A stretch of 64,000 nt of DNA from Nibricoccus sp. (GCA_047602425.1 JASGHG010000001.1:320001-384000), one strand, 5' to 3'; numbered from the stretch's first letter, positions 1 to 64,000 are shown. The notes: a model not told the origin generated them from the sequence alone. Numbers and translations are program-made.

Positions 1-2
1 CC

Positions 3-452
3 CTTCTGCTCCCAGGATGTGTTTCTCGACCACCAGTCGATCTTAGGCCGCTTGTCGTTTATCAGACAGCGGAGGAATGGGGCAATGCCATCTGCGTTTC
101 TCAATGTTACCAATTCGACTTACAAAACCTCGATCACCTCTTTGGCCAAACCCCGTCAGAAATTTTCCAAATTTCCAAAATCCTCGTTTGGTATCCTAAG
201 GACAATCTTGTCCCGCCAACTGTTGAACAAGCGCTATCTGCGGTTAACGACTATGTTCTAGTGTCAGTAAAATCGGGCTCCTCTAAAGAGCCCGGCGCTC
301 CCCTCACATGGATCGAAGTGTTTGGGCCAGAATATGGGAAAGGAAAGAGCTTGGTGATCTACTTTAGAAACGGCATTCCTGTTTCGGCTGATTTGAAAAA
401 AGGCTGGACGATAATCGGCTACTTTAAGCTAAAACGAAAAAGCCAAAACTGA
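3..452 (+). CDS. Putative lipoprotein, 5'-truncated by the window edge
   Basis: Frame 3 is open from base 3 to TGA at 450-452 (LLLPGCVSRPPVDL...KRKSQN); LLLPGC resembles a lipobox. The 261..452 ORF in the track is its C-terminal part. Confidence 0.55.
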   Translation, partial: LLLPGCVSRPPVDLRPLVVYQTAEEWGNAICVSQCYQFDLQNLDHLFGQTPSEIFQISKILVWYPKDNLVPPTVEQALSAVNDYVLVSVKSGSSKEPGAPLTWIEVFGPEYGKGKSLVIYFRNGIPVSADLKKGWTIIGYFKLKRKSQN

Positions 453-462
453 ACCAGCTTCC

Positions 463-1407
463 TCACGCCCGCGGGTGAGCCTTGTTATAAACTTCCTTCA
501 AGCGCGCCACGCTGACGTGCGTGTAGACCTGGGTAGTGTTTAGGCTGGCGTGGCCGAGGAGCTCTTGCACGAGGCGCAGATCGGCGCCGGCGTTCAGCAA
601 ATGCGTCGCATAGCTGTGGCGGATCTTGTGCGGCGTTAGGTCGAGCGGCAGGTCGGCCAGCGCGAGGTAACGTTTCAACATCAGCTGCACTTGGCGCACG
701 GGCATGCGCCGGTGGTTCGGCATCACCAGCACAGGCGAAGTCGGTGCAGTGTTTCGTGCGAATTCGTTTTTGAATTTCTTCAGCACCGCCAGCGCCACTG
801 CGCCGAGCGGACAGAGGCGCTCCTTATTTCCCTTGCCGAGCACACGCGCGACGCCGCTCTCGAACTCGACCGAACCATAATTCAGGGCCACAAGTTCGCT
901 CACGCGCAGGCCGCCTCCGTAGAGCAGCTCCATCGCCAGGCGGTCGCGCCAGGCGGTGAAAGCATCGATGCTTTCGTTTTCCAGCAGCCGCGTCGGGCCG
1001 GCCAGCAGCAGCTTCATTTGGTCTTCGGTGAGAAATTTCGGCAAACGTTTCTCCAGTTTCGGGAGCGGTACGCCGACGAAGGGATTTCGCTTCACGCGAC
1101 CGTGCTTGAGCCAGTATTTGAAGAACGCACGCAAGCCCGAGGCATGCAAATGCAGCGTCCGCCGGTCGAAACGGCGTTGTCCTTCAATCACAAAATCGCG
1201 GAGGTCGCGCGGCGTGAGCGCGTCGAGTCCGTGATCCCAGAGTCCGCTTTCCTGCAGCCAGACATAGAAATCAGTAAAGGCATGCCGGTAGTTGCGCAAC
1301 GTATACACCGAATACCGCCGCTCCTTCTCTATGTAGGTGAGAAATGGTTCGAGCCAATCGCGCGCGACGGACTCGGGAAGTGCAGCGGTTTTGTTCGCGT
1401 CATTCAC
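463..1407 (-). CDS. xerC: Tyrosine recombinase, XerC/XerD family
   Basis: GLRVSEL (Arg), GKGNKER (Lys), HKIRHSYATHLL (H-x-x-R), LGHASLNTTQVY (His/Tyr), C-terminal AHPRA typical of XerC/D. Confidence 0.85.
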   Translation of the reverse strand: MNDANKTAALPESVARDWLEPFLTYIEKERRYSVYTLRNYRHAFTDFYVWLQESGLWDHGLDALTPRDLRDFVIEGQRRFDRRTLHLHASGLRAFFKYWLKHGRVKRNPFVGVPLPKLEKRLPKFLTEDQMKLLLAGPTRLLENESIDAFTAWRDRLAMELLYGGGLRVSELVALNYGSVEFESGVARVLGKGNKERLCPLGAVALAVLKKFKNEFARNTAPTSPVLVMPNHRRMPVRQVQLMLKRYLALADLPLDLTPHKIRHSYATHLLNAGADLRLVQELLGHASLNTTQVYTHVSVARLKEVYNKAHPRA

Positions 1408-1416
1408 GGATTCCGA

Positions 1417-1477
1417 GGTAGGGACGGACCGCCGGGCGTCCGAGAAACCACGGCGCTCCCTGCGGTCGCGCCCTACC
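1417..1477. repeat. Inverted pair of GTAG-type REP-like palindromes
   Basis: GGTAGGGACGGACCGCCGGGCGTCCG ... CGGCGCTCCCTGCGGTCGCGCCCTACC; termini GGTAGGG/CCCTACC are complementary. Confidence 0.6.
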
Positions 1478-1536
1478 TTTTAACGCTGCATACGAATCAT
1501 CCGTGTTCATCCGAAGTTAAAAAAAGTCCGGTTTTC

Positions 1537-2208
1537 CTAACCTTTTACCTCCGCCACACGCTGCTCCACTTCGCGCATAAGCTTCGTCGTGTGCAAACGC
1601 AGCGCACCTTCGGGATCGAGGCCTTTCGCGCGGCAGGCGGCGGTGAGTTCGAATAACATTTTTCCGATCGTCGCTTCGTCGAGTTGCGCGCCGAGGGCTT
1701 TCACCTGTGCGACATCGACAAGGCCGTCGACGGGCAATTTTTTCTTTTCGATCTGTTTCCAAATCGCCTCGGCAAACATGATCGATGGCAGGCGCGGCGG
1801 CTGATCCTTGAAAACTTTTTCGGCGGCCTGGCCATTCGCGCCTTTTTCTAACGCTTTGATTTTTTCCCACTGGGTGATGACCTGGTCGGATGTATCCAGT
1901 TTTCCATCACCGAAAACGTGCGGATGACGGCGGATGAGTTTCTCGTTCACCTCGCGGGCCACGTCCTCAAGATCGAACTTTCCCGCTTCCTCGGCCAGCT
2001 GGGCGTGAAAGATGACTTGGATGAGCACGTCGCCGAGTTCCTCGCGCATGTGCGGCAGGTCCAGGCGGTCGATCGTGTCGATCAATTCGCTACACTCGTC
2101 GATCAGACAACGCACGAGAGAGGCGTGCGTTTGTTCCTGATCCCAAGGGCAGCCACCGGGGCCACGGAGCCGGGCAATCGTCTTTCGCAGGTCGTCCATT
2201 GCACTCAT
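1537..2208 (-). CDS. mazG: MazG-family nucleoside triphosphate pyrophosphohydrolase
   Basis: LRGPGGCPWDQEQT, EELGDVL, KLIRRHPHVF motifs; start placed at MSAMDDL (ATG 2208). Confidence 0.9.
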   Translation of the reverse strand: MSAMDDLRKTIARLRGPGGCPWDQEQTHASLVRCLIDECSELIDTIDRLDLPHMREELGDVLIQVIFHAQLAEEAGKFDLEDVAREVNEKLIRRHPHVFGDGKLDTSDQVITQWEKIKALEKGANGQAAEKVFKDQPPRLPSIMFAEAIWKQIEKKKLPVDGLVDVAQVKALGAQLDEATIGKMLFELTAACRAKGLDPEGALRLHTTKLMREVEQRVAEVKG

Positions 2209-2293
2209 GAGCCTCAAATTGCCGCGCCTGCCGCGGGTGTACATCGAATTTTTCGGCTTTGTCTTCCGCCGCTTCCCGTGTTCGCTGGTGGCG

Positions 2294-3091
2294 ATGTCCG
2301 ACAAACTCACCGAGATCATGGCCTGGAAACGGCAGGAAATCGCGCCGCGCCTGTGCCCCGTTTCCGAAAGCGACCTGTCCGCCCTCAACGCTTCCCTGCC
2401 GCGTCCGCCGTCCTTCGCCGCCGCTTTGCGCCGCGCCGACGGCAAGCTCGGGGTAATCGCCGAGATCAAACGCCGCTCGCCGTCCGCCGGCGCAATTCGC
2501 GAGGGCATTTCCGCCACCGAACAGGCCCTCCGCTATCAAGCCGCCGGTGCCAGCGCTCTCTCGGTGTTGACCGACGAAAAATATTTCGGCGGCACGCTCG
2601 ACGATCTTCGCGCCGTCACCGCTCAATTTCGCGACAAACCGCCCGCCCTGCCCTGCATCCGCAAAGATTTCATGGTGCATCCGCTGCAAATCGCCGAAGC
2701 GCGTGAGGCCGGCGCCAGCGCGATCCTCATCATCGTCCGCGCGCTGACCGACGACGAAATTAAAATCCTTTTCTCGTCTGCACAAGCCGCAGGACTCGAC
2801 AGCCTCTTCGAAATTCACAACGAGGCGGAACTCGATCGCGCGCTCAAACACGGCGCGAAAATCATCGGCGTCAACAACCGCGATCTCGCCATTTTCAAGA
2901 CCGACCTTTCCCTCAGCGAACGCCTGATTCCGAAATTCCCGCGCGCCATCACTGCGGTGAGCGAGAGCGGAATCTTCACTGGAGCCGACGCCGCCCGTGT
3001 GCGTCAAGCCGGAGCCCACGCCGTGCTCTGCGGCGAAGCCCTCATGAAAGCCCCGTCGCCCGCCGACTTGATCGCAGAGTTTCGGAAATGA
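2294..3091 (+). CDS. trpC: Indole-3-glycerol phosphate synthase
   Basis: IAEIKRRSPS, LSVLTDEKYFGG, RKDF, IGVNNRDL, VSESGI motifs; start MSDKL at 2294. Confidence 0.95.
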   Translation: MSDKLTEIMAWKRQEIAPRLCPVSESDLSALNASLPRPPSFAAALRRADGKLGVIAEIKRRSPSAGAIREGISATEQALRYQAAGASALSVLTDEKYFGGTLDDLRAVTAQFRDKPPALPCIRKDFMVHPLQIAEAREAGASAILIIVRALTDDEIKILFSSAQAAGLDSLFEIHNEAELDRALKHGAKIIGVNNRDLAIFKTDLSLSERLIPKFPRAITAVSESGIFTGADAARVRQAGAHAVLCGEALMKAPSPADLIAEFRK

Positions 3092-3246
3092 GCCAGGACA
3101 TCCAGTCCGCAAACTTCGGCCCTCCGACCTCCGCCATTGTAGTCGTCGCGCCCAAGGGGCACCCGCTCCTCCAACCCTCCGCTTCGCTCCAGGCGAGCCG
3201 CTTAACGCAAACCGCGCGGCTCACCATCTCCGCACTTGCGTGCTCC

Positions 3247-3302
3247 GTCCGATCTCCGATCTCCGACCTCTGGCTTCCGGCCTCCGGCCTCCGGCTTCTC
3301 GC
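3247..3302 (+). repeat. Degenerate 7-bp tandem repeat (about 8 units, CTCCGRY)
   Basis: gtccgat ctccgat ctccgac ctctggc ttccggc ctccggc ctccggc ttctcgc, just upstream of rsmA. Confidence 0.75.
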
Positions 3303-3311
3303 CTCCTCTCC

Positions 3312-4139
3312 ATGCCTCTAACGCCCACCGCCACCCGGGAACTCCTAACCAGGCTCGGTCACCAACCGAAACGGTTTCTCGGGCAGAATTTTCTCGTCGA
3401 CGGCAATATCGTGCGCAAATCGCTCGAACTCGCCGAGGTCGTCGCCACCGACACCGTGGTCGAGGTCGGTCCCGGTCTCGGCACGCTCACGTCGGCCCTG
3501 CTCCAGAGCGGCGCCGAAGTTTTCGCCGTCGAAAAAGATCGCACGCTCCACGAACACCTCTCCGGCACGCTCGCCGTGGAGTTTCCCAAAACGTTTCACC
3601 TGCTCGAAGGCGACGCCGTAGAATTTCCCCGCGCCGGTTTGCCCTCAGACGATACCCGTCCCTTCAAAGTCGTGGCCAACCTCCCCTACGCCATCTCCAC
3701 GCCGTGGATGGACGAAGTATTGAGTGGGCCGTTGCCAACGCGCCTCGTGCTCATGTTGCAACAGGAGGCTGCCCAACGTTACGCCGCCACGCATGGCACC
3801 AAATCGTTCGGCGCCATCTCGATTTTTCTACAGGCCGCCTACGATCTTGCCCCGGGCCACAAGGTTCCGGCCGCGTGTTTTCACCCCCGTCCCGACGTCG
3901 AGTCCTACCTCCTGCATCTCGTACGCAAGCCTGAGCCCTTCGTTTTTTCGACCGCGACGAAGCAGCTCATCCGCAGTTGCTTTCAACAGCGCCGCAAGCA
4001 AATCGCTGCCCTGCTCCGCGAGCGCCTCCCCGATCAAGGCAAGGCTTGGATCGCCCAACTCACCGCTGCCGGCCTCGGCCCGCAAGCCCGCCCCGAAGAA
4101 ATCCCGGTTGCCCTCTGGCTGAAACTTTCCGCTGCTTGA
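3312..4139 (+). CDS. rsmA: 16S rRNA adenine dimethyltransferase RsmA/KsgA
   Basis: LGQNFL, VEVGPGLG, VVANLPY, FHPRPDVES, FQQRRK motifs. Confidence 0.95.
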   Translation: MPLTPTATRELLTRLGHQPKRFLGQNFLVDGNIVRKSLELAEVVATDTVVEVGPGLGTLTSALLQSGAEVFAVEKDRTLHEHLSGTLAVEFPKTFHLLEGDAVEFPRAGLPSDDTRPFKVVANLPYAISTPWMDEVLSGPLPTRLVLMLQQEAAQRYAATHGTKSFGAISIFLQAAYDLAPGHKVPAACFHPRPDVESYLLHLVRKPEPFVFSTATKQLIRSCFQQRRKQIAALLRERLPDQGKAWIAQLTAAGLGPQARPEEIPVALWLKLSAA

Positions 4140-4164
4140 AACACCGGCAAAGTTTTGCAGTCAC

Positions 4165-4923
4165 ATGAATCCAGCCATGTTTTTCAGAGGTCAACTTTTC
4201 GCCACCCTCGCCTTCGCGCTTTGCCTCGCGATCTCCTCGGTCGCGCAAACCTCCGTCGGCCCGTTGAATGGTCGCATCGAAAAAAACCAATATATATCAC
4301 CAACCGGCGCCTTCCAGATCAATATCCCGGTCATCGCTGCGCTCGGCGGTTCGGTCACCGATACGGAGAATGTCGTTATCTTCCAGGATCGCCTCAACAC
4401 GCACCAAAGTCTCGCGTGCTTCAAGCAGGACTCCACCCAGCGCTTCGAGGAGGAATCGCGCGGTCGCAAGGAGTACCTCATTTGGTTTCTCGCCAACTTC
4501 GTGCAAGCCGACTTCGAGCAGCGCTTCCACGGCGCCCGCGTCGAATCCGCCCACTTTATTCCCGATCTCCAAGGCGGCGCCCTGCTCGTTTACAATCTGC
4601 TTCCCGGCGGCTCGATGTTCGCCAACCGGGCCCTCATCGTGAGACGCGACCAGCCGCCCGTCGCCAAGCGCGGCAATCTTCTCTTCGTCAACCACGGCCA
4701 CATCTACGTTCTCAGTATTGAGCTCGCTGAAAAGGTCATCCAAGGCTCCGCATATACGCTAACGACCGAGGAGGAGGACGCCCAATTGCGCAAGCGGCTC
4801 ACGGACTTCCTCGCCAAAATCACTTTCAACCCGCTTCCCACTGCCGACGGAGCTACGCCGGGCACGGCAGCCACCCCCGAGAAATCTGCCATAACACCCG
4901 CTACCGACAAACCGTCCCGTTGA
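4165..4923 (+). CDS. Hypothetical exported protein
   Basis: 252-aa ORF with host-like codon bias and an N-terminal signal peptide (…LAISSVA|QT). Confidence 0.7.
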   Translation: MNPAMFFRGQLFATLAFALCLAISSVAQTSVGPLNGRIEKNQYISPTGAFQINIPVIAALGGSVTDTENVVIFQDRLNTHQSLACFKQDSTQRFEEESRGRKEYLIWFLANFVQADFEQRFHGARVESAHFIPDLQGGALLVYNLLPGGSMFANRALIVRRDQPPVAKRGNLLFVNHGHIYVLSIELAEKVIQGSAYTLTTEEEDAQLRKRLTDFLAKITFNPLPTADGATPGTAATPEKSAITPATDKPSR

Positions 4924-4983
4924 ACGGCTGCAGGCCGAGAGTTTTCCCTCGCCGAAACCATGCCTGACGCTTACCTAGTCGGC

Positions 4984-5241
4984 ATGAACCTCAACACAGC
5001 GCTTGTGATTCTGATCGTTGGCGCGCTCGCCGGCGTTCTCAGCGGACTTATCGCCAAGGCCAGAGGCAAAGGCTTCAACCTCATTGTCCACATCATCGTT
5101 GGCATCATCGGAGCTTTTCATGGCCGCCTCATTTTCGCTCTGCTCGACATCCGCGCCTCGGGCAACGTCGGCCACATCGTCTTCGCCGGCATCGGTGCGA
5201 TTCTCTTTCTCTATCCCCTGCGCTTCATCAAACCCGCCTAA
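4984..5241 (+). CDS. GlsB/YeaQ/YmgE (transglycosylase-associated) small membrane protein
   Basis: Three hydrophobic helices, pattern LIVGALAG...IIVGIIGAF.G...IGAILFL. Confidence 0.8.
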   Translation: MNLNTALVILIVGALAGVLSGLIAKARGKGFNLIVHIIVGIIGAFHGRLIFALLDIRASGNVGHIVFAGIGAILFLYPLRFIKPA

Positions 5242-5257
5242 GGAAAATCCCTACTCG

Positions 5258-5334
5258 TTTTACAGGAACAAACAGAGAGAACAGAGTAGCCAGCAATACC
5301 CCGCCTCCGTTCCCTCTGTTGCCTTCTGTTCAAA
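5258..5334. repeat. Intergenic ACAGAG/CTCTGT inverted-repeat element, copy 1
   Basis: TTTTACAGGAACAAACAGAGAGAACAGAG ... CTCCGTTCCCTCTGTTGCCTTCTGTTCAAA; related copies at 45654-45737 and (half) 44471-44499. Confidence 0.7.
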
Positions 5335-5370
5335 CAAATCCTCTTCTGTCTCCGTGCCAACTCGCCACCT

Positions 5371-6102
5371 GTGGGAAAAAAATCGACATACCCCCGTTTT
5401 GCCCCGCTACTGCTGATTGCCCTGACGCTCGTCCTCAGCGGCTGCGTGTACTTACGGCTGCTCGATCTGAAAAAGCAGTTCGCCCGCTTCGACGAGAATT
5501 TTGTACTTCTCCCCGGGGATGATTTCGAACTGCGCTTTCTAAAACCCGTCCTCACCGCCAGCGATGTTCGCTGGCTTGGCGCCGAACCCAAAACCGTCCG
5601 GCCTTGGAAAGACGGCGAGGAATGGTCCATTCGCTGGGTGAAAACTCCGCCGCCGGGCCTGCGCGAAGAATCGGTTTACGACATGGAGTTTATCGCCCGC
5701 CTCGCCGACGATCGCCTCGTCGAAGCCGCGATCCCAAAACGCTACTTCGCGTATTTCCCGAAGGAACTTTTTATCAATCTCCTTCGTTCCACCGGCGCGG
5801 CCAAGGTCGACAAAACCGATCGTCAGGCCGAAACCCAAACCGAGACTCCGCCCGAAACGCCCCTGCCCAATCTGAAATCCATCGGCGGCATGCTCGGCGC
5901 CCCCACGCAAAAAACCACCAACAAGTCCGGTCAGCTCGTGTACCTTTACCTCTATCGACTGGATTTGCCCAAGCCAGATTCAAAACCCGTCGAAATGACT
6001 TTTCTCTTCGACCCCGCCAGCGGCGACCTCCGCAAACTCACCGCCAAACTCCCCCACGGCACGTTGAAATACGATTTCTCGAAGTCACCTTCTAAAAAAT
6101 AG
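5371..6102 (+). CDS. Hypothetical lipoprotein
   Basis: Basic N-terminus, hydrophobic stretch and LSGC lipobox. Confidence 0.75.
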   Translation: MGKKSTYPRFAPLLLIALTLVLSGCVYLRLLDLKKQFARFDENFVLLPGDDFELRFLKPVLTASDVRWLGAEPKTVRPWKDGEEWSIRWVKTPPPGLREESVYDMEFIARLADDRLVEAAIPKRYFAYFPKELFINLLRSTGAAKVDKTDRQAETQTETPPETPLPNLKSIGGMLGAPTQKTTNKSGQLVYLYLYRLDLPKPDSKPVEMTFLFDPASGDLRKLTAKLPHGTLKYDFSKSPSKK

Positions 6103-6119
6103 CTCCATAGGCCTCATCT

Positions 6120-6554
6120 TCATTGGCCGGTACGTCGGTAAACCGTTTCGACGATTACGTTTTTGATCCCGGCTTTGCGAACTTCGTCGAGCACCGCAAC
6201 GGTCTGACCGTATTTTGCGCGCTCGTCACCCGCGAGGAGAACGGTCGGAGTTTTACATCCCGTCACATATTTCGCTAAGGCAACTGGTAATTCGCGCTCG
6301 GTGATCAGCGCCTTATCCCAATAGATTCCCGCATCGGTGATTTGCAGCACTACGGCACGGTGTTCATTCTGTCCATGGATGCAGAAACACCCTGGCCATT
6401 CGAGTGGGATGACTGTCTTCTTTTCCAAGCCCAAAGAGAACATCGCGAAAACGGCGAAGAGAAAAAATAGAATTGCGACCAGCGACATGAGCTGAATTTT
6501 CGCGCGCTGTTGCGGAATGGTCAGCAGCCGGGAACGAGGATCCTTGAAAGCCAT
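6120..6554 (-). CDS. ExbD/TolR-family biopolymer transport protein
   Basis: Single N-terminal TM helix, then VLLAGDERAKYGQTVAVLDEVRKAGIKNV typical of the ExbD periplasmic domain. Confidence 0.8.
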   Translation of the reverse strand: MAFKDPRSRLLTIPQQRAKIQLMSLVAILFFLFAVFAMFSLGLEKKTVIPLEWPGCFCIHGQNEHRAVVLQITDAGIYWDKALITERELPVALAKYVTGCKTPTVLLAGDERAKYGQTVAVLDEVRKAGIKNVIVETVYRRTGQ

Positions 6555-6704
6555 GTTCGTTTAGGGATATGGATATGTTTTGGAGAATTAACGTAACAAC
6601 GCGACATTTATTAACGCATCCAAGGCTGCGACTTTGCGTGTATCTCTAGAGCATTTTTAAAAATGTCATAGCCGCACAACTCCGGCTGTAGGGGCGCAGT
6701 CTTG

Positions 6705-8018
6705 TGTTTTGTACCGGGTTGTGGGTAACACATGTACCGCTAGTGAGGTAACACTTTTCAACTCATGGAAGAAGGGCCATGGCCCTTCTTCCATGAGTTG
6801 GGACAACAAAAATACAATCGCGCGACGGCACGAGTTTGTGACGTTCGCGCTTGCGGGCTCGATCAGTATGGTGGCCTTGTGTGAGCGTTTTGGCGTCAGT
6901 CGCAAAACCGGTTACAAGTGGTTGAGGCGTTTCCATGCACAAGGGCCCGCTGGCCTGGAAGACCGGCAGCGTGCACGCGTACGTCGCAGCAACCAGACCT
7001 CATGTTCGGTGGAGACGCGTGTGGTGAAGCTGCGCACGAAGCATCCTACCTGGGGAGCGCGCAAACTACATCGCAGGCTCTGCGATCTGGGCCACACTTG
7101 CATGCCGGCGGTGAGTACCTTCGCACGCATTCTTCGCCGGCGTGGGTGCATTCACCCGCGCCACAGTGCCGCACACCAGCCGATGCAGTGTTTTGCCAGA
7201 GCCGAGCCCAATCAACTCTGGCAAATGGACTTCAAGGGCCACTTTGCCATGCAGCGCGGTGGCCGCTGCCATCCGCTCACGGTGCTCGACGACCACTCCC
7301 GCTTTTCCGTTGGGCTTGAAGCGTGTGCCAACGAGCAGACGGTGTGCGTGCGTGAGCGCTTGGAGCGCATCTTCACCTGCTACGGCCTGCCCGAACAGAT
7401 CCTTTGCGACAACGGCCCTCCTTGGGGCGGAACAGGGCCGGAGTTCACCCAGCTCAGCGTCTGGTTGCTGCGCCTGGGCGTGGAGGTCATCCACGGCAGG
7501 CCGTTTCATCCTCAGACCCAGGGCAAAGACGAACGTTTCCACCGCACCCTCAAGGCCGATCTTCTGGACCGCCTCGACTGGCGCGACCTCGCCCAGGCAC
7601 AGCGACGCTTCGATGCGTACCGCCATCTCTACAATTATGACCGTCCACATGAAGCGCTTGATCTGGCCGTGCCAGCCTCCCGCTATCGCCCCAGTTCCCG
7701 CCGAATGCCAGCCAGGCTTCCCATCGCGCAGTATGAAGCCTCGGAGCTGGTCCACCTGGTGAAATCCAAGGGCGAGATCACCTTCCAAAACCGTTTCTTC
7801 TTCATCGGCCAGGCTTTCATCGGACTGCCTGTGGCGCTGCGACCCTGCGCAGCCCACGGCGTTTATCGGGTCTGCTACGCCGCATTTACTCTCGGCCTTA
7901 TCGATCTATCAAAACCAACCAATCTTCCCAAAGGCTGCTACCATCCCCTGCTTCGGCCTACTCATACACTGTAACCCCATTAGCGGTTCATCTGTTACCC
8001 TTGACCCGAGTCTATACA
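6705..8018 (+). mobile_element. IS481-family insertion sequence
   Basis: 26-bp imperfect terminal IRs TGTTTTGTACCGGGTTGTGGGTAACA / rc TGTATAGACTCGGGTCAAGGGTAACA with 5'-TGT...ACA-3' ends; internal repeats of the GTAACA motif at both ends. Confidence 0.85.
6793..7974 (+). CDS. IS481-family DDE transposase
   Basis: HTH (FGVSRKTGYKW), WQMDFKG, DNG, PQTQGKDERFHRTLK, YNYDRPHEAL integrase-core motifs. Confidence 0.93.
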   Translation: MSWDNKNTIARRHEFVTFALAGSISMVALCERFGVSRKTGYKWLRRFHAQGPAGLEDRQRARVRRSNQTSCSVETRVVKLRTKHPTWGARKLHRRLCDLGHTCMPAVSTFARILRRRGCIHPRHSAAHQPMQCFARAEPNQLWQMDFKGHFAMQRGGRCHPLTVLDDHSRFSVGLEACANEQTVCVRERLERIFTCYGLPEQILCDNGPPWGGTGPEFTQLSVWLLRLGVEVIHGRPFHPQTQGKDERFHRTLKADLLDRLDWRDLAQAQRRFDAYRHLYNYDRPHEALDLAVPASRYRPSSRRMPARLPIAQYEASELVHLVKSKGEITFQNRFFFIGQAFIGLPVALRPCAAHGVYRVCYAAFTLGLIDLSKPTNLPKGCYHPLLRPTHTL

Positions 8019-8097
8019 CAAGCCTGCGCCCCTACGAAGACAGCTCGGTTTGTAACACCGATTTACAGCTACAGTTTGTGTGTGTGTGCTCTAGAAC

Positions 8098-8126
8098 AAA
8101 AAACCGCGGAAAGATCTCCGCGGTTT
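8098..8126 (-). terminator. Rho-independent terminator of the GH28 gene
   Basis: AAACCGCGGA-aagatc-TCCGCGGTTT with an A-run on the left (U-tract on the minus strand). Confidence 0.7.
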
Positions 8127-8154
8127 CATTCTGTCGCGCATTCGCGGCTAAAAC

Positions 8155-9489
8155 TCACTCCACCATGGGCGGCGGTTCGACGAAGATGCCAGGCTTGATT
8201 TCGATCTTCACATTTTCAAACACCGGCTTGTCGGCGTCTTTGATCACAAAATCGTTTTCCGCAGTCAGTGTGACATTGCGCAGGGTGATGTTTTTAATCG
8301 GACTGTCGGGCAAACCGACGATTTTTCCGGCGTTCTTCGATCCTTCGACGGTCACGTTTTCGATGAGGATGTTTTGGATGGCGGGAATTTTTGTCGGATC
8401 GCCTTTGAAGTTGGGGCGATTGTTATCGACGTATGAGAGATCGAGGACGATGGCGTCTTTCACGTTTTTCATCGTGATGTCGGAGTAGCGCACGTTCTCG
8501 ACGAGGTCGCCGGCGCCTCGCATGGATTTTATGCGAATGCCGTTGTCCGTGCCTTCGAGGGTGCAGCGGCGCACCAACATATTTTTGATGCCCGCGCTCG
8601 TCTCCGAGCCGATTGAAAGACCGTGGCCATGCTTGATCGTGCAATCCTCGATCAGAAGATTGGTGCCGCCGAGCTTGATCACGATGTCGTCGTCGCCGGT
8701 GTCGATGTCGCAATGGTGAATCCAAGCGTTGGTGCAACTGCCGGGATCGATCGCGTCCGTGTTGGGCGCATCGTGCGGAGCGCGAACTTTCACGCGCTCG
8801 ATGGTCAGATCGGTGACGCCTTTCGGTACAAGGTGAAACATGGCGGAGTTCTGCAGGGTGACGTCGGCCACGAGCAGGCGCTCGATGCGCTCCAGAATAA
8901 TCATGTGTGTGCGACGGTAAACGATGCGATTTGGTTCGGTTTCCTTGACCTTGCGGGCGGCGCGTTCGGACCATTCCCACCAAAGCGCTCCGTTGCCGTC
9001 GATTTTGCCCGTGCCGGTGATGGCAACGTCATGAAGGCCTTTGCCGTTGATCAGTGGTTCGGGTGCGCGGTATTTTTCGCGCAGTTCGTCCTGCGACGTG
9101 ATGGTCTTGGGATCGGGCACGCCGAAATCGGCGAAGTTGTCGGGCGACTGGATCATCGCGCCTTCCGCGAGATGGAGTTCGAGATTGGAACAGAGTGTGA
9201 CTTGCAGCGTGCGAAAAACGCCTTTCGGCACGATCAGTTTTCCGCCGCCCGCCTTGTCGACCGCGGCGATTGCATTCTTAAAGGCCTCGGTATTGAGCGT
9301 CTTGCCATCCCCCACTGCACCGTAGTCGGTCAGCAGAAAGGTGCGCTGAGGAATCCTGGGACGCGCGGGACGCACGTTTTCAACCGCGGAAACATCGACG
9401 AGGGGCATTTTGGGCGAAGCGGTCTCCGCTGCAAAAACGCATGAGGCAAACAAAGAAAGTAGCACAAACGCTCGGGGGAAATTTTTCAT
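8155..9489 (-). CDS. Glycoside hydrolase family 28 (polygalacturonase-like), exported
   Basis: NTDAID, GDDDI, GHGLSIGS, RIKS catalytic motifs; signal peptide from MKNFPR (ATG 9489). Confidence 0.92.
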   Translation of the reverse strand: MKNFPRAFVLLSLFASCVFAAETASPKMPLVDVSAVENVRPARPRIPQRTFLLTDYGAVGDGKTLNTEAFKNAIAAVDKAGGGKLIVPKGVFRTLQVTLCSNLELHLAEGAMIQSPDNFADFGVPDPKTITSQDELREKYRAPEPLINGKGLHDVAITGTGKIDGNGALWWEWSERAARKVKETEPNRIVYRRTHMIILERIERLLVADVTLQNSAMFHLVPKGVTDLTIERVKVRAPHDAPNTDAIDPGSCTNAWIHHCDIDTGDDDIVIKLGGTNLLIEDCTIKHGHGLSIGSETSAGIKNMLVRRCTLEGTDNGIRIKSMRGAGDLVENVRYSDITMKNVKDAIVLDLSYVDNNRPNFKGDPTKIPAIQNILIENVTVEGSKNAGKIVGLPDSPIKNITLRNVTLTAENDFVIKDADKPVFENVKIEIKPGIFVEPPPMVE

Positions 9490-9825
9490 GAGGGGAAAGG
9501 TTTCAAACATGCAGCTAATGACGCCGGTCGCGAGGAAAAGTCGCAGCAGTCCTGTCATTGAAACTCATGACACATGCCTCCATGTTCTCCCGCTCGCTTT
9601 TGAAATCAATTTATCATGCCTTGGGATCTTCATCATAAAAAGGGCATCCATCTGCCACAAATCGGTTGGTGGCTGGACCCGCAGCGCCCGGCCGACTTTG
9701 CAGTCGTATCGCACGCCCATTCGGATCATTGCGCACGCAACAAGGAGATTGTCTGCACGCCGGCCACCGCCCGCCTTGGGCTTGCCCCGGAAGGACGGAC
9801 AAAGATTTGAGGTGGGTTGTTATGG

Positions 9826-10730
9826 TTAGTGGTGGAGGGATTCGTAGTCGAGCGGGGAGAGGTAACCGAGGGAGCTGTGGAGGCGCTCGCGGTTGTAGAA
9901 GCAAATATAGTCGTGCAGATGGGCGCGCGCTTCTGCGCGGGTGGCGAAGGTGCGTGGATAAACGCATTCGAGTTTGAGGGTGCTCCAGGCCGATTCCATG
10001 GCGGCATTATCGTAGCAGTTGCCGCGGCGGCTCATGCTGGGGATCGCGCCCATCGCGTGAAGCTTCTGGCGGTACGCCTCGCTGGCATACTGGCAGCCGC
10101 GGTCGGTGTGGATGATCAACCCGGCTTTGGGCTGGCGCGAACGGCGCGCCATTTCCAAGGCCGACAGGACCAGTGGCGTGTCGATTTTTTCACTCATGGC
10201 CCAGCCGACCAGCCGGCGGCTGCATGCATCTTTGAAGGCGCATAAATACAGCCAGCCTTCGCCGGTTCCGATGTAGGTCAGATCGCTCCGCCAAACGTGA
10301 TCGAGCGCGGTGACCGCAGGCTTTCCCAAGAGGAGATTCGGGGCGATCGGACCGGGATGGTTGCTGTCGGTGGTTTTGACTTTGTACCGCCGGCGGGACC
10401 GGGCGCTTTGGCGTTGTTGTTTCATCAGCCGGGCGATGCGTTTGCGGCTGGGTGTGGGCTGGCCCGGGCATCGCAAGACTTGCTGGATACGCGGCGCTCC
10501 GTAGGTGCCCCGGCTCCGCAGGTACGCGGCGGTGATTTTCGGGGATAGTTCCGCATCCGCCAATGTTCGCGGACCCGGATGAGTCTGCCGGTGGCAATAC
10601 GCGTGGTACCCGCTGGTGCTCACGCCAAAGGCCGCGCACAGATCGGCGATCGTGTGGTGGGTCTTCATCGCAGTTATCCTTTCGTACCGCTCGGCGGGGG
10701 TTCGGAGAGGATGCCCAAGGTTTTTTTTAA
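9826..10730 (-). CDS. IS3 transposase OrfB (DDE), expressed by -1 frameshift
   Basis: WRSDLTY, HTDRGCQY, DNAAMES, YNRERLHSSLGYLSP; A8 slippery run at 10721-10728 (minus strand) in the orfA/orfB overlap. Confidence 0.9.
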
Positions 10731-11024
10731 TATGTCGCGCTGGGTGCGCAGGCGCTCGTTCTCCTGACGGAGCGCTCGCAACTCCGCTTGCAACGAACCG
10801 ATGTCGGCCGGCGTTTGCGCGCCGCCCCCATGGGGGCGTTCCTCCGTGCGGATCCACGCATACAGGGTCGTCTCGTGGACCCCGATCTTCGGCGCATACT
10901 TCGGCACGCTTTCCCCGCTCAGCCGCCACGCCGCCACGCTGTCGCGGCGAAACGCCTCGTCATACTCAGGCACGTATTTGCGGGGCGGCGGGGCCGCCTC
11001 GTTCTTGGTCTCGGGTTTGTTCAT
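10674..11024 (-). CDS. IS3 transposase OrfA (HTH + coiled coil)
   Basis: YDEAFRRDSV...IGVHETTLYAW...LRQENERLRTQRDILKK. Confidence 0.88.
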   Translation of the reverse strand: MNKPETKNEAAPPPRKYVPEYDEAFRRDSVAAWRLSGESVPKYAPKIGVHETTLYAWIRTEERPHGGGAQTPADIGSLQAELRALRQENERLRTQRDILKKTLGILSEPPPSGTKG

Positions 11025-12106
11025 GGACTTATTCTTTCTTCGTAGGCCCTCTTCTTTGTCCACGTTTTCGGGGTAAGCTTACCTGTTGCGCGCCCGGATG
11101 CCCGGTCGCCGGGTCGAGCACGCCCTGCCCTTCGGCCGCGCCGAACAGCTCACTTCCAACACGAACATCACGCTTCATCCGGCAGGTCACATCTTCGGTT
11201 CCGCCCTTTGCCTGCTCGAACACGCCGACCACGGGCGTCTGCTCTACACCGGCGATTTCAAACTGCACGCCGGACTCTCCGCCGAACCTTGTGCCACACC
11301 CCAAGCCGACGTTCTCGTGATGGAAACGACTTTCGGTCTGCCGCGTTACGTATTCCCGCCCGTCGAGGAAGTGCGCGCCGCCATCGTGGCGTTTTGCCGG
11401 CAAGCCCTCGCCGACGGAGCCACACCCGTGCTTTACGCGTATGGCCTGGGCAAAAGCCAGGAATTGCTGTGCGTGCTTGGCCAGGCTGGCCTGCCGGTGA
11501 TGATGCATGCCGAGACATTTCGCCTGACGGAAATTTGCCGCCAGCTCGGACTCGCAATGCCGCCCGCCCGCGAGTTCGACGCGAATGAGTTGCCCGGGCA
11601 CGTCGTCATTTGTCCCCCGCAAAGTCGCAATGCTTCCTTCCTCCGCAAAATTCCTGCGCCGCGCACCGCGATGATTTCCGGTTGGGCACTGGATCGCTCG
11701 ACGATTTTCCGCAGCCGCTGCGACGCGGCTTTCCCGCTTTCCGACCACGCGGATTTCCCCGAGCTGCTGCGTTTCGTGGAACTCGTGAAACCCAAACGCG
11801 TGCTGACGCTGCATGGTTTTGCCGCGGAGTTTGCCAGCGAACTGCGCCGCCGCGGCATTGAAGCCTGGGCCATTAGCGAAAACAACCAGCTCGACCTGCC
11901 GCTGGGCCCTCGACCCTGTAGGGTTCGATCTCGGTCGACGCCCGGTTCGAAAACTACGCTCGCCGAAGCAAGCACAGGCCTGCGCAAAACGGCGAACCTG
12001 CACCGTTCATGTAACTTTTGCCCCGCCCATCGTTCGCGGCGTGACTTTTTCGCGCCAACGTGAAAAGTCGCCCGCACCGGCTCGCCTTTCAACGGTCACA
12101 TCCCCC

Positions 12107-12919
12107 ATGCCCAAGTTCGTAAAACGCTGCCTTCTCGCTCTCGGTTTTATTTTTATCACAATCGTCCGTGCCGAGCCCTTCACCGCTTTTGGCGATGGCG
12201 AACGTCTCGTCTACAAGGTCAGCTGGGGCATCATCGGCGCGGGCCAGATCGAAATCGTCGCCAAAGCCGAGACCGGCCCCGACGGCAAGCCGCTCATGCG
12301 CATCACCAACACCATTGCCTCAAAAGGCTTGGTGCGCGGCATGTACCGTTTCGACAACCGCGCCGAAGTGCTGATCGAGCGCGAAACCAGCCGCATGCTC
12401 TGGGTGGCCGAAAAAGGCATGGATCGGAGCAAACAAACTGAAAGCCGCACCGATTTCGACTACGCCGCCAACCTCGCGCACCACAAGGACACCCAGCGTC
12501 CCAACCGCAACTGCGATATCCCCCTAAAACCCGACGCGTTGCCGATGGATTTGCTCTCGGCACTCGTGCAAACGCGGCATTGGGACATCAAAGTCGGCGA
12601 TGCCCGCGATGTCCTCGTCCATTTCGGTCGCGACATTTATCCCGTCACCATCCGGGCCGAAGGTACCGAGGAAGTGGATACGCCGCTCGGGGATTTTCAG
12701 TCACTCGTGCTCTGCCCGCGCATGGAAAAAGAACCACCACGCGGCGTTTTCAAAAAAGGCGGCGAAATCAAAGTCTGGATCGCCCAGTCCGGCGCCCGCC
12801 TACCCGTTAAGATGCAACTCAAACTCGGCTTCGGCACCGCCACCCTCACCCTCTCCAGCCATACGCCGCCAGCCACTCCACCAGAGACAAGCTCCTCCAC
12901 CCCAAGTCCCAAAGCCTGA
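12107..12919 (+). CDS. DUF3108-like exported protein
   Basis: Signal peptide, GERLVYKVSWG start, TPLGDF and C-terminal VWI..RLPVKM..GTATLTL pattern. Confidence 0.75.
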   Translation: MPKFVKRCLLALGFIFITIVRAEPFTAFGDGERLVYKVSWGIIGAGQIEIVAKAETGPDGKPLMRITNTIASKGLVRGMYRFDNRAEVLIERETSRMLWVAEKGMDRSKQTESRTDFDYAANLAHHKDTQRPNRNCDIPLKPDALPMDLLSALVQTRHWDIKVGDARDVLVHFGRDIYPVTIRAEGTEEVDTPLGDFQSLVLCPRMEKEPPRGVFKKGGEIKVWIAQSGARLPVKMQLKLGFGTATLTLSSHTPPATPPETSSSTPSPKA

Positions 12920-12963
12920 CTCTGTTTGAGTGTTTTCAAAGCCTGACTCTGTTTGAGTGTTTT
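12910..12963 (+). repeat. Perfect 27-bp tandem duplication
   Basis: CAAAGCCTGACTCTGTTTGAGTGTTTT x2 (12910-12936, 12937-12963). Confidence 0.95.
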
Positions 12964-13264
12964 TGGCGTCGACGCGGTCGTTCTTGATCTGCGCGTCAGC
13001 GATGATCCGATTCTTGGCCGGGTGCGAGAGTACCACTTCGCTCACGCCAGGGGCCTCCTCAATCAGGTCGTAGATTGTGCCCCAGTTCCAACACGCCTCG
13101 ATGACAACAGCGCTGGGTGCATCCAGCGATCTGAAGTAACTGGCGATAGCTTCCGGTTCGTGACCATTGATCCGGCCTTCCTTGACCAAGTTGCCCTGCT
13201 CGTCGAGTGTGCAGGCAACGCTGTAGCGTTTGTGATGATCGATTCCAGTATACAGTTTTGTCAT
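12964..13264 (-). pseudogene. IS110-family transposase remnant (N-terminal DEDD domain only)
   Basis: YTGIDHHK, VIEAC, KNDRVDA motifs, then an abrupt run into the 27-bp repeat; C-terminal domain absent. Confidence 0.85.
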
Positions 13265-13399
13265 AGCAGCGCCAGCTTAGCACAGCGCCCTTGCGCCGTA
13301 CTTACCTGACTGCCGCTCATGTTACCTGACTCCTTTTTCACGCCTTCTGACTCCTTTTTCAGCCTTTTCTCTTTAGTCTTCTCCTTTTTTGAGCCTCTC

Positions 13400-14089
13400 T
13401 TACCGGTCTGTCCGGTTCATACCGGCTTGGTTGTCAGTAGGCATTACTACTACAGAGCCAGATTTCGCCACTTGCTCCTTTCGCATCGGCTCCATTTTAA
13501 ATGGAAACACACAACCGCTAAACAACCAATTTTCAATACTTCCATCTGGCAGAACAACGAAGTAGTTCAATACCCAACCATCATTTTTAAATGCAACTTT
13601 CGGCTCGGAATCATATTTCTCAAGCAAAGCGGAGGTTGCGTTCAAGATCTCCGAATTATGACCATCGCCATTAAGAACTATATATTCCTTCCATTGTTTT
13701 ATATAATAATCATTAATTACACGCCCTTCTCCTCTTAGTGAATAAAACGAATAAAATACGCTCACTGAATATTTCCTCAAGAAATCCTCAGAATCACTTT
13801 TCGTTAGCAGCTCAGCCCCCATCATGGCGTTAATTTTATCTAAAGCATTGGTGACAACCATGGACACACCATCATCCTTCATACGGTATAAATACACACC
13901 TCCTTCACCGAGCCCAAAATAGATATAGAACAGGCTACCGTTTTTGACCCACGAGAACATAGGCGCGCGATCAACCTTTATTGGATATATAGATATCTCG
14001 CTCGCCTGACAGTTAAACGAGGCCGTCTGAAGCATGTTTGCAACAAAAAGCATGACAAGAAAATTAATTCCTTTAACTACATTCGGCAT
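13400..14089 (-). CDS. Putative Rhs immunity protein, exported
   Basis: AT-rich ORF 15 bp downstream of the Rhs stop; N-terminal hydrophobic signal-like segment. Confidence 0.65.
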   Translation of the reverse strand: MPNVVKGINFLVMLFVANMLQTASFNCQASEISIYPIKVDRAPMFSWVKNGSLFYIYFGLGEGGVYLYRMKDDGVSMVVTNALDKINAMMGAELLTKSDSEDFLRKYSVSVFYSFYSLRGEGRVINDYYIKQWKEYIVLNGDGHNSEILNATSALLEKYDSEPKVAFKNDGWVLNYFVVLPDGSIENWLFSGCVFPFKMEPMRKEQVAKSGSVVVMPTDNQAGMNRTDR

Positions 14090-14104
14090 ATATAATTATA
14101 ATGA

Positions 14105-17100
14105 TTACAGTTTTGTGGCGCCATAGCCAATATAGCCCTTAAAAGGCGTGCCCTGATAGATGGTCATCGTTTGATTGATATACGCACTCCTCGAGAATTC
14201 CTGATCATTCCTACCTCGCCAGTCCAACTTAAAATGCCCAAGCAATTCACTTTTACCTAAAGCCACAACGTCCCCCAAATAACCGGTATTCGTCATAACA
14301 TATTTACCAGAATCCTTATCGAGGCGAACTGTGATCGCATGATAGTTACTTGGCCAGTTGGCTTCGCGATTATATTCATACTTTATAACTGTAGATACAG
14401 GCGATTCACCAATTTTATCCACAAACTCTTCTATAGTGCTTCCTGTTATCACATTAAGCTGAGCACCATGTCGGCGCATCACTGGCGCAAGGAGTGTTTC
14501 GGATGCGTCCATACCTTTGTATTCTAAATTCCAATCACGCCCCTCATCACCATCTTCTTTCGCGATTTCCGCTTCAAGGTTACCAGGATCAATACCGGTT
14601 ACCCACCTCAGTACCTCTCTAATAGACAAAGGCATACATCCCGCAATTGAGCAGTCTCTAATTTGTCTAAAAGGTTCAGGCCTCGGTTCACTGTTTGGGG
14701 CATTATTTTTCAACGCCTGTTCGTTCGACCAGTTTGCTGCTGCTGCTTGGCTAGCCTCGTAGGCTTTAACATCAGAGTCATTTTTCGAAGCTGTAACCAC
14801 TTCTTTGGGCCTACGAATGGGATGAATTGTCCCATCTTTACCTTGGACCTCATATATTTCTTCGTCTTCAGGTTTCGGTGGTGGCGGTGGTAGTGGCGGC
14901 GTCGGATCAGAGGATTTCCCTTCATTAATTTTTTGGTACTGCGCTTGCATGCCTACATCGGCACCTACCATACCGAGCAAATCGTACCGGTTCACTCCGT
15001 CATTGCCGCAAAAGGCATAAAGATTGATGCCACCCTGCTCTTCGGCGGGGTCACGATTGATAAAGCGACCCAAGTTTGGTTGGTAATACCGCATGCCGTA
15101 GTAGATTAACCCAGTCTCATCATCGGTGTACTTGGTCGCCGAGCGGAAGGGATTGGCCGTGCTGTAGGAGCCTGCTGCGCTCTGCAGGTTGCCGAAGGGA
15201 TCGTACTGGTAGGCCGCGGCTACGCTGCCAGAACCGTCGTATAGGCCCAAGACATTGTGCGAAGCGTCGTAGAAGGGATAGTACTGACTGTTGCCCCCGA
15301 GATACGCATCGATCAACAGCAGGCCACCCACGCCACCGGCGCCCTGAGCCGTACCCGACACATCCGGTCCCCAGGCAAAGCGTCGCGTGAGCGTGCCGTT
15401 GCTGTCGAGTTCGGCAATCAGGTTCCAGCCATCGTAGATATAACGCGTGGTCGCAATGCCAGTGCCACTTTTTTCGACGCGGCGGCCGAGGTAATCGTAT
15501 TTATAATTCCAGACCGAGCTACCTTGGGTGACTGCGATCAGGCGATTCTCGGCGTCGTAGGCGAAGCCCCGCATACCGTCATTAGTCAGGTTGCCATTCG
15601 CATCGTACGAGATCGCTCCAGCAAACGGTGTGGCCTCGTATTGATTGAGCGCGTTGGGCGTGTAGCTACCATTTTGATCTGCGGTGCGGTTGCCCATCGC
15701 ATCAAAGCCGTAACTGCGGGCTGCGCCGGCTTGCGCCCCACCGGCACTGCCGTCGGTGTTAAGCTGGTATTTACCGCTGGCGCCCAGTTCCTGCCGGTCG
15801 GTGTAGCTGTAGTTCGTGTAACTGCCCCAACCTCCGGACAACCCCAGAAGATTGGCATAGGCTCCGCCGGTGGTTTTCTCCGTAGCTCGGAGGCCATAGC
15901 TGTTTGCCTGCCCCACGCCATCCAGACCGAAGTAGCCCACGCGAGTTGATACCGGGTTCGCAATGCCCCAGGCTTGGGCAATCGTATCGATCCGATTACT
16001 GTCAGACCGGTAGGTGTAATCCCGCGAGTAGTTCCAAGATGAGCCACCAGTCAGTTGTTCGATCGTCGCCACGAGGTTCGAGTTGTTCGTATACGTGTAG
16101 GTGAACGGGATGAGATTATTGTAAGAAATCGTGTTCAACCGCAACACCGCATCGTACCCATAGCCCACATTGTAGAGTATGCCACTGTCGAGCTTGAGTC
16201 CGGAGGTCGCACCGTTGAGCCGGCCCGAGACGCCGTACTGGTAGTTGTAGTTGAGCGTGTGACTGCCGAGGAAGGCTGGCAGGTTTTCGTTCTTCAGGCG
16301 GGCGCTCTTGTTGAGCAGGTCACCCTCGTCGCCCGGATCGGTCGATGTGTCGTAGTAATCCAAGCTGCGCTGACCGGCCACGTCGGTGACAGTCTTGGTC
16401 CGTCCCGCACGATCGTAGGTGTAGGTCAAGTTGGCGGTCAGTCCGTCGTTATAGGTGACCGTCCAGAGCAGGTTAAGCGGAGTGTAATTATAGGAGGTCA
16501 GGACGTTGCGGGCGTCGGTGCGCGTCGCGATCTGGCCCATTGCGTTGTAAGTGTAGCTCGTCGAACGGTTGGCCGCATCGACCTTCGACTGAAGCAGGCC
16601 GGTGGCCGCCTGATAGTTCCAAGTAGTCACGTCGCCATCGCCGCCGAAGCCGGAAGGCAAAGTGGAACCGGTCCACGTACCTGAGCGATAGGTGTGCATC
16701 TTCGTTTTCTGGCCGAGTTCGTTGTATTCGAAGCGGACAGGATTGACGGTGTCGCCCCACTGATGTGTTTGGTTGCCAGCTTCATCGAAACGGAAATAGG
16801 CGGCCTTGCCGGTCTGATCGCTTCGCGAAGTCACGCGGCCCGCACTGTCGTAGCCCAAGGTGGTGGCGTGTAGATCGGGCGTCGTGATTGTCTCGGCCAG
16901 AGCCGATCCGTTTCTGTAGGTGTAACTCGTCGTGCCGATGCGAGGATCGGACGATGCCTGTAGGCGGCCCAAGGCGTCGTAGGCCTGCAACGTCGTCTGG
17001 CCCTGGGCATTGGTTGCGCTGACAGGCAGGCCGTTGATCGAGATTTGCCTCATTGCCTGGTTGGTGCCAGTGGAGGTGGCGACTGTTTCAAGCCGCTTAT

Positions 17101-20100
17101 TTGCACGATTCGCGTAGGTGAAGGAGTCCGTCAGGTTGTGATCGAAATCGATGGCGACGATGTGTGCCACCATGGAGGCACCAAGGCCGGAAACCTGTGT
17201 GTAGGATTGCGAAGCATAGCGCGCAACCGTGCTCGTGGAACCGTCGTAGGGGTATACTTTCACGCGAGCATATTGATACCAGTTCGAACCATGACCATTG
17301 GGTGCGCCTGTTTGATAACCGGTTTCATATTCCTTAATCCCATAGTCTGCGCTGAGATTGAGGCCCAGCGTGTAGGCGCTGTTGGTGGTGAAGCCTTCAC
17401 GGAACAACCGGCCAAAAGCGTCGTAGTTGAAAATATGAGCAGGAGCGACAGTCAAACCATCGGAAGTGGTTGTCTGCCTCTGGAGTTGGCCCGTGGTTGC
17501 GTTGTATTCGTTGGTGACCACCCGCGTGCCATTGCCCCAAGTTGGGGTGGAAACAGAAAGCGTGCGATTCAACCAATCTGCCACCGTCGTGATGGTTTGT
17601 CCTGCGGTCGCCTGAGTGGTGGTTAAATTACCTGTCGAGGAGTCGTAACTGTACGTGTAGGAGGTGTCGGGAACAGCCGGACCTGAAACCGACTTCGGAC
17701 GCCCATCGGCATAGACGGTTTCGGTTTTGACCCCGTCACCGGGCAGGGTGGTCACTAGTGAGGTCGCTGAGGGATAGGCAACCGACGTGGTGAGGTTGCC
17801 GGGGAGCACGCGCCTCGTAATCCGGCCAGCCGTGTCGTAGTCGTAGCTCGTCACCAAGGTCTCGCCGGTGCCGACGCCCGAGACCGTTTCGGTTTTCAGG
17901 CGGCCCGCAGGATCGTAGAGATAAGTGGTGGTTGTGGCCTGCACGATGTTGGCTCCCTCACTCGCGGAAGCGCGCGTCATCGTGTAAACACGATCATAAT
18001 CGTCGTAGGTGTAGGACCGGGTGATGCCCGATTCATCTTTTTCCCAATCTTTCCTGAAGCCGGTGAAGCCCGCCTCGTAAAAGATGCGTCCTGTCCAGTC
18101 CGCGCGGTCGGCTTTGCAGGTGAGATTGCCGAGATCGTCATACCGATAATAGACCGACGAAAGTTCCGGAAAACTACTGCCGCCAGTATAGACATAACTC
18201 GATTCGCGCAGCACGCGGTCCGCAGAATCGACGATGCGCTCCGTCACCGACGATTTATAAGGATCAAGGTCGAGTGAATCGATTATGGCGCCGCTGTATG
18301 AACCGACCGAGCTGCCGACCTTGCCGTCCAATTGCGCAATCAGAAGATGGGGGCCTGACTCGTCGGCTATCCAAGTGGAGCCGCTCAGTGTACCGCGCTG
18401 GTACGCAAAAGAAGTTTTGGTCCCATCGGGACGTGTCGTGGAAGCAAGGCGGTCGCGAAAGTCGGTATCGGCAAGCCGGGCACTGTAGGTCTTTGTAATG
18501 GTGCTCAGAGATGAACCGCTCGCGGTGTATGTATTTGTGGTCTTGACCACTATCGACCTGCCGTTCAACGCATCCATTTGATAGGAAAATACAGACTGGC
18601 CGATAACGGTGGAGCCGCTCGTGACAGTGTCACTGATCCGCACTGTCTTTCCATCAATAAGATCGGGGGAATAAGTGTAGGATGAAATCAAGTCCGTACT
18701 CTGGTTGACAGCATTGTCCAGAAACGAGCTTCGCGTCTGCCTCTCCAAACCCATCGCATTCCACGGTTGCCCACCAAGATTATTTCCTCCTTCGCGAAGA
18801 ACCCGGAAATAATCGGTGATGATTCGCCCTCCACTGGGGATGGATGCGATTACGTTGCCTTCAGTGTCAATGCCCCGCCCATAACCAGGATGCTGATCCG
18901 CGCCGGCGCCGATTGTCTGAGACATGGGACTGTTATATAGTTTTTCATCGCCTTCGTTATAGGCGAGATCCTCGCGATAGAGTATGGCACCTGCATCGTC
19001 GCTGCCGGCATGCTGATACTTATGGGTAAAAGTGACTGCTTTCGTGAGAGGTCCGTTGCGCCAGTAATGATAACGTGAGGCGTAGCTCAGTTTTGTGAGG
19101 CCGCCCTTCGCCGCCGAAACAGATCTCGCCGGCCACTGGCGATGCACGGCATAAGTGTAGACCGCATAAAACGGGTAGTAAGTCACGCCTCCATCCATGC
19201 TCATGGAGTTTTCAGGTCCTTTATACTGGTACCAATCGGTTCGGAATTCCAGAATCTTGGTGTCTCCGCCCGTGGTTCTGGTCATCGTCACAGCCAGTGC
19301 ATTGCCCCTGTTGAATGTCTGTGGTTGTCCTTCGAGCAGTTGGTCGTTTGAAGCAAGCGGCGTCAGCGCAGGCATGGAAACGTCAAATTGATAAACCGAC
19401 AACGGCGTTGCACTGCTGAAATCCAATAAGGAGCCAGACTGTGGATAAGAACCTGGGGCGTAAAATTTGATGGTGTAGCTATAGCGGGATCTCTGCACAT
19501 CGACGTACCCAGCCGGTCCCTTCAGTTGGGTGCGTAATTGGCCGGAGGACCAAACGCCCTGATTAGCCGGACCGGGATACAGGCTCACGAGAGCCGCTTT
19601 GCAGGAATCAATATCCCAATAGTTGCCAGCATTGAACGTCAAGGTGCCGACCGGGCGCCCTGCACGATCGCACCCCAGACCGAACTGGATCATCTGGTCC
19701 TTTTCGAGCCGTGAAGTATCGACCGCGCCAAAAGGAAGTTCGCTCGCAAACGAAGTGCGAATTTTGAGGATATTGCCCGCAGCCTCGACTTCCTGCTTGG
19801 TAATGGTATCCACATATTGGTCGTTCAAGAGAATGTTCTTTCTTGTGATCCTGGGATTCAGCGGATCGGGGCGGGCTACGATCAAGTAGTCTGGAGCTGT
19901 AGCGGTGATCGTGGCCTGCTCTTCAGTGTCGTCCTTTACATCAACATATATGCAATCGCCAGTGTAATTCGGGATTGTTGTCGAGCCGCCGTTTCTGGTT
20001 ACTGTTATTTCACCACCGCCTATCGGTTGAAATTCCAGCTTCAACTGCGAGAGCGAGCCCCGGATACGCTGTTGCTGGTCCGAGTAGGACCAGGTTGGAT

Positions 20101-20875
20101 CTATCCAGAGGTTGTAGGCCTCAAGATTCGTGAAGCCGGATCCACTGGCCACGCCCTGTGCAGCGTCCGCAGGATTGTATGGGTCCAGACCGTATTGCTG
20201 CTCCCAACCATTGGGAATGCCATCGCCGTCCTGATCGCGATTGGGATCCAAGGTGAACGTCACCACATAGGTTGCAGACCAGGCGGAGTCGGCATAGTTG
20301 CCAGAGGCCAACCGCATCACCCTGAAAATCACAGTGCCAGCACGAGAAACGGTGATGCGACCATCGCTCGTCACAGAGGCACCCAACGCGCTTCCGCCAC
20401 CTACCAATTGGAAAACATAAGCCCCGCTTCCCGAGCCTCCTGTGGCCACAGCCTGAAAAGTATCGCCTACAAAGGCCGAACCATCAGCACTGCCAACGGA
20501 GTCTTGATAGGACTGGGGTTGCGTAATCGCAGTCGAAGCAACAATTGAATTATCCATTCTTGAACCACCCATAGGCGTGGTTGCCCAGCCCTCCGCACGA
20601 AAGTTTACGGTCTGCACACCGTTATCTGTACTCGTATAACTGGTAGCCACTGTATAGCTACCCAAAGCACCTCCACGACCATACGACGCGACCTGAGCGC
20701 CATTCTTGTAAATATAGACATAGGCGGCAACACATGATGTATTTGTTTGGGATGCGGCCAATGTATAACTTTGCCCAGAGGTGGCAGAGGCTGGAGGTGG
20801 CGTTGTCCAGCTTACGTTCGCCGCAACGTCAAATGCTGCGAATACAGTAACAATCAAAGTAATTATCTTTTTCAT
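14105..20875 (-). CDS. Rhs/YD-repeat polymorphic toxin-like protein (2256 aa) with signal peptide
   Basis: Many YD repeats; core end [44 protein letters not shown]; TSP3-like [12 protein letters not shown]; about 288-aa variable C-terminus. Confidence 0.93.
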   Translation of the reverse strand: [2256 protein letters not shown]

Positions 20876-20887
20876 GACAGATCTCCG

Positions 20888-21961
20888 TTATAAACCCAGC
20901 CGGGATAGTTTCGCTTCGATATTCTCCAATCCACGGACGTCGTGGATTGTGCCATCGGTCGCGGTCAAATAAACAGCTGGTGCCTCGACCGCTCCGAGTC
21001 GGTCAGCCAAATCACCCTCCAAGCCCCCGCAAACATAGATCAGCCGCCCGGGCAATTTGTGTTCTGTGCCGGCTGACTTGGCTCTATTTAAATCGGAGTC
21101 GATGCAGATCCCGATTACATTCGCTTTCTCCAGATTTCGTGCAGCCAGCATCTCGGCGAACCTTACGCTGTCGGGATTCCAAGTTGCCCAGAAATAAATT
21201 ACCCCCGGTTTACCCTCCTGCCATTTTATCTCCGTTTCGCCTAAAACCGATCCACTCACCAGTCCGGTGATGGTTTGTCCAACCAAGGTATGTCGAGTAA
21301 CCAAACGCCTTGCCTGTTTGCGAACAATTTCTGGTCCTGCGGAGCCTGCAACCTCGCGCGCAATCGCAAGAGCGCTGGCAGATTCTCGCTGCATCGATTG
21401 GGTGAGCAGCGAAATATAGCCCTGGGGTTGATCTGGGAATTCCTCTATCAATCGACGTGCTACTTGCTCATATTCACGCACCAAGTCTGCTTCCGATCGG
21501 ATACGATCTCTCGCCATTTGGAATTCGTAAGTTCCGGCGACGATGGCTCGCTGCGAGGAAGGAATCGAAACATCGCCACGAAACTCCTTTACCGCGGCTT
21601 GCATACGCAAATCGGAAGATTTTTGTCCTTCAGCGACTGCATCAAGGAGAAGCAATGCCTCCAATTTGCGCGCTTCTACAGCCTGACAATGCTTTTTGTG
21701 CGTTAGGTAAAATGACCTTGCACGGTCTGCTTTGACGAGAATCGCCAGGGAATCGCTTTGAGGTTGCTGCAAAAAAGATCGAAGGTGCCTCCATGAGGAA
21801 TCCGCATCTTCAATGTCACGCGATGATGGTGGAGTGACCACATTCTGATTGCTCAGATAATCAATGGTGCTGATGGCAGCGTTTCCCTCAGCACAAACAA
21901 CGGGAAGGGCCAATATCGGAGCGCACAGGCAAAGGACAAGGATACGCAGATGCGTTCTCAT
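20888..21961 (-). CDS. Exported TlpA/thioredoxin-fold protein lacking CxxC
   Basis: GKPGVIYFWATWNPDS (WCxxC replaced), VIGICID, cis-Pro-like APAVYL..DG; signal peptide from MRTHLR. Confidence 0.75.
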   Translation of the reverse strand: MRTHLRILVLCLCAPILALPVVCAEGNAAISTIDYLSNQNVVTPPSSRDIEDADSSWRHLRSFLQQPQSDSLAILVKADRARSFYLTHKKHCQAVEARKLEALLLLDAVAEGQKSSDLRMQAAVKEFRGDVSIPSSQRAIVAGTYEFQMARDRIRSEADLVREYEQVARRLIEEFPDQPQGYISLLTQSMQRESASALAIAREVAGSAGPEIVRKQARRLVTRHTLVGQTITGLVSGSVLGETEIKWQEGKPGVIYFWATWNPDSVRFAEMLAARNLEKANVIGICIDSDLNRAKSAGTEHKLPGRLIYVCGGLEGDLADRLGAVEAPAVYLTATDGTIHDVRGLENIEAKLSRLGL

Positions 21962-22172
21962 AGAGAAAATGAGGCTTTTGTTAATGATGCAGTCCATATC
22001 CTACCCCACCGCGCCAAGTCACCCGCCAAGGGTCTCCCGCGTGAAAAAAGTCGATTGCTGGATTGCTTCGAAAGCACCGAACCAACTGCTTGAAGTCAAT
22101 ATCTTTCTTCCGATTTCGTGATAACGATTTTTTCGCCGACTTGGTGACGGCAAATTTTAGTGCACTTGAGAG

Positions 22173-22208
22173 AAAAAACCCGGCAGAGTTTTTTAGACTC
22201 TGCCGGGT
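22173..22208 (-). terminator. Rho-independent terminator
   Basis: ACCCGGCAGAGT / ACTCTGCCGGGT stem, A-run at 22173-22178. Confidence 0.7.
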
Positions 22209-22217
22209 ATTTATGGA

Positions 22218-22577
22218 TCAGCTTTTGGTTTCGGCTGCTTTCCTTGAGCCAGCCTTTTTACGATCACTACTGCGCACGCCGCCGGCTTGCTCGTACTGTG
22301 TCGAGTCGGGGCCGTAGACTGCGCGGAAACCGCTGCGAACTCGCGTGATCATCGTGCGCAACACGGATGCCGCGGCGTCACGCTGATTAGCCAGATCGAT
22401 CATCTCGAGGCGCTTGGCCTCTACTTGTTCGCTCAACTTCACAGCTTTGCTCTGTGACTCGACAAACTGGGGCAATGTCATGTCACCGAGTGAAAAACCC
22501 GGATTGGCTGCCCAAGTATCGGCGTTTTTCTGAGCATCGATGTTCATGCGGCTAATGGTGGTAGGTCCTGCCTTCAT
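22218..22577 (-). CDS. Hypothetical helical protein
   Basis: 119-aa ORF with coiled-coil character, YGPDSTQYEQAGG motif, followed by a terminator. Confidence 0.75.
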   Translation of the reverse strand: MKAGPTTISRMNIDAQKNADTWAANPGFSLGDMTLPQFVESQSKAVKLSEQVEAKRLEMIDLANQRDAAASVLRTMITRVRSGFRAVYGPDSTQYEQAGGVRSSDRKKAGSRKAAETKS

Positions 22578-23490
22578 AGTATTTTGTATTTATTTCGAGT
22601 GAACCGTGTTTGATGGAAGCAGCGCCCTGGTTCAGGAGCGCAGGCTTGTGGTTGACAGGTCGGTGTCACGAGACTGGCAATTTGTGCGCTAGAATCGTTT
22701 CCACGACCTGAAATTTAGCTATGTTTGTTGGTTTTAATGAAAATTGCCCGCATGCGACCGGTTCTCGTGACAGAAGATGAGGCCTGCTGGTAAAACGACA
22801 GCCTAACTTCATATGAGCGCGTCACGGCGCAAGGGCGTGGTCGTCCCATCCAGTCCAAACCATATGAGTACGTTGGCGTGCTTTGTGGCTCCGCGGGATT
22901 CAGAGACGGAGGAATCCAGTTACTCGATGGTCTTTTTTACTCAATTCATGCTCCGCTCGACAGATGAGCGTCTCCACTTATGTTGTAGCGTGCTCCACTT
23001 GGCTTCGGTGACGTCTTCTCATCTTTGAGCAAGGCGTGATTCTAGTTCGTTGGCGTGCGTTTTGGAGACGCTCGCGAGCGCAATGACTTCGTTCGTGCGC
23101 GTACCGAATTGTTTCCTGCCCCTACTAAATTGGAAAAGGGTCCCGCCCGCTTCGTTTGTAGGTCGCCCGAAGAGGAGAACGCTTGCTTCAAAAGACAAAC
23201 CCTTTCGCAAGCGTACTGCATTCCCCGGACAATCTGTTTTGTATTTTCAAACCTTCAAAGAACGATGTCGGAGGTTCTTGTGAGGTTATATATATGCTAG
23301 AGCCATCGGAGCTCGGATCATATTGATCCACTAAAAAAGAACCTTCGACACCTTCTATTTTATGAATTTGTCGTGCGATGTTACAAAACACCCCAAACCA
23401 TTAGCCAACGCCACATTGTGAATGAGGATTCTTAATCCTCTTCGACCTTCGAAGCTCGATGCAACTCAAAGGCGATAGCACGCCCTTCGC

Positions 23491-25275
23491 CTACCAACCG
23501 CGGATCGAAATGAGGATCTCGGCGCCTTCGACGCCTGGGGCAGCGTGGATTTCGCCGCCGTGCAGGCGGATGATTTCCTTGGCGATAAATACGCCAATGC
23601 GGCCGTGGCTGGGGATGTCGCCTGGTTCGGGCAAGGGCAACACGCCTTCGAGTTCCATCTTCTCGCCGTTGATTGCCACCACCGCAGTAAGGTGTTCGCC
23701 CTCGCCCGCAGCGCGCAATTGAACCGTCAGTCCGCGTTTGCCGAACTCGGGGCGATTTTCGATCACGCTTTCGAGGATGGCTTGGACCGCAAATTCGATC
23801 AGTACGGGCACTACGCTCAACGCGAGTTCCTGTGCGCCGACCTCGACGGCGATCTCCATTTTTTCGCCAAGCTCCGTCAAAACACCGCGTAAATCAGCGG
23901 GCTCGGGATCGACTTCGCGGAAGGTCGGGATCGAGGCCAGGTGGCGATTGATGGTTTCGAGATTGGCGATATCGCGTTTGATGGCCGCGAGCAGAACCGG
24001 CGAGTTTGTCTCTGCGCCCGGGTTATGGCGCAGCGCGATAAGCGAGACGAGAGAGTTGCCCAGCTCGTGATTGAGCGTGAGCGCGAGATCGTGGAGCAGC
24101 GCCAGGCGGTCGAGGCGTTCGCGATGGCTGCGTTCGTGCAGTTCGGCACTGGCATCCTCCCAGCAGACCCAGATGCTGCCGGTTTCGGCGATGAGACCGG
24201 CGCTGATACGATACGGCTGGTTCGGTGCGGGCAGGATCCGCTTGGTCTCGTGGGACTGTCTCACTTCGCCAGCCACTGTGCGCACGATCAACGGGAGCTC
24301 GCGCGAAGGTAGTTCGTCGGAATCGAGGATGAGGAATTTCGGGAAATATTTTTCACCGCTGCGCCAGCGCGCCTGTTGCCGAACCAATTGGTCGACCTCG
24401 CCGGTGCGCTGCATGAACTGCCGGAGAATTCGCGCAAATACGATTAATCGCGCGCGGTCCGCACTGTCGTACGGCAAGCCATCATCCCGCACGCCGAGCG
24501 CGATCAGCCCTTCGATGCGGCCGTTGTCATGCACGGGCACGATGAGACGCGCCGACCAGAGCATCAGACGGTGGCGCACCGCCATTTCAGCCATGGGATC
24601 GGGCGAGCCGGGCCATTCGGCTCCGTCGAGGATCGCGGGATGTTTTGCGAGATAGGCCAGTAGCGGATCGTTCGACGGACAAACGTACGCTCCACGATCC
24701 GATTTTAAAACGTCACCCTCGGGCAGGAAGAAGAGCACGTAGGAAGCGTGCAGCAATTGTTTCGCCGCCCGGCGAAATTCCGCCAGCAACGGTTCGCGCG
24801 CTCCGATGTGTTCAGCTGCGGCTTCGAGAAAATCCCAGACGTGAACAGCCTCGCCCGTTCCGCCCGCAACTTTCATCGGCGGGCGCGAACCTTCGTTGCG
24901 ACGGGCTTTTTCGGCGAGTACCTCGACCGCGGCGGAACGCTCGGCGATTTCCTCAACCAACGGCAAGAACTCGCGCAAACGGCTGCGACTTTCCTCGTAA
25001 CTGAGATAGATGCGCGCCCTTCCGCTTTTGCGGGCATGTTCGAAGGGCAGGCTTCCCGGTTCGCCCACGAAAATGGTCGGACACTTTTCCAGCCCGACAG
25101 GCAGCTTCGCTTCACATGATGCATCGAGCACCACCACCACCGGCACGCCCGGCGGCAAAGGCGTCGGCAGAAAGGATTCCTTCAAAGTCGCGACCGACCG
25201 TCCAGCCGCGACCAAGCCCCACCACGTGCGTAGTAGGTCAGAATCCTCGGTTGCTAGGAAGTGGGTCGCGGACAT
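23491..25275 (-). CDS. Degenerate histidine-kinase-like protein (REC-like/GAF/HisKA/degenerate HATPase)
   Basis: H-box LNHELGNSL retained; no DxGxG G1 box; GAF-like LIVPVHDNGRIEGLIALG. Confidence 0.8.
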   Translation of the reverse strand: MSATHFLATEDSDLLRTWWGLVAAGRSVATLKESFLPTPLPPGVPVVVVLDASCEAKLPVGLEKCPTIFVGEPGSLPFEHARKSGRARIYLSYEESRSRLREFLPLVEEIAERSAAVEVLAEKARRNEGSRPPMKVAGGTGEAVHVWDFLEAAAEHIGAREPLLAEFRRAAKQLLHASYVLFFLPEGDVLKSDRGAYVCPSNDPLLAYLAKHPAILDGAEWPGSPDPMAEMAVRHRLMLWSARLIVPVHDNGRIEGLIALGVRDDGLPYDSADRARLIVFARILRQFMQRTGEVDQLVRQQARWRSGEKYFPKFLILDSDELPSRELPLIVRTVAGEVRQSHETKRILPAPNQPYRISAGLIAETGSIWVCWEDASAELHERSHRERLDRLALLHDLALTLNHELGNSLVSLIALRHNPGAETNSPVLLAAIKRDIANLETINRHLASIPTFREVDPEPADLRGVLTELGEKMEIAVEVGAQELALSVVPVLIEFAVQAILESVIENRPEFGKRGLTVQLRAAGEGEHLTAVVAINGEKMELEGVLPLPEPGDIPSHGRIGVFIAKEIIRLHGGEIHAAPGVEGAEILISIRGW

Positions 25276-27218
25276 GGAAGCGTAATGCGGAAGGTCGCTC
25301 CGCGCCCCTGGACGGGCGGATCGACCGTGATGCTCGCATGAAGACTAGACAGGATGTCTTTGCAAATTGCTAGCCCTAAGCCGAACCCGCTGGATTTAGT
25401 AGATTGGAAGGGTTGGAACAGTCGCCCATAAACCTCGGGTGATATCCCCGGCCCACTGTCTTCCACCGTAACCTCCACAGTATCAATATTTTTTGTCGTC
25501 CTCAGTTTAATCCAACGGTCGTTCTTCGTTTGTTCGACGGCTTGGATCGCGTTAAAGGTTAAATTCAGTATAACCTGTTTTACTGCATTTGGATCTGTCA
25601 TTACAACGTCAGAAGCTGCCATGAAATCCTGATTTAGCTTCACCGCGCGATCACTGGCCTTCGCGGCCACCAGATCGACGCAGGAACTTAGCAGGTGATG
25701 CAATTTAACTGCTTTAACCGAGTAGACGCGGGGCGCCGAAAGATCGAGTAATTGCTCCGTCAACCGGTCGATCCGACCGACTTCGTCGCCGATCAAACGG
25801 AAAAACTTTTCGCGGAAGGCCGCATCTTGATGGTTCTCCGGCAGGAGTTGGACAAAGGTTTTGATCGTCACCAGCGGGTTGCGGATTTCGTGGGCGATGC
25901 TGGCGCCGAGCATACCGACGGTGGCGAGTTGTTCGGCATGTTGCGTCTGCTTAAGATAGCGCGCACGAGAAAGGGCATTTTCCATCGTCGTCGCCACCTC
26001 GCTCAATCGCGTGATCAACGGATAAGTGTATGGTTTCCGCGTGCGCGTCGGCCCAAGGGCCACGACGAACGACAGCGTTGGACCCGGATTCGCCACCAGC
26101 ACGGCAAACTGATGCTCGCGCATAAATTCCTTCAAGGTCCCGGCTCCCGCCAAACCGGTTTTGCGTTCGAGCCGCTCCGGTGTGACCCAATGCAAAGCGT
26201 GCAAAGCCACGAGCGCCGGGTGATCAGAGGGAAAGTCGAGCCCTCCCCCAGCCAGTCGACTTTGCGAACCCATCAGCAAAACCGCGCGGTCCGTCAGCAT
26301 GCGCTCCTTCAAAGCCGCCACAAAAGCGTCCTCGAGCGCCTCCGGCCTCAATTCCCGCCCGGTGATGGCCAGAATGGCCTTGCGGAGCTGCGACTGCCTC
26401 GATTTTTGCCGAATCACGCTCCTGAGCCAAGGATGCAGTTCGGCGGCAAACCACAATCCAGTCGATACCGACAATACATAGGCCGTGCCCACATGCATGA
26501 ACAACACCGCCAGTTGTTGCACGCTCCACACAAACATCACCACCAGCGCGACCATCGCCAGCCGCTCCACCACCGAGGACAAAATGTGCCGGGCGTCCAA
26601 GACCTTGCTCGAGGTCAACGCCCAGGTCGTGGCAATACAAAGCGTCAGCACCAGCAAGGGCATGAGTTCGAGGATCACGGGTGCTTCAAACCATGCGCCC
26701 GCCGCGATCAAACCGAGGGCCATGGCCGTACCTGAACCGACGCCCAGGTGTAAAATCTGAAACTCCATCCGTCGGACGCCGCTCAGGTCCTTGAGCCGGC
26801 TCAACGCCACTCCAATTTGCAACCCTCCACCCAACGCGCAGGCCAGAAGAAACAGACCCCGTTGTTCAGCCGTCGCGTCGAGCAGGCAGGCCCAGGCGCC
26901 CATCGCGACAAAAAAAGCCAGCCAGCCACGTCCGACGCGAAGGAAAGACCTCCAGTCGACGACGCCCTTCAGCACCACCTCTTGCAGCAGAGCCGCATGC
27001 GCCGGCATCGCCACCATCAAGATGGCCGCGACCCGCAACCAGCCCATTGACACCAAACCGTCCCGGCTCAACAGGAAAAGCGAAAACAGCCAACACCCCA
27101 CATGACCGCAGGCGAAAAACAACGCGCGATTCAGCATTCGCCCTGGATTTGTCCACATGGCCACCACGCCGGTGATGATCGCTGCGATTGCCGCCCAAAG
27201 TGCCGTGTTGAAAGTCAT
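25254..27218 (-). CDS. Multi-TM sensor histidine kinase
   Basis: About 8 TM segments; IAHEIRNPL, NLTFNAIQA, VEDSGPG, FQPFQSTK, GFGLGL. Confidence 0.92.
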   Translation of the reverse strand: MTFNTALWAAIAAIITGVVAMWTNPGRMLNRALFFACGHVGCWLFSLFLLSRDGLVSMGWLRVAAILMVAMPAHAALLQEVVLKGVVDWRSFLRVGRGWLAFFVAMGAWACLLDATAEQRGLFLLACALGGGLQIGVALSRLKDLSGVRRMEFQILHLGVGSGTAMALGLIAAGAWFEAPVILELMPLLVLTLCIATTWALTSSKVLDARHILSSVVERLAMVALVVMFVWSVQQLAVLFMHVGTAYVLSVSTGLWFAAELHPWLRSVIRQKSRQSQLRKAILAITGRELRPEALEDAFVAALKERMLTDRAVLLMGSQSRLAGGGLDFPSDHPALVALHALHWVTPERLERKTGLAGAGTLKEFMREHQFAVLVANPGPTLSFVVALGPTRTRKPYTYPLITRLSEVATTMENALSRARYLKQTQHAEQLATVGMLGASIAHEIRNPLVTIKTFVQLLPENHQDAAFREKFFRLIGDEVGRIDRLTEQLLDLSAPRVYSVKAVKLHHLLSSCVDLVAAKASDRAVKLNQDFMAASDVVMTDPNAVKQVILNLTFNAIQAVEQTKNDRWIKLRTTKNIDTVEVTVEDSGPGISPEVYGRLFQPFQSTKSSGFGLGLAICKDILSSLHASITVDPPVQGRGATFRITLPCPRPTS

Positions 27219-28372
27219 GGTGTAAGCAAAAGACAGGAAACGGCTCCGTTGGGATCTCGCGTGGATAGCAACGTCGCGCGCGAGCCCAACTGGCGGACGG
27301 TCGGACTAAGATTCAAAGGGCAGGACGGATCGGGATGACGCCAGTTCACAGTGGGAGCGATCAGGGAGTGTTTCATGCCGAGGGCCGCACATCCAAGTTG
27401 AATCGCACCCGCGCCGCCAAGTGCATTCCCGACCGCTCCTTGAATAGCCGCGACCGGCATTGCAGCCAGATGAGAGCCAAAAACGCCTTTCAAGCCCTGC
27501 GTTTCGGCACGATCCAGGGCCTTCTGTCCCACGCCGTCGGCATAGAGACAATCGACATCAACCGGTCGCAACCGGGCATTGCCCAACGCGAGTCGCGCGG
27601 CTTCGCCGAAGCCGGACCACGATGCCGAACTTTTATCAATCGCCACGCCCACACCCGCCACCCGCGCAATACGTGGGCGGGAACTGCTTTCCGGCTCCAA
27701 CACGAACATGCATCCACCTTCGCCGGCCAAACCTGCGCCGCGCCAAAGATCGAAGGGACGGCAATGCAATTGCGGTTCATCCGCATGCCCGGCCGACAAA
27801 CCCAGGCTGCGCATTTCCTCCAGAATTACCGGTTGAAACGGAACGTCCACCCCGCCGCAAATCGCCAGATCGGCCGCACCGCTTGCGACCTGCGCGGCAG
27901 CATGCCCCACCGTCGCAAGTCCGGAAGCAAAATACGCAGGCGCCGTCGGCATGGTCCCGGCTCGAACCCAGCGCGCCACCACCTCCTGCGTGCGGCCTGA
28001 GTTAGGCGAACCATTAGCCACCGGCATAATCCGCCCGCGCTCCGCGGCGGGACTAGCCAATACGACGAGCGGTTTCCGAGCGCGCACCTCCGCCAGGGCC
28101 AGACCCGCATCCCGCAGCGCCAGCATGGTCGCCGCCAGCGCGAACTGCACATGGCGCGTGCTGTTTAGATAAACCGCATCCACTGCATGCGCCCCAAGGC
28201 GAAAGTCCGGCACCAACGCGGCAGCTACTGCGCGCGCTTCGCGGCCTTCGCCGATCCGCGTGGCAACGGCGCGCGGCTTGTTTTGAAATATGCCGCGAAG
28301 AAAGGCCTCGTGGCCCGTGCCGGCGGGCGTGACCGGACCTATTCCCGTGATGTTGACCCGGCGCTGAATCAT
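27215..28372 (-). CDS. Beta-ketoacyl-ACP synthase II-like protein without catalytic residues
   Basis: RRVNITGIGPVTP, AICGG, CRPFD, GEG, APTVN..PDP fold motifs; Cys/His/His positions read F (YFASG), D (YADG), N (GNALG). Confidence 0.85.
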   Translation of the reverse strand: MIQRRVNITGIGPVTPAGTGHEAFLRGIFQNKPRAVATRIGEGREARAVAAALVPDFRLGAHAVDAVYLNSTRHVQFALAATMLALRDAGLALAEVRARKPLVVLASPAAERGRIMPVANGSPNSGRTQEVVARWVRAGTMPTAPAYFASGLATVGHAAAQVASGAADLAICGGVDVPFQPVILEEMRSLGLSAGHADEPQLHCRPFDLWRGAGLAGEGGCMFVLEPESSSRPRIARVAGVGVAIDKSSASWSGFGEAARLALGNARLRPVDVDCLYADGVGQKALDRAETQGLKGVFGSHLAAMPVAAIQGAVGNALGGAGAIQLGCAALGMKHSLIAPTVNWRHPDPSCPLNLSPTVRQLGSRATLLSTRDPNGAVSCLLLTP

Positions 28373-28411
28373 CCGAGTGCGCGTTATTTTGTCCTTGGCC
28401 GTCGGTTTTTG

Positions 28412-29551
28412 TCAGCGTCGAACTGGGAACAACATGCGCAATGTCGTGCCGCGCGTCGGCGCACTTTCCAGCGCCAGGGTGGCGCCATGCGCGCCGAGGA
28501 TGTGACGGCAAATGCCCAGTCCGAGGCCCGTGCCATGGGACTTCGTGGTGAAGCCACCTTTCAGGGCGCGCGCGGCGGTTTCGTTGTCCATTCCCGAACC
28601 ATTGTCGATGACACAAAGTTCCCACTGCTCGCCGTTTTGCTCGACTGATACCCCGATGTGGGTCGCGCCGGCTTCGAGGCCGTTCTTAAAGATGTTTTGA
28701 AACACACGCGTGAGCTCAAATTGCGAGCCGCGGATCACCGCACGTTTCGCGCCGTGGATTTCAATCGCGGGATTGCTGAAAAAGATCACGTCCTTCACGT
28801 GTTGCGCCAGTTTCACGAGATCGAGGTCCGCAAACTGCGAGCTCTTCCGGCTGGTCTGGCGCCAATTGTCCGCCAACTCGTGACAATATTCTGCCGCGCG
28901 TGTGACCACGTCGGCGTAGCTCAAAAGTTTCTTCGCCTCCTCGTTGTCGGCTTTGGCCAGTTTCTTCGACTGCTGCACCAGCAATGTCGCATAACCAATC
29001 ATCACCGTCAACGGGTTCGCCAGGTCGTGCACGAGTTCCACCGCCGCCCTGCCCTGCCAGATCTGCGGCTGTTTTTCCTCGATTTCGCGCTTCAAAGCCG
29101 TGTTCAGTTCCTCGGTCCGGCGCGTAAGCAGGGTGTGCTGGCGCCGCTCGGCCGAAGCGTGCGATTGCTTGCGAACCGCGTCCAATAGCTCGGCAATGTC
29201 CGGCGGCTTGCGCAGATACTGGTTCGCGCCGTGCAGCATCGATTGTTGCGCCGTTTGCAGCGTTCCATAACCAGTCAACATCACTACGGACACGTCGCGG
29301 TCAACCTTGCGGATCGCTTCGAGCGCACGAATGCCGTCCATTTCGGGCATGCGGATGTCGAGCACCACGACGGAAAAAGGACGCTCCTGCACGCGCTTGA
29401 TGCCCTCGGAGGGACGGTCCGCCGTCACCACATCGAACTCTTTCGAGAGCGTGTAGGCGATCGACTCGCGCGGGCCGTACTCGTCGTCGACGATGAGCAC
29501 GAGGGGTTTCTCAACGACGTCGACAGGGACTGACACAATTTCTTTCAACAT
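28412..29551 (-). CDS. Hybrid response regulator / histidine kinase
   Basis: REC (LIVDDE, LDIRMP, YLRKP) plus HDLANPL, DNGSG, GTGLGL. Confidence 0.92.
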   Translation of the reverse strand: MLKEIVSVPVDVVEKPLVLIVDDEYGPRESIAYTLSKEFDVVTADRPSEGIKRVQERPFSVVVLDIRMPEMDGIRALEAIRKVDRDVSVVMLTGYGTLQTAQQSMLHGANQYLRKPPDIAELLDAVRKQSHASAERRQHTLLTRRTEELNTALKREIEEKQPQIWQGRAAVELVHDLANPLTVMIGYATLLVQQSKKLAKADNEEAKKLLSYADVVTRAAEYCHELADNWRQTSRKSSQFADLDLVKLAQHVKDVIFFSNPAIEIHGAKRAVIRGSQFELTRVFQNIFKNGLEAGATHIGVSVEQNGEQWELCVIDNGSGMDNETAARALKGGFTTKSHGTGLGLGICRHILGAHGATLALESAPTRGTTLRMLFPVRR

Positions 29552-29756
29552 AGTGAAGTTGCGACAGGAACTGGCGAACGTGTGCCCTTTGGCGCTGGAA
29601 TAGCCGTGGGAAGCATGAGGCGTTCTTTGGCCTTCGCCCTCCAGTTGTCAAGAATCTGTCAAGAAAACCTGCGCATTTTTTGCTCTCGGTCCTGCGCGAA
29701 CATCTAGTTCAGCGCGTTGTTGCCATGCGCGCCGCAGTCGCAAAACCTCCCTCTTC

Positions 29757-31082
29757 GTGGAAACCCTTTTCATCGCCCTAGGCGCCGCCATTGCCGCCGC
29801 TCTCCTCGCCTGGTTTTTCGCCAATAGCCGTCAAGCCGCCCTCCGCGAGCGCCTTCGGTCGCGCGAGGAAGACGTCGCCCGCCTCACAGCCGAACTGGCC
29901 GCCGTCCAAAAACGCCTCGCCGACTCCGAAGCCGCGCGTGCCCAGGCTGACACCGCCCTCGCAGCGGAACGCGCCTCCTCTTCCGAACGCATCAAGGCTC
30001 TCACCGAGGCTCATGAACGTCTCACCGCCGAATTCAAAGCGCTTTCCGCCGATGCGTTAAAAAACAACAACACTGCCTTTCTCGAACTCGCCCGCGCCAC
30101 GCTCGAAAAATTCCAGGAAGGCGCCCGTGGCGACCTCGCCGCCCGCCAGCAAGCCATCGATTCGCTCGTCAAACCCCTCAAGGAATCGCTGGACAAAGTG
30201 GACTTCAAAATAGGAGCGCTCGAAAGCGCCCGCAAGGAGGCCTACGGCTCGCTCACGGAGCAGCTCAAGGGCCTCGCAACCGCCCAAATTTCCCTCCAAA
30301 CCGAAACCACCAAACTTTCCCGCTCGCTCCGCTCCACCAGCACCGCTGGTCGCTGGGGCGAGGTCCAGCTTCAGCGCGTGGTCGAGCTCGCCGGCATGGT
30401 CGAAAATGTCGACTTCATCCAACAGGAAGCCCAGGGCGAAGTCCGCCCCGATATGATCATCCGGCTGCCTGGCGGAAAAGCCCTAGCGGTCGACGCCAAA
30501 GCGCCGATGCAGGCCTACCTCGAGGCGCTGGAAGCCGGTGACGAAACGATTCGAATCGCCAAATTCAAGGAGCATGCCCGCACGGTCCGCGGGCATATCG
30601 ACGCCCTCGGCAACAAGGCCTATTGGAAAAATATCCAGCCCGCTCCGGAATTCGTCGTTCTCTTTATTCCCGGCGAAGCCTTCTACAGCGCGGCGCTCCG
30701 CTACGAACCCGATCTCTTCGAACGCGGCACGAGTCTCGGCGTCATCCTCGCGTCGCCCGCCACGCTCATCGCTCTTCTCAAGGCCGCGGCTTACGGTTGG
30801 AAGCAGGAAGCCCTTTCGAAAAACACCGAGGAAATTCGCAAGCTCGGCCTCGAACTCCACGAACGTGTTGCCTCTGTGGCCGAAAATCTCGACACGCTCG
30901 GCCAGCGTCTCAATCAAGCCGTCGGAGCGTACAACAGCACCGTCAACGCCGTCGAAAACCGCGTTCTCGTCACCGGCCGCCGGCTCGAAAAACTCGGCGC
31001 CGGCAGCGAAAAGAAAATTTCAGAACCGCGCCTGGTCGACGAGCAACCGAAACAATTGACAGCTCCAGAACTTCAAGGTTAG
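29757..31082 (+). CDS. rmuC: DNA recombination protein RmuC
   Basis: N-terminal TM and coiled coil, GRWGEVQL, RPDMIIRLP, VDAKAP, EFVVLFIPGE. Confidence 0.92.
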   Translation: METLFIALGAAIAAALLAWFFANSRQAALRERLRSREEDVARLTAELAAVQKRLADSEAARAQADTALAAERASSSERIKALTEAHERLTAEFKALSADALKNNNTAFLELARATLEKFQEGARGDLAARQQAIDSLVKPLKESLDKVDFKIGALESARKEAYGSLTEQLKGLATAQISLQTETTKLSRSLRSTSTAGRWGEVQLQRVVELAGMVENVDFIQQEAQGEVRPDMIIRLPGGKALAVDAKAPMQAYLEALEAGDETIRIAKFKEHARTVRGHIDALGNKAYWKNIQPAPEFVVLFIPGEAFYSAALRYEPDLFERGTSLGVILASPATLIALLKAAAYGWKQEALSKNTEEIRKLGLELHERVASVAENLDTLGQRLNQAVGAYNSTVNAVENRVLVTGRRLEKLGAGSEKKISEPRLVDEQPKQLTAPELQG

Positions 31083-31114
31083 GTATTCCAGCATCCAGCC
31101 ACGGATACCTCAAC

Positions 31115-32140
31115 ATGACTGTTACCTCACGAGTTCGCGCAGGCCTCCGACAATTTATCCGCATCTTTGCACTGCTAACTTTGGCATCGTCGCCAGCCAT
31201 CCTGGCAGCGGAAATCGAGACAACCTCCGCCAGTGCCGAGGACGTCGACAAGGCGCTCAAGGGCAAGTTGACCTACAATTTTGTCGTCCTCAAAAACGGC
31301 GAAATTGTCGATCAGGACGGACGGCACTTAACAGCAAAAACCGCCAAAGACTATCTGGCGCGCGCAAAACCAGAACCCAAGGCGGCATATATCTTTTGGA
31401 TACCCGATCCCACGGCAGTCGAAATCGTGAAGAGCCTGATCGGACCATTTTCGGACTACGGCGCGACGATGCTTGTGATCCGCGAGAAGGACAAATCACA
31501 GAAGCCCAAACCACCCGCAGAGGATAATACCTCGAAGACCTTGATGATGGTGGGCGATGTCAATCCCGCATCACTTTCCGCAAAGGACAAAGCGCCCAAA
31601 ATGTCCGGCCGGCCCAAGAACCTTCGCCCCGGGAAGCTTCCGGCACGCGTCCGCTATGTTTTCCGTCCCGATGCCGAGGTGGTGGCCGCAGCAAAAAAAG
31701 CTGAAGAACTGCTGCTGGGCAAAGAACGCCCCGATCTCGCGAAATACTTCGATAAGAAGACCACGTTTATCCAGCCCGGCGCATGGAATTACCTCTCCTA
31801 CCTCATCCCGTTGCATGAGGCAAAAACCTTCACCGCCAAGATAGAACTCGGAACCAAAGTCGTCAGTCTTGACGGCAAGCTGCTAACCCAACCCACGGAT
31901 TTTTCCATCGCGGTCGACGAACTTCGTAGTTTGATCGCAGCCGACGGCGGCGGCGCCATTCGGGCATTCACCACGGCGGAAATGGACCTCTGGTGGACAT
32001 TTATCAGCATCGATATCGAAGAGCCTGTATTTGTCCTTGAAACCAAAGGTGGTAAATACCGGTTCGTTATCGCCCTCAGTGAGGACCACGTATTCTGCTT
32101 CGACGAGTTAAACTTCTTCACGCCGCAAAAGAAGAAGTAA
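31115..32140 (+). CDS. Hypothetical exported protein
   Basis: Start moved to MTVTSRV (31115); signal peptide; the upstream part of the track ORF overlaps rmuC. Confidence 0.7.
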   Translation: MTVTSRVRAGLRQFIRIFALLTLASSPAILAAEIETTSASAEDVDKALKGKLTYNFVVLKNGEIVDQDGRHLTAKTAKDYLARAKPEPKAAYIFWIPDPTAVEIVKSLIGPFSDYGATMLVIREKDKSQKPKPPAEDNTSKTLMMVGDVNPASLSAKDKAPKMSGRPKNLRPGKLPARVRYVFRPDAEVVAAAKKAEELLLGKERPDLAKYFDKKTTFIQPGAWNYLSYLIPLHEAKTFTAKIELGTKVVSLDGKLLTQPTDFSIAVDELRSLIAADGGGAIRAFTTAEMDLWWTFISIDIEEPVFVLETKGGKYRFVIALSEDHVFCFDELNFFTPQKKK

Positions 32141-32202
32141 CGCAACCGATGCTGCCAGCACTTTGGCGTTTTTAGCTCAAGCTAATCCAAACCGCGGCAG
32201 GC

Positions 32203-33309
32203 TCAGCGAACTTGCAGCGTGTCGCCTTCGTAAGCCAAGCCGAGCGACGGAATGACGACCGCTTTGCGCGCGCCTTCTTTTTTTACGCGGCCGGCCAGCC
32301 ACGCATCGTATCCTGCGGCTTTCGCGGCTTCGAGCACGGGCTCAGCCAACTCGGGCGCCACGTACGCGGCAAAACCTATGCCTTGGTTAAAGGTGGCATA
32401 CATTTCGCGCTTCGAAATCGGGCCGGCCTTTTCGAGAAATTGAAACAACGCCGGTTCCTGACGCACGTTCGTGATTTCGTAGACGAACGGCTCTTCAAGT
32501 CGCATGAGTTTGCGCCAGCCGTGGCCGGTGACATGCGCAACGTAATTGAGCTTCAATCCACGCTGCTGGCATTCGCGCACGAACTCGACGTAGATCACCG
32601 AAGGCGCGAGCAGTGCCTCGCCGTAAGTGCGCGAGTCGCCAAAGCCAATTGGCGTCTGATATCCTTGCGGCAGTTGATCGGCGATTTTGCGGCAAAGCGT
32701 GAGGCCGTTGGTCTGCACGCCGGAGGAAGCGAGGAAAATAATCGCGTCGCCGTCCTTCACGTCACCGGTGATGCGAAGGTTCTTTGGCGAGATTTTTCCG
32801 ACCGCTGAACCGGCAAGCACGATGGTATTCGGTTCCACAATACCGCGCAGCGTCGGAGTCTCGCCTCCGCCCCAGACCGCGCCGGCCTGCTTGCAGCCCT
32901 CGGCAAATCCGTCGACGAGGCCCTGCATGCGCTTTTCGTCTGAAAACCAGCCGGAATCGCCAACCGCCGCATGCATCGCGACGGAAATCGGCAGCGCGCC
33001 GCAGGTCGCGAGGTCATTCACGATGGTCGCAACGGTGTCGATCGATATCTCGCGATAAAAACATTTCCTAGTCTGCGCATAAACCGCGTCCGCAACCAGA
33101 TTCTTGGTGCCAAGGCCTTCCTCGACGTGAGCGAGGTAGTGATCCTCGGCCTCCATCAAATAGGCGCTTTCGCCGCGCGTGGTCGCGGGCTCGCTATAAC
33201 CATGATCCGCCAGCAATCCGGCGGTGGTGCGGGCGGCGCGCTGGCAGGCGCGTTTGAATGCGTCGAGTTGATCGTAACGGACACCGGAGGATTCGTAGGA
33301 AAGTCCCAT
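32203..33309 (-). CDS. purM: Phosphoribosylformylglycinamidine cyclo-ligase (AIR synthase)
   Basis: YESSGV, EGLGTK, VNDL, GGET, SSGVQTNG, HVTGHG, TFNQGIG; directly downstream of purF. Confidence 0.88.
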   Translation of the reverse strand: MGLSYESSGVRYDQLDAFKRACQRAARTTAGLLADHGYSEPATTRGESAYLMEAEDHYLAHVEEGLGTKNLVADAVYAQTRKCFYREISIDTVATIVNDLATCGALPISVAMHAAVGDSGWFSDEKRMQGLVDGFAEGCKQAGAVWGGGETPTLRGIVEPNTIVLAGSAVGKISPKNLRITGDVKDGDAIIFLASSGVQTNGLTLCRKIADQLPQGYQTPIGFGDSRTYGEALLAPSVIYVEFVRECQQRGLKLNYVAHVTGHGWRKLMRLEEPFVYEITNVRQEPALFQFLEKAGPISKREMYATFNQGIGFAAYVAPELAEPVLEAAKAAGYDAWLAGRVKKEGARKAVVIPSLGLAYEGDTLQVR

Positions 33310-33324
33310 GATTTGTCGGCGCGC

Positions 33325-35242
33325 TCAGTAGCTGCGGCCTTCGCTTTTTTCAAAATAGTTGATGAACGCCTGATTCACGACGCGGTAACCGCCAGGCGTC
33401 GGGTAGTTGCCGGTGAAATACCAGTCGCCACGATGGTTCGGCACGGCGATGTGAAGGTTTTCGACGGTTTGGAAAATGATTTCAATCTCGCCCTTCCACT
33501 CGATGTTTTTCGGCCGCACGAGTTCGACGATGCGTGTAGAAAGCTGCTCGGCGGAGAATGGCTCGTAGATTTTGCAGACGTGGTTCGTTCGTGTACCGCC
33601 GGCCGGCTTGGCGACTTCAGCGCGGCAAAGATTATAGACTTCCTCGATCAGGCCGCCCCGACCGTGGTCCTTGAGCAACGAAATCGCGGCTTCGAAGGCG
33701 ATGAATTTGCCAAGTTCCGACATGTCGATGCCATAGCAGTCGGGATAACGGATCTGCGGCGCGGTCGAAGCGATGACGATTTTGCGCGGGTTCAAGCGCG
33801 AAAGGATGCGCAGGATCGAGCGGCGCAGCGTGGTGCCGCGAACGATGGAATCGTCGACGCATACGAGAGCGTCATCGGGCTTTACCGAACCATACGCAAT
33901 GTCATAAACGTGGCTCGCGAGCTGGTTTCGCATCGCTTCCTGCCCGATGAACGTGCGGATTTTAATATCCTTGCTCACGACTTTCTCCGCGCGCGGCCAG
34001 TTGCGCAGGATGAGATCATCGATGAGCTGCTCGCTCAAATTACCCTCGCGCGCGGCTTTCATGATGGAGCTTTTTACCTCGTCGCGGCGGCGGGTTCGGA
34101 GCTGTTCCATCAGGCCGTAGAAGGCGATTTCAGCGGTGTTCGGGATGAAGCTGAAAACAGCGTTCCCAAAATCGCCGCCGACGGACTTAATCACCTGATC
34201 GACCATGCGACCGCCGAGGGCTTTGCGCTCGCGGTAAATGTCGAGGTCGTTGCCACGCGAAAAATAAATGCGTTCGAACGAACACGAGGACCGCGGCAAT
34301 GGCTCGGTGAAACGCGTGCTGGTGATCGCGCCGCGTTTTTTGATCACGACAACGTGGCCGGGCTCGACCTCTTTGACTTGATCGACGCTCAGATCGAACA
34401 CCGTCATGAGTGGTGCACGTTCGGAGGCGAAGGCGATCACCTCGTCGTTTTGGAAATAGTGACATGGACGGATACCGGACGGATCGCGCGCGACAAACGC
34501 GTCGCCATTGCCAACCATGCCGACCAAGGAATAACCTCCATCCCACTTTTTTGCGGAACGCGTGATGACACGGGCAATGTCGAGTTCGTCGTTGATGCGG
34601 CGGGTGATCTCGGCACCAGGCAGGTTTTGGTTACGCAGATTGCGGTAGAGGTCCTCGTGTTCCTCATCGAGGAAGAAACCGATTTTTTCGAGCAACGCCT
34701 GCGTGTCGGTGGCAAAAATCGGATGCTGGCCCATCGCGATGAGGCTGTCGTTCAGCTCCGCGGTGTTGGTCATGTTGAAATTTCCGCAGAGCGCGAGATT
34801 GCGCGTCGGACCACGAACTGCGGCGGAAATAAGGATGGCACGAACTCATGTTGTAGCCACCCGAAGTGCCGTAGCGGAGATGGCCCATGAAAAGTTCGCC
34901 GCCAAAGTCGAAGTGCTGCTTCACCGTGTCGGCGAATTCGGGATGAATTTCGCCGGTGGAAACTTTTTCGTTATAGGCGGACAGAAGCGTCCTGAAGATC
35001 TTGTCCAGCGGGTTGGTCTTCACGCAACGCTCGCGGTACATGTAGGGCTCGCCCGGAGCCATATCGAGTTTCACACAGGCCACGCCCGCGCCGTCCTGGC
35101 CGCGATTGTGCTGCTTTTCCATGAGCAGAAAGAGCTTCGTGAACCCCCACAGTGGCGAGCCGTATTTTTCCTGGTAATACGACAGCGGTTTGAGCAAGCG
35201 GACCAAGGCGATGCCGCACTCGTGGGTGATCTTATCGGACAT
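33325..35242 (-). CDS. purF: Amidophosphoribosyltransferase, with a +1 frameshift at about 34810
   Basis: N-part HECGI, QHNRGQDGAG, GHLRYGT; C-part CSFERIYFSRG, VDDSIVRGTT, YGIDM. Deleting the base at 34810 joins RRSSW to PTRNLALCGNFN. Confidence 0.9.
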
Positions 35243-35463
35243 AGACAGATAGATAACGCAATCCGACGCGCGCGCAATCCGACGCGTGCCCGGCAGCCAC
35301 CCCCGGCGTTTTCAACGCTTGGTTTTCGAAGGTGACGTGGTTGTTAATTTTCACAGCCGTTAAAACCATGGGATGACGTCGTGAAACAAAATCTGGTCAA
35401 GGGTTTTCACCGGCTTCCCAAACCGCGCCGCAGTTCACAGGGAGCGCACCATCCGCCAGCGGC

Positions 35464-35492
35464 TTGACACCTCTCTCGGCACTCCCTTAATC
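35464..35492 (+). promoter_or_regulatory. Possible sigma70 promoter of efp
   Basis: Perfect TTGACA at 35464-35469 with weak -10-like (C)TTAAT 16-17 bp downstream. Confidence 0.4.
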
Positions 35493-35529
35493 CAACACCC
35501 TTTCACAACTCAAAAACCCGTCTTCTGTC

Positions 35530-36087
35530 ATGCCCGCAGCCAACGATATCCGTAAAGGCCAAGTCATTAAATTCAACGGCGAGCCCCACCTCGTCATGGA
35601 AACCCAGCACCGCACCCCGGGCAACCTCCGCGCCTTTGTGCAGATCAAGATGCGCAACCTTCGCTACGGCAAAGCCCTCGATCAACGTTTCGCCTCCACC
35701 GACACCATCGAAGTTCTCCCGACCGAGAAGAAGTCCCTAGAGTTCAGCTACGCCGATCGCGACACGTACGCTTTCATGGATCCCGAGACCTTCGAGCAAA
35801 TCGAGCTCAACGCCACCACGCTCGGCGACGTGAAAAATTATCTCACCGCGGGTGGTAAAGTCGACGTCCTCTTCGTCGATGAAAAAGCGCTCACCGTCGA
35901 AGTCCCTTCCGCAGTCGCCCTCAAAGTCATCGAGAGTGCCGAAGGCATCAAAGGCGACACCGCCTCGAACGTTCAGAAACCGGCAAAACTCGAAACCGGC
36001 CTCGTTGTTCAAGTCCCCCTCTTCGTCAAGGAAGGCGAAATCATCCGCATCAACACCACCGACGGCACCTACCTCGGTCGCGCCTAA
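35530..36087 (+). CDS. efp: Elongation factor P
   Basis: IRKG, FMDPETFEQ, KGDTA, KPAKLETG, VPLFVKEGE, YLGR. Confidence 0.96.
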   Translation: MPAANDIRKGQVIKFNGEPHLVMETQHRTPGNLRAFVQIKMRNLRYGKALDQRFASTDTIEVLPTEKKSLEFSYADRDTYAFMDPETFEQIELNATTLGDVKNYLTAGGKVDVLFVDEKALTVEVPSAVALKVIESAEGIKGDTASNVQKPAKLETGLVVQVPLFVKEGEIIRINTTDGTYLGRA

Positions 36088-36114
36088 TCACCCCGGTAAG
36101 CCTCCTTCATTTTC

Positions 36115-36144
36115 AAACGCGGCCCACACGGGCCGCGTTTTTTT
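36115..36144 (+). terminator. Rho-independent terminator of efp
   Basis: AAACGCGGCCC-acac-GGGCCGCGTTT followed by a T-run. Confidence 0.85.
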
Positions 36145-36535
36145 GTCGTCCGAGCGGAGCAGGGGCCAGTTCCTCCGCCTGAGGGTTGTTACAAAGACGA
36201 CCGCTTTCTCGGCGCGCGTTCTAGGTTTAAAAGTGAGCACTTAGCTGAACAATTTTTCGCCGGATAGTTTGTCATTTAATACGTTACAAACTATCCGCCA
36301 GAGCCAAAACGATTCAGATTCTACGCGTCGTTCATAGGGATCCGCGTAAAGTGAGCTTTGGCGTCCAGCGATTGGCAACACAGTCGTTTCGGTCCCTTGG
36401 CAGTTTAGACAAGGCTTGTAGGGTTTCTTCGACCGGGCCTTCGGACTTCCCTATCGCGGCGCCAAAGCGCCCTCTTCCAACTGTCAGGCAAGCAACCCCG
36501 TTGAACAGTATGACGGCGTTTTCCTAACTCGCTTC

Positions 36536-37732
36536 ATGCGAACCCCGTTCCGCCCATTTCTTACCGCAATTTGCCTGGCCGCTGTCACCCCTTCGATTTT
36601 TGCGGCCGACACCACCGCCCACGCTGTCGCCGGTACGCCCGCCAGCGCTCATTTCGCCAACTGGCCCAAGGGCGCCTCGCCCCAGGAAGTCGGCAAGCTT
36701 ATCGCGGAAAATTTCGTGGTTCGTCCGCACGGCAACTTGGGACGTCCTCGCAACCCACGCTTCATCATCTATCCCGAAGTCTGCGCGTGGTATGGTTCGC
36801 TGACCTTCGCCCAACTCACAGGCGACAAAGACCTCACTCAACGCCTCATCACCCGCTTCGATCCGTTGCTGACGCCGGCCGAAGCCAAGCTCATCCCAAA
36901 CCCCATCCACGTCGACCTCTCCGTTTTTGGCGCTCTCCCTCTTGAAATTTATCTTCAAACGAAGGACACCCGTTACCTCGCGCTCGGCCAGTGGGCAGCC
37001 GATACCCAATGGGCTGTGCCGAACCCAAATCTTACCGCCAATTGGGAGGATCTCACCGAGCAAAATGGCGATGCCGCCGCCTTGATGGCCCAGGGTTTGT
37101 CGCCGCAAACCCGCTACTGGATCGACGACATGTACATGATCAACATCCTCCAGGCGCAGGCTTTTCGCGCGACTAAAAATCCCGTTTATCTCGATCGCGC
37201 CGCCCGGGAAATGGTTTCGTACCTCGACAAGCTTCAACAGCGCAATGGACTCTTCTTCCACGCGCCCGACGCTCCGCACTTTTGGGGCCGAGGCAATGGC
37301 TGGTTCGCCGCCGGCTTCACCGAAATCCTCCGCGCGATGCCGGCCAACCACCCCCTTCGCAGTCAAATTCTGGCCGGATACCGTACCATGATGGCCTCCT
37401 TGCTGAAGTTCCAAGGCGAGGACGGCATGTGGCGCCAACTCGTCGACCGTCCCGAGTCCTGGCCGGAGACTTCTGGCTCCGCCATGTTCACCTTTGCCTT
37501 CATCACTGGCGTAAAAGAAGGCTGGCTCGACGAAAAAACCTACGGCCCCGCCGCCCGCAAAGCCTGGCTCGCGCTCGTCGGCTACCTCGACGAAAAAGCC
37601 AACCTCCGCGACGTCTGCGAAGGCACCAATAAAAAAGACGACTACGACTTCTACATGAAACGCGCAAAGGTCCTCGGCGACCTCCATGGCCAATCTCCCA
37701 TGCTTTGGTGCGCCTCAGCCCTCCTGCGCTGA
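36536..37732 (+). CDS. Glycoside hydrolase family 105/88 (unsaturated rhamnogalacturonyl hydrolase-like)
   Basis: WIDDMYM, GLFFH, WGRGNGW, GMWRQ, ETSGSAM motifs; signal peptide. Confidence 0.9.
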   Translation: MRTPFRPFLTAICLAAVTPSIFAADTTAHAVAGTPASAHFANWPKGASPQEVGKLIAENFVVRPHGNLGRPRNPRFIIYPEVCAWYGSLTFAQLTGDKDLTQRLITRFDPLLTPAEAKLIPNPIHVDLSVFGALPLEIYLQTKDTRYLALGQWAADTQWAVPNPNLTANWEDLTEQNGDAAALMAQGLSPQTRYWIDDMYMINILQAQAFRATKNPVYLDRAAREMVSYLDKLQQRNGLFFHAPDAPHFWGRGNGWFAAGFTEILRAMPANHPLRSQILAGYRTMMASLLKFQGEDGMWRQLVDRPESWPETSGSAMFTFAFITGVKEGWLDEKTYGPAARKAWLALVGYLDEKANLRDVCEGTNKKDDYDFYMKRAKVLGDLHGQSPMLWCASALLR

Positions 37733-37763
37733 CCGAATCAGTCAAAGTATCCAAAATTTCCCC

Positions 37764-37797
37764 GCCCCGGCCGCCAATATGCGCCGGGGCTTTTTAT
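37764..37797 (+). terminator. Rho-independent terminator
   Basis: GCCCCGGC...GCCGGGGC-TTTTT. Confidence 0.75.
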
Positions 37798-38025
37798 TGG
37801 CCACACGAGGCCTTCGCGTTTTCGCTCCTCGGCTTTTCAAGTAGCCGGTCGCCGGCCCCCAAAAAAACGGCGAGCTATCAAATCCAGCCGCTGACAGGGC
37901 TGGCTGACGGCATCGACGACCGCAATAATTTCCGCGGCATGATGCTTTTTATGGGAAGTGGGTGTAGCGTATTACCGTAAACGGGGGCTTTGCCACCAAA
38001 CCGTTCCATCCACACCAAAACTGCC

Positions 38026-38490
38026 ATGGACCAAGCCACGTTGATCGCAAAATTCCTCTTCTTCGCGTCGCTGGCGGGACTGCTCGGAGCGGCGGCGATG
38101 ACCGTGACGATGTGGGCCATCTCCAGTACACGCTGGGCACGGACGAACATGATTGTCGCCGTGGGCAGCCTGCTCACCAAATCGCGCGACAACGCTTTTC
38201 TCGTCGGCCTGTTCCTTCACGGCATCTCGGCGGTCGTTTTTGGCATCGTCTACGGTTTACTCCTTCTGGCCGTTGGTTTGGCAAATTGGCCCGCCGCGCT
38301 CTTTGCCGGCGGAGGACTCGGAGTCTTTCACGGGCTCGTCGTGAGTCTTTCGCTTTGCTGGCTGGTCGCCGAGCAGCATCCCGTGGAAGAATTTCGCCAC
38401 GTCAGCATAGCGGTGGCATTCACGCATTTTGTCGGGCACGTCGTCTACGGCGCGGTGGTCGGTTTGGTGGTTGCACTCGTGCCGTTGTAA
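38026..38490 (+). CDS. Four-TM membrane protein with intramembrane His residues
   Basis: Hydrophobic helices with FLHG, VFHG, HFVGH. Confidence 0.75.
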   Translation: MDQATLIAKFLFFASLAGLLGAAAMTVTMWAISSTRWARTNMIVAVGSLLTKSRDNAFLVGLFLHGISAVVFGIVYGLLLLAVGLANWPAALFAGGGLGVFHGLVVSLSLCWLVAEQHPVEEFRHVSIAVAFTHFVGHVVYGAVVGLVVALVPL

Positions 38491-38505
38491 AATCGGCCCG
38501 CTCCG

Positions 38506-38994
38506 CTAAAAAATATCCATCAATGCCCGCAAATCCGGATCCTTATCCCATTCGTCCTCGAAGCCTTTGTCCAATTTGATGGCGCGTTTCAGTCGCTTGC
38601 CCGCCTCCTCCATGTAGCCCAAAAGGCAGGCGTAGCAGGCGAGGTTGTAGTGCAGGATCGCCGATTTGTGTCCGTACATTTTTTCAGCCCTCAGCAGGAC
38701 CGCCTCCGCTTCTTTGACACGCTGTAATTCCCGCAGTGCGTAAGCCCAGGAAATCCACAATTGCTCGTCCTCCGGCGTGAACTCGGCGATGGCCTCCGCG
38801 CGCCCCACGACGCCCTCCCACTGCTTCGCCTCCATTGCCAGGTCGACCCACACCCGTTGCACATCCAATGTTCCGTGGTCCTCCTTGTCGATAGCGTTAA
38901 GTTCGTCCTCCGCTTCCTTGATCATGCCAAGCCCAATGTAGCCTTTTGCATACTCGAGCCGCTTACCGGTGGAAATGGACGATCGAGAACTCAC
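38506..38994 (-). CDS. TPR-repeat protein
   Basis: WAYALREL, YNLACYACLLG..EEA..L..AI, DPDL. Confidence 0.85.
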   Translation of the reverse strand: MSSRSSISTGKRLEYAKGYIGLGMIKEAEDELNAIDKEDHGTLDVQRVWVDLAMEAKQWEGVVGRAEAIAEFTPEDEQLWISWAYALRELQRVKEAEAVLLRAEKMYGHKSAILHYNLACYACLLGYMEEAGKRLKRAIKLDKGFEDEWDKDPDLRALMDIF

Positions 38995-39219
38995 GACAAA
39001 TTCAATGGAAACGAAAAACCGACGGACGCAAGAACCGCTTATAGCTCTGCGTCATGGGGCGGCAAAACCAGATCCGGCATTTCTGCCCGGCTCCAACCCG
39101 GCGGGTTTCCTTGCGCGAGAGTCCGGAGAACTCCTACAGCTCTCCCAACAAGTGGCTGAAACAGAAGCCCGCGCCCAGTCTTGTCTTCGACGCAGCTTTC
39201 GGCTGTGCTCTTTGGCGTC

Positions 39220-39399
39220 ATGGCTCGGAAGCCTACTCGCGAAGAACAGCAACGCATGTGTACCGGCAAACGTCGTTACGCCTCCGATGTCGACGCCCTC
39301 GATGCCGCCCTGATGATCGGTGTCGAACGCACCCGCAAAGCCTACCGCTGCCCCCTTTGCCTGCGCTGGCACCTGACGACGACCCGGCCAAGTCGGTAA
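39220..39399 (+). CDS. Small putative zinc-binding protein (59 aa)
   Basis: C-TGKRRY ... AYRCPLCLRWHLT pattern (C...CxxC..H). Confidence 0.65.
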   Translation: MARKPTREEQQRMCTGKRRYASDVDALDAALMIGVERTRKAYRCPLCLRWHLTTTRPSR

Positions 39400-39687
39400 C
39401 TAAGTCGCCGGAAGTGGCGTTGTGGATTGACCGCCACCTTCCATCTCACGATTAAAATCTGCGGCGGCTGTGAAGGCTATTTACGACCATCGATTTCATT
39501 GCCGGACATGAGCGCCACCAGCGGCGAACGCCCGCCGCCACGTTGTGCGTCTCCGCCCGCGTTCGCCGATTCTTATCCCTTAAATCATTTTGCATAAGCC
39601 TGGCGAATATCCCAGCGCGCCTGAGGATTTTCCGGCCTTTTCCGCGTCAAGGCCCATGAGTTTTGTGACGAATAAAGCCATGCACTC

Positions 39688-41610
39688 ATGCATCACCATG
39701 GTTCCATCCGTTTCACTATTTCTCGTCGGCTTCTGCTGCTTACACTCATTCCTGTAGTAGGCTTGCTAAGCTTGGGGGGCTTCGCCTTCCAGTCGCTCTA
39801 CAAGTCTTTCAAAAACTTCGAGGACGACGCGGCCACTCTTGCGCTGTTTCAACAAGAGATCGTCGACCTCAATGCGTTCACCGCGCCGCTTCAGCGCGAA
39901 CGCGATGCCGCACTCGCCGTCTACGCCCATCGCGACGACCCGCAAGTCCTCGCCGCTTACCGCGCCACGTTTGCCGCCACCGATCGGACCATCGCCGATT
40001 TTCTCCGCCAACTTGACCAACTCGCCGACTCTCCGCGCAAAACTTTCTTCGCCGATAAAATCGCCGAAATCCGCATCCGTTTCGCCTCGCTCCTCCCCGA
40101 GGCCCGCGCCAACACCGAGGGCAATAAGGCCACCTCCGGGAAAACCTTCGGCATTTACCTACGCCTCGCCTTCGGCCGACTTCTTCTAACCGAATGCTAT
40201 CGGCCCATGCTCCTCACTTCCGATGGCATCAATGTCTTCGATGGTCTATTCACGCTGTTGAAAATCCAGCAGCAGGAAATCCTTGTCTGCTCGCTCCTCC
40301 TCCACGGCACCGCCAATGGAGGACTCCAGCGCGACGAACTCGTCAACCTTCGCAAACAATTTTTCGCCATCACCGAAAGCGAATACTACCTGCGCAAATA
40401 TCAGCCCGAAACCCGCGCCTTCTGGGACGACTCGGCCCGCAAATCCGCCGACGACGCGCCCTTCTACATCTACCTAACCAATCTCGCCGGCTCGCTCGCC
40501 GAAAACACTCCGCTTCCACCCTTCAAGCCGCAAGCCCGCACACTCCCCGACTACGTCGCCGACCACCTTTCCGTTTTCCCTAAGGTCTACGATTTCGGTT
40601 TCAACGTCGCACTGAACGCTCTCAACGCGAGCGCCAGTCAAAATCTCGGCCGCGCTGAAATCATTGGCGCTGTCATGGGTGCCGTCGTCCTCGCCAGCCT
40701 CGCAGCCGCGTTCCTCATCGTGCGCAGCACAAAGACGAACCTTGTCAACGTCTCCAAAAATATCGACGAAGCCTCCGACGACGTGCAGGCCGCCTCCGCC
40801 CAGCTCAGCGTCGCCGGCGACCGCATCTCGCGCGACGCCACCAGCTACGCCGCCGCCATCGAGCAGATCGGCGCCTCGCTCAACGAACTCTCCGCCACCG
40901 CCGAAACCAACCGCCGGCAAAGTGAAAAAGCCGCCGCGTCCACCACGCAAATCCGCACCTCCGTCGATACCGGCCTCGGCACAATCCAGGAACTGGATAC
41001 AGCCATGAACTCCGCCCGGGTTTCAGGTCAGAAAATCGTCCAGATCATTTCCCGCATCAACGACATTTCTTTTCAGACCAACCTCCTCGCGCTCAATGCC
41101 GCCGTTGAAGCCGCCCGAGCGGGAGCCGCTGGAGCCGGTTTCGCTGTCGTCGCCGACGAAGTCCGCCAACTCGCCAAACGCGCCGCCGAAGCCGCCAAGG
41201 AAACCGAACAGCTCATCAACGAATCCAGCCGCGACACCGCCACCGCCATTGGCAAATCCGACGAGCTCTCCAAAAATTTCAAGAGCCTCTCCCTCGGCAT
41301 TCACGAAGTGAACGAGATCGTTGCCGTCATCAACGCCAACATCGCCCAACAAACCTCCGGAATCGCCGACATCAACAACGCGGTCTCAAAGCAGGGCGAG
41401 ATCGCGCAAAGCATCGCCGCCGCCGCTGAGGAAACCGCCAGCACGGCCTTCTCGATGGAAAACCAGGTCGAAAGTCTGAAGCAAACCGTCGGCCGCCTCG
41501 ATTCCCTCCTTGGCACCGCAAAGGCTACCATCGGCGAACAAGCCACCGAAACCGAACCGCTCTCCCCCGCCACACCCCTGCCAGCCCGCGCAACCGCCAG
41601 CGCCCGCTGA
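39688..41610 (+). CDS. Methyl-accepting chemotaxis protein, possible NIT-type sensor domain
   Basis: Two TM helices; [37 protein letters not shown] motif at the start of the periplasmic domain. Confidence 0.9.
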
Positions 41611-41705
41611 CCGCCCCAATTTGTAGCCGCGGTCGTCGGCCACAATCGCTCATTCTACTCGCGTAATCTTGCAGCAAGCCCTCATCCGTACACTTCAACG
41701 AGAGC

Positions 41706-43487
41706 TCACGGTTCGATTTCGGAAACCTGTTCGATTGCTGTCAGGAACGCACTGACTTCGGGTGCAATTTCATCTAGTGTCATTTCTGCAGCTAACGCAG
41801 CAGCCGAAATAGAGCAGTTGAATTTTTCCGAGGTCCACCGGGAAAGCGCAGCGATCAATTCCGAACCGCAAACACGGTCTACTGCTCTCCCCTCCGACCA
41901 CTCTCGGTCAATGTACTTCACTGCGGTCGTTGCTGCGAGCCCTGCATTGAATTTTTCGCGATCCCACTTTTTGGCTTCTGCCATGTGAGCCTCAACAGTC
42001 GCTTCCTCAGTGGCCCGACGTAAGTCATCGCACGCTTTTCGAATAGCTTCTTCGACTGCCTCGATAGTAACGGCCTTACCAGATTTCCTTTCGATGAGTC
42101 GTTGGATCGTAGACGGCACAACTAAATAATTTTCGATCTCTTTCCGTCTCCAAATATGCAAGCAAACTCCGGAGTCCTTTGCCTCGTCGTATCGCGCATC
42201 GATTTCTTTTCCCGAATGAAAATCAGAGTCGAGAAGACAGTATATCTTGATCGTTCGATCCGTTACCTTGCGCATCATCATGCCAACACCTTTCGCAGAC
42301 GACCAACCTGTCCATCCGCCAACGGACATCCGTGGCAACCCACCGATTGGGCAATGTGAATGCGGGAAAAGTGTGTCGTGCCAACGACGAAGATACTGCT
42401 CATCCTGCCCTTCAAGCATAAGGAAAAGGCGAGAAGAGGAAAGCCGCGCCAAAGAGATATTGTGAATACTTCCGAGCAGCTCTACAACCTGCTGCAGTCC
42501 CGGAAGTGTATCAGCAAATGGGGACTGCCGCTCTCTACGATCAACGAGGAGCACATCACTAGGTTCAACCTCCGCCATAATTTCGGTGGAATGTGTAGCC
42601 ACTAGTAGTTGTCTCCCAGCTTGCGACTTTAGGTTACGAATTAAACGGCGTTGCACGTCGGGATGCATGTACACGTCCGGTTCGTCGAGAACGATACATT
42701 CCGCCTCCGCATTTCGCGCGAGAAACCAAGCCATCTGTAGCCAGACCTGTAGTCCGTGCCCCATGCAATCAATCTCGTCCGAAAAATCGTTGTCGCGGAC
42801 GATCAGAGAGATTTTTGACTTTGAGGGGTTTAACGTAGAGCGATCTTTCTCAAGAGCGATAATCTGCAGTGATGGCCACCCAAGTTCAGCTATCCTTTTG
42901 AATTCTCCAAAACTTTCATCGTAAAGTAGACTCAGTTGGTTCCTAAAGTGCAGCGAAGATCGATTGGTATCGATGCAGTTTCGAACGTACTGTTCATCTA
43001 ACTCTCGAGTTTCGGATCTTAACGGGCCAATCGAGCCCATAGTGCTAACTAACGGCAGCACTAGCTTCCGTAGCTGGCTATTACGCTGCACCAATTTTTT
43101 CGAGCTGTCCCTAAGCAAAGCATGCATTTCAATTTCTCCACGGTGGTCGCCCAAATAGATGGTCACGGAAGTTCCTGTCGTAAACTTCGCCGTGAGGACT
43201 GCTGGCGCTTCACGCCGCTGGAAATGTAGCGGACCACCATTCAACTGGAACCCTGTAAGTGATGGCGAGATTCCTACTCCAATCAGAGGAATATTGTCCA
43301 ACCACGGCGGAGCATCTCGCAAATTTTGGTTTCGATATTTTCGTGTCACCAAACTAACCAACCTCAATGCTTCGACTATCGTCGATTTACCGGCGTTATT
43401 CCGGCCTACGACAATCGTCCGGTTTCGAAAAGGAACAATATGATCCTCGAACCCTCGAAAATTCTGGAGGCGGAGCGACTCGATCAT
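41706..43487 (-). CDS. OLD-family-like ABC ATPase-TOPRIM nuclease
   Basis: NFRGF, GRNNAGKST, MGHG, VLDEPDVYMHP, ATHS; TOPRIM LEGQDE and LLDSD. Confidence 0.85.
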   Translation of the reverse strand: MIESLRLQNFRGFEDHIVPFRNRTIVVGRNNAGKSTIVEALRLVSLVTRKYRNQNLRDAPPWLDNIPLIGVGISPSLTGFQLNGGPLHFQRREAPAVLTAKFTTGTSVTIYLGDHRGEIEMHALLRDSSKKLVQRNSQLRKLVLPLVSTMGSIGPLRSETRELDEQYVRNCIDTNRSSLHFRNQLSLLYDESFGEFKRIAELGWPSLQIIALEKDRSTLNPSKSKISLIVRDNDFSDEIDCMGHGLQVWLQMAWFLARNAEAECIVLDEPDVYMHPDVQRRLIRNLKSQAGRQLLVATHSTEIMAEVEPSDVLLVDRRERQSPFADTLPGLQQVVELLGSIHNISLARLSSSRLFLMLEGQDEQYLRRWHDTLFPHSHCPIGGLPRMSVGGWTGWSSAKGVGMMMRKVTDRTIKIYCLLDSDFHSGKEIDARYDEAKDSGVCLHIWRRKEIENYLVVPSTIQRLIERKSGKAVTIEAVEEAIRKACDDLRRATEEATVEAHMAEAKKWDREKFNAGLAATTAVKYIDREWSEGRAVDRVCGSELIAALSRWTSEKFNCSISAAALAAEMTLDEIAPEVSAFLTAIEQVSEIEP

Positions 43488-43609
43488 CAGTTATCGATGG
43501 AATGTGGAAGCCGTGAAAAAACGCAATGTCGCTTTGTCAAAATTCAGGAGTAAGGGTTAACAAAATGATACTAGATATCGCCTCCTGATGAAATGCCATC
43601 ACACCGCCT

Positions 43610-44320
43610 ATGACCCCACCCTCCCCTCCGCCTGACTATCCACGCGTCAAGCGGGTGCAGAGTTTTCATGAGCTGGTCACCACGCGGTTCGCGGATGGCG
43701 TCAATGCCCTTTGCTGGGCGCGCACGTTACCGGGCAATTTCGGCGAGGTCCTGCAACATCTGGACGACACCGAGGCCATCGTCACGCTCGACGAGGCACG
43801 GCTTTTAGCTCTTCCCGTGAGTTCGTCCGGACGGGTAGCCATCGATATTCTCCTCGCCGACCTACGGCGGCTCCGCGAGTACGACCTCGCTCCCGTGCTC
43901 AACTGCATCAACGCCTACCCACGCGACGAACAGCCGGGGCCTGTGCGCACGGACGTGTTTTCCTACCACGCCGACAGCGCCACGACCGAGGCCGACACGT
44001 ACCTTTGCACGTACCACGGGCCGTCGAGCGAAGGCCTGCGCAACGAAGAAGCGCGACGCCGCGTGGACATCCCCGAAACGCGCGCCGAACTCCTCAAACT
44101 CCACGGCGGAGAAGACGACGATGACTTCCGCGCCTTCCTGAAAGAAAACTGCTACGATCTGCACTACGCCCCGCTTCCGTCGGCCCAGCCATATTCCTTT
44201 GGCCTCGGCAACCTCTGGCGCATCGCCTGCGAATATCCCGGCAGCCCCGTCCCGCCCTGCATCCACCGCGCTCCCGAAACCATTCACAACCGGCAACGAC
44301 GGCTGCTGCTCATCAGTTAG
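43610..44320 (+). CDS. DUF1826-like protein
   Basis: NALCWARTL.G.F, SYHAD, LCTYHG, PCIHRAP, RLLLIS. Confidence 0.75.
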   Translation: MTPPSPPPDYPRVKRVQSFHELVTTRFADGVNALCWARTLPGNFGEVLQHLDDTEAIVTLDEARLLALPVSSSGRVAIDILLADLRRLREYDLAPVLNCINAYPRDEQPGPVRTDVFSYHADSATTEADTYLCTYHGPSSEGLRNEEARRRVDIPETRAELLKLHGGEDDDDFRAFLKENCYDLHYAPLPSAQPYSFGLGNLWRIACEYPGSPVPPCIHRAPETIHNRQRRLLLIS

Positions 44321-44324
44321 GGCA

Positions 44325-44500
44325 ACTCCGTTGTGCATTTCCGTTGGAATTAGCGTCCCTCAGCGTTCATTAGCGGTCCCTAAAAGATCGTCTTACTCGA
44401 ACCAGCGCGCCGGGACGGCCCGCTCCACCTTACAATCAGTGCCAACAAGCGCTAATCAGTGGTTCCCCCTCTCCGTTTCCTCCGTTACCTCCTGTAAAAT
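44325..44500. repeat. Cluster of short intergenic repeat modules
   Basis: ATTAGCGT..CAGCGTTCATTAGCGG, a REP-like GCGCGCCGGGACGGCCCGCTCCACC, ATCAGTG..ATCAGTG and CTCCGTTTCCTCCGTTACCTCCTGT. Confidence 0.5.
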
Positions 44501-44664
44501 GGTTCGATATGTTCGATTGATCGCTGAGTCCGCAAACGCCCTTTCCCGTCCCCTCCAATGCAAGCCAAAGTTATTCACCGGCGGCCCACAACTTACTCAC
44601 TTAGCGTTGTCGGTGAACAAGTTGTGAGGAAGAAATCCTTTCTTTTTCGAGGCAAATCGCGGAT

Positions 44665-45550
44665 ACTCATTCCCGTTCCTTGATAGAACAGCCGCAAGCG
44701 CGGCGGACCTGAAAAACCCGCCGATGGCACGACTGGGATAATCCCGGGCAACCGGGGAAAAGAGCGTCGAAGCTGGTTCGGCCCTCTCCTCCGCAGGCGA
44801 GTGATCGCCGCGAGAAGGCATATATCACCAGCTCCTCTGGTCGGGGTCGTGCCCGCACCAGTTAACAACACGAATCAGGAGCTGAGCGGCGAGCCGCGAA
44901 CTAAGAAACCGCGTGCGAGTCGAGTCAGGTTCGGAGACCGTTTCGATCTCCGCACTGATACCGTCACCCAGAGGGTTATGGCTGCTACGGTAGCACCAGC
45001 ACGCGATGGCGTTTCCCGGCGGGACCACCCCGCCAAAAGGCCCCGGTCTCTCGCAGGATCGGGGCGCGCAAAGGAAACGAAATCGCGGGGAATGAGCGAA
45101 CCTGGCAAAGTTCGTAAACGTTCCTGATTGGGGCGGCGTGAAAAACCACGTCACCCAACTGCAAAACGAAAAAGCAGCCTGAGAGTTAAGAGGTCAGACC
45201 CGTCCCGCGAGGCCAACGTACAGCCAAAAACTGCAGCCGTCCTCGTGGAATCGGTGCCGACGCGAAAGTAACCATTGCAGGCGTGTCAGCACCCTGTCCG
45301 GCGCGCGGCTCTCGGCAGAGAGCTTCCGAACCGGGCAAAGAGGCCTCACTCGAAAAACAGCGGCCGGCAACGGCCGATGCGGTCCCGCCATGAGACCGAA
45401 ACCTTCGCACTGCCGCGAAGAGTGGCGTCGGGGAACTTGCGGCCCGCGAAAGCGAGGCGCCCAACGCAAGTGCACGGGAAAGAGAGCGTGGCGAGCTCCA
45501 ACCCCCAATTAGGGCCCGCAGGACTTCGGTTCTGCGGGCCTTATTGTTTT
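44665..45550 (+). ncRNA. Large structured non-coding RNA, about 0.9 kb (candidate MISL-type)
   Basis: No credible ORF; many hairpins capped by GNRA/UNCG loops on the + strand, long-range helices, terminal terminator (see findings). Confidence 0.75.
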
Positions 45551-45551
45551 T
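45511..45551 (+). terminator. Rho-independent terminator of the large RNA
   Basis: AGGGCCCGCAGGAC-TTCG-GTTCTGCGGGCCTT then ATTGTTTTT. Confidence 0.85.
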
Positions 45552-45653
45552 AGACATAAACAAGTGGTTCGGCGAGGCCCTCGCTTCCACTCCTTCATCT
45601 TTATCGTTCTCTTTATCTTTCCCCCAATCGCAACTCTCCTAAAAGCCAAAACC

Positions 45654-45737
45654 TTTTTACAGAAGGAAACAGAGACAACAGAGCAATCCATCCGAAATTC
45701 CGACTCCTCCGTTTCCTCGGTTTCCCTTCCGTTCAAA
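45654..45737. repeat. Intergenic ACAGAG/CTCYGT inverted-repeat element, copy 2
   Basis: TTTTTACAGAAGGAAACAGAGACAACAGAG ... CTCCGTTTCCTCGGTTTCCCTTCCGTTCAAA. Confidence 0.7.
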
Positions 45738-45930
45738 CCGGGGCCGCCGCTTCATCCCGCCAAATAGCCTGTTTGCCCGCAAGTGGACCCTTTCTCTACC
45801 CAAAAATCTCCTCGCGACGCGGAACGGGGCTTTTATGTTTAGGTCTCATTGCAAGGGCGTGTAACAATCCCTAGGCGAACTTGGTCTGGGGGAGTTATCG
45901 CCCGGTCAGCCTAACTACACAACGAACACT

Positions 45931-46630
45931 ATGAAACTCCCCTCGCTTACTCTTCGCATCAGCGCTTTGCTGGCTCTGCCTTGGCCTTCCGCTGATTGCT
46001 CAAGCCCGCTCCGGCATCATTCCGTCACCCCGCGGCAGCGAAACCGAATTCCACGTCGAGGTCGGTTTAACTTATGTCTCAGGCGTGGATAATGTTATCG
46101 ATCAGTTGAAAACAAACTACCGTTTCGAAGACGACGGATCCTTTCCCGTCGGCCTGAAGATCAGCGGTTACGCCAAACTCGCCAATGGTTTCGCCTTCGG
46201 CGGCGGCATCGGACCCAGCCAGTATTTCCGCGTTCGCACCGGCCATCCCCGCGGTTATTATTACTACGATGGTTATTACTACGACGGATATTATTACCAA
46301 GGCGGCTACTACTATTACGATGATTACGAAACCAGTTACATCGTTCCGATATTCGCCGACGTCCGCTATTACTTTCCTAAAAACGACATCCTGACGCCGT
46401 ACGTTCGCGCTGGCATCGCTTATCCGATTTCCGGTGGCGATCATCTTAACGGCGGCGTGCCCGGCGCCATCGGTGCGGTCGGCGCCAGCTTCCTCGAAAC
46501 CCGTTATTTTTCGATGGGCGTGGAACTCGGTTTCGACTCTTCCCGCGTGGAAGTGAAGTCCGGCCCCTTCCATCCCAAGGAAAAAGTTCGCCCTACCGAG
46601 TGGACGCTCGGCGTCTTCGCGACGTTCTGA
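45931..46630 (+). CDS. Outer-membrane beta-barrel protein, frameshifted in the signal-peptide region
   Basis: ATG 45931 is out of frame by +1 with LGLPLIAQA-RSG...; amphipathic strands, PYVRAG, C-terminal VFATF. Confidence 0.7.
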
Positions 46631-46646
46631 AAAATCTCCTAACCAC

Positions 46647-46683
46647 AGCCCGGCCGCGTGTTGCGCAGCCGGGCTTTTTTATT
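46647..46683 (+). terminator. Rho-independent terminator
   Basis: AGCCCGGC...GCCGGGCT-TTTTT. Confidence 0.8.
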
Positions 46684-46793
46684 TCCTTACGCCAAAGTGA
46701 CGTTCCTGCGGCATTCCCGCCTTCGGCCTTGCCAAGCAGGCCGGCCCCACGCACGTTCTACCCTTTTTCCGAAATCGAAAGCTCGTCCGAGAT

Positions 46794-48626
46794 ATGAACC
46801 AGAACATCCGTAACATCGCCATCATTGCCCACGTCGACCATGGCAAGACCACGCTCGTCGACCAACTTCTCAAAGAAGGCGGCGTCTTCCGCGCCAACCA
46901 ACAGGTCGCCGAACGCGCCATGGATTCCATGGATCTCGAACGCGAAAAGGGCATCACGATCAAAGCCAAGAACACGTCGGTTCACTGGAAGGACAAAATC
47001 ATCAACATCGTCGACACCCCAGGACACGCGGACTTCGGCGGCGAAGTCGAACGCGCCCTACGCATGGTCGATGGTGTGCTCCTCGTAGTTGACGCTTATG
47101 ACGGTCCTCAGGCCCAGACTCGTTTCGTGCTCCGCAAGGCTCTCGCGCATGGCCTCAAGGTCGTGATCGTCATCAACAAGATTGATCGCGAAAACGCCGA
47201 CCCGAAGAAGATGTACGAAAAGGTCCTCGAACTCCTTCTCGAACTCAACGCCACCGAGGAACAGTTCGACGCCCCGGTCGTTTACGGTTCCGGCCGCGAC
47301 GGCTACATGATGCGCAAGCTCGACGATGAAAAGAAAAACATGGCACCACTCTTCGAGTGCATCCTCGAGCACGTTCCGCCTCCGTTCGCCCGCCCGAACC
47401 AGCCGTTCCACATGCTGGTGTCCAACATCGACTGGAGCGACTACGTCGGCCGTATCGCCATCGGCAAGGTCCTTGGCGGTAAAGCCCGGTTGGGCGATCC
47501 CGTATTCGTTATCCGCCATTCGGACGGCAAACGCGCCCGCGCCAAGATCACCCAGGTTTTCGAATACTCCGGCCTCGGCACCGTCGGTTCCGAAGTCGCT
47601 GACGCCGGCCACATCGTCGGCCTCGCCGGCTTCGAGGATATCGACATCGGCGACACCATTGCCGCCAACGAAGACGCCCACGCGCTGCCCTTCACCCAAA
47701 TCGACCCGCCGACGCTCGAAATGCAGTTCTGCGTCAACGACGGTCCGCTCGTCGGCCAGGAAGGCAAGCTCGTCACCTCACGCCAGCTTCGCGAACGTCT
47801 GATGCGCGAACTGAAGACCAACGTTTCCATTCACATTGAAGACTCCGACAAAGCCGGCGTCTTCAACGTCAAGGCCCGCGGCGCCATGCAGGTTGCCGTG
47901 CTCGTCGAAACGATGCGTCGCGAAGGATTCGAACTCCTCGTCTCCCGCCCGACCGTCATCGAAAAGAAGGGCCCCAATGGCGAACGTCTCGAACCCTACG
48001 AAACCGTCTGGATCGAAATTCCCGACGAATGCGTCGGCGCCATCATGCAGAATCTGGCCAACCGCAAAGGCCAGATGACGAACATGGAAAAGCTCCCGCA
48101 CTCGACCATGATCGAGGCCACGATCACCACCCGCGGTTTGATCGGCATGGAAATCGACGTCGTCAATGCCACCAGCGGCCGCGGCGTGCTCAGCCATCTC
48201 TTTAAAGAATACGGCCCCTACGCTGGCGAAGTCCTCACCCGCATCACCGGCACCCTCATCGCCACCGACGCTGGCGAAACCACGGCTTACGCCTTGGTGA
48301 TGGTTCAGGAACGCGGCAAGCTCTTCGTCAGCCCGGGCGAACAGGTCTACGAAGGCATGATCGTTGGCGAAAATCCGCGTAACGAAGACATCGCCTGCAA
48401 TGCCGTCCGCGAAAAGAAGCTGACCAACTTCCGCTCTCAAGGCGAAGGTGTTGCCGCGAGCCTCACGCCCGCGACGAAGCTCTCGCTCGAACGCGCGATC
48501 GAGTACATTGCCTCCGACGAATTCGTCGAGGTCACTCCGAAAAATCTCCGTCTGCGCAAGCGCATCCTCGACAATGGCGCCCGCCAAAAGGCGATGAAGT
48601 CGCTCAAAGCCCAAGCCGCCGAGTAA
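46794..48626 (+). CDS. typA: Translational GTPase TypA/BipA
   Basis: [49 protein letters not shown]. Confidence 0.97.
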
Positions 48627-48663
48627 TTGTAGCCGCGGCCTTAAGCCGCGATTCACCTCTTCC

Positions 48664-48693
48664 AAGCCCGCACTGCAACGTGCGGGCTTTTTT
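48664..48693 (+). terminator. Rho-independent terminator of typA
   Basis: AAGCCCGCAC-tgcaac-GTGCGGGCTT-TTTT. Confidence 0.85.
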
Positions 48694-48758
48694 GTTCGTG
48701 TCGTTGACCAGCGAGCAAAACAACTCGAATCGCCCAAACATTCCGACAATATGCCGGC

Positions 48759-51344
48759 ATGCGTACCCTTATCGCTCCCCTGACGGTCTGTGTCGTTGCC
48801 CTTGCGTCCGCTCTTTTCGGCCAAGCCGAACCAGCCGCTCCCTACCTTGACATCTCGCTTCCCGTAGAAACTCGCGTCGCCGACCTTGTCTCACGTCTGA
48901 CGCTCGAGGAAAAGGCCGCGCTCATGATGAACGGTTCGCCCGGCGTCGCGCGCCTCGGCATTCCGAAATACGATTGGTGGAACGAGGCGCTTCACGGCGT
49001 GGCTCGCGCCGGCGAGGCCACTGTTTTTCCCCAAGCCATCGCCCTCGCCGCCATGTGGGACGAGCCATTTATGCAAACGGTCGCCGACGCGATCAGCACC
49101 GAGGCTCGCGCGAAGTATCACGACGCGATTCGACAGGGCAAACATGCACAGTACTACGGGCTCACCTTCTGGACTCCCAATATTAACATTTTCCGCGATC
49201 CGCGCTGGGGCCGGGGCCAGGAGACCTACGGCGAAGATCCTTTTCTTACCGCACGTCTCGGCGTCGCTTTTGTGCGTGGCCTTCAGGGCAACGACCCCCG
49301 CTATCTCAAGACCGCTGCCTGTGCCAAACACTTTGCCATCCACAGCGGTCCGGAATCGTTGCGCCACAATTTCGACGTGTCGCCCAGTCAGGTCGATTTC
49401 CACGATACCTATCTGCCGGCTTTCGAGGCGCTCGTGCGCGAAGCCCGCGTCGAATCCGTGATGACCGCCTACAACGCCGTCTATGGTTATCCCGCCGCGA
49501 TCAGCCCGGTGCTTTACGACATTTTGTATAATCAGTGGCATTTCGATGGCCACGTCGTTTCCGATTGCGGTGCAATCTATGACCTCTCGCGCACCTATAA
49601 AGTCGCGCGCAACGACGCCGAGGCTGAAGCCTTGTCGATCAAGGCTGGTTTGTGTCTGCGTTGCGGCGAAGACAAGCCGGCACTCGCCGAGGGCGTGAAA
49701 AGCGGTTTCATCGCCGAAGCCGATGTGGACCGTCGCCTCGGCCAGCTCCTCCGCACCATGTTCCGCCTCGGCTTCTTCGATCCCGCCGAAAAAGTCGCGT
49801 ATTCAAAAATCCCCTTCAGCGAAAACAACTCCCCCGCCCACGCCGCGCTCGCTCTCGAAGCCGCGCAAAAATCCATCGTCCTGCTCAAAAACGATGGAAC
49901 CCTTCCACTTCGTGCCGAGAAGTTGAAACGGGTCGCCGTCATCGGTCCTAACGCGGCCTCCCTTGCCGCCCTCCTTGGCAACTACAATGGCACGCCTTCC
50001 GCGCCGGTGACTATTCTCGACGGATTCAAATCTGCGGTGGGCAACCAAATCGCCATCGACCACGTCGAGGGCTGTGACTATGTGGCCAGCGATTCCAAAA
50101 TGGTCGCCATTCCGCGCACCTATTTGAGCGCGGGCGAGTACACCGGCCTCAATGGCGAATATTTTCCCAATGCCACGTTTTCCGGCGAGCCGGTCAAACG
50201 CCGTCGCGATCGCCCGGTGGAATTCGATTGGAGCAAAAAGCCGCTTCCCGAAAACATGCCCGCCGAAAATTTCTCCGTGCGCTGGCAGGGCTGGTTGTTG
50301 ACCGGCATTGAAGGTGACTACCAGCTCTCTCTCGAATCAAGTGGCGGCATCCGTTTGTACCTCGGCGAAAAACTGCTGATCGACGATTGGACGCCTGGCA
50401 CAAAAACCAAAACCATCACACAGAACCTGCAAAGTCAGGCGCGCCTGCCGATCCGCGTCGAGTATTTCCACACAGCCGGTCCCGCGCACGTCGCGCTCAA
50501 GTGGCGCGTGCCTGCAGCCACTTCCGGTTTTGCCACCGCCCTGGCCAAGGCCCGCGCCGCCGACGCGATCGTTTTTGTCGGTGGCATCACCGCCCAACTC
50601 GAGGGCGAGGAAATGCAGGTCGATTTCGACGGTTTCGCCGGCGGTGATCGCACCAAGATCGAACTCCCGGCCATTCAGCAGCACTTACTCAAGGAACTAA
50701 AAGCCACCGGCAAACCCATTGCGCTCGTGCTCATGTCGGGCAGCGCCGTTGCGCTTCCTTGGGAACATCAAAACCTCAACGCCATTCTCCAAGCCTGGTA
50801 TCCAGGACAAGCGGGCGGCACCGCCGTCGCCGATGTTCTTTTCGGAAAAACCAATCCCGCCGGCCGTCTCCCCCTCACTTTCTACCGCGCCACCACCGAC
50901 CTGCCTCCTTTCGAAAACTACGACATGGCGGGTCGAACCTATCGTTATTTCAAAGGCCAGCCGCTTTACGCTTTTGGTCACGGGCTCAGTTACACGCGCT
51001 TTGATTACAAAAATCTGCGAGTCGTCAAAACCGCCAATCCCGGCGAACTTTCCGCAACCATCGAGATCGCCAACACCGGCGAGCGCGACGGCGACGAGGT
51101 TGTACAATTCTACGCCCAGGAACCCGCCTCCGCCAAAGCGCCTGCCCTGCGGTCCCTCTGCGGCTTCAAACGCATAACTTTGAAGCGGGGCGAAACCAAA
51201 ACGGTCACGGTCACCCTTCCCGCCACTGCGCTGCGCCGCTGGGATACCGCGAAGAACACTTACGTCATTCACCCGGGCGAATGGAACATCCTGGCCGGGG
51301 CTTCCTCGGCTGACATTCGCGAAACGGTCAAGATCGGCCTGTAA
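48759..51344 (+). CDS. Glycoside hydrolase family 3 (beta-glucosidase/xylosidase) with PA14 and Fn3-like domains
   Basis: WNEALHG, RDPRWGRGQETYGEDP, KHF, VVSDCGA, PA14-like FSVRWQG, FGHGLSYT. Confidence 0.93.
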   Translation: MRTLIAPLTVCVVALASALFGQAEPAAPYLDISLPVETRVADLVSRLTLEEKAALMMNGSPGVARLGIPKYDWWNEALHGVARAGEATVFPQAIALAAMWDEPFMQTVADAISTEARAKYHDAIRQGKHAQYYGLTFWTPNINIFRDPRWGRGQETYGEDPFLTARLGVAFVRGLQGNDPRYLKTAACAKHFAIHSGPESLRHNFDVSPSQVDFHDTYLPAFEALVREARVESVMTAYNAVYGYPAAISPVLYDILYNQWHFDGHVVSDCGAIYDLSRTYKVARNDAEAEALSIKAGLCLRCGEDKPALAEGVKSGFIAEADVDRRLGQLLRTMFRLGFFDPAEKVAYSKIPFSENNSPAHAALALEAAQKSIVLLKNDGTLPLRAEKLKRVAVIGPNAASLAALLGNYNGTPSAPVTILDGFKSAVGNQIAIDHVEGCDYVASDSKMVAIPRTYLSAGEYTGLNGEYFPNATFSGEPVKRRRDRPVEFDWSKKPLPENMPAENFSVRWQGWLLTGIEGDYQLSLESSGGIRLYLGEKLLIDDWTPGTKTKTITQNLQSQARLPIRVEYFHTAGPAHVALKWRVPAATSGFATALAKARAADAIVFVGGITAQLEGEEMQVDFDGFAGGDRTKIELPAIQQHLLKELKATGKPIALVLMSGSAVALPWEHQNLNAILQAWYPGQAGGTAVADVLFGKTNPAGRLPLTFYRATTDLPPFENYDMAGRTYRYFKGQPLYAFGHGLSYTRFDYKNLRVVKTANPGELSATIEIANTGERDGDEVVQFYAQEPASAKAPALRSLCGFKRITLKRGETKTVTVTLPATALRRWDTAKNTYVIHPGEWNILAGASSADIRETVKIGL

Positions 51345-51385
51345 TCTCTTCCGCACTTCTGCCGTAAACGGCGGTCCATGTTTCC

Positions 51386-52348
51386 ATGCACCGCCGCGCC
51401 CTCGTCTTCGTTCTCTGCCTGGCCAATCTCGCCAAGGCCGATACCCCTCCGGCTGCCAAAAGCGAACCGTCCGCTCCGCCCCAAAAACGGTCCTCCGAAA
51501 GCGATGCGCTCTTCGACCTCGGGAAATCCCTGTTCGACGAATATGCGCCACCCGAGATTAAGGAACAGTTCGAATTTCCTTCGAAACAGCAGTGGGATCT
51601 CTTTGCCGCGAAATTGCAGCGTGCGCTCGATGGCGACTCGTTCGAGGATTTGGCCGCCTTCGAACCCCAGGCCCGCGCCGCCCTCCTCGCCCTGCGCACG
51701 ATTCCTGATTGTGAAGATTACGCCGACTGGCTTGAAGAAAAACTCGAACTCATCACCGCCGCCAAACAAATCACGCAACCTGCCCCTCCTCCGAAGCCGG
51801 ACCAACCCAAGCCGCCTGAGCCGCGGGCCGATCTGCCGCAATACGACCTCTGGCTGCAACGCATCAGCGCCCGTCCGCTGCCGCCCAACGCAGAGCGGCT
51901 TCTGCCCATTGTCACCGAACAATTCTCCGCCGTCGGCTCGCCACGCGAACTTGTCTGGGTTGCCGAGGTGGAGTCCACCTTCAATCCTGCCGCCCGCAGT
52001 CCGGCCGGGGCGCGCGGCCTTTACCAACTCATGCCCGAAACCGCCAAGGGTCTCGGCCTGAGCGTCTTTCTGCCCGACGACCGAACCGACCCGAAAAAAA
52101 GCGCCGATGCCGCCGCCCGCTTGCTCAAACGCCTGTATTCAAAATTCGGCGACTGGCCGCTCGCCCTTGCCGCCTACAATGCCGGTGAAGGCCGCGTGAG
52201 CCGCACGCTCACCGCGCGCAAAGCCAAGACCTTCGCCGAAATCGCGCCCGCCCTTTCGGTCGAAACACGCCTTTACGTTCCCAAAGTCCTCGCCACCATC
52301 GCCCACCGCACCGGCACCAAACCCGAGGCGTTATCGGCCCCGCGTTAG
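51386..52348 (+). CDS. Lytic transglycosylase (SLT domain), exported
   Basis: VESTFNP, GARGLYQLMP, ALAAYNAG, ETRLYVPK. Confidence 0.9.
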   Translation: MHRRALVFVLCLANLAKADTPPAAKSEPSAPPQKRSSESDALFDLGKSLFDEYAPPEIKEQFEFPSKQQWDLFAAKLQRALDGDSFEDLAAFEPQARAALLALRTIPDCEDYADWLEEKLELITAAKQITQPAPPPKPDQPKPPEPRADLPQYDLWLQRISARPLPPNAERLLPIVTEQFSAVGSPRELVWVAEVESTFNPAARSPAGARGLYQLMPETAKGLGLSVFLPDDRTDPKKSADAAARLLKRLYSKFGDWPLALAAYNAGEGRVSRTLTARKAKTFAEIAPALSVETRLYVPKVLATIAHRTGTKPEALSAPR

Positions 52349-52350
52349 CA

Positions 52351-52416
52351 TGGAGGGCCGACTTTCACGTCGGCATGCCGCTGGAGTAAATGGCCCACGT
52401 GGAAGTCGGCCCTCCA
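52351..52416. repeat. REP-like inverted pair
   Basis: TGGAGGGCCGACTTTCACGT ... ACGTGGAAGTCGGCCCTCCA; related single copy at about 53257-53282. Confidence 0.7.
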
Positions 52417-52443
52417 TCGGGAAAACAGAAAACCATACACGCG

Positions 52444-52474
52444 AAAAGCCCGCACCGTTTTCCGATGCGGGCTT
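52444..52474 (-). terminator. Terminator downstream of the TonB-like gene
   Basis: AAGCCCGCA...TGCGGGCTT with an A-run on the left. Confidence 0.65.
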
Positions 52475-52500
52475 ACTACCCCTGCTAGACCAAAAACCGT

Positions 52501-53190
52501 TTATTCGCTTAGGCTAAAAACAACCGGCAGACTCATTCGGAAACGCACCGGCAGGCCTTTGTGTTTACCCGGAACGAATCGCCACTCCGAAACCGCAGCG
52601 ACCGTCGCGTCATCGAAACCGCGGTGCGTTGACTTGATCACCTTCACGTTCTGCACGCGGCCGTTTTCCATAACGATAAACTCAACCCAAACCGTGCCGG
52701 TCGCGCCGGAGCTCCGCAGCGCGGCGGGATAAACCGGCTCCTTCTGATAGCGCGTGGCTGGCGGCGCATCGAGTGAAGTTGGATTGAAGATGCCATTGCC
52801 TGAACCCGAACCACCACCATCGCCCCAGCCACGCAGTTTTCCTGGAATTTTGTCGCCCGGGCCGATGGGGACCGGATCGTAGGTCTGGCGCATGCGTCCG
52901 TCGTCAATGCCGTAGTCGGTAGGCGGAAGTTCGGGGATTCCCGGCGGATGCAATACTTCTTCGGTCGTTTCGCCCCCACTCTCTTTATTGTCAGCTATAT
53001 TCTTAACCTCTTCGTTCACCACCTGCACAACACGGTCAAAAATATCCTTTTCGGGCGGCTTGGGTGAGTCCTTCGGCGTAGACGTAATTGCAACAGTGCC
53101 GGCCGGCGGCGGCTTTCCCGAACCAACGAAAAAGATTAAAGCATGGACGGCCAGGGCCAGCGCGGCGGGAAGTGCGTATTTGCGGTTCAT
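52501..53190 (-). CDS. TonB-family energy transducer
   Basis: N-terminal anchor with His (LAVHAL), Pro-rich linker, C-terminal PVYP...G.V.VEFIV..G.V...WRF.PG. Confidence 0.88.
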   Translation of the reverse strand: MNRKYALPAALALAVHALIFFVGSGKPPPAGTVAITSTPKDSPKPPEKDIFDRVVQVVNEEVKNIADNKESGGETTEEVLHPPGIPELPPTDYGIDDGRMRQTYDPVPIGPGDKIPGKLRGWGDGGGSGSGNGIFNPTSLDAPPATRYQKEPVYPAALRSSGATGTVWVEFIVMENGRVQNVKVIKSTHRGFDDATVAAVSEWRFVPGKHKGLPVRFRMSLPVVFSLSE

Positions 53191-53349
53191 GGGGTTCCTT
53201 TGGTTGAGTGTTCATAAAGGAAACGCGCGACCGCGGCGTTTATTACTGAAAACTTATGGAGGACCGACTTTCATGTGGGCCCTTGCCGAAGGGCCTGAGC
53301 AAGCTCAGGCCTACCACAAACCGCCCTCCCGTCGGGCGCGGCCTTGGTC

Positions 53350-54048
53350 CTACTCCGTAACACCGCTAAACGGATGCGCCGAGACGCGATCGACTATGAC
53401 ACGGGCCTTTTCCCAGGCGGCGATGAAACGCAGTCCCGCCGCCGAACCATCGAATTGGAGTACCAGGTCGTCGAGATCCCGGAGTTGTTCGATCAATGCA
53501 GCGGTGTCGGTTTCGAGTTCGCGCAAGAGGGTGCTACGGGTGATGGCTGGTCCCCGAGGTTTCCGACGAAGGGCGTCGAATGCCTCGATGGCTTGCGTTA
53601 ATCCCTCGATCCGCAACGTCGTTATTCCTAAAAATGCCGCCTTTTCTTCGGCTTGGGCGACACGCGCCAAATCGCGAATGGCGGTGGCCCTGGCGATCAG
53701 TTCGTTTTCCCGCAGGCGCACGATTTGCGTCAGCGACAAGTCGGCCTCCGCATGTCGGTCGAGGTCGTTGGATTTCCGAAAGTGGACCGCCAGCGCGCGG
53801 GTGAGCACGTAAGCCGCGTTTTCCAAGGTTGTTTCAGCCTGCGCCCTGACATCGCTCGCGCCACCTTTGGCGGTATCGGCGAGTGCGGCTTTCCCCAGCG
53901 CGATTTTATATCCAGCCTCAATGGAGGTGAGATCGACGCCAAAATGGCTCGGATCCCTCCCGAGCCAAACCAAGGAGTGCCCGCGGCTCTGAGCGACGCG
54001 CAGGCAGGTGCCGATCATATTGAGCTGATTCGACAGACGAATATTCAT
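53350..54048 (-). CDS. Hypothetical helical protein
   Basis: 232-aa ORF with amphipathic helices; no motif recognised. Confidence 0.7.
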   Translation of the reverse strand: MNIRLSNQLNMIGTCLRVAQSRGHSLVWLGRDPSHFGVDLTSIEAGYKIALGKAALADTAKGGASDVRAQAETTLENAAYVLTRALAVHFRKSNDLDRHAEADLSLTQIVRLRENELIARATAIRDLARVAQAEEKAAFLGITTLRIEGLTQAIEAFDALRRKPRGPAITRSTLLRELETDTAALIEQLRDLDDLVLQFDGSAAGLRFIAAWEKARVIVDRVSAHPFSGVTE

Positions 54049-54272
54049 GTGTGGTGATGTGTGGTTGCGTGGTCCTCCGGTTGCGCGCTGCCTTCTTTTT
54101 TCTCAAACAAGCAGAAGAACCTCGCCGCCACCGGGAGTGTTCGCATCGACCGGGTTTGGGAGGGTTGGTTCCAAGCGAGCGGTTATTGTAAACGCTTTGC
54201 TGACGGGGAAGTTAATTTCCCGCAGACAAAAATTTTCCGTACGCAGCCTTTACGCTTTTCCCGCAAGGCCGC

Positions 54273-55184
54273 TTAAAGCGCCTCAAGTTCCACCGCCGCC
54301 ACTGCGCGGTTGCGTCCGCGAGCTTTGGCCTCATAGAGCGCTTTGTCGGCCACTTTCACCAATGTTACGGTATCGCCCGCGTTTTTCGGCATCGAGGCCG
54401 AACCAGCGCTCAGAGTCACCAGTCGCGCCGTGCCGTCGGCCAAGATGACGGGTTTTCCCGACATCATTTCCACCAAGCGGCGCGCCACTTCGCCCGCCGT
54501 GACATGGTCGACTTCGGTCAAAACCACAGCAAATTCCTCGCCGCCGATGCGCGCGCAGCGATCCACGCTCCGCAATTGTTGCCGGATGCGTTTCGCCACG
54601 GTTTGAAGCACGAGGTCGCCCGCAGGGTGCCCGTGGGTGTCGTTGATGCTTTTGAAGTGATCCAGATCGAGCATCACGATCGCATACGAGCGGCCAAAAC
54701 GTTTCGCGCGTTCGTGCTCTTCGCTAATGATGCGGTCGAATTCGCGACGATTCAGCAGACCCGTCAGTTGATCGTGCGTGGCCAGTTGCCGCATGGCCTC
54801 AAGTGTATCACTGAGCTTGAGCGCGTACCGCAGGGTGCGTTCGAGCGTGCGGGTGTTGATTTCGCCTTTGATCAAATAGTCGATCGCGCCGGCTTCCATG
54901 GCCTGCATATCCACTTTTTCGTCTTTTTCGGCCGTGAGAAAAATAATGGGCACGCGGCAACCAGCCGCCTGAGCCGCGCGCAGGAGCATGAGGCCATCGC
55001 GTTCGCCGAGTTGATAATCGAGCAGACAAACCGAGTAGTCGCCATGCAGCAGTTTTTGCAGGCCGGCTTCGTAATTATCGACCCAGTCGACGACGAACTT
55101 CTCCAGCCAGAATTGTCCAAGGCTGGCCGCAGTGAGTTTGCACTGCAAACGATCGTCGTCGATGAGGAGAACACGCCGGGGCAT
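54273..55184 (-). CDS. Response-regulator diguanylate cyclase (REC-GGDEF)
   Basis: LLIDDD, LLDY; DQLTGLLNRR, DLDHFK..ND..GH..GD, RSVD I-site, GGEEF. Confidence 0.93.
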   Translation of the reverse strand: MPRRVLLIDDDRLQCKLTAASLGQFWLEKFVVDWVDNYEAGLQKLLHGDYSVCLLDYQLGERDGLMLLRAAQAAGCRVPIIFLTAEKDEKVDMQAMEAGAIDYLIKGEINTRTLERTLRYALKLSDTLEAMRQLATHDQLTGLLNRREFDRIISEEHERAKRFGRSYAIVMLDLDHFKSINDTHGHPAGDLVLQTVAKRIRQQLRSVDRCARIGGEEFAVVLTEVDHVTAGEVARRLVEMMSGKPVILADGTARLVTLSAGSASMPKNAGDTVTLVKVADKALYEAKARGRNRAVAAVELEAL

Positions 55185-55202
55185 GGCGGAGCTATGACGG
55201 TT

Positions 55203-56006
55203 TTATCTGCGCAGGCCCAGCGCAAAATCCACGGCTTTTGAGGCCAACGCCGGAGCGATGCGGTCGCGTTGTGTAAGGTTGTCGCGGATACAATTCACCA
55301 ACGCGCTGCCTATCACCACGCCGTCGGCATGTGCGGCGATCTGAGAAACATGAGCGCGGGTCGAAACACCAAAACCAACCACCACCGGCAAGCCTTTGGC
55401 TGCGGCTTTGATGCGGGCCACCGCCTCGGGGACGTTTGCGGCAACTTGGTCGCGCACCCCCGTCACGCCTTCGCGCGAAACATAGTAGATGAACCCCGTT
55501 GCCACCGCTGTAATCTTCGGCAGACGCGAATCGGGCGTGGTCGGTGCCACGATGAAAATGGTTTTCATATCATGCTTGCGGCAGGCTTCCATGACTTCGC
55601 CCGCCTCTTCCGGTGGCAAGTCCAGCGTGAGCATGCCGTCGACTCCGGCTTCACGCGCGGCGCGGACGTAGGCTTCGACGCCATTGGCGAAAACAAGATT
55701 GTAATACGTATAGAATACAATCGGCACTTGGCTGAAGGCGCGGATGCGTCGAACCAGTTCAAAAACCTTCGCCGCATTCATCCCGCTTTCAAGCGCCCGC
55801 TGGGCAGCCAGCTGATTTGTCAGTCCATCCGCCAGAGGATCAGAAAAAGGCACGCCGAGTTCGAGCACGTCGACGCCGTTTTCCAACAACGCGCGGCAGG
55901 CGGCAAGCGATGTCTCCAAATCCGGATCGCCCGCGCAAAGATAGGCCACGAAACAGGCGCGGTTTTCAGAGCGGGCACGGGCGAAGGTTTGGGCGATGCG
56001 ATCCAT
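55203..56006 (-). CDS. trpA: Tryptophan synthase alpha chain
   Basis: ELGVPFSDPLADG, YYN, DLPPEE, SREGVTG, VGFGV, GSA. Confidence 0.96.
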   Translation of the reverse strand: MDRIAQTFARARSENRACFVAYLCAGDPDLETSLAACRALLENGVDVLELGVPFSDPLADGLTNQLAAQRALESGMNAAKVFELVRRIRAFSQVPIVFYTYYNLVFANGVEAYVRAAREAGVDGMLTLDLPPEEAGEVMEACRKHDMKTIFIVAPTTPDSRLPKITAVATGFIYYVSREGVTGVRDQVAANVPEAVARIKAAAKGLPVVVGFGVSTRAHVSQIAAHADGVVIGSALVNCIRDNLTQRDRIAPALASKAVDFALGLRR

Positions 56007-56211
56007 GGATTTTAAAAATACGCCCGCAGTGGGCGCAGAGGCGACAACTGACAAAAGACCGGCCCGGCGCAAAGCGATTTTTTCGTCGCAGGCCCAGTGA
56101 GCGGTTTTGGCCTCGGGCACAGTTGCGAAGCAACTGCCGCGTCAGAGGGAAACGCGTTCCCGGAAATGGCCTGAGGAGAGGTAGTCGGCTCTCCCCGGCG
56201 CGTCGGTCCGT

Positions 56212-56976
56212 TCACTTCATCAGCTCTTTTACCGTGGGAGCGATCGCTGCGGTCCAACGACGGTAACCTTCCTCGGTGAGATGCAAGGCATCCTCCGATA
56301 CGGCCTTCGAAAGCGTGCCATCGGGCTCAAGAAAAACTTTCCCTATATCGCGCACGAAAACCGTTTTCCCGTCATCCAATTTCATGAGGTTGGCATTGAT
56401 CTTCGCGATGGTTGCCCGCACCGGCGCGTCGGCTTTTTGGTCACGCGGAAAGATTCCCAAAAGCAAAACTTTCGCCGACGGGTACCCCGCGCGCAATTTT
56501 GCCACCACGGCCGACACGCCACGCGTGATATCGCCGACATCGTCTGGCGTGGTCCAAAGGTTGTTCGTCCCGATCAACAAGACCACCAGCTTCGGCTTCA
56601 ACGCGCCGACTTCGCCGTTTTCGAGGCGCCAAAGCACATTTTGCGTGCGGTCGCCACCGATGCCGAAGTTCACGTATCGATAATCGCCGAAGGTCTTTTG
56701 CCAGCTTTCGCTCCAGCGCGCCATCTCCGTGATCGAGTCGCCTTGAAAGACCAAATCAGCCTCGCCCTTCGCCGCCAACGCGACGCTGGCCGCATGCATT
56801 TCGTTCCAGCGTTCGAGCGACATCCAGGGATAACTGCGGTCGCGCGGCACAGGTTTGACTGGATCGCTAGAGGGAGGCGGTGGTTCGGTGACGGGCTTGT
56901 TCTCGGCCAGCGAAATGCCGGCCGCGCTGAGGCAAAAGGTCATGATAAAAATCTTTCCGATTCGTGAATGGGGCAT
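56212..56976 (-). CDS. SGNH/GDSL hydrolase (acetylesterase-like), exported
   Basis: GDSIT, NFGIGGD, IGTNN, DALH. Confidence 0.9.
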   Translation of the reverse strand: MPHSRIGKIFIMTFCLSAAGISLAENKPVTEPPPPSSDPVKPVPRDRSYPWMSLERWNEMHAASVALAAKGEADLVFQGDSITEMARWSESWQKTFGDYRYVNFGIGGDRTQNVLWRLENGEVGALKPKLVVLLIGTNNLWTTPDDVGDITRGVSAVVAKLRAGYPSAKVLLLGIFPRDQKADAPVRATIAKINANLMKLDDGKTVFVRDIGKVFLEPDGTLSKAVSEDALHLTEEGYRRWTAAIAPTVKELMK

Positions 56977-57164
56977 GACGGTGAAATGACAGACCGCGCG
57001 CTTCACCGCCAGCCTTTCAAAAACCCGGGCCTTAAGAATGCCGCGCCAGTATTTGAGTTTGTTTGCCCGCACCTCTGAAATCGCCAAAAATCACGCCATC
57101 GACAACCGGCCCGCAACCGCGCTCAATTTTCCCCGCGCTTAATCCCCTCCTCCGTATTGTTGCC

Positions 57165-58376
57165 ATGAAAAAACTTCTCGCACTCTTCCTCTGCTTCGCC
57201 GCGCCTGCCTTCGCGCAAAAATTCGAAGGGCTCGCCCTCACCCCTCCGATGGGTTTCAACACTTGGAACACTTTCGCCAAGGACATCAACGAGGTCCTCA
57301 TCATGCAGACGGCCGACACCATGGTGAAAAATGGCATGCGCGACGCCGGTTATACGTACATCGTGCTCGATGACTGCTGGTCGCTCAAGGAGCGCGACGC
57401 GCTAGGGAACCTTGTGCCAGATCCAACCAAATTTCCGTCCGGCATGAAAGCCCTCGGCGATTTCCTGCACGCCCGCGGTTTCAAATTCGGCATTTATGGC
57501 TGCGCTGGCTCCAAGACCTGCGGCGGGTATCCCGGCAGCCAGGGCCATGAATATCAAGATGCGCTCCTGTTCGCTTCTTGGGGCGTCGATTATCTCAAAT
57601 ATGATTGGTGCTACACCGCCACGCGCGATCCCCGTGAAGCTTACACGACCATGCGCGATGCCCTCTATGCCGCGAAGCGTCCGGTCGTTTTCAGTATTTG
57701 CGAATGGGGCGGAAGCAAACCATGGGAATGGGCCAAAGATGTCGGCCATCTCTGGCGCACCACCGGCGATATCACGGATTGCTATGATTGCGTCCAACGC
57801 TGGGAGCGCGGCTGGAAAGTCATTCTCGATCTTCAGCGCACCCTTGTGCAGCCGAACGACGGACAGAATAACGGCATCGGCAAATTCGCCGGCCCCGGCC
57901 ATTGGAACGATCCCGACATGCTCGAAGTCGGCAACGAGGGACTGACCTTCGCCGAATCCCGCGCCCACTTTTCGATGTGGTGCATGCTCGCCGCGCCGCT
58001 CATGGCCGGCAATGACGTGCGCAAAATGTCCCCCGAGATTCTCGCCCTCATGACGGACAAGGAAGCGCTCGCCATCGATCAGGACTCGCTCGGCAAGGCC
58101 GCCTGGCCCTTCCGCACTGAACCTGGCCGCGAAATTTGGGTGCGCGAACTTTCCAATGGCGACTGGGCGCTCGCCCTCCTCAATACCGGCGACAAACCCG
58201 CCGATCTCACGGTCGACTTCGGCCCCATGTGGTTCCTCGGCGGCAAATGCCAGCTTCGCGATATCTGGGATAAAAAGGATGCCGGCACGACCGAAAAGCA
58301 TTTCATCAAGCGCCTCGAGTCCCACGACGTTGCCCTCCTCCGGCTCAAGCCGATCAAAGAGCCAGCGGTAAAATAA
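57165..58376 (+). CDS. Alpha-galactosidase, GH27
   Basis: TPPMGFNTWN, LDDCW, YLKYDWC, WRTTGDI, WNDPDML. Confidence 0.94.
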   Translation: MKKLLALFLCFAAPAFAQKFEGLALTPPMGFNTWNTFAKDINEVLIMQTADTMVKNGMRDAGYTYIVLDDCWSLKERDALGNLVPDPTKFPSGMKALGDFLHARGFKFGIYGCAGSKTCGGYPGSQGHEYQDALLFASWGVDYLKYDWCYTATRDPREAYTTMRDALYAAKRPVVFSICEWGGSKPWEWAKDVGHLWRTTGDITDCYDCVQRWERGWKVILDLQRTLVQPNDGQNNGIGKFAGPGHWNDPDMLEVGNEGLTFAESRAHFSMWCMLAAPLMAGNDVRKMSPEILALMTDKEALAIDQDSLGKAAWPFRTEPGREIWVRELSNGDWALALLNTGDKPADLTVDFGPMWFLGGKCQLRDIWDKKDAGTTEKHFIKRLESHDVALLRLKPIKEPAVK

Positions 58377-58437
58377 CCACCAGCAAGATCCATCCGCCTT
58401 TGCCGCGCTTCTTTTAACGCTGCGTCGCCGTCATTGG

Positions 58438-59118
58438 CTATTTGTCGGTCGTCACCCGCGTACTGCCCTCGATGACACCCGTGGCTATTGCGTGGCGGGT
58501 CAGTCCGGCGGTGTGGTGAATATCAAGCTTGTCCATCAGCCGTTGCCGGTGTTTTTCCACGGTTTTGATGCTAATGCCTAGTTCGGCCGCGACTTGTTTG
58601 TTGGCGGCACCCTCGGCGACGAGTTGCAGAACTTCGACCTCGCGTGAGGTCAAGGGTCGTTTCGACTTGGTTTTGGCCGCGCCGCTTTCGGGCCGGCTTC
58701 GCCCGATGGTTCCTATCCTGCCGGCAATCGATGAACTGAAAAAGGAGCGCCCGTCGGCGATTTCCCGCACGGCTTGAACAAGTACTTGGCCGGAGTTTTG
58801 TTTCAAAAGATAACCGGATACACCGATCGAGATCATATGGGCGACGTATTCGTCGTCGCTGTGGGCGGAGAGTACGAGAATCTTCGTTTCAGGCGCCGAA
58901 AACAGGATCTGGCGAGCGGCTTCGAAGCCGTTGAGCAAGGGCATGGCGATGTCCATCACAACAATGTTGGGCCGAAGTTTTCGCGCCAATTCCACCGCCT
59001 GACGCCCATTTGCCGCTTCGCCGACTACTTCAAAATTTTTGTCCATCTCCAACAGTGTCCGCAGTCCTTCACGGACGATGGCGTGATCTTCTGCCAGCAA
59101 CACCGTTGTTTTTTTCAT
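58438..59118 (-). CDS. NarL/LuxR-family response regulator
   Basis: LLAEDH, MDIAMP, LTSREVEVL, NKQVA.ELGISIKTVEKH. Confidence 0.94.
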   Translation of the reverse strand: MKKTTVLLAEDHAIVREGLRTLLEMDKNFEVVGEAANGRQAVELARKLRPNIVVMDIAMPLLNGFEAARQILFSAPETKILVLSAHSDDEYVAHMISIGVSGYLLKQNSGQVLVQAVREIADGRSFFSSSIAGRIGTIGRSRPESGAAKTKSKRPLTSREVEVLQLVAEGAANKQVAAELGISIKTVEKHRQRLMDKLDIHHTAGLTRHAIATGVIEGSTRVTTDK

Positions 59119-59563
59119 GCGCGTACCCTTCGGCGGTTCTCGCCAAACGGAACATCGCTGGGAGCGAAAGAACTGCCGCGTTGAGCTCTTCGCCGCTGTA
59201 GGCGATGTTGCGACGCTGCTTGGCAACGGGTGACGGTTTTTATTTGTGGGGTATGGGCCATGGCAGCTGTTTTTCCAGCGCGCCAGGTGACTACGTAGCA
59301 CCTTGCGACTCTCGCCCAGCGATATTTAGCGAAAATCGACTCAATACCTGCGCAAGCGAAAACTATTCAAACCAAGAATCGTTTGCGAGCCCTCGTTTAT
59401 GGGGTAAAGACCTACCGCTATGTTAGCTCTCCTGCCTGCAAGAAGATCGGTGGGTTAATACCCCATACTACTTCCTGCTCATGAAGAGTATGGTCGCGGC
59501 GCGAGGGAATATTCCATGCCGCTCCTCTTGGAGCAGCGCCTTCAACGAACGCTTCACAACAAC

Positions 59564-59743
59564 ATGAAAAAAACTCCCATCATCACATATCTCGTTCTCG
59601 AAACCGCGCCCCGCACTGAAACCGGAGCTTACAACATCGGCTGGCCTCCCGCTCCCGATTTGGTTGAGGCGTCCGAACAGAGTAGCTGGCCCGAAAACAT
59701 CACAGCCTTCGTCAACGCCGCTGACAGCCCCTCTGCCTCATGA
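59564..59743 (+). CDS. Small hypothetical protein
   Basis: 59-aa ORF whose stop overlaps the next start (ATGA at 59740-59743). Confidence 0.45.
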   Translation: MKKTPIITYLVLETAPRTETGAYNIGWPPAPDLVEASEQSSWPENITAFVNAADSPSAS

Positions 59744-60279
59744 GTATTTGCGAATCGAATTCCGTTCCTCCCTTTGGCTCCGAGTCGTTTTCAACCGCGA
59801 ACGGTGACCTTACCAAACCGCCAAAAATTCTGCTCAACATATTGGTGGTGGACGACGATGACGCCGTGCGAAATGTATTGGCCAGCGTACTACGTCGGGC
59901 CTCGTACACGGTGGACTGCGCGAGTGATGGCGAGGAGGCCTGGCGCTTGCTCACCACCGGCGACTACGATGGCATGGTGACCGACAACGAAATGCCACGG
60001 ATGTCCGGTTTGGAACTTGTGCGACGCTTGCGGGCCCTTCCGTCAAACCTGCCGGTCATCCTGATTTCCGGTCGCATGCCCGGTAGTGAGGAGGAATTGG
60101 AAGAGTTGATCTCGCCCGGCATGGCCTTGGACAAACCTTTTTCTTTCGACAAATTACTCGCCGCGGTTTGCACCGTCTTCACGCAAGAACGTCTTGCGAA
60201 CCCGGTTTTCAACGGACACGTCCCACAGCACGGCGCTCACGCCCGTTTTGCCGCCAACCGAACAACGATAAACCGCTAG
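59740..60279 (+). CDS. Single-domain response regulator
   Basis: ILVVDDD, TDNEMP..SG, ISG, KPF. Confidence 0.85.
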   Translation: MSICESNSVPPFGSESFSTANGDLTKPPKILLNILVVDDDDAVRNVLASVLRRASYTVDCASDGEEAWRLLTTGDYDGMVTDNEMPRMSGLELVRRLRALPSNLPVILISGRMPGSEEELEELISPGMALDKPFSFDKLLAAVCTVFTQERLANPVFNGHVPQHGAHARFAANRTTINR

Positions 60280-60411
60280 ACGACAGCGTTTCCAGAGGGA
60301 GCAGAGCTAAAATTTTTCCTATCGCGGGAGCGGCGCAGCGAGGTTGTCACGAGGGATGTGCGATGACGCGCTGGTCCGTTGCAGCTTTGCGGCAAGGTGT
60401 CATATTGTCCG

Positions 60412-61791
60412 ATGAGAAACGAACGAGACTCGATGGGAGAAATGTCCGTGCCCGACTCCGCGCTCTACGGAGCCTCGACGCAACGCGCCGCACTGAATTT
60501 CCCGATTAGCGGCCACAGGATGCCCGAAGCGTTTATCCGCGGCCTTGGACTGGTGAAGTTTGCCTGCGCCTCCGCAAATGCGGAACTCCGGTTGCTCAGC
60601 CCGGAAAAAACCCGCCTGATCCAGCAGGTTTCGCAGGAAATCGTCGCAGGCGGACTTCACGAACATTTTCCCATCGACATCTTTCAAACGGGCTCCGGCA
60701 CTTCGACCAATACCAATATCAATGAAGTGATCGCCAATCGCGCGAGCCAGTTAAGTGGCCTGCCGATCGGTTCGAAAAAGCCCCTGCATCCCAACGATGA
60801 CGTGAACCTCGGCCAATCGTCGAACGATGTCATGCCGACCGCCCTCCATGTGAGCGTGGCGCTCGCACTCAAAGAGACATTGCGGCCGGCCCTGGAATAC
60901 CTGAAGAACGAATTGGTTTGGCGCTCCTGGGCTTTCAACGGCGTGGTGAAAATCGGCCGGACGCATCTCATGGATGCCACACCACTGACATTGGGACAGG
61001 AGTTTTCCGGTTACGCAGCCCAGGTTGGAAAAGCCGTCGAACGCGTGGACAAGGCAATGGCCGCCCTGCTGGAACTCGCCCTCGGAGGCACCGCGGTCGG
61101 CACGGGACTGAACTGTCATCCGGAATTCGCCGCAAAAACCTGTCACATCCTCCGGGAACAGACCGGCCTCCATTTTGTGGAAGCGCACAATCACTTTGAA
61201 GCACAGGCCGCGCGCGACGATGCGGTGGAGGTTGCCGGCCACCTTGCCACCATCGCCGCAAGTCTGACGAAAATCGCGAATGACATCCGCCTGCTCGGTT
61301 CGGGCCCGCGCAGCGGAATTGCCGAAATCCGTCTGCCCGCGACCCAGCCCGGGAGCTCCATCATGCCCGGCAAAGTGAATCCGGTGATGAGCGAAATGCT
61401 CGTGCAAGTTTGCCTCTATGTCCAAGGTTTGGCGCAAACGGTGGTGATGTGCGGACGCGACGGACATTTCGAGCTCAACGCGACCATTCCTCTCATCGCA
61501 TACTCCCTGCACGAGGCAATCCGTTGCCTGGGCCGCGGAGCCCGCATTTTTGCCGAAAAGTGCGTCCACGGCATTGAGGCCGATGCAGAACACTGCGCCC
61601 AACTGGTGCAGCGCTCCCTCATGCTGGTGACAGCGTTGAATCCATATATCGGATACGATCAGGCGGCGGCGGTGGCCAAGGAGGCCTTCAATACCAATCG
61701 GACCTTGCGAGAAGTCGTGCTCGAAAAAACGTTATTGGATGCCGCCACGCTCGACCGCGCGCTTGATCCCAAAAACATGACCAAGGCGTAA
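60412..61791 (+). CDS. fumC: Class II fumarate hydratase
   Basis: RNERDSMG, QTGSGT, HPNDDVN.GQSSND, GRTHLMDA, GSSIMPGKVNP. Confidence 0.93.
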   Translation: MRNERDSMGEMSVPDSALYGASTQRAALNFPISGHRMPEAFIRGLGLVKFACASANAELRLLSPEKTRLIQQVSQEIVAGGLHEHFPIDIFQTGSGTSTNTNINEVIANRASQLSGLPIGSKKPLHPNDDVNLGQSSNDVMPTALHVSVALALKETLRPALEYLKNELVWRSWAFNGVVKIGRTHLMDATPLTLGQEFSGYAAQVGKAVERVDKAMAALLELALGGTAVGTGLNCHPEFAAKTCHILREQTGLHFVEAHNHFEAQAARDDAVEVAGHLATIAASLTKIANDIRLLGSGPRSGIAEIRLPATQPGSSIMPGKVNPVMSEMLVQVCLYVQGLAQTVVMCGRDGHFELNATIPLIAYSLHEAIRCLGRGARIFAEKCVHGIEADAEHCAQLVQRSLMLVTALNPYIGYDQAAAVAKEAFNTNRTLREVVLEKTLLDAATLDRALDPKNMTKA

Positions 61792-61978
61792 TCGTCCGCC
61801 GCCGGCCGTACGTTCGCGCCAGAGCTGTTCCGGATCGCCGGTCAATCGATTCCCGCTGATTCAGGGACGGGTAATACCCCATGGCCGGTTTGCGCTGGGT
61901 AAGTGATACTCAATCGGCATCGAAGAAACTGGCGGCGGGTTTCTGCAATGAAACATGTAAATTCCAAAACCAACCGCC

Positions 61979-62668
61979 ATGTCTCCAAGCACCGCACCTG
62001 CCCTCTCCCGCTCCCTTGTCCACGCAGGCCGTGTCGTCCGACCGGAACTTCTCGATCGACTGCCGCAGGATTCATCCGCCGCCATCAGTTCGCGGCGCGA
62101 TTTGCGGATCATCAACCGCGTCCTTGGGAATATCGCCTGGTTCCGGCAAACCCTGCGGCAACAACATCGGTCGGGCGAAAAGCTTTTGGAGATCGGTGCG
62201 GGAGATGGGACGCTGGGGGAAACCCTCCGGCCGATCGTCTCCGGGCTGGCCGGCCTTGACCTGGTTCGTCGGCCGAGTGCCTGGCCGCTCGATGCAAGTT
62301 GGTTCGAAACCGATGTGTTCGATTTTGCAGGCTGGGCCGATTTCCCAATTGTGATCGGTAATCTGTTTTTTCATCACTTCGACTCGTCGGAGCTTTCGCG
62401 TCTCGGCGTATTTTTGAATGAGCATGCCCGGCTGATCGTCGCGAGCGAGCCCCTGCGTACTCGCCGCACCCAGCGACTTTTTTCGCTTTTATGTACCCTC
62501 GTTCGGGCTCATCCGGTAACCCGGCACGACGGACATGTGAGCATCGAAGCAGGTTTTCGCACGGATGAACTGCCACGCCTCCTTTGTATCGATTCCAAGG
62601 TTTGGGAGTGGACTGTGGAGGAAACATCGATTGGTAGCTGTCGAATGGTTGCGAAGCGATGTCCATGA
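61979..62668 (+). CDS. SAM-dependent methyltransferase-like protein (type III PKS cluster)
   Basis: PELLD, DLRIINR, LEIGAGDG, NLFFHHF, HDG..SI. Confidence 0.8.
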   Translation: MSPSTAPALSRSLVHAGRVVRPELLDRLPQDSSAAISSRRDLRIINRVLGNIAWFRQTLRQQHRSGEKLLEIGAGDGTLGETLRPIVSGLAGLDLVRRPSAWPLDASWFETDVFDFAGWADFPIVIGNLFFHHFDSSELSRLGVFLNEHARLIVASEPLRTRRTQRLFSLLCTLVRAHPVTRHDGHVSIEAGFRTDELPRLLCIDSKVWEWTVEETSIGSCRMVAKRCP

Positions 62669-63693
62669 GTACGCCGCAGCCAGTTAGAATCGTCGGCGGC
62701 GGAGTGGCCGGACTCTCGCTTGGCATCGCCTTGCGCCGAGCAGAGATCCCGACGGAGATCTTCGAGGCAGGTGACTATCCGCGCCATCGTGTTTGCGGCG
62801 AATTCATCGCCGGATTAAGCGACGATACGATCAAACTGCTGGGAATAAGGCCTATCTTCGCCGGGGCCGTGGTTCATAGGAGCGTGACTTGGTTCGTGCA
62901 GGAACGCCCTGTCGGTCGACAGAAACTTCCCTCTCCCGCCCTGGGTCTCAGTCGTTTTGCCCTGGATGACAGGCTGGCAACCCTTTTCGTGGCAGAGGGA
63001 GGAATTCTCTCGGTTAAAACACGTTTCAAATCCACAACTCCTGAAGAAGGCGTGGTGTGGGCGTGCGGCCATCGGAACGGCGAAGGGTCACCTTGGCTGG
63101 GACTAAAACTACATGCGCGCGATTTAACGGTGGAGGGTGGACTCGAACTTCACCTTGGAGAAGGCGCGTACGTCGGCTTGTCGTCGGTCGAGGACGGTTG
63201 GGTGAATGTCTGCGGACTATTTCGCCGCCGGCGCTGTCTCTCGTTCGCCCGCGGCGATGCCTTATCCGCGTATCTGGTCGCGTGCGGACTGGATGCCTTA
63301 GCCGAACGCCTTGAAAGCGCCAAAATTCGGCCCGAATCGAGATGCGCGGTTGCGGGGCTGAGTTTCGACCAACGAGTCAAAGAAGATGTGCACTTGCGGC
63401 TCGGGGACGCGTGCGCGATGACACCGCCTTTCACCGGGAATGGCATGGCCATGGCTTTCACGAGTGCATCCCTGGCGGTTGCACCGCTTGTCCGCTGGGC
63501 ACGAGGAGAACAGACCTGGGCCACCACCAAGCACAAGATCCACGAACTCCTTCGTGATAAATTTCGCGTGCGGCTGGTCAGTGCGGCGACGCTGCATCCC
63601 TTCCTCACGAATCGCACCCTGCAATCTCCCTTGAAGCGCATCAAACACGCCGAGCTGCTTCCTCTAACCACGCTGTATCGTCTCACGCATTGA
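62665..63693 (+). CDS. FAD-dependent oxidoreductase (type III PKS cluster)
   Basis: IVGGGVAG, HRVCGEF, SR..LD, GDA...PFTGNGM; ATGA overlap with the upstream gene. Confidence 0.88.
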   Translation: MSTPQPVRIVGGGVAGLSLGIALRRAEIPTEIFEAGDYPRHRVCGEFIAGLSDDTIKLLGIRPIFAGAVVHRSVTWFVQERPVGRQKLPSPALGLSRFALDDRLATLFVAEGGILSVKTRFKSTTPEEGVVWACGHRNGEGSPWLGLKLHARDLTVEGGLELHLGEGAYVGLSSVEDGWVNVCGLFRRRRCLSFARGDALSAYLVACGLDALAERLESAKIRPESRCAVAGLSFDQRVKEDVHLRLGDACAMTPPFTGNGMAMAFTSASLAVAPLVRWARGEQTWATTKHKIHELLRDKFRVRLVSAATLHPFLTNRTLQSPLKRIKHAELLPLTTLYRLTH

Positions 63694-63706
63694 CGATCCC
63701 CCCGCC

Positions 63707-64000
63707 ATGTACCTGCACGCCCTCGCCACCGCCCTCCCTCCGGCAAGATTCACCCAAGAGGAATGCTGGGCCATGTTCGAGCGGTCCGAGGCGAAGCACC
63801 GGTTGACGCGCCGCTCCGCGCTCATCCTCCAAGCCATCCTCCGGCATGACAGCGGCGTTTCCACGCGGCATTTTGCCCTGCCCGATCTCGAGCGTGTTTT
63901 TTCGCTCACAGCCGACGAACTTAACGAGGCCTTTCGCATGGAGGCTCCGCGTCTGGCAGCCCGTGCGCTAACCTCCGCACTGAACCAAGCCGCGCTCACT
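63707..64000 (+). CDS. Type III polyketide synthase, 3'-truncated by the window edge
   Basis: Open frame MYLHALATALPPARFTQEE...DSGVSTRHF...LAARALTSAL, matching the N-terminus of chalcone-synthase-like enzymes; not in the ORF track because it has no stop in the window. Confidence 0.75.
   Translation, partial: MYLHALATALPPARFTQEECWAMFERSEAKHRLTRRSALILQAILRHDSGVSTRHFALPDLERVFSLTADELNEAFRMEAPRLAARALTSALNQAALT

What the first reader, a model, noticed from the sequence alone, without database searches (positions are those of the whole stretch)
44665..45550. Unannotated ~0.9 kb highly structured non-coding RNA gene
Seen: no credible ORF, but dense + strand hairpins with canonical stable loops: CCCGG-GCAA-CCGGG (44743-56), GGCGA-GTGA-TCGCC (44796-809), GCTCTC-GGCA-GAGAGC (45308-23), CGGCCG-GCAA-CGGCCG (45361-76), CGC-GAAA-GCG (45445-54) inside ACTTGCG/CGCAAGT. 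A multibranch domain is closed by CGCGAT/ATCGCG (45002-07/45082-87) and CGTTTCC/GGAAACG (45010-16/45073-79). A perfect 9-bp long-range helix CTCATTCCC (44666-74)/GGGAATGAG (45088-96) encloses about 420 nt and abuts that domain. Linkers are A-rich, and the region ends in a C(UUCG)G terminator. Knowledge (recalled, not checked): the MISL motif is a ~0.8 kb RNA of unknown function reported from Verrucomicrobia; GOLLD, ROOL and OLE are other large bacterial ncRNAs. Inference: a stand-alone large RNA, either MISL or a new class, with unknown biochemical function.
Basis: partly seen in the sequence, partly recalled or inferred. Interest (0 to 1): 0.9.

Follow-up and report, generated by a model that had tools for sequence, protein, structure and literature searches.

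The report
Known MISL RNA gene, DnaA-box promoter
The flagged 0.9-kb stretch is a real gene for a large, intricately folded non-coding RNA, but it belongs to the already catalogued MISL family of Verrucomicrobia, whose function is still unknown.

Summary
The region is a full-length MISL RNA gene (Rfam RF03079): 521.7 bits against a cut-off of 274.6, model 1-751 of 751, window 44736-45499 (+). It is single-copy in this genome.

The two junction-closing helices (45002-16/45073-87) are unpaired in the Rfam consensus but covary strongly. The 9-bp long-range helix is at chance level, competes with a covarying Rfam helix, and its 5' arm overlaps the inferred promoter.
- **Transcript limits.** Conservation and promoter geometry place the 5' end near 44675, about 61 nt before the Rfam model. 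This adds a covarying 5' domain. A conserved terminator ends the RNA near 45551.
- **Expression.** Metatranscriptome contigs cover only this unit.
- **Promoter.** It is preceded by phased DnaA-box-like sites in 24 of 25 loci and in 63 of 68 further loci.
- **Function.** Still unknown. Gene context gives no consistent clue.

Five earlier notes of this scan reported MISL on other DNA, three of them with DnaA boxes. Verdict: already known, low novelty.

The parts
44571..44631 (.). Array of DnaA-box-like sites upstream of the promoter. TTATTCACC at 44571-79 (about -103) has 1 mismatch to TTATNCACA. Weaker copies lie at about 44594-602, 44612-20 (inverted) and 44623-31 (inverted, about -50).
   Evidence: only one site with at most 1 mismatch in this window; the same phased positions carry better boxes in relatives (24 of 25 loci; 63 of 68 further loci). 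That DnaA binds here is inferred, not shown.
44639..44667 (+). Inferred sigma-70-type promoter: weak -35 (TTTCTT, 44639-44), 17-nt spacer, -10 GATACT (44662-67), then 7 nt to G44675.
   Evidence: distant loci show TTGACA-17-GATACT/TAAAGT-6/7-GTTC at the same distance. One search found no consensus promoter here, because the -35 is poor. The start site is inferred from geometry, not mapped.
44675..44689 (+). Near-invariant 5' motif GTTCCTTGATAGAAC. Probably the first bases of the RNA (GTTC/GAAC hairpin), and unique in the genome.
   Evidence: present upstream of the Rfam start in all 25 loci; in 69 of 80 further loci; one copy in the 5.16-Mb genome.
44689..44735 (+). 5' stem-loop domain outside the Rfam model: helix 44689-94/44730-35, GC/GC 44698-99/44727-28, hairpin 44701-06/44718-23.
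   Evidence: RNAalifold on 18 sequences. Compensatory changes at 3 of 6 pairs of the outer helix and at all 6 pairs of the hairpin.
44736..45499 (+). MISL RNA core as matched by Rfam RF03079 (model 1-751).
   Evidence: 521.7 bits, E 2e-157, gathering score 274.6, not truncated.
45002..45087 (+). Two-hairpin junction domain closed by helices 45002-07/45082-87 and 45010-16/45073-79.
   Evidence: 89.3% paired, 10 of 13 pairs compensatory, 0 of 500 shuffles. RNAalifold predicts them independently; present in the single-sequence MFE; a model of the domain matched inside MISL in 3 of 7 distant loci.
45088..45125 (+).
   Evidence: 93.9% paired against 87.8% in shuffles, 0 of 500; sliding the partner gives 35-53%.
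45500..45551 (+). Conserved C-rich linker (AACCCCCAA) and intrinsic terminator (stem 45510-43, CUUCGG tip, T-run to 45551).
   Evidence: hairpin plus T-run present with different stem sequences in 24 of 24 loci that have 3' flank.

Best explanation
**Shown.** Window 44736-45499 (+) is a full-length member of the MISL RNA family (Rfam RF03079). It is a single-copy, non-coding, strongly structured gene. Its homologues in Opitutales-type Verrucomicrobia keep the helices through compensatory changes.

**Shown by comparison.**
- The conserved unit is longer than the Rfam model. It starts with a near-invariant GTTCCTTGATAGAAC motif at 44675 plus a covarying stem-loop domain, and ends in a conserved intrinsic terminator at 45510-45551. 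That gives an RNA of about 875 nt.
- The junction helices 45002-16/45073-87 are real.

**Inferred.**
- Transcription starts at about 44675 from a sigma-70-type promoter (-10 GATACT at 44662-67).
- The -35 is weak in this genus. The promoter is flanked at about -50 to -110 by phased DnaA-box-like sites. I therefore propose that DnaA, or another protein recognising TTATTCAC, controls MISL output. Activation is the more likely direction, because the sites lie upstream of a poor -35 and do not overlap the -10 or +1.
- The RNA accumulates to high levels and acts in trans as a folded particle. It would be a protein-binding scaffold or a self-organised tertiary structure, in the manner of OLE, ROOL, GOLLD or raiA RNAs. 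It would not act as an antisense sRNA or a cis-regulator.

Its biochemical function is not known.
For: **Identity**
- Full-length match at 521.7 bits against a cut-off of 274.6.
- One copy in the genome.
- Homologues in 19 of 41 relatives including this genome. Not counting this genome, they are in 12 of 24 genomes of the same family and in 6 of 16 other families of the order.
- 9 of 151 genomes of a phylum-wide sample have it.
- At least 119 exact matches to its 5' motif, nearly all in records labelled Opitutales, Opitutaceae or Verrucomicrobia.

**Structure**
- Folding z-score -8.4 on the + strand against -2.3 on the - strand.
- Covariation.

**Non-coding**
- No conserved open frame.

**Limits of the unit**
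- The GTTC motif is in 25 of 25 loci, with near-consensus TTGACA-17-GATACT-7 in front of it in distant loci.
- A terminator is present in all 24 loci with 3' flank.

**Expression**
- 12 runs on record as RNA hold about half of the sampled words.
- In sediment RNA run X1, 681 contigs lie on 44678-45541 and none on either flank. Three contigs identical to the window over 108-180 nt have word depth 432-551.
- In sludge RNA run X2, one 777-nt contig spans 44731-45486.

**Independent gene**
- Neighbours differ between lineages.
- In MISL-negative relatives G007 and G024, hrpB and typA are adjacent, with no MISL, no GTTC motif and no box cluster.

**Boxes**
- 54 boxes in 24 of 25 loci, against 2.8 +/- 1.7 in dinucleotide shuffles (maximum 8 in 200). 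The segment after the terminator has 0 in 23 loci.
- 165 boxes in 63 of 68 further loci, peaking at -110, -100/-80 and -60/-50.
- The same genome has two perfect TTATTCACA plus two near copies within 300 bp upstream of dnaA.
Against: - The window itself has only one box with at most 1 mismatch. The case for boxes rests on relatives, which are kin and not independent.
- That the motif is bound by DnaA rests on a recalled consensus and on one cluster at dnaA.
- The second MISL copy of G019 has no boxes.
- No promoter passed the consensus scan in the window.
- The 5' end is not mapped. Contigs cannot show ends, strand or level. RNA contigs of X1 and X2 mostly begin at 44731-33, probably an assembly branch point at the invariant block. 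One RNA-library contig (X6) crosses the 5' boundary back to 44555 and another crosses the 3' boundary to 45572.
- Nothing here shows a protein partner, catalysis or oligomerisation.
- MISL was not found in about half of the family genomes searched, including complete ones (G007, G008). Whatever it does is therefore dispensable or replaceable.
Confidence: 0.93

Rival explanations
1. The RNA is a long cis-acting leader or regulator of the downstream translational GTPase gene typA/bipA (46794-48626 +).
For: typA lies downstream on the same strand in 12 of 25 loci, at 205-4634 nt. In two loci it starts only 205-240 nt after MISL.
Against: A strong intrinsic terminator follows MISL in all 24 loci with 3' flank. 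In the window, 1295 nt with other ORFs lie between. 13 of 25 loci show no typA, and 10 of those have at least 6 kb of downstream DNA and one has 5 kb. Lineages outside the family have unrelated neighbours. MISL-negative relatives keep typA next to hrpB without it.
Confidence: 0.03
2. The functional element is the DNA, not the RNA. On this reading it is a DnaA-box cluster that titrates or remodels DnaA, as datA and DARS do in E. coli (recalled), and transcription is incidental.
For: Phased box arrays are conserved across loci.
Against: The roughly 875-nt transcribed part is far better conserved than the box region and keeps its helices by compensatory changes. That is selection on RNA. Contigs in RNA libraries reach high depth. 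The window has only one good box.
Confidence: 0.03
3. It is a degenerate or unusual member of another known large RNA class: RNase P, tmRNA, 6S, a group I or II intron, OLE, GOLLD, ROOL or HEARO.
For: Size and structural complexity are similar.
Against: At E up to 1, no other family matches on the + strand. There are only two sub-threshold chance matches on the - strand, at 17.2 and 15.5 bits. The genome has its own RNase P RNA (216.6 bits) and 6S RNA (58.5 bits) elsewhere. No tmRNA lies in the region.
Confidence: 0.01
4. It is a protein-coding gene, a pseudogene, or a dual-function RNA encoding a small protein.
For: GC-rich sequence gives ORFs of 92-134 aa on both strands. An invariant ATG lies at 45390.
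Against: Stop-free stretches differ in frame and position among 18 homologues. Indels that are not multiples of three occur throughout, including in the 45390 ORF. Variation follows base-pairing rather than codons.
Confidence: 0.01

Closest known systems
MISL RNA (Rfam RF03079)
   Same: Full-length match far above the family threshold. Same helices, same invariant linker blocks, same taxonomic range, and followed by a terminator. It is a member.
   Different: Nothing at the level of the family. Three details go beyond the Rfam model as printed by cmscan. First, there are about 61 conserved nt at the 5' end, with a covarying stem-loop domain. Second, there is a junction-closing helix pair left unpaired in the consensus. 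Third, the promoter carries a DnaA-box-like array. My attribution of the family to the 2017 survey of 224 candidate RNAs is recalled. That paper's main text has 0 occurrences of 'MISL' in the listing, and its supplement could not be read.
Other large structured bacterial ncRNAs of unknown or recently glimpsed function: OLE, ROOL, GOLLD, raiA
   Same: Several hundred nt long, with many conserved helices and invariant junction nucleotides. Each is a stand-alone gene, abundant in RNA libraries, and patchy in distribution. The abstract starts listed state that GOLLD, ROOL and OLE structures were solved by cryo-EM and that raiA RNA is as abundant as rRNA and tRNA in one species.
   Different: No sequence or structure match to any of them. 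They occur in a different phylum. No oligomer, protein partner or phenotype is known for MISL. 'Works like them' is an analogy, not a result.
DnaA-controlled promoters and DnaA-box clusters (dnaA autoregulation; datA and DARS of E. coli; recalled knowledge)
   Same: Several 9-mers close to TTATNCACA, phased at 20-30 bp just upstream of a promoter. The same motif is clustered upstream of dnaA in this genome.
   Different: Binding by DnaA is untested. I know of no DnaA-controlled large ncRNA, and the paper searches returned nothing on MISL function or regulation. The window's own boxes are degenerate.

Membership tests
MISL RNA (RF03079) | Match to the family covariance model above its gathering score, over the full model | tested here: met
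   521.7 bits against 274.6; model 1-751 of 751; E 2e-157; not truncated.
MISL RNA (RF03079) | Consensus helices formed by the sequence, including the long-range helix that encloses the 3' hairpins | tested here: met
   The cmscan alignment shows all consensus helices, with scattered non-canonical pairs marked v. Helices at 45088-45125 covary in 18 homologues.
MISL RNA (RF03079) | Occurrence in Verrucomicrobia (recalled description of the family) | tested here: met
   Homologues in 19 of 41 relatives and 9 of 151 genomes of the phylum sample. The 14 named control genomes have none. Records with the 5' motif are labelled Opitutales, Opitutaceae, Lacunisphaera, Opitutus and the like.
MISL RNA (RF03079) | Non-coding stand-alone gene followed by an intrinsic terminator (recalled description) | tested here: met
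   No conserved frame. Terminator at 45510-45551, conserved in 24 of 24 loci with 3' flank. Neighbours vary between lineages.
RNase P, tmRNA, 6S, group I/II introns, OLE, GOLLD, ROOL, HEARO | Match to the respective Rfam model | tested here: not met
   No match at E up to 1 in 44400-45800 other than MISL and two chance-level hits on the - strand. RNase P and 6S genes lie elsewhere in the genome. ARAGORN finds nothing.
DnaA-regulated promoter / DnaA-box cluster | Two or more close matches to the DnaA-box consensus next to the promoter | tested here: inconclusive
   The window has 1 site with at most 1 mismatch plus degenerate copies. In relatives, 24 of 25 loci have at least one and 18 of 25 have at least two; in further loci, 63 of 68 have at least one. 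These counts far exceed the shuffles.
DnaA-regulated promoter / DnaA-box cluster | The same motif is used at dnaA or oriC of the same organism | tested here: inconclusive
   Two perfect and two near copies lie within 300 bp upstream of dnaA, and this region is among the 10 densest 300-bp windows of the genome. oriC itself was not located, and the GC-skew minimum lies at 2.25 Mb.
DnaA-regulated promoter / DnaA-box cluster | DnaA binds the sites and changes transcription | not testable with these tools
   Needs EMSA or ChIP and reporter assays.

The most novel reading that the evidence does not exclude
MISL is an abundant, DnaA-controlled structured RNA, so its level reports or feeds back on the replication-initiation state of the cell. 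On this reading the roughly 875-nt fold is a ribonucleoprotein scaffold, or a self-assembling or catalytic RNA, working in chromosome-cycle or growth control of Opitutales. It would be the first large bacterial ncRNA tied to the replication initiator. Two structural additions, the 5' domain and the junction helices, would belong to its functional core.
Probability: 0.15. Interest if true: 0.75.

Novelty: already known. Interest (0 to 1): 0.25.

Why it matters
MISL is one of the few bacterial non-coding RNAs above 700 nt with an elaborate conserved fold and no known function. RNAs of that kind have repeatedly turned out to be ribozymes, ribonucleoprotein cores or, recently, RNA-only assemblies.

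This locus adds no new class. It is a clean reference copy in a complete, single-contig genome. It is single-copy, with probable transcript limits of about 44675-45551, a refined structure, evidence of high RNA abundance in environmental libraries, and a promoter with a testable regulatory lead (DnaA-box-like sites). That makes a knock-out, an end-mapping experiment and a DnaA-binding test straightforward in a cultured relative.

Tried and rejected
Rejected.
2. **My first test of the competing Rfam helix** used a wrong register (42.6% paired; sliding by -1 gave 79.5%). It was redone correctly.
3. **Gene context as a clue to function.**
   - typA is downstream in 12 of 25 loci. hrpB is adjacent upstream in 6 loci and about 5-6 kb away in 4 more.
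   - An hrpB-like gene is found in 24 of 24 genomes of the family, including MISL-negative ones, and in 34 of 41 overall.
   - The window has no hrpB within 64 kb.
   - Distant loci have unrelated neighbours.
   - I read this as inherited synteny, not a functional link.
4. **Complementarity of MISL to the genome's own 16S and 23S rRNA.** The longest perfect stretch is 10 nt, against 10-13 nt for 20 shuffled MISL sequences. No signal.
5. **A distal 9-bp pairing, 45018-26 with 45381-89.** The local hairpin partner covaries in the row named L002 of alignment A1 while the distal element is invariant. I judged this by eye only and rejected it.
6. **The MISL locus as oriC.** GC-skew extremes lie at about 24 kb and 2.25 Mb, and MISL is at 364.7 kb.
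7. **Literature.** 'MISL RNA' occurs in 3 held copies of a single work, a chemical-mapping data set that uses a MISL window as an example; I read two figure-legend passages. 'MISL' with 'Verrucomicrobia' gave 0 papers. 'MISL motif', 'MISL RNA motif' and 'RF03079' gave 0 papers. No paper listed holds the word MISL.
8. **Supplement of the 2017 survey.** Unreadable here, so the original description of MISL may contain details I could not see, such as a 5' extension.
9. **Small covariance model of the junction domain.** It matched inside MISL in only 3 of 7 distant loci. There was one weak hit outside MISL (E 0.42), and three loci gave nothing.
10. **Parts of the laid stretch without contig cover in runs X1 and X2** are not evidence of absence.

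Full report
**What is there**

Rfam's covariance-model scan of the whole 64-kb window gives a single match above threshold. It is MISL RNA (RF03079) at 44736-45499 on the + strand: 521.7 bits against a gathering score of 274.6, E 2e-157, covering model positions 1-751 of 751 without truncation.

A permissive scan of 44400-45800 adds only two chance-level matches on the opposite strand, at 17.2 and 15.5 bits. No tRNA or tmRNA lies nearby. The gene is single-copy in its 5.16-Mb single-contig genome. That genome has its own RNase P RNA and 6S RNA elsewhere.

- All eleven quoted strings are at the stated coordinates.
- The hairpins at 44743-56, 44796-809, 45308-23 and 45361-76, and the 45445-54 hairpin inside ACTTGCG/CGCAAGT, are helices of the Rfam consensus.
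- The + strand of 44675-45550 folds at -400.9 kcal/mol against -340.7 +/- 7.2 for 20 dinucleotide shuffles (z -8.4). The - strand gives z -2.3.
- A 15-pair terminator with a CUUCGG tip and a T-run sits at 45510-45551.
- ORFs of 92-134 aa exist on both strands, as expected at 61% G+C. Stop-free stretches differ in frame and place among 18 homologues, and indels are not in threes.

**Homologues**

- The family model finds MISL in 19 of 41 related genomes, this one included, and 17 of those score above the cut-off. Not counting this genome, that is 12 of 24 genomes of the same family and 6 of 16 other families of the order. None of the 14 named control genomes has it.
- In an even sample of the phylum (151 genomes at least 90% complete), 9 have it. 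Leaving this genome out, six of 8 sampled from the same family have it, one is from another family of the order, and one is from outside the class.
Nearly all are labelled Opitutales, Opitutaceae, Lacunisphaera, Opitutus, Nibricoccus, Horticoccus or simply Verrucomicrobia.
- Complete genomes of the family without a match exist (G007, G008), so the RNA is not universal even among close kin.

**Structure beyond the Rfam model**

I aligned 18 of the 25 loci then in hand, leaving out the seven most distant (L014-L019, L025), with 150 nt of 5' flank and 100 nt of 3' flank.

   - They are 89.3% paired against 75.8% in column shuffles. Ten of 13 pairs show compensatory changes, 0 of 500 shuffles reach the observed values, and sliding the partner gives 32-50%.
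   - RNAalifold predicts them on its own, and they appear in the single-sequence MFE.
   - A small covariance model of this domain matched inside MISL in 3 of the 7 distant loci (50.3, 25.0 and 24.5 bits). The inner helix is rebuilt from different letters in L025. It found nothing usable in the other four.
   - It is 73.1% paired against 72.4% in shuffles, with 193 of 500 as high.
   - Perfect long-range 9-mers are as frequent in shuffles (3.0 +/- 2.25) as in the real sequence (3).
   - Its 3' arm belongs to the Rfam hairpin 45088-92/45121-25 plus 45096-101/45110-15. That hairpin is 93.9% paired, with 0 of 500 shuffles as high on three of five measures, and 35-53% when slid.
3. *Conservation upstream of the Rfam start.* A motif GTTCYTTGAnAGAAC lies 39-158 nt upstream of the Rfam start (mostly 59-61 nt) in all 25 loci. 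It is also present in 69 of 80 further loci. It is unique in this genome.
   - Between the motif and the Rfam start, RNAalifold finds a stem-loop domain: 44689-94/44730-35, 44698-99/44727-28 and 44701-06/44718-23. Compensatory changes occur in the outer helix and the hairpin.

**Promoter and ends**

- In the distant loci the GTTC motif is preceded at a fixed distance by near-consensus hexamers, for example TTGACA, 17 nt, GATACT, 7 nt, GTTC.
- The window has GATACT at 44662-67, 7 nt before G44675, with a poor -35 (TTTCTT). This explains why the consensus scan found no promoter.
- I therefore place the start at about 44675. This is inference from geometry.
- At the 3' end, a C-rich linker and a hairpin plus T-run follow in every one of the 24 loci that has flank. 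The stem sequences differ but still pair.

**Expression**

- Twelve runs on record as RNA, from sediment, sludge, leaf litter, freshwater, soil and wetland, hold about half of the sampled 31-mers of 44600-45600.
- Four runs were laid on 44300-45900.
  - *X1 (sediment RNA):* 681 contigs at least 90% alike, all within 44678-45541. Summed word depth reaches 5.6e5, and there are no contigs on either flank. Three contigs without a difference (108-180 nt, depth 432-551) show that a near-identical organism is present.
  - *X2 (sludge RNA):* one 777-nt contig covers 44731-45486 and then runs into letters that I recognise, from memory, as an Illumina adapter.
  - *X6 (leaf-litter RNA):* low-depth contigs cross both borders (44555-45204 and 45175-45572). 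This could be DNA carry-over or read-through.
  - *X15 (kind unknown):* it covers the flanks as well.
- Contigs cannot give ends, strand or level. The common start near 44731 is probably an assembly branch point at the invariant block, since the bin 44678-44731 still has depth in X1 and X2.
- The fair reading is that the unit is present at high depth in RNA libraries of several studies while its flanks are not.

**DnaA-box-like array**

- Upstream of the promoter, the alignment shows a conserved block that contains TTATTCAC(C/A) and its inverted copy.
- I counted 9-mers with at most one mismatch to TTATNCACA (consensus recalled) in -200 to -35.
  - The 25 loci hold 54 sites, and 24 loci have at least one.
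  - Dinucleotide shuffles give 2.8 +/- 1.7 (maximum 8 in 200).
  - An equally long segment after the terminator gives 0 in 23 loci.
  - The one locus without sites is the second, more divergent MISL copy of G019.
- In 68 further loci with enough flank, 63 have at least one site (165 in all). Positions pile up at about -110 (inverted), -100 and -80 (direct), and -60 and -50 (inverted).
- In this genome the motif occurs at 0.30 per kb. The 300 bp upstream of dnaA carry two perfect and two near copies, one of the ten densest windows.
- The window's own MISL promoter has only one site at this stringency (44571-79), plus degenerate copies.
- MISL-negative relatives G007 and G024 have hrpB and typA side by side with no MISL, no GTTC motif and no box cluster. 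No Rfam match at E up to 0.01 was found in any of seven 8-kb syntenic stretches. The boxes therefore travel with the RNA gene.
- Binding by DnaA is an inference. Kinship among the loci inflates the counts.

**Gene context**

- In the window the neighbours are:
  - an OLD/ABC-type ATPase at 41706-43487 (-), whose best defence-library match is the fused AriAB of PARIS;
  - a 236-aa ORF with a weak DUF1826 match;
  - unassigned ORFs;
  - typA/bipA at 46794-48626 (+).
- typA follows on the same strand in 12 of 25 loci. A divergent hrpB helicase gene precedes in 6 loci and lies 5-6 kb away in 4 more.
- Both associations are confined to one family. hrpB is present in all 24 family genomes whether or not they have MISL, and other lineages have unrelated neighbours.
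- I read this as inherited synteny. No complementarity to the genome's own rRNAs exceeds chance.

**How it most likely works**

- *Shown:* it is a conserved, structured, non-coding, independently terminated gene of the MISL family, and its sequence is present at high depth in RNA libraries.
- *Inferred:*
  - an 875-nt primary transcript from about 44675;
  - control by a TTATTCAC-binding protein, most simply DnaA, and probably as an activator given the weak -35 and the upstream position of the sites (I put this at about 0.35);
  - action in trans as a folded particle or protein scaffold rather than by antisense pairing or in cis (about 0.4-0.5).
- The function remains unknown.

**Known or new**

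The family is in Rfam, so the class is not new. In the held library, the only work that names MISL uses a window of it as an example for chemical mapping; I read two figure-legend passages. Other searches returned nothing on MISL. The supplement of the 2017 survey to which I attribute the family from memory could not be read.

Five earlier notes of this scan report MISL on other genomes, three with DnaA-type boxes. I saw them after my own box counts, and they are not independent evidence.

- rejection of its long-range helix;
- the 5' domain;
- the transcript limits;
- the presence/absence comparison at the hrpB-typA site.

Noticed in passing
window 41706-43487 (-): A 593-aa AAA_15/AAA_21 ATPase. 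Its best PADLOC match is the fused AriAB protein of the PARIS system (104 bits), with OLD, GajA and PtuA models behind it. It is a candidate anti-phage defence gene and sits where relatives carry hrpB. The next ORF (43610-44320 +) has only a weak DUF1826 match.
   Followed up: partly
window 44492-44506 and 45604-45621: Short dispersed repeats flank the MISL gene. The 18-mer at 45604-45621 contains 14-mers with up to 14 copies in the genome, and the 15-mer at 44492-44506 up to 6. Similar C/T-rich strings occur at about 44470-44500 and 45700-45740.
   Followed up: partly
own genome G000:C1 (dnaA at 39680-40159): Cumulative GC skew has its maximum at about 24 kb, next to dnaA, and its minimum at about 2.25 Mb. 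By the usual convention the minimum marks the origin. So either dnaA lies near the terminus or the skew polarity is unusual. A weak box cluster lies at 2,264,324.
   Followed up: partly
L020 / L039 (G019:C87:5081-5833): One relative has two MISL genes. The second scores lower (401.8 bits) and has no DnaA-box-like site in -200 to -35, unlike the other 24 loci examined.
   Followed up: partly
L077 and L117: The invariant MISL 5' block also occurs on an 858-bp scaffold labelled Stutzerimonas marianensis and on a contig labelled Candidatus Sulfotelmatobacter. These are probably contamination or mis-binning rather than true occurrences outside Verrucomicrobia.
   Followed up: no
L050 (G007) and L056 (G024): In two MISL-negative relatives, hrpB and typA are direct neighbours: typA starts 1117 and 415 nt from the hrpB-side edge of the fetched stretch. 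The MISL gene with its promoter behaves as a discrete presence/absence module at this site.
   Followed up: yes
window 45500-45509: A C-rich linker (AACCCCCAA; CCC(A/C)C in distant loci) between the Rfam 3' end and the terminator is conserved in all loci. A pairing with UUGGGG at 45129-34 looked possible by eye, but changes in relatives were not consistently compensatory. It was not tested formally.
   Followed up: no
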